A stretch of DNA of 38,030 nucleotides from a virus. Lineage: Duplodnaviria; Caudoviricetes. This document shows positions 1 through 38,030 of the stretch, piece after piece (positions within the stretch are counted from its first letter, which is position 1; every line of letters starts with the position of its first letter). The stretch is taken from the IMG/VR virus record IMGVR_UViG_3300038492_000288, positions 1 through 38,030 of that record. One strand, written 5' to 3'. Below the pieces are notes generated by a model. The model was given only the letters and a program-made list of their open reading frames with translations, made no database searches and was not told the DNA's origin. A program made the position numbers and the translations under genes.

Positions 1-17
1 GTTTCCCAGTCACGATC
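1..17 (+). other. Random-amplification (SISPA round A/B) primer, library artefact
   Basis: GTTTCCCAGTCACGATC is the round A/B tag primer; its exact reverse complement is at 38014-38030. Confidence 0.93.
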
Positions 18-19
18 GA

Positions 20-66
20 TGGGGGCGCGGATCGGCGGTCTAGTCTTTTTGAACTTTTTGACCGGG
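20..66 (-). other. Putative cos (cohesive end) region
   Basis: Minus strand reads GGTCAAAAAGTTCAAAAAGACTAGACCGCCGATCCGCGCCCCCA and lies between the HNH block and, circularly, the TerS block, where cos sits in HK97-like phages. Confidence 0.6.
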
Positions 67-189
67 TTCGCGCTTTCGATTCAGTCGCCAGTTCACTCGC
101 GATGGATCTGAACGAGTGATGTTGCGTTGCGTTTGGTCTCGTTGAAACCGTCTGCGGATTGAATCAAGGATTGGATTGATCGGTTTCAT
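40..189 (-). CDS. Small basic hypothetical protein (49 aa)
   Basis: Read by hand, MKPINPILDSIRRRF...QKVQKD*; GGAGG upstream; below the ORF-track cut-off. Confidence 0.3.
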   Translation of the reverse strand: MKPINPILDSIRRRFQRDQTQRNITRSDPSRVNWRLNRKREPGQKVQKD

Positions 190-397
190 TCTGCTGTTCC
201 TCCAGCTGTGCTTTCTTCTCTGCGATGACTCTGCGTCGACGTTGCAGCGCGTGGTTGTCCATCATCATGAATCGGTCTGCGATCACGAGGCGATTGCCGG
301 AGGTTAATCCCTCATCGAATAACCTCTGGTAGTGTTTGAATTCACCGATTGCTTTGGTGATGAAGTAGGCGAGAGGTCTGTGTCTGAATCTTCTCAT
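164..397 (-). CDS. Hypothetical protein
   Basis: 77-aa ORF with ATGA overlap on the upstream gene. Confidence 0.6.
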   Translation of the reverse strand: MRRFRHRPLAYFITKAIGEFKHYQRLFDEGLTSGNRLVIADRFMMMDNHALQRRRRVIAEKKAQLEEQQNETDQSNP

Positions 398-672
398 GTG
401 TGCGCTCCCTCATTGCTGATTGACTGCAGTGCTTCGGCATTCACTGTGATTGACAATCCTGTAAGCGGATTGGTGAATGTAAACTGGTTTGCTTCCGCGT
501 CCAGTTCCAAGTCTTCCACAGCTATTGTGAGGTGCACTCTGTTCAGATCCCATGGCTGCATGGTGTCGAGCTTTGCGCAGAGCGCTCCGGGTATCTCCCG
601 ATCCCCTATGCTGAAGGAGGTATGGTGCCCGCATGGGCCTCCTTTGATCTTGATCATTGTCTTCGTGTCCAT
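394..672 (-). CDS. Hypothetical protein (92 aa, start re-called at MDTKTM)
   Basis: AGGAG SD before ATG at 672, just after the HNH stop. Confidence 0.65.
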   Translation of the reverse strand: MDTKTMIKIKGGPCGHHTSFSIGDREIPGALCAKLDTMQPWDLNRVHLTIAVEDLELDAEANQFTFTNPLTGLSITVNAEALQSISNEGAHT

Positions 673-674
673 GT

Positions 675-998
675 CTATCTCCTGTGTGGGTTTCCGAATC
701 CACCGTCCTGCTTTGCCGTCTTGACGCTGTGGCAGCTGTGGCAGAGTGATTGGTGATTGGATGGGTGGTTGTTCCAACTGTTGCCGTCGATGTGATCCAC
801 GTGTGTGGCTTCCACCTTCTGGCCGTTGTGTCTGTTGTATGGGTCTGCGCAGTACGGATGCTTGGTGAGCTGGTGTGTTCGCATGCGGATCCACGTCCTG
901 TGGTTCGTTGGATACTTGCGGCGAGCCCGCCTTTGGTTGGTTGTGGTGTGCCGCTTGGCACGTCCGTGTGCCTTGTGCTGCTTGGGTAGGTTAGGCAT
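675..998 (-). CDS. HNH endonuclease (HK97 gp74-like packaging cofactor)
   Basis: ATHVDHIDG..N...NHQSLCHSCHSVKT motif; next to cos/terminase. Confidence 0.93.
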   Translation of the reverse strand: MPNLPKQHKAHGRAKRHTTTNQRRARRKYPTNHRTWIRMRTHQLTKHPYCADPYNRHNGQKVEATHVDHIDGNSWNNHPSNHQSLCHSCHSVKTAKQDGGFGNPHRR

Positions 999-1285
999 CA
1001 GCCTTTCACTGTGACTGTTGCCTTTGATCCCACGATCCTTGCGCCGACTGCAGCTGCTGTGCTGCTCTTCTCGAGGATGTAATTGCCTGCAGGATATTCC
1101 AGATCCTCTGTGGTCACGTCTGTGCTGTCATCGAACGTGTTCAGAGTCTGGCCGTTTCCTTCCTGCTTGAGCGTGATGGTCTCACCGGATCCCAACAGAT
1201 GCACGTCCAGATCCAGCACTGCTGTTCCTGATGCGATGTTGAAGTGTCCGGTTGCTGCGTCTGTCTGTGCTGCGATTACATACAT
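998..1285 (-). CDS. Small beta-rich protein, possible head-spike base or capsid decoration (95 aa)
   Basis: GGAG SD before ATG 1285; T/G/A/V-rich composition. Function is inferred. Confidence 0.55.
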   Translation of the reverse strand: MYVIAAQTDAATGHFNIASGTAVLDLDVHLLGSGETITLKQEGNGQTLNTFDDSTDVTTEDLEYPAGNYILEKSSTAAAVGARIVGSKATVTVKG

Positions 1286-1300
1286 GTTTGTCTCCAATTG

Positions 1301-1323
1301 AAAAGGCCACGCGTTGGTGGCCT
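1301..1323 (-). terminator. Intrinsic terminator
   Basis: AGGCCAC-CAACGC-GTGGCCT followed by TTTC on the minus strand. Confidence 0.55.
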
Positions 1324-1352
1324 CTACTGTAACAGAAACGAAAGGGAATTTG

Positions 1353-1550
1353 CTATTCGAGACGCGTCTGCAGCTCTGCCTGGATAGCTTTGCATTCAGC
1401 GAGATATGCTTCTTGCGCGGCAACCGCCCTTGCGGACAGATCAGGTTCCACTGCCAGTAGCTTCCTCTGTTCCTTGATCGTCTGTGTCGCTGCTCGTGCT
1501 TGGTTGCTGCACTGACGGATCTTCTCTTCCTCGCATTGTTGGCCGGACAT
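1353..1550 (-). CDS. Small coiled-coil protein (65 aa) overlapping the 3' end of the upstream gene
   Basis: AGGAGG SD before ATG 1550; helical composition. Confidence 0.6.
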   Translation of the reverse strand: MSGQQCEEEKIRQCSNQARAATQTIKEQRKLLAVEPDLSARAVAAQEAYLAECKAIQAELQTRLE

Positions 1551-1980
1551 ACACACCCTCCTGTTGGATATACACTAGTTTGGTCTGGTTGATTGTAACC
1601 TCTTTGTATATCTCCCGCAGCTTCTCGTTTACCTCATCCTTGAGGATTCCCATCATTCGGAGCATATCTGCTTTGATTTCAGTCTGGAGGTTTCGGTCAA
1701 TCATGGATGTCTCACGCTGAAGGTTATAGATCTCCTGCTGCTTATCCATGATTGAATTGGATCTGAAAAGGAATGCGAACAGTACTGCAGCGCAGACAAA
1801 GATCAACGAATAGATCAGCCACTTGTCTTCGCGATCAAGACCTTTGGGCGAATACAACTGAAGCACGTTACCGACACCGTGGTTCTCGTGCCTGTGGCTG
1901 TAATCCTTCACGTACCTATGGAAGGGTATTGACTCTGGCGATTCCATAGGCTGGCTTCGCTTATTGTCCTCCATTCCCAT
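1441..1980 (-). CDS. Single-TM coiled-coil membrane protein (holin/spanin candidate)
   Basis: Hydrophobic WLIYSLIFVCAAVLFAFLF followed by a heptad-like region. Confidence 0.65.
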   Translation of the reverse strand: MGMEDNKRSQPMESPESIPFHRYVKDYSHRHENHGVGNVLQLYSPKGLDREDKWLIYSLIFVCAAVLFAFLFRSNSIMDKQQEIYNLQRETSMIDRNLQTEIKADMLRMMGILKDEVNEKLREIYKEVTINQTKLVYIQQEGVYVRPTMRGREDPSVQQPSTSSDTDDQGTEEATGSGT

Positions 1981-2413
1981 CTTTAGCCAGCTCCCATATC
2001 ATGTCTCGTATTGTGTTGAAGTTCTGCTCTGTCTTGATGTCGAGCTGGGTTATCTGCGCTGAGAGACGTTCTTCTCGTTCAACCATTGCTTGATTGAATT
2101 CCACTCTGGCTTCCTGAATCGAGTGTGTGTTCTCGAGGATCAGTTCTCTGTTGCCATTGATCGATGCTGCGTTGTTTTCTATTTGAGCATGGTCGCTGAA
2201 ATAGACACGCATCACGCTTACGCACATGGCGATAATGGCCAGCCACGAAACGATCACGCTTGGACGCTTCCAGATTGGTGTGTTGTCCGGCTCCGGTTGA
2301 GGCGCATCCTTCAGCTCTCTGACATCTGTGTCCAGCCTGGCCATAGTCATGTTTATCTTGTCCAATACTGAGACAGGCACACTCACTGTTGGTTCTTGGG
2401 TCTTATCATTCAT
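1961..2413 (-). CDS. Single-TM coiled-coil membrane protein (holin candidate)
   Basis: TM segment VIVSWLAIIAMCVSVM with coiled-coil flanks. Confidence 0.7.
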   Translation of the reverse strand: MNDKTQEPTVSVPVSVLDKINMTMARLDTDVRELKDAPQPEPDNTPIWKRPSVIVSWLAIIAMCVSVMRVYFSDHAQIENNAASINGNRELILENTHSIQEARVEFNQAMVEREERLSAQITQLDIKTEQNFNTIRDMIWELAKDGNGGQ

Positions 2414-2428
2414 GAGTCCCTATCCTCA

Positions 2429-5071
2429 TTATGGTAGTGGTACCGCTTCGTTTTCCATGAAGTCACGATACGCAAGCACACCGATCGCATTTTCACTGTA
2501 GTGAACACCGAGAGGGTCATCGCGAAACATGATCGGGTCATCTGCGTCATTTAGACCGCCAACGTAAAGATCTCTGTCATTCGCATCCTTGTAGATGACA
2601 TCTTCACGCGTCTTAATGAAGGTTGCGGCTGATCTTGCATCGCACCATGTCTCCATGGCGGCATTGTATGCTGCTGCTCGAATCTCATACTCTGCTGGCG
2701 TGATTGCGCCGCCTGACTGGTTGCGTGGTGGCAGCTGACTGATGAATACATGATTGCATCCGTTGTCCAGAAGATGCTGGTAAAAGTTCTGCCCGAGGGT
2801 TATCAATGCGGCTGAACTTGTGCCACTGACATGCAGATCATTGCCGCCTATGGTGCTGTTCACTCTTGATACGCCTGTCGTGTCTGAGAACATTGCAACC
2901 AGTGTTGCACGCTCATCCCATGCATTCTGAAGTGTGCGACCACCTACAGATACTCGTCGCGCACGCCAAGTGCCTCCACACAAACCTTGAAACAGACCAT
3001 ACCTTGACTGCCTGTTCAGTGGGTGTTGCGGATCAACGTTCGAGTCGCCTTCGTAGATCATCTGATTGATCGCTGTGTCAGCCAGCTTGGTCTGTGGATT
3101 ACGAGGCTCCACAAACTGGTTCTGATCCTGCAGGGTCTTCAGACCAAGAGCTTCATACCCGCGCATTGGTCGACCTGATAGTGAACGGACAGCGCCTGAT
3201 TCAATTGTGATGCTTCCTGCTGTCTCTGACTGATTGAATGAGTTGGTTTCGTCAAACACATCTGTCATGACAGAGCCGCCCTGGTTGATATCAAACAATT
3301 GCTTGAACCCTTCAATGCGATCACCGTCCATTCTCACAGAGAGGACAGTTTCGTTATCGAGGCCCGCTGCATTTGTGGCCTCTGGATTATCGATTGCTGA
3401 CTGTCTACGGACGAGGCGAACATCACCGTTCTCGTCAATCTCAACAAACCAGCAGTTATCTGCGTCTGCCCATCTCAGGTAGACCTTGATCACATCACCA
3501 GCACTTGGCAGTGTCTCGATTGCGATGTGGATCCACGCACCGTTTGTGTCGTTGTCGTGAGTGAACTGGTACCCGTCTGTAACGCTGGAATTTGTGAAGG
3601 TGAAGTTGAAAGTGAAGTCATGAGTAATATTCGGGCACTGCATTGCCTTCATTCTGGCCGTGTTGATTCCGGTCTGAAAGAACATGCCCACATTCTTGCT
3701 TGAAGCTGCAGGGTTTGATGACAGAAGAGTAAGCTGGCCACCGAGTTCTACAAATATGCTGTACCCATCAGTGAATCCAACCGTGCTGCCGCCTTCGTGC
3801 GGATTGAACTGGTAACTCCAGCCACCAAAGACAACAATGATTTCTGCTGGCTCAGTGCCTTCTCCGATGTCACCAATTATTGATTGTCCGGCATTTTTGT
3901 TGAAAATCTCACCGTTGTCCCAAAACTGGACAGTTCCATATCCAGTCGCGTTCAATCCTTGATCAAGTGTTGGCACTGCTCCGTTCGAGAATGTGTCTTT
4001 TTCCACAGCACCGAATTGTGGGCGCTGAATGCCTGGCAGGTTATCAACTGAGAAATAAAACCCCATCGGAAACGCCGCGCGTGGCAGCATAGAGTGATTC
4101 TGAAACCCTCCAGCTACAAGAACCAGTCCTGTAAGTTCATAGGCTCCTGTCTGAACTTCAAGCGTTGTGCCGACGTCCTTCAGGTTCGTCTGCAGCTGTC
4201 CTTCCTGAACTGCATTGTCCAGATCCTCTGAGATGTCCTCATGTTCGAATGTATGAGTGTCAAAATCACCAGATCTGGCATCTGCCCTGGATAGGAAATA
4301 CGGATAATTGATGATTGCCTGTGACGCGTTCGGGCCTTTGTTGTACTCAGCTGTAAGTTCTGCGGCTGTAGGAGTGCGAAGCCACATGCTCGGCTTTCTG
4401 AGCGTCATGTCTGAGTACGCGTGAAGAGTGCCGCCAAAGATCAAGTGCCGTGAGAGGTTTGATGGGTTCAGTGGCAGGCCTGTGACGTCTGTCGTGTACT
4501 TCGTGCCGTTATTGATCTGAACCCACACTTCCTCGTTTTCTAGATCGTATCCGCATGCGAAGAATGTATCTGCTGCCAGCGCATCAAATGCGGGTGTTGC
4601 TGCAGATCTATAGTGATTTGAGCCATCGTGCATGACACATGTCAGGTTCAGAACCATGTCTGTTCCTGTTGAATCTGCAAGGAAGAGATAGGCAGTGAAA
4701 TGTCCGTCAGGCTGCGCACCCCATCCATGGATACACATGACAAATTGTGATTCTTCGGTTTGGCCCTCGGTTGCACGCACCCAACCAGCCCATGTGAAAC
4801 CTGTTTGATCAAGTTTCGGGATTGCGTTCTCGGCGCACATCAATGCTCCGCGATTTGGTGCGTCCTGCGTTCTGATGCCGCCATACTGTACTACTCCGTT
4901 GTCACCGAGTCTTGGTGGCATTGGCAGCGCCGTGTATATCGAATCACGGTCACCTGACATCTCCAGAAGAGGCCAGTGGTAGTCAGGAGTCAGCTCGTCG
5001 CCACCTCTGCCTGGAATTTTCTGGCCGATCTTACGGCCAATCGGTTTACCTACGCCCATTCCAACTCCCAT
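2429..5071 (-). CDS. Large virion-associated protein: LamG/ConA-like N-domain plus C-terminal SGNH/GDSL esterase
   Basis: YHWPL..E, FTWAGWV, FFACGYD and L..EYNKG resemble LamG; YEGDSN, GGND and DPLGVHYS are SGNH blocks; GAGGAG SD. Confidence 0.75.
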   Translation of the reverse strand: MGVGMGVGKPIGRKIGQKIPGRGGDELTPDYHWPLLEMSGDRDSIYTALPMPPRLGDNGVVQYGGIRTQDAPNRGALMCAENAIPKLDQTGFTWAGWVRATEGQTEESQFVMCIHGWGAQPDGHFTAYLFLADSTGTDMVLNLTCVMHDGSNHYRSAATPAFDALAADTFFACGYDLENEEVWVQINNGTKYTTDVTGLPLNPSNLSRHLIFGGTLHAYSDMTLRKPSMWLRTPTAAELTAEYNKGPNASQAIINYPYFLSRADARSGDFDTHTFEHEDISEDLDNAVQEGQLQTNLKDVGTTLEVQTGAYELTGLVLVAGGFQNHSMLPRAAFPMGFYFSVDNLPGIQRPQFGAVEKDTFSNGAVPTLDQGLNATGYGTVQFWDNGEIFNKNAGQSIIGDIGEGTEPAEIIVVFGGWSYQFNPHEGGSTVGFTDGYSIFVELGGQLTLLSSNPAASSKNVGMFFQTGINTARMKAMQCPNITHDFTFNFTFTNSSVTDGYQFTHDNDTNGAWIHIAIETLPSAGDVIKVYLRWADADNCWFVEIDENGDVRLVRRQSAIDNPEATNAAGLDNETVLSVRMDGDRIEGFKQLFDINQGGSVMTDVFDETNSFNQSETAGSITIESGAVRSLSGRPMRGYEALGLKTLQDQNQFVEPRNPQTKLADTAINQMIYEGDSNVDPQHPLNRQSRYGLFQGLCGGTWRARRVSVGGRTLQNAWDERATLVAMFSDTTGVSRVNSTIGGNDLHVSGTSSAALITLGQNFYQHLLDNGCNHVFISQLPPRNQSGGAITPAEYEIRAAAYNAAMETWCDARSAATFIKTREDVIYKDANDRDLYVGGLNDADDPIMFRDDPLGVHYSENAIGVLAYRDFMENEAVPLP

Positions 5072-5082
5072 GATATTTGCTC

Positions 5083-5128
5083 CTCGGGTACCGCCCCAAC
5101 TTCAGAGGGTCTCTCTGCGGCACCCGAG
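5083..5128 (-). promoter_or_regulatory. 12-bp stem-loop overlapping the SD of the 880-aa gene
   Basis: CTCGGGTGCCGC...GCGGTACCCGAG (one G-U); the 3' arm runs into GAGGAG. Confidence 0.55.
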
Positions 5129-5141
5129 TCGCAAACTTGGA

Positions 5142-5918
5142 TTAACCGCCTGTGCCGTCGTCGTCTGGAGGCTCGTTCGAATTGTCTTGCTCGTCGTTCT
5201 GGTCGCCTGGAGAGTTGTTGCGGCAATCATCGCCTTCACGACATATGCTGTCATCACGGTTACCGCCTGTAATGTCTCGTCCAGCAGAATCACGGCCTAT
5301 GTTATCACGTCCGACGACTGTGGTATCGCCCACGGCTGTATCGTTGTCCTCCGTGATGGTCGTGTCGTTGTCCTCTGTACGCGTGGTTGTAGTGGTTGTG
5401 TTGGTGACCACGGAGTTGTCTATGTTCGGCCTTCCACCCTCGACGAAGATGTCTCTGGCACCATCGAACATCGTTCTCGCTGTCCTCTGAACGTCTCGGT
5501 TGATCGCAAAGGGCACCACTGCTTTGACCGTCTCGACCAGTCCGTTGCTTACGGATTCTGCGATGCTTGAGTATGCGTCGTACCGTGTTGTAACGGATCC
5601 GGTTGCGGCTTTACCCGCTTCCTGCGCTACGGCCTGGACACATTCGGATTTCTCTCTGGACATACTGGCGATTGCTTGATTCGCAGACGCGGCGCAGAAA
5701 CCGTAGCCGGCGCTGTTTGGATCGATCCCGTCGCAGCTCATGGGTTGCAGGTTTGTCTCGCAGGCGCCCGCGATTTCTACTGCGGCCTCGCTCTTTACCG
5801 TGATCTGCTCCGTGTTGGCCTCCACGATTGCTTTGTCAATCGCCGCCTGTTCTGGTGAGAGTGTGCACGCGCTAAGGAACGTTGCGAGTGCAATCATGAT
5901 GATTCTGGTGGTTTTCAT
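5142..5918 (-). CDS. Lipoprotein with Thr/Asp-rich repetitive C-terminus
   Basis: Signal peptide with lipobox FLSAC; TEDNDT x2 and GRD x3 repeats. Confidence 0.8.
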   Translation of the reverse strand: MKTTRIIMIALATFLSACTLSPEQAAIDKAIVEANTEQITVKSEAAVEIAGACETNLQPMSCDGIDPNSAGYGFCAASANQAIASMSREKSECVQAVAQEAGKAATGSVTTRYDAYSSIAESVSNGLVETVKAVVPFAINRDVQRTARTMFDGARDIFVEGGRPNIDNSVVTNTTTTTTRTEDNDTTITEDNDTAVGDTTVVGRDNIGRDSAGRDITGGNRDDSICREGDDCRNNSPGDQNDEQDNSNEPPDDDGTGG

Positions 5919-6538
5919 GCGACTTTCTCCGTCATTTTGAACCTGTAGGATATCTCCTGCTGTACTTCTGGATGGTCATCCATGTCTTCGTGATTGACGC
6001 CCTCGAGCACTACGTGTCGCTTGATTCTGTCCTGTGGAATCCCTTTCACTTCACGGCCTTTCGGACGGTCGCCTTCCTGTCTGAAGAGGCTGACGGCCAT
6101 CACGTTATCTGTCAGTTTGATTTTGCCCCACTTGGTGAAGTAGCTGACCGGGTTTGCCGGGAGCCAATGAGGAAATACACCGGATCTGTAAACCGGATCA
6201 ACAAGGACGAGATAATCGATTACTCGTCCGAGTGCCATGAGTGCGGCAGCGAATCTTGGAAGGTATCGGCCACCACCCCACGAATATGCGGCTACACAGA
6301 TCACAGTGTTTTCATCTGTGCAGTCATGAATGAACTGTGCGAAGTGTTCTGGATTGTAATCCCACTCCTGCGGTAAAACGTCGAGCACGCACCCGGGCGA
6401 CTTCATGTGATCCTCGAGAAAGGAGTGTCTCATGCCTGTTGGTTTCCCGAGGTGCTGAGTGAAGCCGCTGATCCGGATGTGTACGCGCTCGAAAATGTGG
6501 TTGCTACTGTTCAACGCCAGTACTCCGCGCTGATCCAT
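5915..6538 (-). CDS. Alpha/beta-hydrolase (esterase/lipase-like)
   Basis: Nucleophile elbow AYSWGG, then LVLVDPV and a C-terminal His (NHEDMD). Confidence 0.75.
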   Translation of the reverse strand: MDQRGVLALNSSNHIFERVHIRISGFTQHLGKPTGMRHSFLEDHMKSPGCVLDVLPQEWDYNPEHFAQFIHDCTDENTVICVAAYSWGGGRYLPRFAAALMALGRVIDYLVLVDPVYRSGVFPHWLPANPVSYFTKWGKIKLTDNVMAVSLFRQEGDRPKGREVKGIPQDRIKRHVVLEGVNHEDMDDHPEVQQEISYRFKMTEKVA

Positions 6539-6993
6539 CGATCAAGCCTGTACTGAGTAACCACCACGAAGGATCTCAGTTTGACGTCATCCACCCATTT
6601 GCTATCAATTGCATGCGCGGATACCTTCCGGTGATCCAGCTCGTTGAGAGCATCGAGCATGTTCTTGAACCCCATAAGGCGCGTGTGCCCCATATTGAAT
6701 TCCATGTTGATCAGTTGTGCCTTTCGGACGTCAGACAGTTTGTCGTAATTTGGGAGAGTCTTGGCGTCTTTGACGGCTACTTCCAGATCTTTCCTGAGTA
6801 GGTGTTCTGCAATGTCGAATGAGATTACTTGTCCATCTTGGACGCCTTGGGTGTGACCGTACCCAATAGTCCAGATGCCTTTTGTGTCCTGATAAGCGGT
6901 GAGTGCCGGAATACCGCCATTTGCTTCTTGGTGTTTGAGTTGGAGGATGAGTCTGAATTCAGCGTTCTCGCTGAGACCTGTGAGAGTGGTCAT
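6511..6993 (-). CDS. Endolysin, T4-type lysozyme (GH24)
   Basis: E...AYQDTKGIWTIGYGH and LINMEFNMG...F.NML.AL...DSKW motifs. Confidence 0.92.
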   Translation of the reverse strand: MTTLTGLSENAEFRLILQLKHQEANGGIPALTAYQDTKGIWTIGYGHTQGVQDGQVISFDIAEHLLRKDLEVAVKDAKTLPNYDKLSDVRKAQLINMEFNMGHTRLMGFKNMLDALNELDHRKVSAHAIDSKWVDDVKLRSFVVVTQYRLDRWISAEYWR

Positions 6994-7027
6994 CTTTTGA
7001 CACCATGTTTTGCTACCAGTGGTGGTC

Positions 7028-7056
7028 AAAATAACGCCAATTTACATGGCGGTCAA
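7028..7056 (-). promoter_or_regulatory. Sigma70-like late promoter upstream of the endolysin
   Basis: TTGACC-N17-TATTTT on the minus strand, in the PR' position. Confidence 0.6.
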
Positions 7057-7057
7057 A

Positions 7058-7543
7058 TTACTTGCCGTGTTCTTTCATCAGCTCGAGCGCCATTTCTTTG
7101 ATGTCCTCGGGCAATCCGACATCCTTCAGATCCAGTTTGAATGCTTCGGATCTTGCTTCCTGCCACAGTTTAAATAAAAAATAAGCCGCCCTGGATTCGC
7201 TGTATATTTCTTTCTGGCCGCTCATGTCGCGGATTGGCAATGTGAATAACCCGGCTTCCATCATCATGATGTGAGTCTCGGAAATCGAGCGCGTTATATA
7301 CTCCCATCGCGATTCTTCGAAGTCTGGATCTTTGCCGGGATTGTCGAGTACATCATGGCAGGCGCTGCAGCATATACCCGCGATCCTGTCATCGGCCTTG
7401 AGACCCATTCCGAATGCACCAATCACACTGAAATGCGCGAGGACAGATGTTTCTTTGTCGTTGGTACAAACGTTGGCGATCCGCATCGTGCACGGCTTTC
7501 CCTTGGCGAACCGAGTATACTTTGTCTGCCTGATCTTGCTCAC
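7058..7543 (-). CDS. DUF1364/YbcO-like nuclease-domain protein
   Basis: AKGKPCTMR...C...ETSVLAH...GMGLKADD...CSACHD; GTG start with GGAGG SD overlaps the MTase stop. Confidence 0.8.
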   Translation of the reverse strand: MSKIRQTKYTRFAKGKPCTMRIANVCTNDKETSVLAHFSVIGAFGMGLKADDRIAGICCSACHDVLDNPGKDPDFEESRWEYITRSISETHIMMMEAGLFTLPIRDMSGQKEIYSESRAAYFLFKLWQEARSEAFKLDLKDVGLPEDIKEMALELMKEHGK

Positions 7544-8562
7544 AGTATATCCTCCGTCAGTACATTCCATGCTGCTGCAGCCACTGCAGGTACCATTCCA
7601 TTTCCAGTGGCTGTAAGCCTGTGTGACCGATAGGCCACCCCATTAGCCACTCCACGAATTCCGGGTTCAGCATCCCACCGGGTGACTCTCCCGACCTTAA
7701 AAGTGCACCGGGTATGTTGTCCCTCGTGACCTGGCTCTTCGGAAGTGTCGCGTTGCCTGCATCGTCGACTGTTGGAGTCGGATACATCATCACATGGTGT
7801 GCCAGTGTGAATTGTCGGCCCGATTCCTTCCGTTCCTGCAGCTTCTCTGGTGTGTGATGGAATGAGAACTTCGCATCTGCTGTGTTCGGTGTCGGAAATT
7901 CTGGATCCCGTCTCGCGACTTCTGACTTCAGGCTTTTCCTGTTCGTCCTGATGTTGTACTTCGCCTCGGCCATCATGCTGGATCGATCCGAGTCCTGAGT
8001 TGTCGGCGTTGGCCACATCTCTTTTGACTGCGACAATCCAGATTCTCTCACGAATGTGATTCGCTCCAACATCGGCTGCTGATAAAGTGCACCATCGAGC
8101 ATCATACCCGCCCTCGGATAGGTCTCGCAGAATCTCTCCGTAGTAGTAAACAGATCCGTCTGTGCCGTTATCCATGTGGGCGCTGAGCAATCCTCGAACG
8201 TTTTCAAGGAAGCAAAAGGCTGGACTGACTCGGCGTATTGTCTCCATGGTCTCAGGCCATTTGTTTCGTTCGTCATCTGCTGCCTGGCGACGTCCTGCGA
8301 GTGAGAAAGGCTGGCAGGGGAATCCTGCGGTGATGACATCAACCATTCCCTTATATGCGTCGGCGTACCCTTGATCGATGAATGCGCCGATATCGCTGAA
8401 AATTGGTGCAGGGTCGAAGATGCCGTCTTTGATTCTTTGCGCGATGATTCGCTGTGGATATTCGCTGTATTCGACATACCCTTTTGTCCTCCATCCGAGG
8501 AGCTTGGAGGCAAGGACACCGCCTCCAGCACCTGTGTAAAGTGATAGCTCATTCACTTGCAT
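7540..8562 (-). CDS. C5-cytosine DNA methyltransferase, alpha polypeptide (motifs I-VIII and X)
   Basis: SLYTGAGG (I), GFPCQPFS (IV), ENV (VI), HIRERIW (VIII), GNG (X); GGAG SD before ATG 8562. Confidence 0.9.
   Translation of the reverse strand: MQVNELSLYTGAGGGVLASKLLGWRTKGYVEYSEYPQRIIAQRIKDGIFDPAPIFSDIGAFIDQGYADAYKGMVDVITAGFPCQPFSLAGRRQAADDERNKWPETMETIRRVSPAFCFLENVRGLLSAHMDNGTDGSVYYYGEILRDLSEGGYDARWCTLSAADVGANHIRERIWIVAVKRDVANADNSGLGSIQHDGRGEVQHQDEQEKPEVRSRETGSRISDTEHSRCEVLIPSHTREAAGTEGIGPTIHTGTPCDDVSDSNSRRCRQRDTSEEPGHEGQHTRCTFKVGRVTRWDAEPGIRGVANGVAYRSHRLTATGNGMVPAVAAAAWNVLTEDIL
7557..8552 (-). CDS. C5-methyltransferase beta polypeptide nested in an alternative frame (PTP repeats and motif IX)
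   Basis: 331 open codons; WPTP/FPTP/YPTP repeats; LNPEFVEWLMGWP motif IX; ATGA coupling with the upstream gene. Confidence 0.8.
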   Translation of the reverse strand: MSYHFTQVLEAVSLPPSSSDGGQKGMSNTANIHSESSRKESKTASSTLHQFSAISAHSSIKGTPTHIREWLMSSPQDSPASLSHSQDVARQQMTNETNGLRPWRQYAESVQPFASLKTFEDCSAPTWITAQTDLFTTTERFCETYPRAGMMLDGALYQQPMLERITFVRESGLSQSKEMWPTPTTQDSDRSSMMAEAKYNIRTNRKSLKSEVARRDPEFPTPNTADAKFSFHHTPEKLQERKESGRQFTLAHHVMMYPTPTVDDAGNATLPKSQVTRDNIPGALLRSGESPGGMLNPEFVEWLMGWPIGHTGLQPLEMEWYLQWLQQHGMY

Positions 8563-8890
8563 AACTCCAGACGAGCCTTGGCAGGCTGTTTTGTTTGCCT
8601 GCGTTTTCGTATGGTGTGAGCGCAAACCGCCATGCTTTGTGTTCTGGTCTCAGTGGCATGTGACTTACTTCCAGCCTTGCTTCGTCACCTGTTTCCGTTA
8701 TGACTTGTGCTGATAATCCATGCACCTGTGTTTCTGATGACATGGACATCATGCTGCTCAGGATCACGTACTCTTTGATCGTAATTTCTTCGCTGAAAAA
8801 TGATAAAAACTTATTCAGGACAGTGTTTGCATTTTTGAGTAGGTAGTTTTCGAACTTGATGTCACATGGGTTTGATATTGCATAGCTCAT
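8549..8890 (-). CDS. Hypothetical protein
   Basis: 113-aa ORF with ATGA overlaps at both ends; AT-richer than its neighbours. Confidence 0.6.
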   Translation of the reverse strand: MSYAISNPCDIKFENYLLKNANTVLNKFLSFFSEEITIKEYVILSSMMSMSSETQVHGLSAQVITETGDEARLEVSHMPLRPEHKAWRFALTPYENAGKQNSLPRLVWSYASE

Positions 8891-9366
8891 GTCTGCGCCT
8901 CCATCCAGTTGATCAGGTTGTCGACTGCCCAGTCTGGCAGGCTTTCGTGCCCGTTCTCGAATTTGCTGATGTACGCCTGGTTGACGCCTGTTTCTTCTGA
9001 GAGGTCTTTCTGCGACATCCCGTAGCGCAGTCTGATTTTCCTGAGAACCATTTGATCCTCTGATTTCTCGTGATCCATGTTCTGACGCATTTTGCGATTC
9101 TGCCGGCCGCGAGTTTCTGCAATCTCCCTGTAGTAACGCGTGCTGTTTTTCTGGCTTTCGAGTTGTCGCTCGAGGCTTTCTGCTTTCTTCTCAAAGTCAG
9201 TTTTAGCTGTGAAGACTCGAGCCGTGCCGCAGTTCGGACACCAGAATGTTTGCCTGCTGTTGACCCTGTGATTGTACATCGGGTCGCTCATGGCAAATGC
9301 GACGCCACAGCATCCGGGTGTGATGACGTGGTATTCGGTTTCTTCAGTGAATGTACCCATGTTCAT
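8887..9366 (-). CDS. Zn-finger, coiled-coil and XRE HTH regulator
   Basis: GCCG...WCPNCG; LRKIRLRYGMSQKDLS...QAYISKFENG. Confidence 0.8.
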   Translation of the reverse strand: MNMGTFTEETEYHVITPGCCGVAFAMSDPMYNHRVNSRQTFWCPNCGTARVFTAKTDFEKKAESLERQLESQKNSTRYYREIAETRGRQNRKMRQNMDHEKSEDQMVLRKIRLRYGMSQKDLSEETGVNQAYISKFENGHESLPDWAVDNLINWMEAQT

Positions 9367-9776
9367 TTCCTCTTTCGATTGAGTTTCCAGTTCTTGTCTG
9401 GATCCGGGATCTTGATTCCCAGTTCCGTGTTCGCGTGTGCGATTACCTGTGTGATGAAATATGACGTTGTGTGCCTACCAAAGTCTGAGAGCGTACCGTT
9501 CTCATAGCATTCCTCGGCAAAAACCGTGATGACTTTCTTTGGCAGAAACCTCGCATAGTAGTATGCCCGCAGCTCGTCAACGTCATGACCGGATTCTTCG
9601 GCAATGGTCGGGTAGACCACTTCCTCAAGGTACCCGGTTTGCTTTTCGGTCTTTGGTGGCTCCCATTCGACGACTTCGATGTGCCACTTCTTGTTTTGAT
9701 CAAGCCCCACAATGAGGTCGAAGGCTTCGACGCGATCACTGTGGGGATTGATGATTTGCTGGTAGCGTTCTTTCAT
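9363..9776 (-). CDS. NinB/Orf-like recombination protein
   Basis: KTEKQTGYL...IAEESGH..DEL...LGIKIPDP pattern; nin-region position. Confidence 0.6.
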   Translation of the reverse strand: MKERYQQIINPHSDRVEAFDLIVGLDQNKKWHIEVVEWEPPKTEKQTGYLEEVVYPTIAEESGHDVDELRAYYYARFLPKKVITVFAEECYENGTLSDFGRHTTSYFITQVIAHANTELGIKIPDPDKNWKLNRKRK

Positions 9777-9961
9777 TTACTTTCTTCAGATTTCTTGAAT
9801 TCCCCGCACCAATCTTCCCGTTTAACAAGCGGCCAAACAATTATGTATCTGTCTGGCAAATACTCTTTGGCAGTGACTGGTTGAGGTGGGTATCTTCGGC
9901 ATGCAAGATATCCGATTCCACTGTATGTTGAAAAAAGACAGTTTTCGCATGACTCGCTCAT
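9773..9961 (-). CDS. Small Cys-rich phage protein
   Basis: CENC...CRRYPP...WP.V...DWCGEF. Confidence 0.75.
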   Translation of the reverse strand: MSESCENCLFSTYSGIGYLACRRYPPQPVTAKEYLPDRYIIVWPLVKREDWCGEFKKSEESK

Positions 9962-10176
9962 GAGTCATCGTCCTCCATGACTGTGTCCTTGCCCCAGTCA
10001 GCGACAAATTTTGACAATGCCTTCGCGTCTGTGAACACATGCTTCTCTTGTACGACCCTTGGGTGAGGGAAGAAATAGAGCGGGACTTTCATCAGCTCAG
10101 AATTTTTATCAATCTTCCAAGTACGCACGATCCAGCCATTCGCTACTTTCTTGATTTTGAGCTTATTCTGTTTCAC
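9958..10176 (-). CDS. Hypothetical protein with NGWIV motif
   Basis: 72-aa ORF, GTG start, AGGAG SD. Confidence 0.65.
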   Translation of the reverse strand: MKQNKLKIKKVANGWIVRTWKIDKNSELMKVPLYFFPHPRVVQEKHVFTDAKALSKFVADWGKDTVMEDDDS

Positions 10177-10342
10177 GGATCTTCTCCTGCTTCTCAGTCA
10201 TTCGCTCAATGTGGAGCGCAAGGTCTGCTGGTTTTTCAAAGCAGTACCTGGTTCCAACAGTGCAATGGCTTGGACCGCTGTCGTGTGTGACGATCCAGCC
10301 ATTTTCGACTGGTGAGATATTGATTGTTGTGTGCTTTTTCAT
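10163..10342 (-). CDS. Hypothetical protein with NGWIV motif (59 aa, absent from the ORF track)
   Basis: Read by hand, MKKHTTINISPVENGWIV...RETE*; AGGAG SD. Confidence 0.7.
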   Translation of the reverse strand: MKKHTTINISPVENGWIVTHDSGPSHCTVGTRYCFEKPADLALHIERMTEKQEKIRETE

Positions 10343-10351
10343 AGGTTTCTC

Positions 10352-10873
10352 CTATAGGTAGGTGGCTCGTGGTGACACGATTTGTGGGCCGTATTTGGCG
10401 ATCAGTATCGCCTCTGCCCGGTTGTGATCTTTCTTTCTGGTCAGGAACTTGGCGGCTTCTGGATGATGCTTCAGCGCAAATTCGATTGACCTGTTTTTGT
10501 CTTCCTTGATCAGTCCGGCTTTCCGCTTCCATGACATTGGCCAGACTCGATGGATGTTCTCGGTGAACAGTTCCGCAATCGCTCGTGTGGCTCCGAAGGT
10601 GTCACCGCTGGTCACCATGGCGAGTGTACCTCGACCTTTTCCTCCGGGTTTCGATGCAACCATCAGCGCTTCGAGGTAGATCACATCATCTGCTGTGATA
10701 GCCAGGTTCTCGAAGATCGAGTGCAGCGTGATTGGATCCACTTCGTTTCCGGTTTTTTTCGTCCTGGATGGACGCACCGGAGTGTCGAAGACGTGAGTGA
10801 TCTTGAAATCAAGCCGCGAGTCTGCGATTGCGATGGCTCCGGTTATTCCGGGATCGATGCCTATGATCTTCAT
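10352..10873 (-). CDS. RuvC-like Holliday junction resolvase
   Basis: IIGIDPGITGAIA, YLE, P..WK, DHNRAEAILIA. Confidence 0.88.
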   Translation of the reverse strand: MKIIGIDPGITGAIAIADSRLDFKITHVFDTPVRPSRTKKTGNEVDPITLHSIFENLAITADDVIYLEALMVASKPGGKGRGTLAMVTSGDTFGATRAIAELFTENIHRVWPMSWKRKAGLIKEDKNRSIEFALKHHPEAAKFLTRKKDHNRAEAILIAKYGPQIVSPRATYL

Positions 10874-11100
10874 CGTTTGCCTCTGAGTATTTTCTTGATG
10901 CCTTCGCTGTTCTCAGAAAGGATGCCGATCTGTACCGTGTTCGAGAATGTGAACCAAGCGATCACGATGAAGAAAACGTGCCAGACTCCATCCCATAGGT
11001 ATTTTGAAACTGCGTAGGCGATGAGCCATAAACATGCTGCGATGACCAGTGCCACCACTTTTCCTACATTGATTTCTGTCTTCAGCTGTGTTGCGTTCAT
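10870..11100 (-). CDS. Small two-TM membrane protein
   Basis: Two hydrophobic segments in 76 aa. Confidence 0.65.
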   Translation of the reverse strand: MNATQLKTEINVGKVVALVIAACLWLIAYAVSKYLWDGVWHVFFIVIAWFTFSNTVQIGILSENSEGIKKILRGKR

Positions 11101-11108
11101 GTTGTCTC

Positions 11109-11756
11109 CTAGAATTTCAAATCTTTCTTGATGAGGTCGATGTGTTTCCTGCCCACTTCAGGGTTCTTGATTATCACTTCTGATTCCTGCGGCAGCGCTT
11201 TTTTGATCTCGATGAGTTCGCCGTTGATGAACTGACTGTAGGCATCATCAAATGCGTTCGACCAGAGCTTCTTCAGTGGCGTCTCGTTCATGTGACCAAA
11301 GTTGAAGTATCCGACTGCCTTGGCTGCGGCCTCGACGATCACGTGGCTCCATTCGGCTTCTGCCCAGTCACCCATGTTCCTGATGACTTCCTGAAATGCG
11401 ATTTCTTTTCGTGGCAGGTTTGGTGGTACGCACTGCGCGATGAAGTCTGGCAGCGATGGTGGCCATGTGTTTCCGTGTCGCGACTCTTCTCTGAAGTGAT
11501 CAATCGCGTTCATAACCTCGGGCACCGTCTTGTACTGGAGCGCGTCACCCCATTCTTTGAATGAGAACTGATCTTGTGTGCCATAGTTCTGGATCCACTT
11601 CGATCCGAATATGGCGGTCATCCTTGCCCACAGAACGTTCATCAGTTCATTCTGCTTTCGCTCCGGGATGTTGGCGAGAGCGTTCTTCCTCAGAGGCCGT
11701 TTATTGTTCTCGGCCTGCGTCAATGACTTGTCCGATTGCTGATCGCGTTCGTCCAC
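11109..11756 (-). CDS. Lambda P-like replication protein
   Basis: LWARM..IFGSKW and WPPSLPDF; follows the initiator; GTG start with GGAGG SD. Confidence 0.7.
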   Translation of the reverse strand: MDERDQQSDKSLTQAENNKRPLRKNALANIPERKQNELMNVLWARMTAIFGSKWIQNYGTQDQFSFKEWGDALQYKTVPEVMNAIDHFREESRHGNTWPPSLPDFIAQCVPPNLPRKEIAFQEVIRNMGDWAEAEWSHVIVEAAAKAVGYFNFGHMNETPLKKLWSNAFDDAYSQFINGELIEIKKALPQESEVIIKNPEVGRKHIDLIKKDLKF

Positions 11757-12423
11757 TGTGACTTCCTCCGCTGCTTGGTGGGTATGGCAAGAGCCAGCCG
11801 AGATCCATCGCATTGTTTGCTATTGCTTCCTGTGTCCGGTATGAGTGTCGTGTCAACTCGGTCACCAGTCTGCGCAGCATCCTCGCTGTATTGATCGGCT
11901 TTTTCTTGTCGGTCTTCCGGTATTCGAGGAACTCCATCATGACCGGGATGTTCAGATCTGGATTGCTTTTTGTCGCTTCCAGCTCTGCCTCAAATTCTCG
12001 TTTTCTTTTATCTATTTTCTTACTACTCGTAGTGTTATTACTTGTATTAATAGAATTGACTTTTTGATCAAGGGAGCCCTTGACGTTTTGATCAAACAAG
12101 TCACCGGGTTGATTGATCAAAAGATCATGGGGTCTTTCTGCCAGTGTGATTGTTCTTCTTTTTCGTTTCGTGCCTGGGTCGGTGTAAATTTTGACGTTGA
12201 TCAGCTGTTCTCTCTTGAGCGCTGATATCCATCTTGATACGCATTCTTCGCTGACATCGTATGGCTCTGCAAAGTAAGCGTTCGTCGCGGTGCACTCGCC
12301 TGTTGCGTTGGTGAGCGCTGAAATCTCTGACCACATGATTTTTTCCATTGGCTTCAGGTTTTTGTGGTACCGAATGAAGGCAGGCAAAATCGCGTAATAG
12401 CTTCTGTATTCTTGTTGTTCCAT
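11701..12423 (-). CDS. Replication initiator (O-like, N-terminal HTH)
   Basis: YYAILPA.IRY...EISAL....GEC.ATNAYFA..Y.VS...VSRWIS.L; internal iterons. Confidence 0.85.
   Translation of the reverse strand: MEQQEYRSYYAILPAFIRYHKNLKPMEKIMWSEISALTNATGECTATNAYFAEPYDVSEECVSRWISALKREQLINVKIYTDPGTKRKRRTITLAERPHDLLINQPGDLFDQNVKGSLDQKVNSINTSNNTTSSKKIDKRKREFEAELEATKSNPDLNIPVMMEFLEYRKTDKKKPINTARMLRRLVTELTRHSYRTQEAIANNAMDLGWLLPYPPSSGGSHSGRTRSAIGQVIDAGREQ
12000..12120. repeat. Replication origin: iterons plus AT-rich tract
   Basis: TTGATCAA at 12064, 12088 and 12113; TTGAC(T/G)TTTTGATCAA twice; AT-rich 12000-12060. Confidence 0.75.
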
Positions 12424-12439
12424 GTTCACTCCTCAAGGT

Positions 12440-12484
12440 GGGTACTCGGGTGGCTGAGTGAGGGGAGGAATCACCCGAGTACCC
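12440..12484 (-). promoter_or_regulatory. Perfect 13-bp hairpin with C-rich loop upstream of the initiator RBS
   Basis: GGGTACTCGGGTG-N19-CACCCGAGTACCC; minus-strand loop ATTCCTCCCCTCACTCAGC. Confidence 0.65.
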
Positions 12485-12522
12485 TATGCTGTTCCGGGAT
12501 GCCGAGACCCGAAACGACATTT

Positions 12523-13038
12523 TTAATTCAGATCAAGTTTCCCGTTTTCCTTCGGGAATTTATCGCGGATCGGTACCAGTGTCAGTGGCACGTCATCCTG
12601 CAGCAGTTTCTTCGCGATGTCGTAGAATTGCTTGTTCGGATCCGTGATTGAAATCTTGAATTCCAGTGTGAGTTCAAAGCCCACTTCTGCCTTCGCTGTG
12701 AACTTGTCCACCTTGCTGGCTCGGTCTTCGTACTGCTTCGTCTTGACCTTCGGATCGTGGTTGGCAATGACCACCTGATAGCAGTCCTCGTAGCAGGCTG
12801 TGAACTTCATTTCGTCGAGGTTGTTCAGCAGAGGGATGCCGTCTCCATCCCAGAACGCTCCTTTGATCAGTTCTGGTTCAACACCGAAGAGCATGGCAGC
12901 GTTCTCGACTGGTACACGCTCCACTCTGATTCCGAGGTCACATGCAAAGATTTTTTTGTCCGGGCCGTTCTTCTCTTTCCGGTTGTTGAGCGACTTCAGA
13001 AAGGCGCTACTGTGCTTTGTGATTTCTAGCAGGTTCAT
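12523..13038 (-). CDS. Hypothetical protein
   Basis: 171-aa ORF with GGAG SD. Confidence 0.75.
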   Translation of the reverse strand: MNLLEITKHSSAFLKSLNNRKEKNGPDKKIFACDLGIRVERVPVENAAMLFGVEPELIKGAFWDGDGIPLLNNLDEMKFTACYEDCYQVVIANHDPKVKTKQYEDRASKVDKFTAKAEVGFELTLEFKISITDPNKQFYDIAKKLLQDDVPLTLVPIRDKFPKENGKLDLN

Positions 13039-13063
13039 GATTACTCCATGTTGCGGTTGGTGG

Positions 13064-13136
13064 AAATGAAAAAGCCCGGCTTGAGGTGGGGTTGCGCAGC
13101 AGGGGGGAGTGGGTGCGCGTAGGCTTCAAGCCGGGC
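13064..13136 (-). terminator. Long-stem intrinsic terminator (tR1 position)
   Basis: GCCCGGCTTGA...TCAAGCCGGGC then TTTTTCATTT; internal GCGCA/TGCGC stem with a C-rich loop. Confidence 0.7.
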
Positions 13137-13146
13137 CGAATTGAGA

Positions 13147-13253
13147 TTGCTGGCCAAGGCATCACTCATCAGGAAAGTGAGACAGGGAAGAGAAGTGCGA
13201 GAACTCAAACCGTGCCAAGGCCAGCAAAAAACTATGATCTACTTTTCGCACTT
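13147..13253 (-). ncRNA. Candidate antisense/regulatory RNA downstream of cro
   Basis: Stem 13213-13227 with 13147-13161; loop GTTCTCGCACTT is complementary to early-operon leaders and to its own upstream AAGTGCGA. Confidence 0.55.
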
Positions 13254-13270
13254 TTTTATCCTTGTGGGTG

Positions 13271-13465
13271 TTACTCGAGCGCTTGTACCTTGTCGTAAAG
13301 GCCAAGCCGAATTGCGGCGCCCGTCAGTCGGTCTGACCACTTGAGCGGGAGCTCGTCTGCGAGCTGTCCAATGTTCTGCCTGGTGACACCTGTTGCCTCT
13401 GCAACGCTTCGGTCTGTGCCACCAAAAACTTGTTTTGCTTCTGCTTTCGTTTTGATCGTCTTCAT
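13271..13465 (-). CDS. cro: Cro-like repressor
   Basis: 64 aa; KAEAKQVFGG...VAEATGVTRQNIGQ HTH; first gene of the replication operon. Confidence 0.8.
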   Translation of the reverse strand: MKTIKTKAEAKQVFGGTDRSVAEATGVTRQNIGQLADELPLKWSDRLTGAAIRLGLYDKVQALE

Positions 13466-13471
13466 GACTTC

Positions 13472-13580
13472 ATCCTATATCCGCAAATTCTATTGCGCAA
13501 GTATTTTTTCATTTCGTGGCAAATTCTCTTGCATTTTGCCTTTGATCGGAGCAGGATTGTTGTTCATAGATGTGCGAGAA
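13472..13580. promoter_or_regulatory. Divergent early promoter/operator region
   Basis: Leftward TTGCGC-N17-TAGGAT; rightward TTGCAT-N17-CAGGAT or TTGATC-N17-CATAGA; GCAA-N6-TTGC at 13483-13496 and 13519-13532. Confidence 0.65.
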
Positions 13581-13588
13581 AACTTGAA

Positions 13589-13792
13589 ATGTCTGCAGAA
13601 CCTCCACTTAATCCACCTGAAATTTCGCGCCTGGATCGCATTGACGAACGGCTACACGAGTTGATAGAGATGGAATTTGGTTTCAGTGTATCGGCTAGAA
13701 AGATCATGTCGATCGCTGTTGAAATTGAGGACGAGCTGGCCTTGCAAGAACAACTGAACGGGAGAGATATAGATGGAGACAACACTTTCTAA
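13589..13792 (+). CDS. Hypothetical protein (67 aa), first early gene
   Basis: ATG 13589 directly after the promoter region. Confidence 0.6.
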   Translation: MSAEPPLNPPEISRLDRIDERLHELIEMEFGFSVSARKIMSIAVEIEDELALQEQLNGRDIDGDNTF

Positions 13793-13931
13793 ACGCTTAC
13801 CTGATCCGAGGAACCCATGCCGATGGCTTCCCGTCATTTACGTCAGAAACTTTGAATGCAAACACTGCGGTGACACCTCCGTCATTCTGCTGAAGGAGAC
13901 ACGTTGCCCGTCTTGCTCGAGGAGGATTTGA
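13773..13931 (+). CDS. Small zinc-ribbon protein (52 aa, absent from the ORF track)
   Basis: Read by hand: CKHC...CPSC; GGAG upstream; fills the gap between neighbours. Confidence 0.55.
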   Translation: METTLSKRLPDPRNPCRWLPVIYVRNFECKHCGDTSVILLKETRCPSCSRRI

Positions 13932-13933
13932 TC

Positions 13934-14173
13934 ATGTTTGGTTACCTGTTTTTATTCGCGCTGGTGTGGTTCTTCCTGTGGTTCTGGTTCGGGAAAAGCG
14001 CACCTGTTTATACCGATCATTTAACCGATGTCGATGTTGTCTTGGACAACTGTGACCGCTTTGCGATCTGGCACGGTAAGAATGGGCCGAAAATGCGACG
14101 GCATGAAATCGCACAAATAATGCACATGGAGGCATTCTCAAGTGACCGAGAAGAAACCGAAAAAGCTAATTGA
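13934..14173 (+). CDS. Small membrane-anchored protein
   Basis: GGAGG SD; N-terminal F/W-rich TM helix. Confidence 0.65.
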   Translation: MFGYLFLFALVWFFLWFWFGKSAPVYTDHLTDVDVVLDNCDRFAIWHGKNGPKMRRHEIAQIMHMEAFSSDREETEKAN

Positions 14174-14975
14174 TACATTGGCGCTGAAATGGAACACCGA
14201 CCCTTCGAAGTTAATGGGTACTTTGAAGCAGACCTGTTTCCGGTTGCCCGATAAAAACGGACAGCCACAGCATGTAACTGACGAGCAGATGCAGATGCTT
14301 CTGGTTGTCGCAAACGAACACAACCTGAACCCGTTCCTGAAGGAGCTGTTCGCGTTCCCGGACAAGGGTGGCATTGTCCCGATTGTCTCCATTGATGGTT
14401 GGGTCAACAAGGTAAACAGTCACCCGGAATTCAACGGTCTGGAGTTTCGTCGATCTGAGAATGAAATCAAAATCGACGATGACTGCAAGCTGTGCCCGGA
14501 ATGGATGGAGATCATTATTCACCGCAAGGATCGCGATCACCCTGTTGTCATCCGAGAACACCTCGACGAGGTCTATCGTCCCGCCATTGAGAAGACTGGT
14601 TCGAATGGGCCGTACAAGATCAACTCTGCATGGCAGACACACACCAAGCGCATGCTCCGTCACAAGACCCTCATCCAAGGTGCCCGTGTTGCCTTCGGTT
14701 TCTCTGGAATCTACGACGAGGACGAAGCACACCGCATAATCGAAGGCGAGGCCACTGTGGTCACAGATGCTGATCGTATTTCTGTTGGTGAGGCCAATGA
14801 AATACACGAGGCTCTCACTGAGCTGAATGTGAAGCCATCCAAGTTCCTTCAGTATTTCGAGCTGCAAAGCATCGAAGACTTGCCAGCGTCTCGACTCGAA
14901 GAGGTTGGCGTGTTCTTGGATCAGCGTCGCAAGCTGTTGGACAAACCAGAAGAGAAGCCAGCTGATGAAGGTTGA
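14142..14975 (+). CDS. bet: Bet/RecT-family ssDNA annealing recombinase
   Basis: LNPFLKELFAFP, PIVSIDGW, RMLRHKTLIQGARVAFGFSGIYDEDEA. Confidence 0.93.
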   Translation: MTEKKPKKLIDTLALKWNTDPSKLMGTLKQTCFRLPDKNGQPQHVTDEQMQMLLVVANEHNLNPFLKELFAFPDKGGIVPIVSIDGWVNKVNSHPEFNGLEFRRSENEIKIDDDCKLCPEWMEIIIHRKDRDHPVVIREHLDEVYRPAIEKTGSNGPYKINSAWQTHTKRMLRHKTLIQGARVAFGFSGIYDEDEAHRIIEGEATVVTDADRISVGEANEIHEALTELNVKPSKFLQYFELQSIEDLPASRLEEVGVFLDQRRKLLDKPEEKPADEG

Positions 14976-15624
14976 GCCTATCTACTTGGACGATGTTGTC
15001 CAGAACGATATGGAATGGGATCGTCTGCACCTCGGGGTCATCACGACCTCGGGGTTCAGCGATATGAAGGCAGGCGGTTCAGGCGTCACCAAGGACAAGT
15101 ATTGGTATGGCCGAGCCTCTGAGCGCATCACCGGAATCTCTGCGTCTGGCAATTACAAAAGCTGGCAGATGCAGCGTGGCCATGATCAGGAACACAAAGC
15201 TAGGTTACGCTACGAAATGATGACCGGGCTGGATGTTCGTCAGACTGGTTTCGTCTGGATGAACCCGGACAAACTCGTGGGCTCGAGCCCGGATGGGTTG
15301 ATCGGTGATGATGGTCTTGTCGAAATCAAGACGCGTGAAGTTCACATCCATATGCCTTGGGTTCTCAAATCTGAGAAGAAGATCTCGGGCACCTACATGG
15401 ATCAGGCGCAGGGACAAATGCTCGTCACTGGCCGTCAGTGGGTTGACTGGGTTTCGTACTGCCCCGAGGCTCCCATTCCTCTGGAGTGGTTCCGCATCCA
15501 TCGTGATGAGGATCACATCGACTTATTGGTTGCCGCCCTGGAACGCGCAATTTCAGGAATTGATGAGATCGAGGCCGAAATGCGTGCCGCCATGCATCAG
15601 CGCCTTGGATCAGGAGTACATTGA
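14965..15624 (+). CDS. exo: Lambda-exonuclease/YqaJ family protein
   Basis: Q...EW...., MQRGH.QE..AR, SSPDGL, EIK, Q.QGQM. Confidence 0.92.
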   Translation: MKVEPIYLDDVVQNDMEWDRLHLGVITTSGFSDMKAGGSGVTKDKYWYGRASERITGISASGNYKSWQMQRGHDQEHKARLRYEMMTGLDVRQTGFVWMNPDKLVGSSPDGLIGDDGLVEIKTREVHIHMPWVLKSEKKISGTYMDQAQGQMLVTGRQWVDWVSYCPEAPIPLEWFRIHRDEDHIDLLVAALERAISGIDEIEAEMRAAMHQRLGSGVH

Positions 15625-15625
15625 A

Positions 15626-15994
15626 ATGGGCATACAAATCACATTGCTCGTCGGTCAGGAGCATAATTTGCAAAACGACAGGAATCTGTTTTTCGAGACT
15701 CTGGCCACTGTTGAGCTTGGTACCGGGTTTCAGGATTCCAAAATCAGCAGACTCTGGTCTGCCAGCAACAAGGGAGACTTTACTTGGTACTGGTATGACA
15801 TGGATGGTCAAGAAAAAATCACCGAGGACAAGTACGGAAAAAAACCAAAGTGCTATCGAATGCATGCTGTTTTGTCTGCGCTTGAATCTGACATCGAGAA
15901 AGAGCCAACAGATGTCCTGCAGGCTGCTCATGCGCTTGTTCGGCATTTTAACGATTCGCCTGCAACCTACTACGCTTTGTTGTACGGCCACTAA
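15626..15994 (+). CDS. Hypothetical protein
   Basis: AGGAG SD before ATG 15626. Confidence 0.65.
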   Translation: MGIQITLLVGQEHNLQNDRNLFFETLATVELGTGFQDSKISRLWSASNKGDFTWYWYDMDGQEKITEDKYGKKPKCYRMHAVLSALESDIEKEPTDVLQAAHALVRHFNDSPATYYALLYGH

Positions 15995-16026
15995 AGCGGG
16001 CCCCCCGCATAAATCACAGGTAAAAC

Positions 16027-16455
16027 ATGGAGAATGAAATAATGGAAAAACTTAGCATGGATCTACCCACAGAAATCGTCGAACGCGCTGTTCGCGATAA
16101 AATCAACGCAGCGATTGCAGAGTCGCTTGGAGATTCCGAAGCGCTCATAACCAGTCTGGTTGATGCCGCCTTGAAGGTGAAGGTCAGCAACACAGGTGCT
16201 ATCAGCAAATATCCCTCAGACAACAAACACTCGTTTCTGGATGTGGTCACTGGCACTTTCATTCGGAAAGCTGCAGAGGAGGCTTTATCCGAACATCTGA
16301 AAGAGATGTTGCCCTCCATTAAGGAGGCGGTGATCAAAGCCGTAAAGAGGTCGCCCTCAAAATGGGCAGAGCTGTTCATGAGTACAATCGAAGGCTCGAT
16401 GTCTTCCAGCTTCCGTCCTCACTTCACCTTCACACTTCACACCAAGGAGCAGTGA
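16027..16455 (+). CDS. Hypothetical protein
   Basis: 142-aa ORF within the operon. Confidence 0.7.
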   Translation: MENEIMEKLSMDLPTEIVERAVRDKINAAIAESLGDSEALITSLVDAALKVKVSNTGAISKYPSDNKHSFLDVVTGTFIRKAAEEALSEHLKEMLPSIKEAVIKAVKRSPSKWAELFMSTIEGSMSSSFRPHFTFTLHTKEQ

Positions 16456-16456
16456 C

Positions 16457-17671
16457 ATGCATGTGATCACACTTGAAGCTGAAAACCTCAAGCGGCTAAA
16501 GGCCGTACACATCGAGCCGAAAGGTTCAGTCGTGAAGATCACAGGCGCCAATGGTCAAGGCAAGACAACCGTCCTTGATGCGCTCTGGTGGGCCATGGCT
16601 GGCACTCGGAACATTCAGGAGATGCCCATTCGCAAAGGTGAGGACTCTGCTCGGGTTCGCGTTGAACTTGGCGACCTGGTAGTCGAAAGAATTTTCAAGG
16701 ACGGCAAGTCATCGGTCAAAGTGTGGGACGAAGGCAGGCAGCTGCGTTCGCCACAGAAGGTTCTTGATGAACTGATCGGCAAGCTGTCATTCGATCCTCT
16801 GGAGTTCACTCGGATGTCTCAGGCGCAGCAGATTGAAATGATCAAGGATCTTGCTGGTGTCGGTGATGAGATTGATCGCCTCGATGGGCTGATCGCTGAT
16901 CAGTTTGAGAATCGAACTGAAGTGAACCGGGAAGTGAAACGGTTGCAGTCTGTCCTTGATTCAACTGCGCGTCCTGACCCGGATCTGGTACCGGATCGTG
17001 AAGTGAACGTGTCTGAACTGGCCAGCCAGCTCTCAGCTGCGCAGGAACACAATCACCGCATCGAACTGATGCGTGCTGACAATGACTCGCAGATCGAAAC
17101 TCTGAACAAGCTGCGCATGCGGTGCACTGAGCTTGAGAAGAAGATCAAAGAAGATGCCGCCAAGATCGCGCTTCCTGAGAACGATTACATCGACACCACT
17201 GTGATTTCTGAGGCCATCGACAACGCTGAATCTGCAAATCGCCTGTTCAGGGAAAAGCAGCAGATCAATGAAACGATGGAGGCTCTGGAAGAAGCAAAAG
17301 CCGATTCTGATGATCTCACGCAGTCGATTGAAAAGTACCGCGCTAAGAAGGTCGAGGTCATGGCCAAGTCAATGTTGCCCGTCAAGGATCTGACAGTCAC
17401 CGAAGATGGCGTCATGCTGTCTGGTGTGCCTTTTGAGCAGGCGAGTGGCGCTGAACAGCTTCTGGTGTCTATGCGGCTGGCTATGGCGGCAAACCCGAAG
17501 GTGCGTGTCCTGCGGGCCACTGACGCCTCTCTGCTGGACTCTCAGTCGTTGGAAATCATCACGAAGGCTGCTGGTGACAACAACTACCAGATCTGGTTGG
17601 AGATCGTGGACGAGTCTGGTGAAGTTGGCATCGTCATCGAGGACGGCAAGGTCGCCGCAGTCAACGACTGA
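16457..17671 (+). CDS. SMC/Rad50-like ABC-type ATPase with coiled coil
   Basis: Walker A GANGQGKT, central coiled coil, signature ASGAEQ, D-loop-like SLLD. Confidence 0.85.
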   Translation: MHVITLEAENLKRLKAVHIEPKGSVVKITGANGQGKTTVLDALWWAMAGTRNIQEMPIRKGEDSARVRVELGDLVVERIFKDGKSSVKVWDEGRQLRSPQKVLDELIGKLSFDPLEFTRMSQAQQIEMIKDLAGVGDEIDRLDGLIADQFENRTEVNREVKRLQSVLDSTARPDPDLVPDREVNVSELASQLSAAQEHNHRIELMRADNDSQIETLNKLRMRCTELEKKIKEDAAKIALPENDYIDTTVISEAIDNAESANRLFREKQQINETMEALEEAKADSDDLTQSIEKYRAKKVEVMAKSMLPVKDLTVTEDGVMLSGVPFEQASGAEQLLVSMRLAMAANPKVRVLRATDASLLDSQSLEIITKAAGDNNYQIWLEIVDESGEVGIVIEDGKVAAVND

Positions 17672-17856
17672 TGCGTACTGAGCCTTGCATGAAGTGTGGG
17701 TCGGCTGTTGAGGTCGATCCGGACTTTGAATACGAATTCTGCTGTCCTGTGGTCACTCAGACCATGCCATGTGGATGCATGGGCATGCCTTTGAACCCTG
17801 TCATATGTGAAAAGTGCGACACCAGAATTCTGGATTTCAGAATGGAGTTCCCATGA
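17671..17856 (+). CDS. Small Cys-rich (Zn-binding) protein
   Basis: CMKC, CC, CGC and CEKC in 61 aa. Confidence 0.65.
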   Translation: MRTEPCMKCGSAVEVDPDFEYEFCCPVVTQTMPCGCMGMPLNPVICEKCDTRILDFRMEFP

Positions 17857-18182
17857 AAACCTCACACCTGTTACACAAACCAAACCGCATTTGGCTGAAC
17901 CCAACCGATGCAAGCCGAATGACCGCCTCTGAGCCGCTCACGCTGCTCCTGAACGTCCACAATCACCGCAGGCACCATTCCCGTCAGAACATGCGTGCTT
18001 TTGACCGTGTGATGTCTGACAACACGATTACTACCATCTTAGGCTCTATGCATCCGGCCACAGATGGCGCTGCCCTGGATGCGATCCTTCACGAAATGGG
18101 CAAACTGGAGCCACATCAAATTGTGGCAATCTGTCAAAAACTGATCAATGAGGTTAACTATGGCGAGCAAGAACCTGGCTGA
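17853..18182 (+). CDS. Hypothetical protein
   Basis: ATGA overlap and GGAG SD. Confidence 0.6.
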   Translation: MKTSHLLHKPNRIWLNPTDASRMTASEPLTLLLNVHNHRRHHSRQNMRAFDRVMSDNTITTILGSMHPATDGAALDAILHEMGKLEPHQIVAICQKLINEVNYGEQEPG

Positions 18183-18426
18183 ACTTATCAATGAACTGAT
18201 TGAAGACGTGGAGTCTGATCTGTTCTCGAAAATGGCTCCAGCACTCCATGAGGCAGCTGATGTCTTGCATGATGAAGGATTCTGCATTTCGTCGCTTCGT
18301 GTTAACTTCGCTGATACAACTGGCTTGCTTGACCCGAGCCAGCGTACCGCGCCTGTGTCGATAGACATCGAATTGTCGCCTCCTGTGCGTGGTTTACTTT
18401 CACTCGATAGGAGGATTCAACAATGA
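18160..18426 (+). CDS. Hypothetical protein
   Basis: GAGG SD before ATG 18160. Confidence 0.6.
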   Translation: MASKNLAELINELIEDVESDLFSKMAPALHEAADVLHDEGFCISSLRVNFADTTGLLDPSQRTAPVSIDIELSPPVRGLLSLDRRIQQ

Positions 18427-18923
18427 GAACCTTGGCCATCGCTATCTGCCTGCTGTTGTCTGCATGTGCCAGCACTGAGAACTGGGATCATGATCGTCGT
18501 TACGTTCTGGAGAACCCGGAAATCTGCAGGGATGTCGGTGTGGATCCGGATCGGCATTCTGACTTCTACGCTAACGCGCCCTGGAAAGGAATTGAGAAGG
18601 TCTGGAACATCGAGGAAGCCTGCGGCGAAGATTGGGCATTCGGTTGCGTCAATCCGATCACTGGCGAGGCCTATATCTACATGACTGCTGATCGTCGCAC
18701 CTATCTGCACGATGTCTGCCATATGGCTGGCTTTAACACTCACACATATGATGACTGGGAGTTGACGCTGTGGGCCGCTAAAAACTCCGTCCTGAAGCCT
18801 CCGGTTCGTGAGCGCGATCCTCGTTGTGATGGCGCGTGTCGTTTGCGCTGGAGTGAATGGCGTGATCGCGTTGAAATGGTCGAGGCTGAAATCGAAAGGC
18901 GTCGTGCTGAAGAGCTGTATTGA
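18423..18923 (+). CDS. Lipoprotein with HDxxH (zincin-like) motif
   Basis: Lipobox LSAC; YLHDVCH; several Cys; AGGAGG SD. Confidence 0.75.
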   Translation: MRTLAIAICLLLSACASTENWDHDRRYVLENPEICRDVGVDPDRHSDFYANAPWKGIEKVWNIEEACGEDWAFGCVNPITGEAYIYMTADRRTYLHDVCHMAGFNTHTYDDWELTLWAAKNSVLKPPVRERDPRCDGACRLRWSEWRDRVEMVEAEIERRRAEELY

Positions 18924-18925
18924 GG

Positions 18926-18979
18926 GGCAAATTTACTTGACATCTGACCCGGTTAGAGCGACTATAGACCTGCGAGAAC
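18926..18979 (+). promoter_or_regulatory. Early promoter cassette, copy 1
   Basis: GGCAAATTTACTTGACA-N17-GACTAT...CCTGCGAGAAC; same layout as 19719-19772. Confidence 0.75.
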
Positions 18980-19002
18980 AAACAACCGAACAGGAAAATC
19001 TA

Positions 19003-19206
19003 ATGCCTAATTTGAAAGCCAGAAAGCAAGCCGAAAAGCTCCACTCAGAACTCATGGAAATGATGCAGCGCGTTGAAGCCACGCTGTCTATGTACCCTCT
19101 GGACGATTCCACAAACTACGCTGATGTCGGCCAGCTGGCTCATTACAAAGATCAGCTCCAGAACATCTCTGATTCACTTCATGGCGAAGGGGAGTATGCA
19201 TCATGA
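19003..19206 (+). CDS. Hypothetical protein (67 aa)
   Basis: AGGA SD; first gene after promoter copy 1. Confidence 0.7.
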   Translation: MPNLKARKQAEKLHSELMEMMQRVEATLSMYPLDDSTNYADVGQLAHYKDQLQNISDSLHGEGEYAS

Positions 19207-19424
19207 GAGGCATGACTGTCCTACTTCTTGACGAGTCTGAAATCCCGCAACGCGATCAACTGGTTGGAGCCTCAGTGTACTGCCCACGTGTTAGAACTCA
19301 TGGCAGGATCTCTATGGTTTCTGAGGTTGGTTTCTTGATGAATTGTCAAAATGAGAATCGACGTGTTGAGGCTTGCAGTTGGGATTGCTTGGTGCCAGAA
19401 CTGCAGAAGGAGAAGGCCTCATGA
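19203..19424 (+). CDS. Small beta-barrel-like hypothetical protein
   Basis: GGAG SD; similar to the next ORF. Confidence 0.65.
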   Translation: MRGMTVLLLDESEIPQRDQLVGASVYCPRVRTHGRISMVSEVGFLMNCQNENRRVEACSWDCLVPELQKEKAS

Positions 19425-19648
19425 AGGTTCGCGTATTGGGCAGCAAGTTCATGCCTGCTTCTGCGTATGTCGTTGGCACTCATGTTTATATTCCAGAGAT
19501 CAACACTTTTGGAGTGATCAAGACTGCTCTCTGCTCTGCGTGTGTTGTCGAAGACAAGGACGGAAAATTGCACGCATGCAGACACAAAGACATCGAGCCG
19601 GATGTCTCGACTCCTGAAGGCATAATGTCCAACGAGATTATCAACTGA
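19421..19648 (+). CDS. Small beta-barrel-like hypothetical protein
   Basis: ATGA overlap; similar to the previous ORF. Confidence 0.65.
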   Translation: MKVRVLGSKFMPASAYVVGTHVYIPEINTFGVIKTALCSACVVEDKDGKLHACRHKDIEPDVSTPEGIMSNEIIN

Positions 19649-19680
19649 TTCACCCTCCTAACAACATTTGTTGTTGGTTT

Positions 19681-19708
19681 GCCACCTCTCACGGGGTGGC
19701 TTTTTTTT
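19681..19708 (+). terminator. Intrinsic terminator
   Basis: GCCACCTC-TCAC-GGGGTGGC followed by T8. Confidence 0.85.
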
Positions 19709-19718
19709 GCCCACAGGA

Positions 19719-19772
19719 GGCAAATTTACTTGACAATCATAGCCGCCAGAGCGAACATAACCCTGCGAGAAC
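19719..19772 (+). promoter_or_regulatory. Early promoter cassette, copy 2
   Basis: GGCAAATTTACTTGACA-N17-GAACAT...CCTGCGAGAAC directly after a terminator. Confidence 0.75.
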
Positions 19773-19793
19773 GAAAACAACTAGGAGAGTGAA

Positions 19794-20039
19794 ATGTCTA
19801 ACAAAATCGCAATTGCAGACGTCATTGATCGAATCATCCTTGCTGGTGGCTCTCTGGAAATCACACGCGAAGAAGCAGACGAAATCATGCTGTACTTCGT
19901 GTCTGAAAACCAACTGATCCCGGATTTGAAAGGCTCACTGATCTTTGCCTCCGGTTTCGAATTCACCGACATCGACATCACATTCATTTGTACGCTGTTC
20001 AGGCAGCGAAAAGAAAACTCACAGGGAGAGAACTCATGA
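19794..20039 (+). CDS. Hypothetical protein
   Basis: AGGAG SD; 81 aa. Confidence 0.7.
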   Translation: MSNKIAIADVIDRIILAGGSLEITREEADEIMLYFVSENQLIPDLKGSLIFASGFEFTDIDITFICTLFRQRKENSQGENS

Positions 20040-20647
20040 AACAGAATCGAATCACATTGAAGAACATCAAGCATGCCGAATTCGCAAGCGAAGAGACCAA
20101 CTGCTACAAGGCGTCGGTATACTTCGATGGCAAGCGCGTAGGCATCGTGTCCAATGACGGTCATGGTGGCTGCGACTACCAGTGGCCTCGTGACCAAGCT
20201 GGTTGGGATGCGATGCACGAGTACATCAGTGAACTGAACAAGCGCGAAGACCAAGTTGAAAAGGCGAAGGACATTCGTGCTGCGATGCGTCAAGCGATTC
20301 AGTGGGGTGAGGCCTCTCTGTCTGAAAACGACCTGCAGGAACCCGATGAAGTGATTCTGAGGGACTTCGCTTGGGTCATCGAACAGAAGATTTTCGAGAT
20401 CGACCTTGAAAGCATCTGCAGCGACTTACTGGAACGGCACCTGCAGCTGAAGGTTTTCAAGAAGGCATGCCGGAAGAAGATCGCATTTTTCACTGGCATC
20501 TGGAATGGCGAGTATTCCTTTTTCGGCACTGGTCGCCACACCGAGGAATCGATCAGAGCCCACATCATGAAAAAGTACCCGAAGGCCACAATCATCAACG
20601 ATCTCACTGAAGACCAGTGGCTCGATATGGTAGGCTCTGCGGCGTAA
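20036..20647 (+). CDS. Hypothetical phage early protein
   Basis: ATGA overlap; SEET.CY.A.VYFDGK....VSNDGHGG motif. Confidence 0.75.
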   Translation: MKQNRITLKNIKHAEFASEETNCYKASVYFDGKRVGIVSNDGHGGCDYQWPRDQAGWDAMHEYISELNKREDQVEKAKDIRAAMRQAIQWGEASLSENDLQEPDEVILRDFAWVIEQKIFEIDLESICSDLLERHLQLKVFKKACRKKIAFFTGIWNGEYSFFGTGRHTEESIRAHIMKKYPKATIINDLTEDQWLDMVGSAA

Positions 20648-20667
20648 TCACCATGGGAGGTCTGAAG

Positions 20668-20889
20668 ATGCTATCTCGGGTTTGCTACCACTACGGTCAC
20701 GTTTGGAAATTTGACCACAGCTATCCGCTGGTACCGACGGACCTCCCTTCGCTTGGCCCTGCTCTGGTTGATCTATTCAGGGCTGAGATTGAATTCCACA
20801 CAATGGATGTCTTCGTGTGTGAGCGCTGTGGCGCAATCGAACACCGTCACGATGGCATCACCTTTATCTCTGAAGGAGAACGGATATGA
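20668..20889 (+). CDS. Small Cys/His protein
   Basis: GGAGG SD; C...GH.W and CERCG. Confidence 0.6.
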   Translation: MLSRVCYHYGHVWKFDHSYPLVPTDLPSLGPALVDLFRAEIEFHTMDVFVCERCGAIEHRHDGITFISEGERI

Positions 20890-21338
20890 ACGATGTTTTC
20901 AAGAACAACCTGATTGGCTTCCTGAAAGGATTGGCCGCTGGTGCCATCACTGGCGTCGTCGTCGTCTTTATTTTTTTCCTCGGCACTCAGACTTGTCGAG
21001 CATCAGACGACGATATCGTTCTGGTCACCACCTACATGGATGGCAGTCAGTCCGCTGTTGATCTCGATTTCGAGTTCCCTGCAGGTTACACGCATGTCAT
21101 TGCGGATCTGTACAACTTGGATGAAGGCCTCGTCTTCTCGGAGCAGGATCTTATCCAAACGTGCTGTGCTGAGACCGTCACCTTTGTCGGTCTTCAATGG
21201 GAGGACACCTATGTGGCGCGGCTTCGTTTCATTCGGATTCCGCTGCACAAGGACGGTTTCGAGTCTCGTGTTTCACGTGGAACATTCGACGACATCGTGC
21301 TGTGGTCTGACAGCTTCATCGCGGCTTCAGGAGATTGA
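20886..21338 (+). CDS. Membrane-anchored/exported beta-rich protein with DGFES motif
   Basis: N-terminal TM helix; FnIII-like TFVGL...TY...LR; LHKDGFES. Confidence 0.65.
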   Translation: MNDVFKNNLIGFLKGLAAGAITGVVVVFIFFLGTQTCRASDDDIVLVTTYMDGSQSAVDLDFEFPAGYTHVIADLYNLDEGLVFSEQDLIQTCCAETVTFVGLQWEDTYVARLRFIRIPLHKDGFESRVSRGTFDDIVLWSDSFIAASGD

Positions 21339-21339
21339 C

Positions 21340-21513
21340 ATGGACTCAAACAATGTAATCAGCAATCTTCGCCATATGGCGTGGGAACGCGCCAAGGGCG
21401 AACTGAGATCGATGCTACACACGTTCTGGAACGATCATGATAGGTATGAAGAACTCATGAATGAAGTTGAAGGAATGATTCACACCGTTGAGCATCGCGG
21501 TCTACACGAATAG
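21340..21513 (+). CDS. Hypothetical protein (57 aa)
   Basis: AGGAG SD; MAWERAKGELRSML. Confidence 0.65.
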   Translation: MDSNNVISNLRHMAWERAKGELRSMLHTFWNDHDRYEELMNEVEGMIHTVEHRGLHE

Positions 21514-21523
21514 TTCAAATTGA

Positions 21524-23572
21524 TCAGATGTAGTAGATCCAGCTCTCTGTGAAATCGGATGTCAATCCATTCACGTTCTCGGCTGTGATGTCTGTTCTGA
21601 TCGTATCCTCGTCACCTGTACCATGAGATGTAGCTGGATCAAACAACGCTGTTGTCCAGCTCGTCTCACCCTCACCCACATTGATTACCTCTGAGTGAAC
21701 CACATCACCGCTGTTCGTGTCCGTCATCGTGACTGTGAATCGCGTGAACAGCAGATACCCGTTGTTGTTGAATGTCACTGTCTTCGAGCTGTCTGGCTGC
21801 GCGTTGACTGTGTGCCCGGCCACCAGTGGGCAGATCCTCGGGTTGTAATTGTCCGGGATCGTCACTGTCTTGAAAGCGGTGAAGAGCGAGAGCACGCCTG
21901 CGGTTGATCTGAACGCCACGCGTACCTTGTGGTCAACGTTCGGGCATGGCACGTAGTGCTCCATATCATCGCCGCTGGTGAATGGAAAGTTCGCCATCTC
22001 ATTCACGTCCAGTTCGATGCTTGAGAAAATCTGCGTTTCTGCTGTGTTCCAGTGTTCAATGAGAACGGATGCGACAAAGGTGTAATCTGGTTGGTATGTG
22101 ATTACTTCCTGGATCCAAGTGAACGGGTTCACGTAGTCATCGTAGAACGGGTTCGGCCATGTCGGTGTTGGTGGGTTCAGTGGATCGTCAAGATCTGCGC
22201 CACCAAGGTTCGGATCTGTCTGGACGCTGTCACTGTAGCTGTTCGCGTCGTAGTTTTTCATCACCAGATCGTACCTGTTCTCGAGCATGCGGATGCCTAC
22301 CACTCGCACAAGCTGGTTCGTCAGTCCGACTCGACTGTCTGAATAGGAGCCTACATCACCGATTGCGATCTCGATTCCTTTATCCACCACGGTACCGTAA
22401 ATCGTCCACGGCTCCAGACTGAGGTGGTTGAAACGTTCGATTGCTTCTCTGTGAAGCTGTTCGTAATTGTCCACGCCTGGCAAATCGACGCGGCTCAGAC
22501 GTTCGTCGTTACCGGATCCGACTGCACTGGCGTGGATCTGCTTGTTCAGGGTGTGGTTGTAGCCGATGCACTTCACGTCCTTCGGCCTGTTGGCCAGACT
22601 CGCGATCTTGATCTTTGTCTGCCCGATGATGTCATCTTCGGTGATCGTGAACGTCGAGGAGGCTGGTCGATTCGGGATCAACTGGATCTCGTCGCCGTCA
22701 TCGAACAGGTACACACCGGAATGCGCAGCCAGGTTATTCAGTGTGTCCTGCGTATCCTGTACCTTGTTGAGAAAGATGTTCAGCGTCCTGCGCTTGTCGC
22801 CGCCTGGCACAATCTCGTCGCATGAGTTCGCGTGCGCGATCACACTGGCATCGTTCACGGATCGATTGTGGTAATTTTCGATGTAGTGTTTGATGACCAG
22901 CGCGTTGTTTCCGAGCCTCGTCGTGCCTCCACGCGGATCCGTCATTTCGAGCCCGTCAAACACAGCTGACACAATTGGCGGCTGTGATCCGACCTTGTCG
23001 TGGTTCATCAGCAATCCGAACATCACCACGCCTGGCAGCGCATCAGGATATCCCGGAACATAGGGAGTCACCCATGTGCTTACATTTTGCGTTGAGCTCC
23101 CGTTCCAGTAGATCAATCGTCCCTGCGACCCTGTCAGGTTGCCACCACCAATCGGCGTGCCTGGCGTCATTCCAACAGGCGTGAGTTGTCGACCATCCAC
23201 TTCAATCTTGTGAATGTCACCGACTTCGCCCACACCGCCCTTGTACAAGAACAACCAGCCAACAAACGGGAATGAGAATTGACGGATCAGAATCGGCTGA
23301 AACGGGATGCGGCAGCGGCCATATGGGATGCCCAGTGGCGAGTTGGCGCCCGCAAGGAGAACGTCCATATTGATCGGCGTCGGTGGCGAGGTGTTGTTGA
23401 CCACAGGAGTCGGAACAATACCGATATCTTCCTCGGGTGGTGGATCTGTTTCGCCGTCACCTGTCTCGGGTATCGTGTTGTCCAGATCCGTGATCGTTGG
23501 GTCTGACGTGTACGTGATACCTGTGTCGGTGTCATACCATGTGTTGTTCGCGCCGATGTAGATCAGTGGCAT
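21524..23572 (-). CDS. Tail tip/hub protein (lambda J or GTA-like)
   Basis: IPYGR, GEVGDI, NNALVI..Y.....R, TITEDDIIG, GDV, R.....Y; last gene of the tail module. Confidence 0.8.
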   Translation of the reverse strand: MPLIYIGANNTWYDTDTGITYTSDPTITDLDNTIPETGDGETDPPPEEDIGIVPTPVVNNTSPPTPINMDVLLAGANSPLGIPYGRCRIPFQPILIRQFSFPFVGWLFLYKGGVGEVGDIHKIEVDGRQLTPVGMTPGTPIGGGNLTGSQGRLIYWNGSSTQNVSTWVTPYVPGYPDALPGVVMFGLLMNHDKVGSQPPIVSAVFDGLEMTDPRGGTTRLGNNALVIKHYIENYHNRSVNDASVIAHANSCDEIVPGGDKRRTLNIFLNKVQDTQDTLNNLAAHSGVYLFDDGDEIQLIPNRPASSTFTITEDDIIGQTKIKIASLANRPKDVKCIGYNHTLNKQIHASAVGSGNDERLSRVDLPGVDNYEQLHREAIERFNHLSLEPWTIYGTVVDKGIEIAIGDVGSYSDSRVGLTNQLVRVVGIRMLENRYDLVMKNYDANSYSDSVQTDPNLGGADLDDPLNPPTPTWPNPFYDDYVNPFTWIQEVITYQPDYTFVASVLIEHWNTAETQIFSSIELDVNEMANFPFTSGDDMEHYVPCPNVDHKVRVAFRSTAGVLSLFTAFKTVTIPDNYNPRICPLVAGHTVNAQPDSSKTVTFNNNGYLLFTRFTVTMTDTNSGDVVHSEVINVGEGETSWTTALFDPATSHGTGDEDTIRTDITAENVNGLTSDFTESWIYYI

Positions 23573-23907
23573 TATGCGATCTCCATTACAGTCGTGAGCT
23601 GCCAGAGACTTCCACGGCCATCCTTGTGCCTCGTGTACTTCGGTCTCTGCGTGTAAATCACGGAGTAGACAACCGAATCAACCACCCATGTCATATTGAA
23701 GGCTGACCGCTTGTTCGTGTCGTAGTGTGACTTGTGTGTGGCCAGAGTCGCGTCATCCACAAGGTGCTGAAGCACAAAAACGCCCTTGAGGACGCCATTG
23801 TAGTCATCGGTGACCAGCGTCTTGCCGTTCTTCGATGTCGTGGTTCGGATCCCGTCACGCGGAGTGAACGTGGAGCCTTGCAGTTGTGTTGTCGCTGGAT
23901 AACTCAT
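23572..23907 (-). CDS. Distal tail (lambda gpM/Dit-like) protein, copy 2
   Basis: 111 aa; size, position and pattern fit. Confidence 0.6.
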   Translation of the reverse strand: MSYPATTQLQGSTFTPRDGIRTTTSKNGKTLVTDDYNGVLKGVFVLQHLVDDATLATHKSHYDTNKRSAFNMTWVVDSVVYSVIYTQRPKYTRHKDGRGSLWQLTTVMEIA

Positions 23908-24230
23908 TGTTCCTGCATCCGCACTGTAATCATGTAGGTGCCGTCAACCAGCACATTCCTCGATGGCCTTCCTTCGAACACGTAGGTGGACGTGGATCCA
24001 TCGCCGTCATATGTGAACGTGAACGGGACACCGCTGTTCGCCTCGTAGAACGTGTTCACCGACGCCCATCCTACAGCATCCGAGATGATCACGACATTGA
24101 TACGCTTCTTTTCGCTGCCGCCAAAGATGCGAACGTGTGGTTTGCCGTTTGCCGAGTAGTCGACTCTGTGGTCGCCCTGGATCTCGATTTGCGTGACTCG
24201 GGTCTGTTCAAGTGCCGGGAATGTAGCCAT
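23904..24230 (-). CDS. Distal tail (lambda gpM/Dit-like) protein, copy 1
   Basis: 108 aa; FY....G.PFTF pattern. Confidence 0.65.
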   Translation of the reverse strand: MATFPALEQTRVTQIEIQGDHRVDYSANGKPHVRIFGGSEKKRINVVIISDAVGWASVNTFYEANSGVPFTFTYDGDGSTSTYVFEGRPSRNVLVDGTYMITVRMQEQ

Positions 24231-24320
24231 GTGGTTTGTCTTCTGTAGTGGTTTGTGTCAGTCTTTGTTCCGCACTCAAACGTTCCTCGTTTGACTGTGA
24301 ACTCCATGTTCTACCTGTGA

Positions 24321-24345
24321 TGCCCGAGTTCGCTCGGGCATTTTT
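24321..24345 (+). terminator. Plus-strand intrinsic terminator inside the minus-strand tail operon
   Basis: TGCCCGAG-TTCG-CTCGGGCA followed by TTTTT. Confidence 0.65.
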
Positions 24346-24862
24346 AGTTGTTGTACCTGCCGTCATCGCGCCTGATTACAACTGAGCCCAGTGGGAAGAT
24401 GTACGTTCCCGGCCCGTCCATGTAGGTAAAACCTGAATCCTCATCAGCATACTTGTTCGGTGAGAGGTACCGCATCCGGTCAATCACCACGTTCACTGTG
24501 TTGCCGTCCATGTCGATGTCACTGACGAATCCTATCATGAGCGTCTTGCCGAGTGTCGGCGTGCTTTTGTCGCTGATGATGATCTCGCACGGGCACTCGG
24601 CTGCGTCCACTCCTTGGAAGATGGCCTGATAGGTCTGATCGATGGCCTGGAACGTGATCGTGACCGGGTTCATCTGATTGTTCTCCCATGAGAACTGGGA
24701 AAGGTTGAAGTCTGCCTCGGTGTACGTCTCGCTGTCATAGTCCTGCGTGTCACCGTCAGTGATCCTGAAATCGAGAGGCGCTGAGAACTTGATGTAGAAG
24801 AACGGCTCTGTGATTTGGCCCATGAAAGCCGTCAACAGGCCCGCTGGTATGACTCTAGACAC
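24344..24862 (-). CDS. Minor tail/hub protein (gpL-like)
   Basis: 172 aa, directly after the tape measure; beta-rich. Confidence 0.6.
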   Translation of the reverse strand: MSRVIPAGLLTAFMGQITEPFFYIKFSAPLDFRITDGDTQDYDSETYTEADFNLSQFSWENNQMNPVTITFQAIDQTYQAIFQGVDAAECPCEIIISDKSTPTLGKTLMIGFVSDIDMDGNTVNVVIDRMRYLSPNKYADEDSGFTYMDGPGTYIFPLGSVVIRRDDGRYNN

Positions 24863-27800
24863 CTACTTCTCCTCCTGCGCCACCCCATCGAACAGTGACT
24901 GGTGTGTTTGCTGCTCTGATCATCAGCTCTGCGGACTTACGCACGCGTCTGGATCCGATGTCGAATCGATCACCTGCAACCACTATCGCGCCTGTGGCAT
25001 CCGTGAACTGTCCGGCAGCGTCTTGGAATATACCGAACTGCTCTTCAAACTGAGTACCGATCTGCTCGGCCACGGATGTTACCTCCGCGTCGATTTGATC
25101 AAGCCTGTTCTGGCCAGCCTGGTTAACCGATGTCAGGAATTCTTCAATGTTCGGGAATCGGATTGCCAGTTCTTCGTCTGTGAGAATGCCTGCAGACTGT
25201 GAAACCAGAGCGTTGATCTGCTCAACCAATCGATTGACTTCTTCCTCAGTGCCTGCGCTCTGGATCTGCTGTGCCAGCGCCTCGGCCTGGAGAGTCAATC
25301 GCTCGAACCGTTCATCATGGCCAAGCGTTCGGAGTCTCAGCTGCTCGATGTTCTGCTCTGTGGTCTGCTCGATGGCTCTGCGCACTGACTCGATAGATGC
25401 CAGCGTTTGAACGACTGACTGGTTGAATGACTGTGTGCCTCTGGCCAGCTGGTTCATCGCCTCGATGCTGCCATCGAAGTTCATGACAAGATCCGTCAGC
25501 GCATCTGCCTGCGCCTGTGTTCTCTGCAGTGTTGAGAATTCGGCTTCTTCGCGCAGTCGTGCCCATTCCTGCAGTGGATCAACATCGATCTGCTCGATCA
25601 GCGTCAACGCGGCACCCAGTGCATTCATCTTTTCTTCGAGCCCATCAAACGACGAGGTCAGAACTTGTACGCGTGGATCCAGATTGGAAATGATCGCATC
25701 AAGGACAGGCTCGAGGAATTTGCCATTCTCGACTTCGTCCACATCGATGTTAAAGCTGCGGCCTCTCAGTGAATCAACCACGGCTCTCTCTGTCTCGGCG
25801 TCCAGAATGCCTGCCAGTGACGAGAAGAACGTACGCGTGAGCTGTTCAGCCTGTGGTTGCAGCTGTTCGAAGAATGCTGCATTCCTGTCAAAGATCAGCG
25901 TCTCGAGGCCGAGTGCGTTGTTGAAGATGGAAGGGCGGCCGCCGCGACCAAACGCATCAATCGCATCAGATCCAAAAACAAGCTCTGAATCCCTCGGAAC
26001 CCGATCACTGTCTGTTCCAACCAGACCGCCCAGTGCGCCACCAATAAGACTGCCTATTGCTGTACCCAATGGGCCGAATGTGGAACCAAGAGCGCCGCCG
26101 ATCGCACCGCCGATTGTGGAACCTAAAGGATTGCCACCAGTAATCCCACCAGCGATTCCACCAAGCTGTGCGCCTTGACCCAAAGCACCGAAGAGTTCGG
26201 CAGCGCCTTGGTTGTTCCCAAACAATCCACCGAGTGTCTCCTGCAATCCCTCGGAGGATCGCAGCATCTCGCTGATTGCTGATGTGTATTTGCTTGGAAC
26301 TGCCCGCAGGAAGTTGTCGAACCCTTCAAGGCCTTGTCGAGCCGAGTTCTCCATGGTCTCACCGAGAGTGTCGACGGCCTGGATGCCTGCCTCGAACTGC
26401 TCCAGCATGCTCTCTGTTGCTTCGGTCACTTCTTCAGTGGCCGGCGCTAATTCGCCGTAGACTTCATCCAGCGCTGTCACCTTGGCGATGTAGTCACCGA
26501 GTGTGATTTCTCCGGCTTCAAACTGTTCTGTCAGGATCTGGTAGGCGCGTTTGATCGTCTGGAGCTCCCGCTCAGACTCTGACAGCGATTCGATCAATGC
26601 CTTGGCTGATTCGGTCAGCTTGTCGACCTGTTCGCCTGTGGTACCAACAACGCCTCCGACTTCCTCGATGCTCGGTGTTGTGTCCTCGAGCTGCTGTTTC
26701 AGCTCTTCCAGAACCTTCACTTCCTTGTCGATCTCGGCATTCAGCGACTTGATCTCGCGCTCCATGTCGCGAATTGCGCCGCCTGTGATTCGTTCGCTCT
26801 GCCTGGACAGGCCTTCGATGGTCTTTTCCAGCTCCGCGACCTGCACTTTCATCGATTCAATCAGCCGTGTCTGCGCTGAGACGGCTGTAACGATGTCATT
26901 CTGTGCGATGGCCTGCGTAAACTCCTGTTGTGCAGTTGTGGCCGATTCTACGGCCTCTGTGTAGACGTTGATGTTGTCGCTTGCGGCGTAGAGAGCACCG
27001 CCCAGAGACGCAGCAAGGCCGATAATCAGCGAAAGTGGCCCGCCCATCGTCTTCAACACCAAACTCAGCGCCTTGGCCGTTGTGGTGAGGTTTCTGAAAC
27101 CTGTAATCACTGCTGCAAGGAGTTTTCCTGCGATCAGAGCAGTAAATGCGCCGATGATCAGATCCAAGTTCTCAACGACCACAGCGATGCCGTTGGCAAA
27201 TTTCGTCACCGCATCTGATTCGCGCAGCCTGGTTAAAAATTCATTGAAGGTTGGCAGCAGTTTCCCGGTCAGCGTGATCACCACGCCCTGGAACTGTGCT
27301 TTCAGGTTTGTGATTTCCTGATTGAACTGCGCTGACTGTCTGGCCACGTCACCACTGATGACGGCACCAAACTCCTCGGCTTGGTTCATGGCGGCTTCGA
27401 TGCCAGCCACGCCATCGTTCATTAATTGCAGAAGTTTGACGCCTTCGGTATCGAAGAGGGAGAACGCCAAGCGCACGCGTTCGCCTTGCTGCGGGATTCC
27501 TTCCATTGCCCGGGCGATCTCGAGGAATTGATCTTCAGGCGCAAGCGCGGCCAGTTCCTTCGCTTCGACTCCGAGAGCCTCGAGCGCTTTCGCTGCCGTT
27601 CCCTTGCCTGTGCTGGCCACCTCGTTGAGGCGTCGGGTCATCCTCTGCAGGCCGACCTCGAGCGACTTCACCGGGACGTTCGCGCCCTCGGCTGCAAATG
27701 CTAGTTTGCTGAAGCCTTCGGCGCTGATTCCTAGTCTGCGTGTGAGTTTTTCGAGATTGTCAGCTGTATCAATCGTCGACTTGACCAGCGTGGTCATGCC

Positions 27801-27983
27801 TCCGACTGCTGTGATTGCTACAGCGCCGATGGTTTTGAATGCGCGTGAGATGTTCTGTTCGATCTTCCTGGCAGCGCGTTTCGTCTCACGATCTGCGAGA
27901 CGATACGCTTTGCCAAGGTCTTTCTCGAACTGGGCGGTTTTACCGCCTATGTTAATCGCTAGTGTACCCAGTCCCACTGTCAT
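24855..27983 (-). CDS. Tape measure protein
   Basis: 1042 aa, Ala/Gly-rich and helical; LGTLAINIGG.T..F N-terminus; follows the chaperones. Confidence 0.93.
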   Translation of the reverse strand: MTVGLGTLAINIGGKTAQFEKDLGKAYRLADRETKRAARKIEQNISRAFKTIGAVAITAVGGMTTLVKSTIDTADNLEKLTRRLGISAEGFSKLAFAAEGANVPVKSLEVGLQRMTRRLNEVASTGKGTAAKALEALGVEAKELAALAPEDQFLEIARAMEGIPQQGERVRLAFSLFDTEGVKLLQLMNDGVAGIEAAMNQAEEFGAVISGDVARQSAQFNQEITNLKAQFQGVVITLTGKLLPTFNEFLTRLRESDAVTKFANGIAVVVENLDLIIGAFTALIAGKLLAAVITGFRNLTTTAKALSLVLKTMGGPLSLIIGLAASLGGALYAASDNINVYTEAVESATTAQQEFTQAIAQNDIVTAVSAQTRLIESMKVQVAELEKTIEGLSRQSERITGGAIRDMEREIKSLNAEIDKEVKVLEELKQQLEDTTPSIEEVGGVVGTTGEQVDKLTESAKALIESLSESERELQTIKRAYQILTEQFEAGEITLGDYIAKVTALDEVYGELAPATEEVTEATESMLEQFEAGIQAVDTLGETMENSARQGLEGFDNFLRAVPSKYTSAISEMLRSSEGLQETLGGLFGNNQGAAELFGALGQGAQLGGIAGGITGGNPLGSTIGGAIGGALGSTFGPLGTAIGSLIGGALGGLVGTDSDRVPRDSELVFGSDAIDAFGRGGRPSIFNNALGLETLIFDRNAAFFEQLQPQAEQLTRTFFSSLAGILDAETERAVVDSLRGRSFNIDVDEVENGKFLEPVLDAIISNLDPRVQVLTSSFDGLEEKMNALGAALTLIEQIDVDPLQEWARLREEAEFSTLQRTQAQADALTDLVMNFDGSIEAMNQLARGTQSFNQSVVQTLASIESVRRAIEQTTEQNIEQLRLRTLGHDERFERLTLQAEALAQQIQSAGTEEEVNRLVEQINALVSQSAGILTDEELAIRFPNIEEFLTSVNQAGQNRLDQIDAEVTSVAEQIGTQFEEQFGIFQDAAGQFTDATGAIVVAGDRFDIGSRRVRKSAELMIRAANTPVTVRWGGAGGEVGV

Positions 27984-28317
27984 CGGTTTGTCCTTGCGTA
28001 GCGTTATGGGCCTGTGCCCAATTCAACCACATTTGCGCCTCTTGCTCGGGTGAACGCTCGACGCTCTGGTGGTACAGCATGAACTCGGTGACTTTGAACG
28101 GGTTTGGTCTACTCTTCTTGTTGCGATTAATGTTCGCAAGGGTTGAGAGCAGCTGCCCTGACCGGATGTCTGCAGCCATTTCTCCAAACGGCTTGTGTGC
28201 CATCATCTTGCGCCAGTCCATGTACTGTCTGGTCGTCAAGGTGTCCAGCATGTAATCCGGGTGAGGGAAGCCGAGAGCGAGACACAGAAAAAAGTCTATG
28301 TCTCGCTGTCCTTTCCC
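27952..28317 (-). CDS. Tail assembly chaperone GT extension (-1 frameshift product)
   Basis: The -1 frame is open from the GGGAAAG site: GQRDIDFFLCLALGFPHPDYMLDTLTTRQYMDW...PFGE. Confidence 0.8.
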   Translation of the reverse strand, partial: GKGQRDIDFFLCLALGFPHPDYMLDTLTTRQYMDWRKMMAHKPFGEMAADIRSGQLLSTLANINRNKKSRPNPFKVTEFMLYHQSVERSPEQEAQMWLNWAQAHNATQGQTDDSGTGYTSD

Positions 28318-28664
28318 GGCTCTTCCTCGTCTTCAGAGTCCTCGAGGGTGATCTTGTTGAATTTCTCAATTTCAGCAAGGATCTCGTTGACGTCCTCGAT
28401 CTTCATCTTGGCGACGTCATTGGCTTTCAGAAACGGCTCGTGCGTGTCTGGATCCACAATGCTGTACGGAATCAAAACGTTCAAGTTGTAGCGCGACAGA
28501 CCTTCCAGATCGAACTTGCCGTCCTTCATGGCCATTTGCAGCTTCTGATGTGAGACTGCTGCGCTCATTTCCTGAATCGTGACTTCCAGTTCGCTGGTCT
28601 TCGTTTCGAACGTGTGCAGTCGCTTCGCTTTGATCGCGTCCAGATTGGCTTTTGAGAGTTTCAT
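28296..28664 (-). CDS. Tail assembly chaperone G
   Basis: Between tail tube and tape measure; carries the slippery site. Confidence 0.8.
   Translation of the reverse strand: MKLSKANLDAIKAKRLHTFETKTSELEVTIQEMSAAVSHQKLQMAMKDGKFDLEGLSRYNLNVLIPYSIVDPDTHEPFLKANDVAKMKIEDVNEILAEIEKFNKITLEDSEDEEEPGKDSET
28311..28317 (-). promoter_or_regulatory. Programmed -1 frameshift slippery site G GGA AAG
   Basis: Same heptamer as lambda G/GT, in the correct phase, four codons before the stop. Confidence 0.85.
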
Positions 28665-28676
28665 TCGGATCTCCTG

Positions 28677-29111
28677 TTACTCGGTACCCTGTGTGATGGC
28701 TCCCGTAACCTTCAGGGTAACATTTGCCCGAGCTGCATCATCCGTCGAGAAATTCCACTCGAACGCTTCCACGTTCGCGGCGAAATCAAGAACAATGATT
28801 GAGGCATCTGCCGTTGCAGCATCCGGCAAGCGGATACGGAAGTTTTTGGAATCGGTGCCGGCCGCCAACGTCAGCAGTTCCTGATGTCTTGCATGCTCGG
28901 GATCCCAGACGATTTCGAATGTCGCCTGACCGTAGTCCTGGATACCCTGCAAGAATCGACGAGCTGTGTCGTTCAGTGCGGTGATCTCGATCTGTGTGGC
29001 TGTGGTACCACCCGGACTGAGATTGTTGACGCCTGGAATCAGAAGGTAGGAACCCGGAGTGCCGGAGTCCTCCATCTGGAACTGTACGCCCTTGGTATGA
29101 AATTCTGACAT
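28677..29111 (-). CDS. Major tail tube protein
   Basis: IEITALND...F.QG.QDYG..TF...WDP and LKVTG. Confidence 0.88.
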   Translation of the reverse strand: MSEFHTKGVQFQMEDSGTPGSYLLIPGVNNLSPGGTTATQIEITALNDTARRFLQGIQDYGQATFEIVWDPEHARHQELLTLAAGTDSKNFRIRLPDAATADASIIVLDFAANVEAFEWNFSTDDAARANVTLKVTGAITQGTE

Positions 29112-29113
29112 GA

Positions 29114-29482
29114 CTATGTCCTCCTAACGAATAAAAGCATCACAATGATCAACCTCGGTTGTCTTGAATCCGGGTCATACACTTCTTCTGAGAACTCCAC
29201 GTTGCCCATGTCTTTCAGAGCGTTGACGACCTCCACACCGATGGTTTCGCATTGAGGGAAATCGTCGCTATAAACGTCCAGTCGTACCCTGTGACGTACG
29301 AGGCTGGTCGCGTCATCGAGAGCGTTCTCTGGCGTGGCGATGTCCACGTGGTATTGCACGCGTGTGTCGTTTGTTCCAGAGGCAGCTCTGCCATGATAGA
29401 TGTTGTCAGCGCCCACAATCGCTGTCAGCGCGGCATGGCCGACAAGCGCGTCATAAATGACTTGTGATTTAGCGATTGGCAT
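29114..29482 (-). CDS. Tail terminator (DUF3168-like)
   Basis: IYDAL....LTAIVG..IY and R.RLDVY. Confidence 0.75.
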   Translation of the reverse strand: MPIAKSQVIYDALVGHAALTAIVGADNIYHGRAASGTNDTRVQYHVDIATPENALDDATSLVRHRVRLDVYSDDFPQCETIGVEVVNALKDMGNVEFSEEVYDPDSRQPRLIIVMLLFVRRT

Positions 29483-29864
29483 CTGACACCTTTTTCTTTA
29501 ATACCTCGACTGCACGTGAAAGCGCAGCCTCCTTTTGTGCTTCGAAGGCCTTGCCCATGAAGCCGATGCCGTCGAGTTTATCAGATCCGAACTCTTGCCA
29601 GAACCAGTAGAAGGCTTTCTTCTTCACGTACACCTGGATCAAGACATCATAGTCTCCGGTCTTTCTGGCATTGCGGCGAGAGATTGACGCTTCCATATCA
29701 CCCGAGTCTCGACGTTCGCGTGATCGGATCTTCGCGTCCTTGACGAATGGCAGGCCTGCGGCCATGAGTGCGGATTTGAGAATCTTGTCCTGCAGTTCAA
29801 ATGTGAACTTGCGCATGTTGCGCTCGAGCTCCCGCAGACCCTCGACTTGTCTAACTGGGGGCAT
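29469..29864 (-). CDS. HK97 gp10-like neck/tail component
   Basis: VEGLREL, SGDM.ASI, FYW...EFG, FM..AF. Confidence 0.85.
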   Translation of the reverse strand: MPPVRQVEGLRELERNMRKFTFELQDKILKSALMAAGLPFVKDAKIRSRERRDSGDMEASISRRNARKTGDYDVLIQVYVKKKAFYWFWQEFGSDKLDGIGFMGKAFEAQKEAALSRAVEVLKKKVSDANR

Positions 29865-30198
29865 CGGAATCTCTCACGGGCTCACAGATGATGACCACTT
29901 CACGGTTCACATCGTACAGCTTCCGCACGGATTCGATCTGGTAGATCACCGATGTGTGTTCGAATCGGATCTGGTCTTCTGTGGTGATTTCGTATCCGGG
30001 ATACCGGACATTGACCTCGAACGTGTCATTTTGATAGTGGCGGTCTTCGTTGAATGCTGAAGTACCACCCAGTGGTTTGATTGAAGCCCGGAGAGGTGTC
30101 GGATTTGCCGCGTGCGTGACCTTCACAAACCCGGATGCATCCTTGGCTTCTGTTGGCTGTAACACTGAAATCTGGTGACGACGCTTTCCGGGCTGCAT
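29851..30198 (-). CDS. Head closure protein (SPP1 gp16-like)
   Basis: Start re-called at MQPGKRRHQI; RY...IT...I.F....YQI.SV. Confidence 0.82.
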   Translation of the reverse strand: MQPGKRRHQISVLQPTEAKDASGFVKVTHAANPTPLRASIKPLGGTSAFNEDRHYQNDTFEVNVRYPGYEITTEDQIRFEHTSVIYQIESVRKLYDVNREVVIICEPVRDSDAPS

Positions 30199-30202
30199 AT
30201 CA

Positions 30203-30367
30203 CTAGCCTTTCTTTGTGTCGGACTTCTTCGCGCCTGGGTCGGAGGTTTCCTTGCAGTAACCGTCTGCAATGAGCCCTCTGGCAATGATCGGATCGATGT
30301 TCTTCACATCGCCTTTGTTGCCACCGCCACCAGCGCGGAATCCGGTCTTAATGAATTTTACCCACAT
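30203..30367 (-). CDS. Small head-associated protein (54 aa, absent from the ORF track)
   Basis: Read by hand, MWVKFIKTG...GDVKNID...ARGLIADGYCKE; GAGGAG SD. Confidence 0.7.
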   Translation of the reverse strand: MWVKFIKTGFRAGGGGNKGDVKNIDPIIARGLIADGYCKETSDPGAKKSDTKKG

Positions 30368-30378
30368 GTTCTCTCTCC

Positions 30379-30942
30379 TCAGAGGTATGGTTTCATGGAA
30401 TAAAGGCCACGGATCGAATCAAGGTGTGGATTGTCTTCCAGCTTGACGGGAACCTGGCCTTCGCGATTTTCGTAGAGGTCGGTGCAAACCATCTTGATCG
30501 CGTTGAGGAGAGGTTTCGGGATGTTTGCGACTGGCCATCCGGCTGTGTATTCAACCTCGATGGGCTCTCTCCGATCACTTGAGATCGTTGGCAGCGAGAT
30601 GTTCGGTTTGACCATCAACTGCGTGTGCTTGTCGAATTTGATGATCTCATAGTTGTTTACATCGAGAGTCTGCTGGACATCGTCCTCGTCCCAGTATCGA
30701 ATCTCGACGATTGCGGTTGCTGGCCCTCTCATAAACGTGGTTTTCAACGGCCACTGGCTGTAAGAACGCACCCACGTTTGCTCGGGTATGCTGATGTAGA
30801 GTTCTTCCTCTAGCAGCTCTGTTGCCGTCAGGACGAACCCGTCAATCATGGAGTCATCGAGGCTTGTGTCGACGTACAGATGTTTTTTGGCATCTGCAGT
30901 CGACACTGCCTGATCTCCGGGTGTCAGAAGAACCAAAGACAT
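30379..30942 (-). CDS. Head-tail connector/adaptor (HK97 gp6 / phiE125 gp8-like)
   Basis: VS..DAK.HL.VD...DD.MI; Y.AG...IP.PL..AI......YENRE. Confidence 0.88.
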   Translation of the reverse strand: MSLVLLTPGDQAVSTADAKKHLYVDTSLDDSMIDGFVLTATELLEEELYISIPEQTWVRSYSQWPLKTTFMRGPATAIVEIRYWDEDDVQQTLDVNNYEIIKFDKHTQLMVKPNISLPTISSDRREPIEVEYTAGWPVANIPKPLLNAIKMVCTDLYENREGQVPVKLEDNPHLDSIRGLYSMKPYL

Positions 30943-30945
30943 CGG

Positions 30946-31239
30946 TTACGAGGCCTTCTTGGTGGTCTTCTTGAGGTGGCGATTCATTCGCTTGATGCGA
31001 CGTGCCTCGCCTGCTTTCACAGCCTTTGCAGTGGCTGCTTTGCCTTTCTTGTAGGCGTCGACCTCGGTCTTCTTGAGTTCGGCCTTCGCCTCCATGAGTT
31101 GAGTTTCTGCCTCGACAGGCTCACGCGCATACCCTCTTTCCTTGAAGCGCTCTGCTTCTTTTTCATCATCGAAGGTGCACGGATCCCCGGCAACATATGA
31201 CACGCCCTCTTTGACCATTGGTGTGGTCATGATGAGCAT
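30946..31239 (-). CDS. Small head-associated protein with basic tail
   Basis: AGD...FDD..EAERF...GYA; follows the capsid gene; start uncertain. Confidence 0.65.
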   Translation of the reverse strand: MLIMTTPMVKEGVSYVAGDPCTFDDEKEAERFKERGYAREPVEAETQLMEAKAELKKTEVDAYKKGKAATAKAVKAGEARRIKRMNRHLKKTTKKAS

Positions 31240-31330
31240 GATTGCGACTTTCTTCTTTCCGCCCATTTTGATTGCGGTGACCATTGCTGGCCACCGCCCT
31301 ACTGTTGTCCGGGCAAGGGTTCGCGTTGGC

Positions 31331-32542
31331 TTACGCCTGCTGCAGCACCTTGATCGGGTTGGTTCCGGCGTCCAGAAGTTCAGAATCCTGACGCATGAAG
31401 GCGATGAAGCCCACCTGACCGTAGTCGGCGTACCGCTCCGTCAGTCGCAGGACGAAGATGCCCTGAACGTCTCGGATGTAGTACTTCTTGTGCTGACCGA
31501 AGGAGATGGTCTTGTTGCCAGTGGCGATGTTGGCCATGTGGTCGTTGATAGCGTACTGGTACCCGCTGATCGTGTCACCGACTCCGGCCTGGACACTTGG
31601 TTGCCACAGTGGTCGACCTTCGCTGTCCTTCAGCTTGCGCAGTGCCAGCAGAACGCTGTCATTGAACATGAAGGTCGCGCCCTTGCGGTAAGGTGCGATG
31701 ACACTGTGTTCCAGCTCCAGCAGCTCGTCATGAGTGAAGGCTGTAGCACTGGCTGCGGTAACACCCACAGTCGCGGCTGTGATCACACCGTTTGGCTGGC
31801 CTGTGCCAGTACCAGTGGTGTTCAAGCGGTTGGTGATTCGAGCCAGTCGCAGACCGAGCTTTTCAGGTACCAGCGAGTCGATTGAAAACGCAGAGTCCTG
31901 AAGCAGTTCGAATGGAACCTTGACGATCTTGGAGCTGAACTTGTACGCGTCCAGTGAAGCGTTGCTGAACACCAGATCCTGCTCTGCAGCCTGTGCGTTC
32001 TCGCCCAGCAGTTCACCTTCCTGCGATGTGTCGTTTTCAGTCGGCATCTGCAGGTTGGCGCCCGTTGAGGTGCGGATCACTGTTGCCAGCTCACGGACAC
32101 CGTTATGGCTGTCCAGTGCGCTTTCCAGAGTGTTCATGAACTCAGGCGCTACAAGGAAGCCGCCTTCAGAGTTGGTACCAGTGGACTGCGCGTTGCGCGG
32201 GTCACCATGCTGCAACATGGCCTGTTGCTCGGGATTCAGCTTGTCGAAGCCGTGACGGATGTACGAGTCGTACGCCTGGTTCCAAGCGTCGACCTTTTCG
32301 GTCATCTCGTCAGCGTGCACGCCCTGATTGGCGGCTGCTTCCTGAATGTTGGCATCCTGAGTGATCTCGAGCTGTTCGAGTCGCTCGAGGTTCTTGATGT
32401 CGAGTTCCATGCGGTCGATTTCGTCCAGCATGTTGTCAAACTGCTGGCTCTCCTCGGCCGTCATGACGTCATTGGCGGTCAGCTTCTGTGCCTGTGTAAC
32501 CAGTGCTGCTCTGGCTTCCCGCATTTTGAGGATCTTGCTCAT
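31331..32542 (-). CDS. Major capsid protein, HK97 fold with delta domain
   Basis: GGFLV..EF, ELLQDS, LRKLKD..GRPLWQ, GQVGF....R.D. Confidence 0.96.
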   Translation of the reverse strand: MSKILKMREARAALVTQAQKLTANDVMTAEESQQFDNMLDEIDRMELDIKNLERLEQLEITQDANIQEAAANQGVHADEMTEKVDAWNQAYDSYIRHGFDKLNPEQQAMLQHGDPRNAQSTGTNSEGGFLVAPEFMNTLESALDSHNGVRELATVIRTSTGANLQMPTENDTSQEGELLGENAQAAEQDLVFSNASLDAYKFSSKIVKVPFELLQDSAFSIDSLVPEKLGLRLARITNRLNTTGTGTGQPNGVITAATVGVTAASATAFTHDELLELEHSVIAPYRKGATFMFNDSVLLALRKLKDSEGRPLWQPSVQAGVGDTISGYQYAINDHMANIATGNKTISFGQHKKYYIRDVQGIFVLRLTERYADYGQVGFIAFMRQDSELLDAGTNPIKVLQQA

Positions 32543-32588
32543 GATTTAACCTCCAGTGGGTTGGTTGCGATTATAGCGGGAAGTGCCG

Positions 32589-33344
32589 CTATCGATTCAG
32601 CAGGTTGCGTTCGGCCAGTGCCAGCTTTGCACGCATCGTTGCTGTGTTCGGTGGTAAGTGTACATCAGGCGCAGGCTCTTTACACTTCAGCGCCTCCGGT
32701 ACATTCTTGTACTCGGACAGATCGAACTCATTTTCAGGTTCGTCTGCGGTGTCTGCACCTGCTTCCTCATCGACAAATCCTTTCTCGATGCAGTCTTCGC
32801 AAGTGAGCCAGGTTTCGTCCTTCATCATCTGAAGGAGTTCGTCCACTGGGATGTCTGTCTTGTCGTGATAGACACCTGCAATGGTGTTGTTCATATCCTT
32901 CAGGAGAGACGCTGTCTTCTCCAGATCCTCGGCGCGGCCATATGCCCACGTCCATGCTTCGTGAATCATGAAGAACGCATGCTTCGCCATGATCACCTTG
33001 TCAGCTGACAGCGCAATCACGGTTGCAATCGATGCACACAGGCCTTGGATGTTGACCGTAACGTGTGCTTCGTGCTGCTTGAGCGCGTTCATCATTGCCA
33101 CACCATCGAAAACTGAACCGCCTGGACAGTTGAGGTGGATGGTGATGTTCTTGGATTCGATCTTGTTCAGATCCTGCACAAAATCGTTTGCGGTGATGCC
33201 CCAGTACCCGATCTCGTCATAGATGAAGATCTCGGTTGTGTCGGACTCTTCTGCCTTGGCCTTGATTGAATACCACGGCAGCGCGTTTTCTGGCCGTTGC
33301 TCCTGACCGTCAGGAGTGGCGCGATTAATCGGTCTGATTTTCAT
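32589..33344 (-). CDS. ClpP-type prohead protease
   Basis: IYDEIG.WG, LNCPGGSVFDG, CASIATVI, FMIH, ETWL. Confidence 0.93.
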   Translation of the reverse strand: MKIRPINRATPDGQEQRPENALPWYSIKAKAEESDTTEIFIYDEIGYWGITANDFVQDLNKIESKNITIHLNCPGGSVFDGVAMMNALKQHEAHVTVNIQGLCASIATVIALSADKVIMAKHAFFMIHEAWTWAYGRAEDLEKTASLLKDMNNTIAGVYHDKTDIPVDELLQMMKDETWLTCEDCIEKGFVDEEAGADTADEPENEFDLSEYKNVPEALKCKEPAPDVHLPPNTATMRAKLALAERNLLNR

Positions 33345-34554
33345 TCTCTTCTCCTACAGGAACAAGATTTGCCATTCGATAGTATTGGTCGCCGCCTTCG
33401 TACTCTGGCCAATCTTCAAGCCTGGCGACCATGTTGGGATTGATGACAGCGTGCTGGATCATCGCTGAGTAGAACTCTTTGCGCGTGGTCATGTCTCCGC
33501 GCATCAGTCCTTGTGCCTTCAGCTTGATGTAATCGCCGCTGTCCAGCATCAGCTTGCGATTGAATTCCTGCTCAATTCGTACCATCCATGGAAGCAGCGT
33601 GAACATGACGAAGGCGATGTTCTGCTGCTCGATGCCTGTGCCCCATGAGGTGTTCTTCGTCAGCTCACCGATCATGTTCAAAGGCACACCGAAGAATCGA
33701 GCGATTTCCTCGATCCCGAATCGGCGCGATTCCAGCATCTCGGCGTCCTTGAATGACATCTGGATGTTCTCCCATGTCATTCCACCGTCGAGGAAGATGG
33801 TTTTTCCTGCATTGGCTACGCCTTGGTAGATCTTGTTGAACGTCTGCCTGAGATTTCTCAGCGCTGCCGGGCTGAATTCTCGTGGATGTGTGACCAGTCC
33901 AGACGGCATGGTGCCGTTCTTGTGCATGCGCTCACTGGACTTCTCCATTGAGATCACAAGCGACAGCATGACACGCGCCGATTTCCTGATCGCGTCGTAG
34001 CCCTGGAAACCGTCAACATTCAATCCGAGGATATGCAGCATGTTCCGTGATGGGATATTTCGCGTGTCACCGGGTTTGTTCGGATCTGCTGTGACCTTGT
34101 AGCTGACTTGTTTCTTGCCGTCGACGACTTCGACCTGGTTGTTCGGAATCGGGATCAGTTCGAATGCTTCACCATTTCCCTTGCGCCTGATCTCTACAAA
34201 CGCGTCACCCCAGAGTAGGGCCCTGATCATCATCCATTGAAAAAAACCGAACTTCGTGGTTTTCGTGTTCGGTTCTGCTGTGATGAGTTTCTTGTACTTG
34301 TGGTCAGTCTGCTCTTCGCCGTCAGAGCTGTATATTTTGATTGGTAACCCGGCGATTGTGTCGGCCAGCAGCATGACGCATCGAAAGACCGTTGAAACCG
34401 TGAGTGCTTTTTCCTCGTCGATCTTCACATCGCTCGATGCGTCGTTGATTGCTTCCGCATTTGAGAGAGGGACTTCGGGATCTTCGACGTTTGTGCTCTC
34501 GTCGTAAGCGCCATTCTGGAACCAGCTGATCGGGTTATACCATTTTCTGCTCAT
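33325..34554 (-). CDS. Portal protein, HK97 family
   Basis: VFRCV.LLA.TIA.LP, LLWGDAF, EIARFFGVP, LLPW..RIEQEFNRKL. Confidence 0.96.
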   Translation of the reverse strand: MSRKWYNPISWFQNGAYDESTNVEDPEVPLSNAEAINDASSDVKIDEEKALTVSTVFRCVMLLADTIAGLPIKIYSSDGEEQTDHKYKKLITAEPNTKTTKFGFFQWMMIRALLWGDAFVEIRRKGNGEAFELIPIPNNQVEVVDGKKQVSYKVTADPNKPGDTRNIPSRNMLHILGLNVDGFQGYDAIRKSARVMLSLVISMEKSSERMHKNGTMPSGLVTHPREFSPAALRNLRQTFNKIYQGVANAGKTIFLDGGMTWENIQMSFKDAEMLESRRFGIEEIARFFGVPLNMIGELTKNTSWGTGIEQQNIAFVMFTLLPWMVRIEQEFNRKLMLDSGDYIKLKAQGLMRGDMTTRKEFYSAMIQHAVINPNMVARLEDWPEYEGGDQYYRMANLVPVGEENENQTD

Positions 34555-36221
34555 AGCGACGTGGTCTCGTAGACTGATTTTGGCGGTGGCTCGTCATTGA
34601 TCCACCTTCCGATGGCCATGATTTCGCTCACAACCGGGTCTATTTTACATTTTTCTGAGTTCTCGTCACTTTTTCGCGGGAAAATATTGTCTTTCGCGTC
34701 TTTTCTGGCCGAAACGTTGCCGATCGCCCACGTCATGACTTCATCGCCTGAATGCTTGTAATTTCCGTCAAGAACGCGTGCTTCCAGCTCCTTCATAGGG
34801 TTCGACATGTTGCCGACTGTGTTGCGGAATTCGACGCATTCTATGCCCTCGGCCATGCAGTTTTGCATCATCTGTGGGCCATGGAACGGGTCAAAAGCGA
34901 CGCTGATCGCGTTGAAACGGGTGCAATCCTTGATCAGACTCGCTTCAATTTCGGCAAAGTCTGTGGCATTGCCTGGCGTGACAATGATGAGGCCTTTGTC
35001 TCTGAATTCTTGATAGGTTTCGTTCTCCTCGACCGCTTTCTCACAGATGAAGTACCGCCCAAATCCGATGTAGACGCCATCCACCTTGAAAACGATTCGA
35101 TAACAGGCGAGGTCTTTCTTCGAGGCGAGATCCACGGCAATGTGGCAGTCCATGCCTCTGAAATCGTCCAGTGTGAGGCTCTCGTCCTTGGCTTTGCGCC
35201 AGAAGATCATGTTCATCCACGCGACGCGCGCACCGACCCACTGGTTGCAGTGTTTTGTCCTGAATACGTTCTGTTTCGCTGCCGATCGGCGTGCGTTTTT
35301 GATTTTCCTGATGAGATCCGCTTTCTTGACGCTGACATCAAGGTTCGGATTTGCTTTGATCAGGTTCTCTGGATCGTCCCAGTCATCCTCATCGTCCAGA
35401 CAGAAGATGGCCACGAAGGTGTTTTCATCGGGTTCTTCGTCCTGTTTCGTCAGTATCCGGACGCAGAGTTGTCGCTTCTCGTAACATGGGCCTGCAAAGT
35501 TATCGCCTGCAGTGGTGATGATTGACAGGAGTGGTTGGTCTCGGGCGCCCATGCCCGTTTCCATGGCGTCATACAAATGCCATGTGCTGTGTTCGTGGAA
35601 TTCATCGGCCACTGCAAACGAAGGAGACTGTCCGTCACCGGGTTTCCCGGTCAGTGGCTCCATCTTGGAGTTGTCTTCGACGCTGTGGATGTTCTGGTGG
35701 CCGACCTTGAGGTTGTATCGCTTGCGCAGGCCTGCCAGCTTGTTGATCATGATCTTGGCTGGCGTGAAGACTTCCTCGGCCTGTTTCCTCGAGGTGGCAC
35801 CCATGTACACCTCTGCACCGTACTCGTCATCTGCTGTCAGCATGTAGACGGCACGTGCGGCCAGCCTCATTGATTTGCCGTTCTTCCGTGCTACTTCCTC
35901 GTATGATTCCACGAACCGCCTGGTGTCATCTTCTCGACGTAGCCATCCAAAGATGTTGCATTCGATGAACATCTGCCACGGCTCGAGCTTCAGGCGCAGG
36001 TTCTTTGATGCCCACTTGCCTTTCGTGTGCGGCATCTTCTCCATGAACCGGATTGCTCTGTCTGCTTTCTCCGGGCTGAAGTAGTAGTCGAAGTCGTTTG
36101 CTGCGGATCGCTCGAGGTCATCTATGAATCTTTCTGCGGCCAGCTTCATGTACTGACCGGAGTTGATCACGCCTTCGATGACGTCTTCAGCGTATAAGAG
36201 CGCGGTCTCTGAGGGTGTCAT
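34551..36221 (-). CDS. terL: Terminase large subunit (Terminase_1, cos type)
   Basis: ARKNGKS Walker A, ADEFH Walker B, ITTAG, KANPNL, VDLAS..D, KIDP. Confidence 0.97.
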   Translation of the reverse strand: MTPSETALLYAEDVIEGVINSGQYMKLAAERFIDDLERSAANDFDYYFSPEKADRAIRFMEKMPHTKGKWASKNLRLKLEPWQMFIECNIFGWLRREDDTRRFVESYEEVARKNGKSMRLAARAVYMLTADDEYGAEVYMGATSRKQAEEVFTPAKIMINKLAGLRKRYNLKVGHQNIHSVEDNSKMEPLTGKPGDGQSPSFAVADEFHEHSTWHLYDAMETGMGARDQPLLSIITTAGDNFAGPCYEKRQLCVRILTKQDEEPDENTFVAIFCLDDEDDWDDPENLIKANPNLDVSVKKADLIRKIKNARRSAAKQNVFRTKHCNQWVGARVAWMNMIFWRKAKDESLTLDDFRGMDCHIAVDLASKKDLACYRIVFKVDGVYIGFGRYFICEKAVEENETYQEFRDKGLIIVTPGNATDFAEIEASLIKDCTRFNAISVAFDPFHGPQMMQNCMAEGIECVEFRNTVGNMSNPMKELEARVLDGNYKHSGDEVMTWAIGNVSARKDAKDNIFPRKSDENSEKCKIDPVVSEIMAIGRWINDEPPPKSVYETTSL

Positions 36222-36223
36222 GG

Positions 36224-36691
36224 TCAGAAGCCTTCAAAGTCATCTTCTTCATCGGCTGTCTGGCCATCGAGGGGAGGCTCTGCGGATAGGCCAGCGCGTG
36301 CTGAAGGCGTCATTCCGAACTCCAGCATCATCTTGCGCATGTTCTCGAACTGTTTGTTCGCGATTCCTACGTACGGGTTCTGGTAAACAGTCTTGTTCTT
36401 GCTGACAACGACGAGACCGATTTCTTCGATCTTATCGATTGCCTCGCGCCACATGCTGTATGCCTTGCAGTACATCTCGAGCGCGGTGTAGTCGATCTCT
36501 GTCAACAGTCCGCATCGATGGAGCTCCCGCGAAACCTTACGCCAGTGTCGCTTGGTGCGGTTGTCGAGGTACTTCGGTGGGTTCTTGACTGTAGGAGCTT
36601 TCTTCGGTTGCGCTTCCGTTTTGTCAATCTTCCGCTTGCCTGGATTGCCTCCAAGCAGTTTCAGATGTGTTGGTTTACGCTTTGCGCCCAC
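36224..36691 (-). CDS. terS: Terminase small subunit, P27 family
   Basis: KPT.LKLL.GNPGKR, QNP, EFGMTPSARA. Confidence 0.95.
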   Translation of the reverse strand: MGAKRKPTHLKLLGGNPGKRKIDKTEAQPKKAPTVKNPPKYLDNRTKRHWRKVSRELHRCGLLTEIDYTALEMYCKAYSMWREAIDKIEEIGLVVVSKNKTVYQNPYVGIANKQFENMRKMMLEFGMTPSARAGLSAEPPLDGQTADEEDDFEGF

Positions 36692-38009
36692 GTTTCTTTA
36701 CCTCGTCGAACGTTTGACCAGTCTGTGCAAGCGTGGCTTCAAATCCAGTGAATTGCTGCCATCGATCAACTATCACATCTGTGAACCTCGGCTCGTACTC
36801 AATGAGGCGTGCTGATCGGCCCGCTTTCTCACATGCTATCAGAGTGGATCCGCTGCCGCCAAAGGCATCAAGGACGAGAGCACCCGGGCGAGAGCTGTTT
36901 TCGATCATCTCCTGAACCAGTTCGACTGGCTTCATCGTCGGGTGTTCCTTGTTCTTTGATGGCTTGTCGACGTGGATCACGTCCTCTGGTTTCATCTCGA
37001 TTATGCGCTCGAGGAGATCCACAAGATCCCGTTTGGACAGCTTGCTCACATCCAGTTCTGGATCCTCGATCACTGTGTTCAATGTGAAGTCTTTGCAGAA
37101 GTAGTGGCCCGCGCCTGGAGACCATCCGTAAAGGATCGGCTCGTGTCTCCAGTTGTAATCCTGCCTGCTCAGTGCCGCTGCCGACTTGACCCACACGAGA
37201 GTCTGCTTGTGCATAAAGCCTGCGTTGATAAATGCCCGGATGAACTGTGCGGCTGTGGTTTCCGCGTGCGCAACGTAGATCACACCGCCTGGCTTGTTGT
37301 TTTCGTTCATCCAGTGGAAGGCCTCGAACAGGAACTTTTCAAAGGCTGTGTCTTCCATGTTGTCATTTTCGATCTTCAGCTTTTCTTCCGTGCCGCCTTC
37401 GTAGTCCACGTTGTAGGGTGGGTCTGTCCAGATCATATCTGTCTTGTCGCCCTGCAGCAGATCCACGTACGTGTTCTCGCGTGTTGAGTCTCCGCATATT
37501 ACGCGGTGCCGGCCGAGGATCCAGACATCACCGGGAATGGTCACAGGCGTCTTTTTGACAGACGGGATCTTGTCGTCGTCGATCTTTCCTTCCTCGACCC
37601 TATCTGGAGCCAAAAGCTGCGCGATTTCATTCTCGTTGAAGAGGATGTGTCTCGCGTCCATGCCCATATCCACCAGCTCTGTGGTTTCTTCCATCAGCAT
37701 CTGGTTGTCCCATCCGGCCATGTCGCTGGTTTTGTTGTGTGCGATGAGGTATCCGCGTGATTCCATGTCATCGAGGTGCCCGAGTTCAATGATCGGGATC
37801 TGCTTCATCTTCAATAGCTGCGCGGCTCTCCAGCGTCCCTCGCCTACGATGATCGTGCCGTCTGATCTGACTTGGCATGGGTCGTTGAAACCGTAGCGCT
37901 TGATGGACCTGGCTATGGCCTCGATCTGTTTTTTGCTGTGAGTTCGGCTGTTCTTCTCAAAAGGCTTGAGACTGGTGGTCTCGACGTGTTTTATGCGTGC
38001 TTTGGTCAT
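36675..38009 (-). CDS. ParB-domain / DNA amino-methyltransferase fusion (beta class)
   Basis: N.RTHS..QI..IA.SI..YGF.DP (ParB); TDPPYNV; HPTMKP; LDAFGGSGSTL. Confidence 0.92.
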   Translation of the reverse strand: MTKARIKHVETTSLKPFEKNSRTHSKKQIEAIARSIKRYGFNDPCQVRSDGTIIVGEGRWRAAQLLKMKQIPIIELGHLDDMESRGYLIAHNKTSDMAGWDNQMLMEETTELVDMGMDARHILFNENEIAQLLAPDRVEEGKIDDDKIPSVKKTPVTIPGDVWILGRHRVICGDSTRENTYVDLLQGDKTDMIWTDPPYNVDYEGGTEEKLKIENDNMEDTAFEKFLFEAFHWMNENNKPGGVIYVAHAETTAAQFIRAFINAGFMHKQTLVWVKSAAALSRQDYNWRHEPILYGWSPGAGHYFCKDFTLNTVIEDPELDVSKLSKRDLVDLLERIIEMKPEDVIHVDKPSKNKEHPTMKPVELVQEMIENSSRPGALVLDAFGGSGSTLIACEKAGRSARLIEYEPRFTDVIVDRWQQFTGFEATLAQTGQTFDEVKKRGRKA

Positions 38010-38013
38010 TTGG

Positions 38014-38030
38014 GATCGTGACTGGGAAAC
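38014..38030 (-). other. Random-amplification primer (reverse complement), library artefact
   Basis: Exact reverse complement of 1-17. Confidence 0.93.

What the first reader, a model, noticed from the sequence alone, without database searches (positions are those of the whole stretch)
7540..8562. About 1 kb coding in two frames: split C5-methyltransferase with a nested partner chain
Seen: two same-strand frames start 10 nt apart and stop 17 nt apart. One has motifs I, IV, VI, VIII and X but a featureless stretch where the target-recognition domain and motif IX belong; the other supplies PTP elements and LNPEFVEWLMGWP (motif IX) over that same DNA. Each has a translation signal (GGAG SD; ATGA coupling). 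Established: M.EcoHK31I is a heterodimer whose beta chain with motif IX is encoded in an alternative frame inside the alpha gene. Unusual here: the nested frame is open along nearly the whole gene (331 aa).
Basis: partly seen in the sequence, partly recalled or inferred. Interest (0 to 1): 0.7.

Follow-up and report, generated by a model that had tools for sequence, protein, structure and literature searches.

The report
Two-frame phage methylase with swappable cassettes
One 1-kb phage gene is open and conserved in two overlapping reading frames that likely make the two chains of a single DNA cytosine methylase, and the hidden chain carries three short cassettes of a kind that related phages gain, lose and swap and that are predicted to read DNA target sites; the two-frame layout is known from one E. 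coli enzyme and is common in phages.

Summary
Real, and not chance. Window 8556-7540 (-) encodes a C5 cytosine methyltransferase chain (alpha: motifs I, IV, VI, VIII, X); its +1 frame (8552 or 8477 to 7557) encodes a second chain (beta). In 84 non-redundant relatives, beta's frame has 0 stops over alpha's catalytic core against 361 expected; single-chain controls show 122 against 122. The predicted complex scores 0.86, best control 0.00. The long overlap is the family norm, not peculiar to this phage; the family is huge (10,266 clusters at E<=1e-30). Against an M.EcoHK31I-type locus: same frame, homologous hairpin, but a separate lineage with a much longer overlap, a different motif IX, and an unconserved alpha linker. 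Beta instead carries 0-6 W/F/Y-PTP modules, selected in the beta frame, that are gained, lost and swapped between relatives (three here). They likely read DNA, perhaps several sites: untested. This scan already reported the same family on at least nine other genomes. New variant of a known kind.

The parts
7540..8556 (-). alpha chain, C5 cytosine methyltransferase catalytic chain (338 aa from GTG 8556; 340 aa from ATG 8562)
   Evidence: PF00145 and PHROG 363; start context and SD energy -5.9 vs -3.0; relatives start at the same codon
8565..8568 (-). GGAG Shine-Dalgarno site, 8 nt before GTG 8556
   Evidence: sequence
8518..8544 (-). alpha motif I (SAM binding)
   Evidence: conserved in alignment A1; motif label from general knowledge
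8302..8325 (-). alpha motif IV with catalytic Pro-Cys (Cys83)
   Evidence: invariant in A1; aligns with M.HhaI motif IV
8197..8205 (-). alpha motif VI (ENV)
8032..8058 (-). alpha motif VIII (HxRxR)
7678..8031 (-). alpha linker: open but unconserved, polar, variable in length; lies over the beta modules
   Evidence: 35% identity between homologous module pairs against 70% for beta; open in 214 of 235 loci, 5.9 expected
7588..7620 (-). alpha motif X (GNGxV)
7557..8552 (-). beta chain in the +1 frame (331 aa from ATG 8552; 306 aa from Met26 at 8477)
   Evidence: PHROG 1008, 508 homologues, stop depletion
8475..8492 (-). likely beta initiation site: GGAGG (8492-8488) and ATG (8477-8475) inside alpha's G-W-R-T-K-G-Y-V codons
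   Evidence: SD energy -9.3; ATG at this codon in 55 of 79 close relatives; SD stronger than synonymous expectation in 43 of 55
8073..8120 (-). beta hairpin (residues 145-160, Y/W-P-x-x-G-M-x-x-x-G), on the same DNA as alpha 148-163
   Evidence: selected beyond what alpha forces; homologous in EcoHK31I-type beta; predicted contact with alpha 156-158
7899..8015 (-). beta module 1 (W-PTP, residues 180-218); no close match among 598 modules
7785..7898 (-). beta module 2 (F-PTP, residues 219-256); no close match among 598 modules
7671..7784 (-). beta module 3 (Y-PTP, residues 257-294); same type in 8 loci whose catalytic cores are only 40-47% identical
7614..7670 (-). beta motif IX variant (LNPxxVEWLMGWP..GxT)
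   Evidence: register with the canonical motif IX of the EcoHK31I-type beta by eye; predicted contact with alpha 38-46 and motif X
8549..8890 (-). upstream 113-codon ORF whose stop overlaps beta Met1 (ATGA); no family hit

Best explanation
This gene is open and under selection in two same-strand frames, which likely give two separately initiated chains that are predicted to assemble into one DNA cytosine-C5 methyltransferase of a lambda-like temperate phage, with the catalytic motifs on alpha and motif IX plus the likely DNA-reading modules on beta. Shown by sequence comparison: both frames are kept open across hundreds of relatives; alpha is conserved over motifs I-VIII and X, beta over a hairpin, the modules and motif IX; selection switches frame after motif VIII; the modules are gained, lost and exchanged whole. 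Predicted: alpha and beta bind, beta's hairpin pairing with alpha's strand at 156-158 and beta's motif IX packing on alpha 38-46 and motif X. Inferred: alpha starts at GTG 8556 and beta mostly at Met26 (8477); alpha's linker is a passive loop that only has to carry the ribosome to motif X; the three W/F/Y-PTP modules sit where the target-recognition domain of a one-chain enzyme sits and are its functional equivalent; the enzyme methylates phage DNA against host restriction. Odds by step: two chains, one enzyme about 0.9; recognition on beta about 0.7; one site per module (multispecific) about 0.4.
For:: over alpha's core (motif IV-12 to VIII), +1-frame stops 0 vs 361 expected in 84 non-redundant loci fetched by alpha motifs and classed by a +1-frame motif IX; +2 frame 421 vs 468; 20 single-chain controls 122 vs 122; 49 of 67 unclassified loci are also open (1.8 expected); 201 of 205 loci with this motif IX have it in the +1 frame; alpha open across the module array in 214 of 235 loci, 5.9 expected; differences in homologous modules fall on beta's third codon position (0.088/0.055/0.286, 197 pairs); identity beta 0.70 vs alpha 0.35 in modules, alpha 0.70 vs beta 0.44 in the core; beta W145, P146, G149 exceed what alpha's codons force (72 vs 42%, 55 vs 16%, 60 vs 27%, 153 loci); complex score 0.86, best control 0.00 (mark reached by 116 of 157 solved complexes and 2 of 215 mismatched pairs, only roughly valid with own alignments; runs agree in at least 54% of contacts; partner pLDDT at least 59). 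EcoHK31I-type beta is in the same frame and matches the beta profile over the hairpin (E 8e-7, three sequences searched); removal of 42 or more residues of that beta abolishes activity in vitro (PMC2836561); the one-chain relative L257 has moved the hairpin in-frame behind motif VIII; of 85 pairs with cores 90% or more identical, only 16 have the same module array; 323 pairs under 55% identical share a module.
Against: No expression, protein or methylation data were obtained. The module profile finds nothing in the two phi3T methyltransferases or in the EcoHK31I-type chains, so there is no sequence link to a proven recognition domain. For M.EcoHK31I the literature places the predicted recognition domain in alpha. 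Beta has no relative among solved structures and folds poorly alone (pLDDT 56, pTM 0.27); in the complex modules 1 and 2 (residues 180-256) are almost absent from the confident interface and no DNA was modelled. The family's motif IX lacks the canonical RxQ residues and PF00145 does not score beta. Three of 236 loci have no module by my pattern. Loci are related, so counts are not independent events.
Confidence: 0.68

Rival explanations
1. Two chains and one enzyme, but the modules together form one recognition surface for a single (perhaps short or degenerate) site, or only the last module is used and the others are a silent reservoir for recombination.
For: 41 of 236 loci have one module; some module types occur almost only in the last position (11 of 11; 8 of 9 for the type of window module 3); no sequence likeness to phi3T recognition domains.
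Against: Many types occur first, middle and last; modules show purifying selection in the beta frame pooled over all positions; close relatives differ by whole modules.
Confidence: 0.35
2. One polypeptide made by programmed frameshifting from alpha into beta after motif VIII (and back before motif X).
For: The order I-VIII, variable region, IX, X along the DNA is that of a one-chain enzyme; P0167, L170 and L195 carry alpha's core and the modules in one frame.
Against: Beta's frame is stop-free and selected far upstream of motif VIII, and its hairpin is encoded by the same bases as alpha 148-163, which one ribosome pass cannot read twice; slippery runs between motif VIII and the first module in 13 of 153 loci, no more than background 0.12, none in the window; alpha stays open through the array; M.EcoHK31I works from two separate genes.
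Confidence: 0.05
3. Recognition resides in alpha's variable region, as proposed for M.EcoHK31I, and beta is only a structural chain that supplies motif IX.
For: Literature on M.EcoHK31I; the EcoHK31I-type alpha has a Thr-Leu element in its variable region (read by eye).
Against: In this family alpha's linker is unconserved, rich in G, R, S, E, A and poor in hydrophobic residues, and varies at its first codon position as a passenger of beta; in 15 of 236 loci, and in phiBT1 and DaVinci, alpha ends after motif VIII while beta keeps the modules and takes motif X.
Confidence: 0.07
4. The nested frame is a by-product of alpha's codons, or the gene is a decayed methylase.
For: Beta's first 75 residues are Ser/Thr-rich and largely dictated by alpha; for the window alone 7% of recodings leave the core open.
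Against: all catalytic residues of alpha are intact.
Confidence: 0.02

Closest known systems
M.EcoHK31I (E. coli, YGGCCR), alpha/beta C5 methyltransferase; read through PMC2836561 (passages, section 13, supplement text) and PMC3404938 (passages); sequence from an E. coli chromosome locus L450 found with a published primer
   Same: Beta nested in the +1 frame of alpha; motifs I-VIII and X on alpha, IX on beta; homologous beta hairpin on the DNA of alpha motif VII; several in-frame Met starts for beta.
   Different: Separate branch on the core tree; beta 176 aa from alpha codon 104 against 306-331 aa from codon 4 or 29; canonical motif IX and an L-S-Q-V-L-E stalk instead of LNPxxVEWLMGWP and WPTP modules; recognition domain predicted on alpha; paired with a NotI-family nuclease, whereas the window gene has no restriction-enzyme hit among the neighbours scanned.
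M.AquI (CYCGRG), two-chain C5 methyltransferase (PMC3404938, passage)
   Same: Two polypeptides; small chain carries part of the variable region and motif IX. 15 of 236 relatives also put motif X on beta, as M.AquI does.
   Different: In the window motif X is on alpha. That M.AquI's genes are not nested is recalled, not checked; its sequence was not compared.
Multispecific Bacillus phage methyltransferases (phi3T, SPR, rho11, H2; PMC8936443, passage; phi3T sequences in L447)
   Same: Phage C5 methyltransferases with tandem modules between motifs VIII and IX; the likely functional analogy.
   Different: One chain, one frame (18-60 stops in the other frames); the module profile does not match them; their specificities are proven, these are not.
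PHROG 363 / PHROG 1008 phage 'DNA methyltransferase' families
   Same: Alpha and beta fall in these two families; both frames are annotated as two methylases in several mycobacteriophage, Paenibacillus and Streptomyces phage records.
   Different: The libraries do not link the two as one enzyme; beta is unannotated in ABMM1, Xenia and phiBT1, the last marked 'may be inactive'.

Membership tests
C5 cytosine DNA methyltransferases (PF00145) | Motifs I, IV (Pro-Cys), VI (ENV), VIII, X intact | tested here: met
C5 cytosine DNA methyltransferases (PF00145) | Motif IX present | tested here: inconclusive
   A divergent motif in beta aligns by eye with the canonical one and packs on motif X in the model, but PF00145 does not score it
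C5 cytosine DNA methyltransferases (PF00145) | Makes 5-methylcytosine in DNA | not testable with these tools
   no methylation data
M.EcoHK31I-type heterodimer | Beta encoded wholly inside alpha in the +1 frame | tested here: met
M.EcoHK31I-type heterodimer | I-VIII and X on alpha, IX on beta | tested here: met
M.EcoHK31I-type heterodimer | Beta homologous to EcoHK31I beta | tested here: inconclusive
   hairpin region only, E 8e-7 among three sequences; partly a shadow of alpha homology; modules and stalk differ
M.EcoHK31I-type heterodimer | Recognition domain on alpha | tested here: not met
   alpha linker unconserved and a passenger of beta; a conservation test, not an assay
M.EcoHK31I-type heterodimer | Both chains needed for activity and they associate | not testable with these tools
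   predicted only
M.EcoHK31I-type heterodimer | Part of a type II restriction-modification pair | tested here: not met
   neighbours are NinB, an HTH protein, a YbcO-type HNH protein and a lysozyme
Multispecific phage C5 methyltransferases (phi3T/SPR type) | Tandem exchangeable modules between motifs VIII and IX | tested here: met
Multispecific phage C5 methyltransferases (phi3T/SPR type) | Modules homologous to known recognition domains, in a single chain | tested here: not met
Multispecific phage C5 methyltransferases (phi3T/SPR type) | Each module confers one target sequence | not testable with these tools
   needs module deletions and methylome sequencing

The most novel reading that the evidence does not exclude
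A very large, mostly mis-annotated family of phage methyltransferases keeps a cassette array of single-site recognition modules in the hidden frame of a fully double-coded gene; phages reprogram which host restriction sites they protect by gaining, losing and trading 30-50-residue cassettes, giving a natural library of hundreds of plug-in DNA-reading modules. The window enzyme would mark three different sites.
Probability: 0.4. Interest if true: 0.75.

Novelty: new variant of a known kind. Interest (0 to 1): 0.5.

Why it matters
It turns a one-enzyme curiosity from 1995 into one of the largest families of long same-strand overlapping genes in phages, with selection handing over from one frame to the other along the gene and with two contacting segments read from the same bases. 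Annotation usually misses beta, so these enzymes look truncated or inactive. If the modules each read a site, they are a testable route by which phages retune anti-restriction methylation, and a source of modular specificities. This window is an ordinary member of the family.

Tried and rejected
Single-protein scans of viral contigs found no close relative; alignments were needed. Solved-structure search with the beta profile gave only a spurious repeat hit. The ESM Atlas lists only unnamed clusters. AlphaFold of beta alone was weak and of the one-chain relative P0167 without an alignment useless (pLDDT 33), so no fold search was run and the place of the modules relative to DNA is not modelled. 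No RNA holder listed; contigs of three DNA runs showed no joint that skips a module. Plasmid hits L321 and L322 were fetched as EcoHK31I candidates: L321 has no long nested frame and both were used as one-chain rows or dropped. The published primer found nothing in plasmids or phages. Word counts in the window do not reveal the target site. The two ShiLan papers (passages) describe an out-of-frame HNH, not a nested methylase chain. The frameshifting review (passages; first 300,000 of 449,034 characters held) does not mention such an enzyme. Rejected: frameshift fusion, by-product frame, recognition on alpha, and 'unusually long nested frame'. The 'zero stops in alpha' figure for the Xa class is circular and was replaced.

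Full report
Observation. The two frames are there. Alpha matches PF00145 over residues 6-221 and PHROG 363; beta matches PHROG 1008 and nothing in Pfam, NCBIfam or PADLOC. The window is a lambda-like temperate phage: terminase, portal, Clp protease and capsid genes, and around the finding O- and P-like replication genes, a resolvase, NinB, an HTH protein, a YbcO-type HNH protein and a lysozyme. No restriction enzyme was found among the 22 proteins scanned, so the methyltransferase looks orphan.

Family size. Alpha has at least 4,051 homologues among 7,995 candidates scored, beta 508 among 2,047. A profile of 46 beta sequences hits 47,536 representatives of 50%-identity clusters at E 0.001 and 10,266 at 1e-30; the profile includes motif X columns, so the weaker hits may include ordinary chains.

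Both frames are selected. From 320 loci plus the window, 205 carried the beta-type motif IX downstream of a motif IV; 201 had it in the +1 frame, 3 in frame, 1 in +2; 24 had a canonical one-chain layout, 86 no recognised motif IX and 6 no motif IV (rows include repeat contigs). After reduction to 196 representatives under 85% identity, 84 dual loci fetched by alpha motifs had 0 stops in the +1 frame over the catalytic core against 361 expected from synonymous recoding, while their +2 frame (421 vs 468) and 20 one-chain controls (122 vs 122) were as expected; 49 of 67 unclassified loci were also open, and most of these carry a variant motif IX and PTP modules in the +1 frame (read by eye). Conversely, alpha stays open over the module array in 214 of 235 loci against 5.9 expected. 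In the core, alpha is the better conserved chain (0.70 vs 0.44 identity, 3,437 pairs); in the modules beta is (0.70 vs 0.35, 815 pairs), and differences there pile on beta's third codon position. Inside the core several beta residues still exceed what alpha forces, above all the W-P-x-x-G hairpin (153 loci). Relatedness means these counts are not independent events, but the controls share that weakness.

Starts. Close relatives begin alpha at the codon that is GTG 8556 here; it has the GGAG at 8 nt, whereas ATG 8562 has it at 2 nt. In 79 close relatives the +1 frame has 54 stops (92 expected) before alpha's G-Y-V codons, 17 (213) from there to motif IV and 1 (174) beyond; 55 of 79 have an ATG at the position of beta Met26, made by choosing TAT for that tyrosine (55 of 79, against 16 of 79 at a tyrosine six codons on), with a stronger Shine-Dalgarno than recoding gives in 43 of 55. 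In the window it is GGAGG, -9.3 kcal/mol, against -5.9 for Met1. Met1, coupled by ATGA to the upstream ORF, may also be used: 39 of 79 keep the first zone open against 20 expected. So beta is 306 or 331 residues. A frame this long is normal: 121 of 236 loci reach 300 codons (this set was filtered for a frame open from motif IV).

Two chains, one enzyme (predicted). The complex scored 0.86 against a best control of 0.00; the mark was reached by 116 of 157 solved complexes and 2 of 215 mismatched pairs, roughly valid only, since my own alignments were used; runs agree in at least 54% of contacts, partner pLDDT at least 59. Halves of a split enzyme can pass by likeness to solved one-chain enzymes, though beta has no sequence relative in the PDB. 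The surest contacts are beta 310-315 on alpha 38-46, beta 297-306 on motif X, and beta 148-150 on alpha 156-158, the last two segments being read from nearly the same bases. Beta alone folds poorly. A frameshift fusion cannot use both readings of the hairpin DNA, and there is no excess of slippery runs (13 of 153). L257, nested inside the family tree, is a natural single chain that has moved the hairpin behind motif VIII while the +1 copy has stops: one case, but it suggests the segment is needed.

Modules. Among 236 unique complete dual loci the array holds 0-6 modules (3, 41, 76, 67, 31, 11, 7), median 38 residues, each opening W/F/Y/L-P-T-P. 598 modules fall into 239 groups, 166 of them singletons; the largest group is chained and not one type. 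Of 85 pairs with cores at least 90% identical only 16 have the same array and 46 differ in number; 323 pairs under 55% share a module (splitting by pattern has some errors). Window module 3 is shared with 8 loci of 40-47% core identity; modules 1 and 2 have no match; none of the ten nearest cores shares a module. Position, size, exchange and selection suggest recognition domains, as in the multispecific Bacillus phage enzymes (PMC8936443, passage), but the module profile matches neither phi3T enzyme. The function is therefore an analogy.

Relation to M.EcoHK31I. PMC2836561 and PMC3404938 (passages) state that beta is nested, carries motif IX, is required, and that the predicted recognition domain is on alpha. 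A locus found with a published primer (81 of 5,426 E. coli genomes) gives a 309-residue alpha and a 176-residue beta whose ends fit the paper's primers; I take it as EcoHK31I-type. Its beta is in the +1 frame, starts at alpha codon 104, shares the hairpin, and has a canonical motif IX and no modules. On a quick tree of 117 cores, the 74 PTP-type rows form one side of a branch (SH-aLRT 96, no bootstrap, midpoint root) with the EcoHK31I-type row just outside; moves of motif X to beta need 9 changes, at least 3 forced by strong branches (60 nested-type representatives were drawn at random, unclassified loci left out). The window enzyme works like M.EcoHK31I but is not filed as a member.

Novelty. 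Ten literature searches (open-licence PMC and bioRxiv only) found no description of the phage family or its modules; the original EcoHK31I papers, subscription journals, REBASE and Figure S1 of PMC2836561 (a picture) were not seen, so a prior report cannot be excluded. This scan has reported the same family on at least nine other genomes; my reading was written down before those notes were opened, and they are not independent support. Motif labels I-X and the anti-restriction role of orphan phage methylases rest partly on general knowledge (the latter also PMC9957025, passage).

Verdict. A real, strongly selected double-coded gene; likely a two-chain phage C5 methyltransferase with exchangeable, probably DNA-reading modules on the nested chain. 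New variant of a known kind; interest 0.5, or 0.75 if each module proves to add a target site (probability 0.4).

Noticed in passing
window, whole: GGWCC is strongly avoided (3 found, 40 expected, both strands); TCCGGA, GCGCGC, CGATCG, CCWGG and CTAG less so. Suggests host restriction at sites the phage methylases do not cover.
   Followed up: no
window 36675-38009 (-): A second, unrelated orphan methylase: ParB domain fused to an N6/N4 methyltransferase, just upstream of the terminase genes.
   Followed up: no
window 7540-7555 (-): The YbcO-type gene probably starts at GTG 7543, overlapping alpha's stop (GTGA) with GGAGG 7 nt upstream, rather than at ATG 7570; this would couple it to complete translation of alpha.
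   Followed up: partly
window 8150-8190 (-): Alpha's loop insertion after motif VI (about residues 127-138) encodes beta's W-x-T-x-Q motif, which most relatives have some ten codons earlier; the insertion may exist for beta's sake.
   Followed up: partly
L203, L206, L235, L224: A third double-coded layout: motifs IX and X stay on alpha, and the +1 frame carries the hairpin and an L-x-D-I-L...K-Y-F-L-S stalk; these rows fall among one-chain enzymes on the tree.
   Followed up: partly
L448:715-1765 (phiBT1, NC_004664.2): gp9.1 is annotated 'may be inactive', but an unannotated +1 frame holds hairpin, two modules, motif IX and motif X: a cultured model for testing.
   Followed up: partly
L323:1189-2188 (mycobacteriophage DaVinci): Short-overlap form: alpha ends after motif VIII and the beta frame opens only 45 codons after motif IV; annotated gp86 is a truncated call of it.
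   Followed up: partly
L257; P0167; L170; L195: One-frame derivatives: L257 is a complete single chain; P0167, L170 and L195 join the core to modules and motif IX but lack motif X in that frame (natural switch or sequence error not resolved).
   Followed up: partly
L355, L368: Two matches of the alpha pattern 1.4 kb apart on one contig, perhaps tandem methylase genes.
   Followed up: no

Follow-up and report, generated by a model that had tools for sequence, protein, structure and literature searches.

How does a lambdoid phage that codes for a Cro-like protein, and likely for no CI, shut off its early genes, and does the structured non-coding DNA behind its cro gene take part in this? We considered this question in IMG/VR record IMGVR_UViG_3300038492_000288, which was analyzed whole as a window of 38,030 bases that is classed as linear. 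PHROGs comparison of 64 ORFs, hand-chosen from 300, gave a lambdoid early region together with head and tail genes, with Bet and Exo coded on the plus strand and the O-like, P-like, resolvase and NinB genes on the minus strand. No integrase or CI-type gene was observed at the switch using PHROGs (with these 64 ORFs), Pfam or NCBIfam. The phage thus likely lacks CI, a conclusion made insecure by the CheckV completeness rating of 59% for the record. We infer that the genome is probably near-complete since contigs of runs X1 and X2, both of which are possibly the record's own source, stop at 38011, and since an HNH gene is close to the left record end and the gene preceding terminase is at the right one, an order that we take to be that of the flanks of cos in such phages. 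The identical 17-base linker at both record ends (1-17 and 38014-38030), which is also present on loose contig ends and creates the apparent upstream region of the last ORF, is probably an amplification product. Four DNA runs of one study, two of them possibly the source of the record, showed 0 differences at the locus in the pieces listed and hence supplied no natural variants. A Zn-ribbon and HTH gene located in the PR operon (8887-9366, minus strand), with an MqsA-like architecture that scores below cut-off, is a possible second regulator.

The cro-like protein has a predicted fold with a pLDDT of 95.7, and among known structures it matches P22 Cro best (1rzs, probability 1.00, E 0.047). 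The Pfam P22_Cro model gives it 15.7 bits, which is below the 30.2 cut-off; its relatives carry Cro/CI family names and the gene precedes O and P. The predicted +1 of PR is the A of the cro ATG (13465-13500, minus strand), hence the cro message would be leaderless. Divergent to PR is a predicted PL promoter, and further downstream are two early promoters, P2 and P3, that are duplicates of each other (82% over 28 nt in the 18927 vs 19720 regions, with the -35 region in common), so the P2 and P3 leaders are not independent. An intrinsic terminator at 19681-19710 (plus strand) closes the P2 unit just 5' of P3. The four sigma-70-like promoters are absent from the listing of a generic promoter scan, and the rank of PR in our own scan is circular because the matrix was made from PR, PL, P2 and P3 themselves. 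All four promoters also carry operator-like palindromes of the form GCAAATT-N3-TTG (13483, 13519, 18927 and 19720, with a further copy at 10476). The corresponding pattern GCAAATTNNNTTG, which was derived from these same sites, is found 5 times versus 0.17 expected, with four copies on the early promoters and the fifth (10476) inside the resolvase gene. The four promoter copies are probably Cro operators. The coordinates of these and other features are listed in Table 1.

Table 1. Features of the cro region and of the early leaders; promoters, folds and open segments are predictions.
Feature	Position	Strand	Description
cro-like gene	13271..13465	-	64 aa; predicted leaderless
Predicted PR promoter	13472..13500	-	TTGCGC-17-TAGGAT; read from sequence
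Predicted PL promoter	13529..13557	+	TTGCAT-17-CAGGAT; +1 ~13564
Predicted early promoter P2	18937..18965	+	TTGACA-17-GACTAT; +1 ~18972
Predicted early promoter P3, duplicate of P2	19730..19758	+	TTGACA-17-GAACAT; +1 ~19765
Operator-like palindrome GCAA-N6-TTGC in PR	13483..13496		pattern match
Operator-like palindrome overlapping PL -35	13519..13532		pattern match
Operator-like site overlapping P2 -35	18927..18940		pattern match
Operator-like site overlapping P3 -35	19720..19733		pattern match
Target-motif near-copy AAGUGCGAAAA on the RNA's own strand	13243..13253	-	5' of U6 run and hairpin 1
Hairpin 1	13147..13227	-	9+4 bp stem around 51 nt (13162-13212) that include two small hairpins
Seed 1 (GUUCUCGCAC), predicted open specificity loop	13195..13204	-	unpaired probability 0.86-1.0, opening cost 0.1 kcal/mol
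UCCCUGU segment	13182..13188	-	together with UGAGUUCUC (13199-13207) complementary to the full 16 bases of the 20036 RBS
Seed 2 (UCACUUUCCUG), anti-Shine-Dalgarno segment	13170..13180	-	only last five bases predicted open
Hairpin 2 and U-tail	13069..13137	-	12-pair stem (13137-13073), C-rich inner loops
PL leader target GUGCGAGAA	13572..13588	+	9 bp, extension toward 13589 start codon
P2 leader target GCGAGAAC	18972..18997	+	8 bp and AACCG extension; weak second site CAGGAAA
P3 leader target GCGAGAAC-GA-AAAC and RBS UAGGAGAGUGA	19765..19792	+	RBS 11 bp, two G-U
RBS of gene 20036, ACAGGGAGAGAACTCA	20021..20036	+	7+9 Watson-Crick pairs, 10-nt bulge in RNA

The non-coding gap 3' of cro is 232 nt in length, and a coding reading of it was rejected, its five shadow ORFs having no PHROG match better than E 0.08. 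Read along the minus strand, the gap has first a near-copy of the target motif (13253-13243), then a U6 run, then hairpins 1 and 2, and last a U-tail. The element spans about 13069-13253 on this strand and, with two hairpins, is larger than first described. An earlier note on this DNA had proposed the hairpin 1 stem and two loop segments, and all of these are present in the minimum-energy fold. Specifically, the stem is UUGCUGGCC-UU-GGCA paired with UGCC-UU-GGCCAGCAA, the hairpin (13147-13228, minus strand) has a z of -4.37 with 0 of 200 shuffles folding as well, and the outer stem has a predicted pairing of 0.8-1.0 within the whole cro transcript. Hairpin 2 with its U-tail, the near-copy on the RNA's own strand and the operator-like palindromes are absent from the earlier note. 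The predicted unpaired probability of seed 1 is 0.86-1.0 over UUCUCGCA, with an opening cost of 0.1 kcal/mol, while seed 2 is mostly paired inside its own hairpin in the predicted fold. Hairpin 2 (z -4.58, minus strand) stands at the position of lambda tR1 and, as folded by the model, likely forms with its U-tail the 3' end of the RNA. It is unlisted in the terminator scan because its loop exceeds 8 nt, and the loop has no early-gene preference (p 0.81). The promoter matrix scan predicted no promoter of the RNA's own. The upstream near-copy, which is located 18 nt past the cro stop and forms inverted repeat I25 with the 13193-13203 copy, can form an 8-bp helix with seed 1 (rank 26 of 1,367), with this cis pairing having a predicted energy of -25.7 versus -33.9 kcal/mol for the hairpin fold.

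The element was proposed to be complementary to DNA just downstream of each early promoter, and the listed matches are where the earlier note had placed them. TGCGAGAA is present at 13573, 18971 and 19764 as well as in the loop itself at 13196, CAGGAAA is at 18991, AGGAGAGTGA is at 19783 and ACAGGGAGAGAACTCA is at 20021. If transcription starts at 18972 and 19765, as predicted, the leading T is left out of the RNA, and the core that is common to the three leaders is 7 nt, GCGAGAA. The predicted duplexes have energies of -20.6 kcal/mol at the PL leader (p 0.003 versus loop shuffles) and -19.9 at the P2 leader; at P3 they are -18.8 for the seed site and -16.4 for the RBS, where seed 2 forms an 11-bp helix with the 19794 RBS. 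A suggested extension of the pairing into the following AAAC was reproduced at P3 with its GA/GA internal loop; at P2 the 2-nt bulge is visible, but the energy model prefers AACCG. The seed and RBS sites at P2 and P3 are in crossed order, which makes one continuous duplex impossible. Nowhere else in the genome is there a 16-mer match like that at the 20036 RBS (0.027 expected). Predicted folding is weak in the leader regions (z +1.2 to +1.9), and the early target genes are unnamed in Pfam and NCBIfam. The PL leader also contains an upstream ORF (13570-13587, plus strand) of five codons (MCEKT) that ends 1 nt before the 13589 start; the 13589 gene is without a clear Shine-Dalgarno sequence, and the seed 1 site covers codons 1-4 of the MCEKT ORF.

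We then asked how far this complementarity exceeds chance, with tests that were all designed after the matches were known. By count the four copies of TGCGAGAA are at chance level (14 of 100 shuffles). By position, Watson-Crick complementarity of 9 nt to the 51-nt loop is found in 5 of 18 early start regions (13589, 14965, 19003, 19794 and 20036) and in 0 of 40 other start regions, one of which reaches 8, with start codons for both sets hand-picked. Dinucleotide shuffles of the loop never reached 9 nt in all three first-gene leaders (0 of 3,000), reached it for PL plus one duplicate in 4 of 3,000, and reached five start regions at 8 nt in 17 of 3,000. At 9 nt this is the sole locus among 73,816 windows that matches at least four early start regions; with the length lowered to 8 nt, five are reached at two further genomic sites as well. 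The -32 edge of the start regions, which just includes the P2 motif, had been chosen knowing the motif, and the test was therefore redone with leaders cut at the predicted +1. Under this setting at least 8 Watson-Crick bases against all three leaders are found only here among 75,541 windows of 51 nt (both strands, cis-antisense windows excluded), and about a dozen places reach 7. When the 7-nt core was fixed and the rest of the loop shuffled, the match to the three leaders was equaled in 3 of 2,000 shuffles, that to the P3 RBS in 15, that to the 20036 RBS in 9, and the total in 0. The claim that the second segment complements two Shine-Dalgarno sequences holds at P3; at P2 the CAGGAAA match is present but not significant (371 of 2,000). 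Shuffling the flanks of each leader gave only borderline values (79, 106 and 119 of 2,000). Multi-target complementarity is beyond chance by position and by combination.

Genome-wide ranking is less selective. The three leaders, which the earlier note had expected at the top of a pairing scan, rank 10, 13 and 17 of 1,367 helices when accessibility is included, behind matches inside coding regions of which the first is a 12-bp match inside terL. Ranked by plain duplex energy, which is uninformative without accessibility, they are at 78, 93 and 497 of 1,342. CAGGAAA alone occurs 12 times in the genome. When G-U pairs are allowed early genes are modestly favored overall (p 0.025), and two late-gene RBS regions, 29111 (15 bp) and 24862 (11 bp), both on the minus strand, pair as strongly as the targets; these are possible off-targets, or a possible late-gene brake.

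We consider it reasonably probable that a two-hairpin, C4-like antisense RNA from the cro 3' region silences the three early units alongside Cro. The direct basis for this reading is sequence, positions and complementarity statistics, with the folds, the promoters and the Cro fold being predictions. Under this reading transcription from PR would yield a cro message that has no leader and in part stops at hairpin 2. Hairpin 1, either as the 3' part of this message or after cleavage near the U6 run, would expose seed 1, which would pair with the GCGAGAA located at, or close to, the start of the PL, P2 and P3 messages. Neighboring loop segments would cover the start region (PL), the Shine-Dalgarno sequence (P3, and weakly P2) and the whole of the 20036 RBS. 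The duplex at PL would by itself extend to the start region; at P2 and P3, seed 1 stops >20 nt short of the start codon, and would thus serve as a toehold, or as a trigger of termination or decay, with seed 2 acting on the P3 RBS. We favor blocked translation as the outcome, to which early termination or decay may be added. In the precursor, seed 1 could be kept paired to the upstream self-site, in a fold that is 8 kcal/mol less stable than the hairpin. Since Cro would close the same promoters at the GCAA-N6-TTG sites, one transcript could give a two-layer early shut-off.

How large a share of the silencing the RNA might carry is a separate issue. Of the earlier proposal that one small RNA silences the dispersed early units, the complementarity beyond chance and outside of the shared motif stands. 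The RNA is probably neither the sole nor the principal silencer of the early genes, given the operator-like palindromes on all four early promoters and the predicted P22 Cro fold of the protein coded upstream. We regard as improbable a stronger version in which the RNA replaces CI, reading the first eight bases of every early message and maintaining a silent carrier state. Were it so, immunity in a phage with Cro and no repressor or integrase would come from a 7-9 nt seed and not from a protein. If the two-layer reading is true, an RNA layer would be added to the textbook Cro shut-off, reaching several dispersed operons via a common 5' signature, and this would explain early-gene timing in CI-less lambdoid phages. 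Its weight is limited by its origin in a single uncultured genome.

The shared motif could also act without any antisense RNA. GCGA(G/A)AA may be a same-sense cis signal, either a nut-like RNA or a DNA protein site, that is present in all four early transcripts, in which case the loop would contain the inverted mate of a DNA site, with the hairpins serving as terminator structure only. In line with this, the motif is found after PL and 18 nt past the cro stop, positions that we take to be those of lambda nutL and nutR; it begins at the predicted +1 in P2 and P3, and the 13193-13203 and 13243-13253 copies are an inverted pair. Such a signal does not, however, predict the significant pairing outside of the core or the 16-base match to the 20036 RBS. 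The motif is also not palindromic, Cro has separate operator-like sites, and the PL leader is without a put-like fold. We consider this reading unlikely, and favor RNA-RNA pairing over a bare protein site because the complementarity is beyond chance and reaches outside of the shared motif. A shade less likely is that the element is a generic CU-rich anti-Shine-Dalgarno RNA, or a plain terminator, with the seed match arising from a duplicated promoter plus chance. The chance-level 8-mer count, the P2/P3 duplication and the equally good G-U pairing of late RBS regions would all fit this, as would a weak Rfam likeness to anti-hemB (RF02837, 21 vs 49.5 bits) and to a toxic small RNA (RF02278, 13.6 vs 50 bits), with both scores below the gathering thresholds and the match mostly to the terminator. 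Cross-locus noise also reaches 9-11 nt. What this reading leaves to coincidence is that two uncommon events occur together, namely a 7-mer that PL has in common with P2 and P3 (107 of 10,000 PL shuffles) and the complement of that 7-mer in the loop (96 of 10,000 loop shuffles). In addition, seed 1 is not an anti-Shine-Dalgarno sequence, and the locus is unique genome-wide.

The strand of the RNA raises a further alternative. Match statistics cannot separate a complement on one strand from identity on the other, and the two stems, which consist almost entirely of Watson-Crick pairs, can form on both strands, with hairpin 2 more stable on the plus strand (-38.4 vs -29.0 kcal/mol on the minus strand). 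The functional RNA could then be a plus-strand one, either a PRE-like antisense transcript over cro, or a decoy in which leader-like motifs of the same sense soak up a leader-binding protein. The best plus-strand promoter candidate (13147, TTGCTG-17-CAGGAA) resembles PL, but its -10 is without the last T and it ranks 563. Furthermore, a U-tail follows hairpin 2 only on the minus strand, with neither hairpin having one on the plus strand, and the minus strand is the sense strand of all of the flanking genes (cro, 13038, O and P). We assign the RNA to the minus strand because the flanking genes run that way, because of the U-tail, and because the plus strand has no good promoter, given that the fold does not fix the strand, and we hold a plus-strand RNA to be very unlikely.

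The proposed minus-strand antisense RNA can be compared with known systems. C4 of phages P1/P7 is a discrete RNA of ~77 nt after processing, and Cuckoo RNAs have repeated CCUCCUCCC hairpin loops. Both families had been named in the earlier note, and neither they nor any other Rfam family gave a match at family thresholds. For C4 (RF01695, cut-off 45 bits) there was none at E<=1 in the window or at E<=10 in 12900-13700, with positive controls for the model scoring 66 and 65 bits (L044 and L046, among 16 loci scanned); for Cuckoo there was no Rfam match, and the loops of the element are without CCUCCUCCC. The likeness to C4 consists of a size of ~80 nt, a long closing stem around small hairpins and an RNA that is probably cut from a longer transcript. 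C4 is described as having three stems, a tetraloop and loops a' and b', with one loop for upstream specificity and another for the RBS (PMC5320573). Here the two-loop arrangement is present by complementarity only, with seed 1 directed upstream and seed 2 directed at the P3 RBS and weakly at P2. Unlike C4, hairpin 1 has no tetraloop hairpin, its inner hairpins having 11- and 7-nt loops, and the GGW at the P1 5' end (an RNase P site) is absent, the arm instead beginning UUGCUGG. C4 is also located in immI with icd and ant1/2, whereas the predicted targets here are three dispersed early units in a phage that shows no lysogeny genes, and no antirepressor family was found among the 64 ORFs with PHROGs.

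P4 CI RNA causes premature transcription termination, and N15 CA RNA is a phage antisense RNA that uses short loop-target pairings. P4 CI RNA is described as processed from a primary transcript and pairing with a complementary site upstream of itself (PMC4825925). The target near-copy just 5' of hairpin 1, with its 8-bp site, is similar to this. The element differs in having no adjacent downstream seqC-like site, with the other minus-strand TGCGA[AG]AA only at 9949, 3.2 kb downstream, and in that its best targets are other transcripts, divergent or distant. The element is not a C4-family member and probably not a P4 CI one, though it would work like them if functional. Double-hairpin toxic sRNAs of Burkholderia have CU-rich unpaired anti-RBS stretches (PMC5688073). 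RF02278 and RF02837 resemble the element in such stretches and in the GCCCGG/CCGGGC-U-tail 3' end of the predicted fold; it differs from them in being twice as long, phage-encoded and equipped with a non-SD seed matched to phage leaders. In HK022, putR is ~270 nt from PR, and put is described as two similar two-stem-loop RNAs, each of ~70 nt, that follow PL and PR (PMC9378689). The present element is likewise a two-hairpin one behind cro, about 240-400 nt from PR. However, the PL leader folds worse than shuffles (z +1.15), leaving no similar structured partner after PL, and the loop is complementary rather than identical to the PL leader in an element that ends with a terminator-like U-tail. 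Phage antisense RNAs described as acting on the phage's own genes (OOP, aQ, sar, sas) control one locus each (PMC12197685), and by analogy CI and C4 also appear to control one locus each, unlike an RNA with several operons. The proposed RNA would thus differ from known phage antisense RNAs in targeting several dispersed early operons. In the literature judged by title and opening lines, with most subscription journals outside coverage, there was no cro-derived RNA against several early leaders and no match for antisense shut-off of early leaders in lytic phages.

Searches for relatives of the locus returned no close one in the collections covered. Against phages, blastn of 12400-14200 gave no match and the RNA alone gave 7 short matches, none covering >15%; viral scans with Cro, protein 12523 and the ATPase gave none, and a word-based search with Cro and 12523 returned only themselves. 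A Bet search gave 28 loci that are 42-60% identical and a 51-residue fragment at 76%, all without similarity at the DNA level beyond bet. A profile-library search retrieved 51 further Cro-like proteins, which are 39-62% identical in those cases for which a value is stated. The 16-mer loop pattern has 11 matches, of which none sits in a comparable hairpin or is associated with genes of the window. A promoter-plus-seed pattern gave 119 loci, 4 of which have Bet or Exo homologues; one candidate relative from this search (L071) was rejected, its match lying inside a coding region. Phage D3, which is among the nearest isolates (terminase 51%), was also set aside, as its 1-nt cro-cII gap leaves it with no such element.

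The Cro profile had 34 matches in the fetched loci. After dropping duplicates, incomplete loci and three loci without a divergent gene, we compared the 200 nt behind cro with the divergent leader in 18. Just two loci stood out, namely the window, with 9 nt (13 of 500 shuffles), and L041, with 11 nt (0 of 500). L041 is a distant, cI-less locus in which a post-cro hairpin with a U-tail (1124-1195) contains an 11-nt complement to the RBS of the divergent gene. Its layout, with ORFs read by eye, is like that of the window: cro, a hairpin with a U-tail, a small gene, and O- and P-like genes. The window and L041 RNAs each match their own leader better than that of the other. The L041 loop could instead pair in cis with the RBS of the next gene, and of the 9 other loci in which the divergent gene, read by eye, does not resemble cI, only 1 has the pattern. 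Unrelated loop-leader pairs reach at least 9 nt in 12 of 306 cases, and once 11 nt. L041 therefore gives weak support to the reading of an anti-leader RNA.

Other arrangements behind cro were also observed among these loci. L057 (1251 onward) and L058 (491 onward), which are kin of L041, have a methyltransferase-like gene at the cro stop that replaces the long hairpin. The cI-less phage loci L018-L020, L022 and L023 have in common a structured non-coding motif ~15-60 nt behind cro, for which there was no Rfam match at gathering threshold in the four that were scanned. Another cI-less locus, L061, has a small CCUCCU-loop hairpin plus terminator directly behind cro (1063-1115). Finally, two loci with cI have C4 RNAs 260-270 nt behind cro (L044 2654-2738 and L046 4479-4563), and their Cro proteins are close to a cluster named from Acidithiobacillus.
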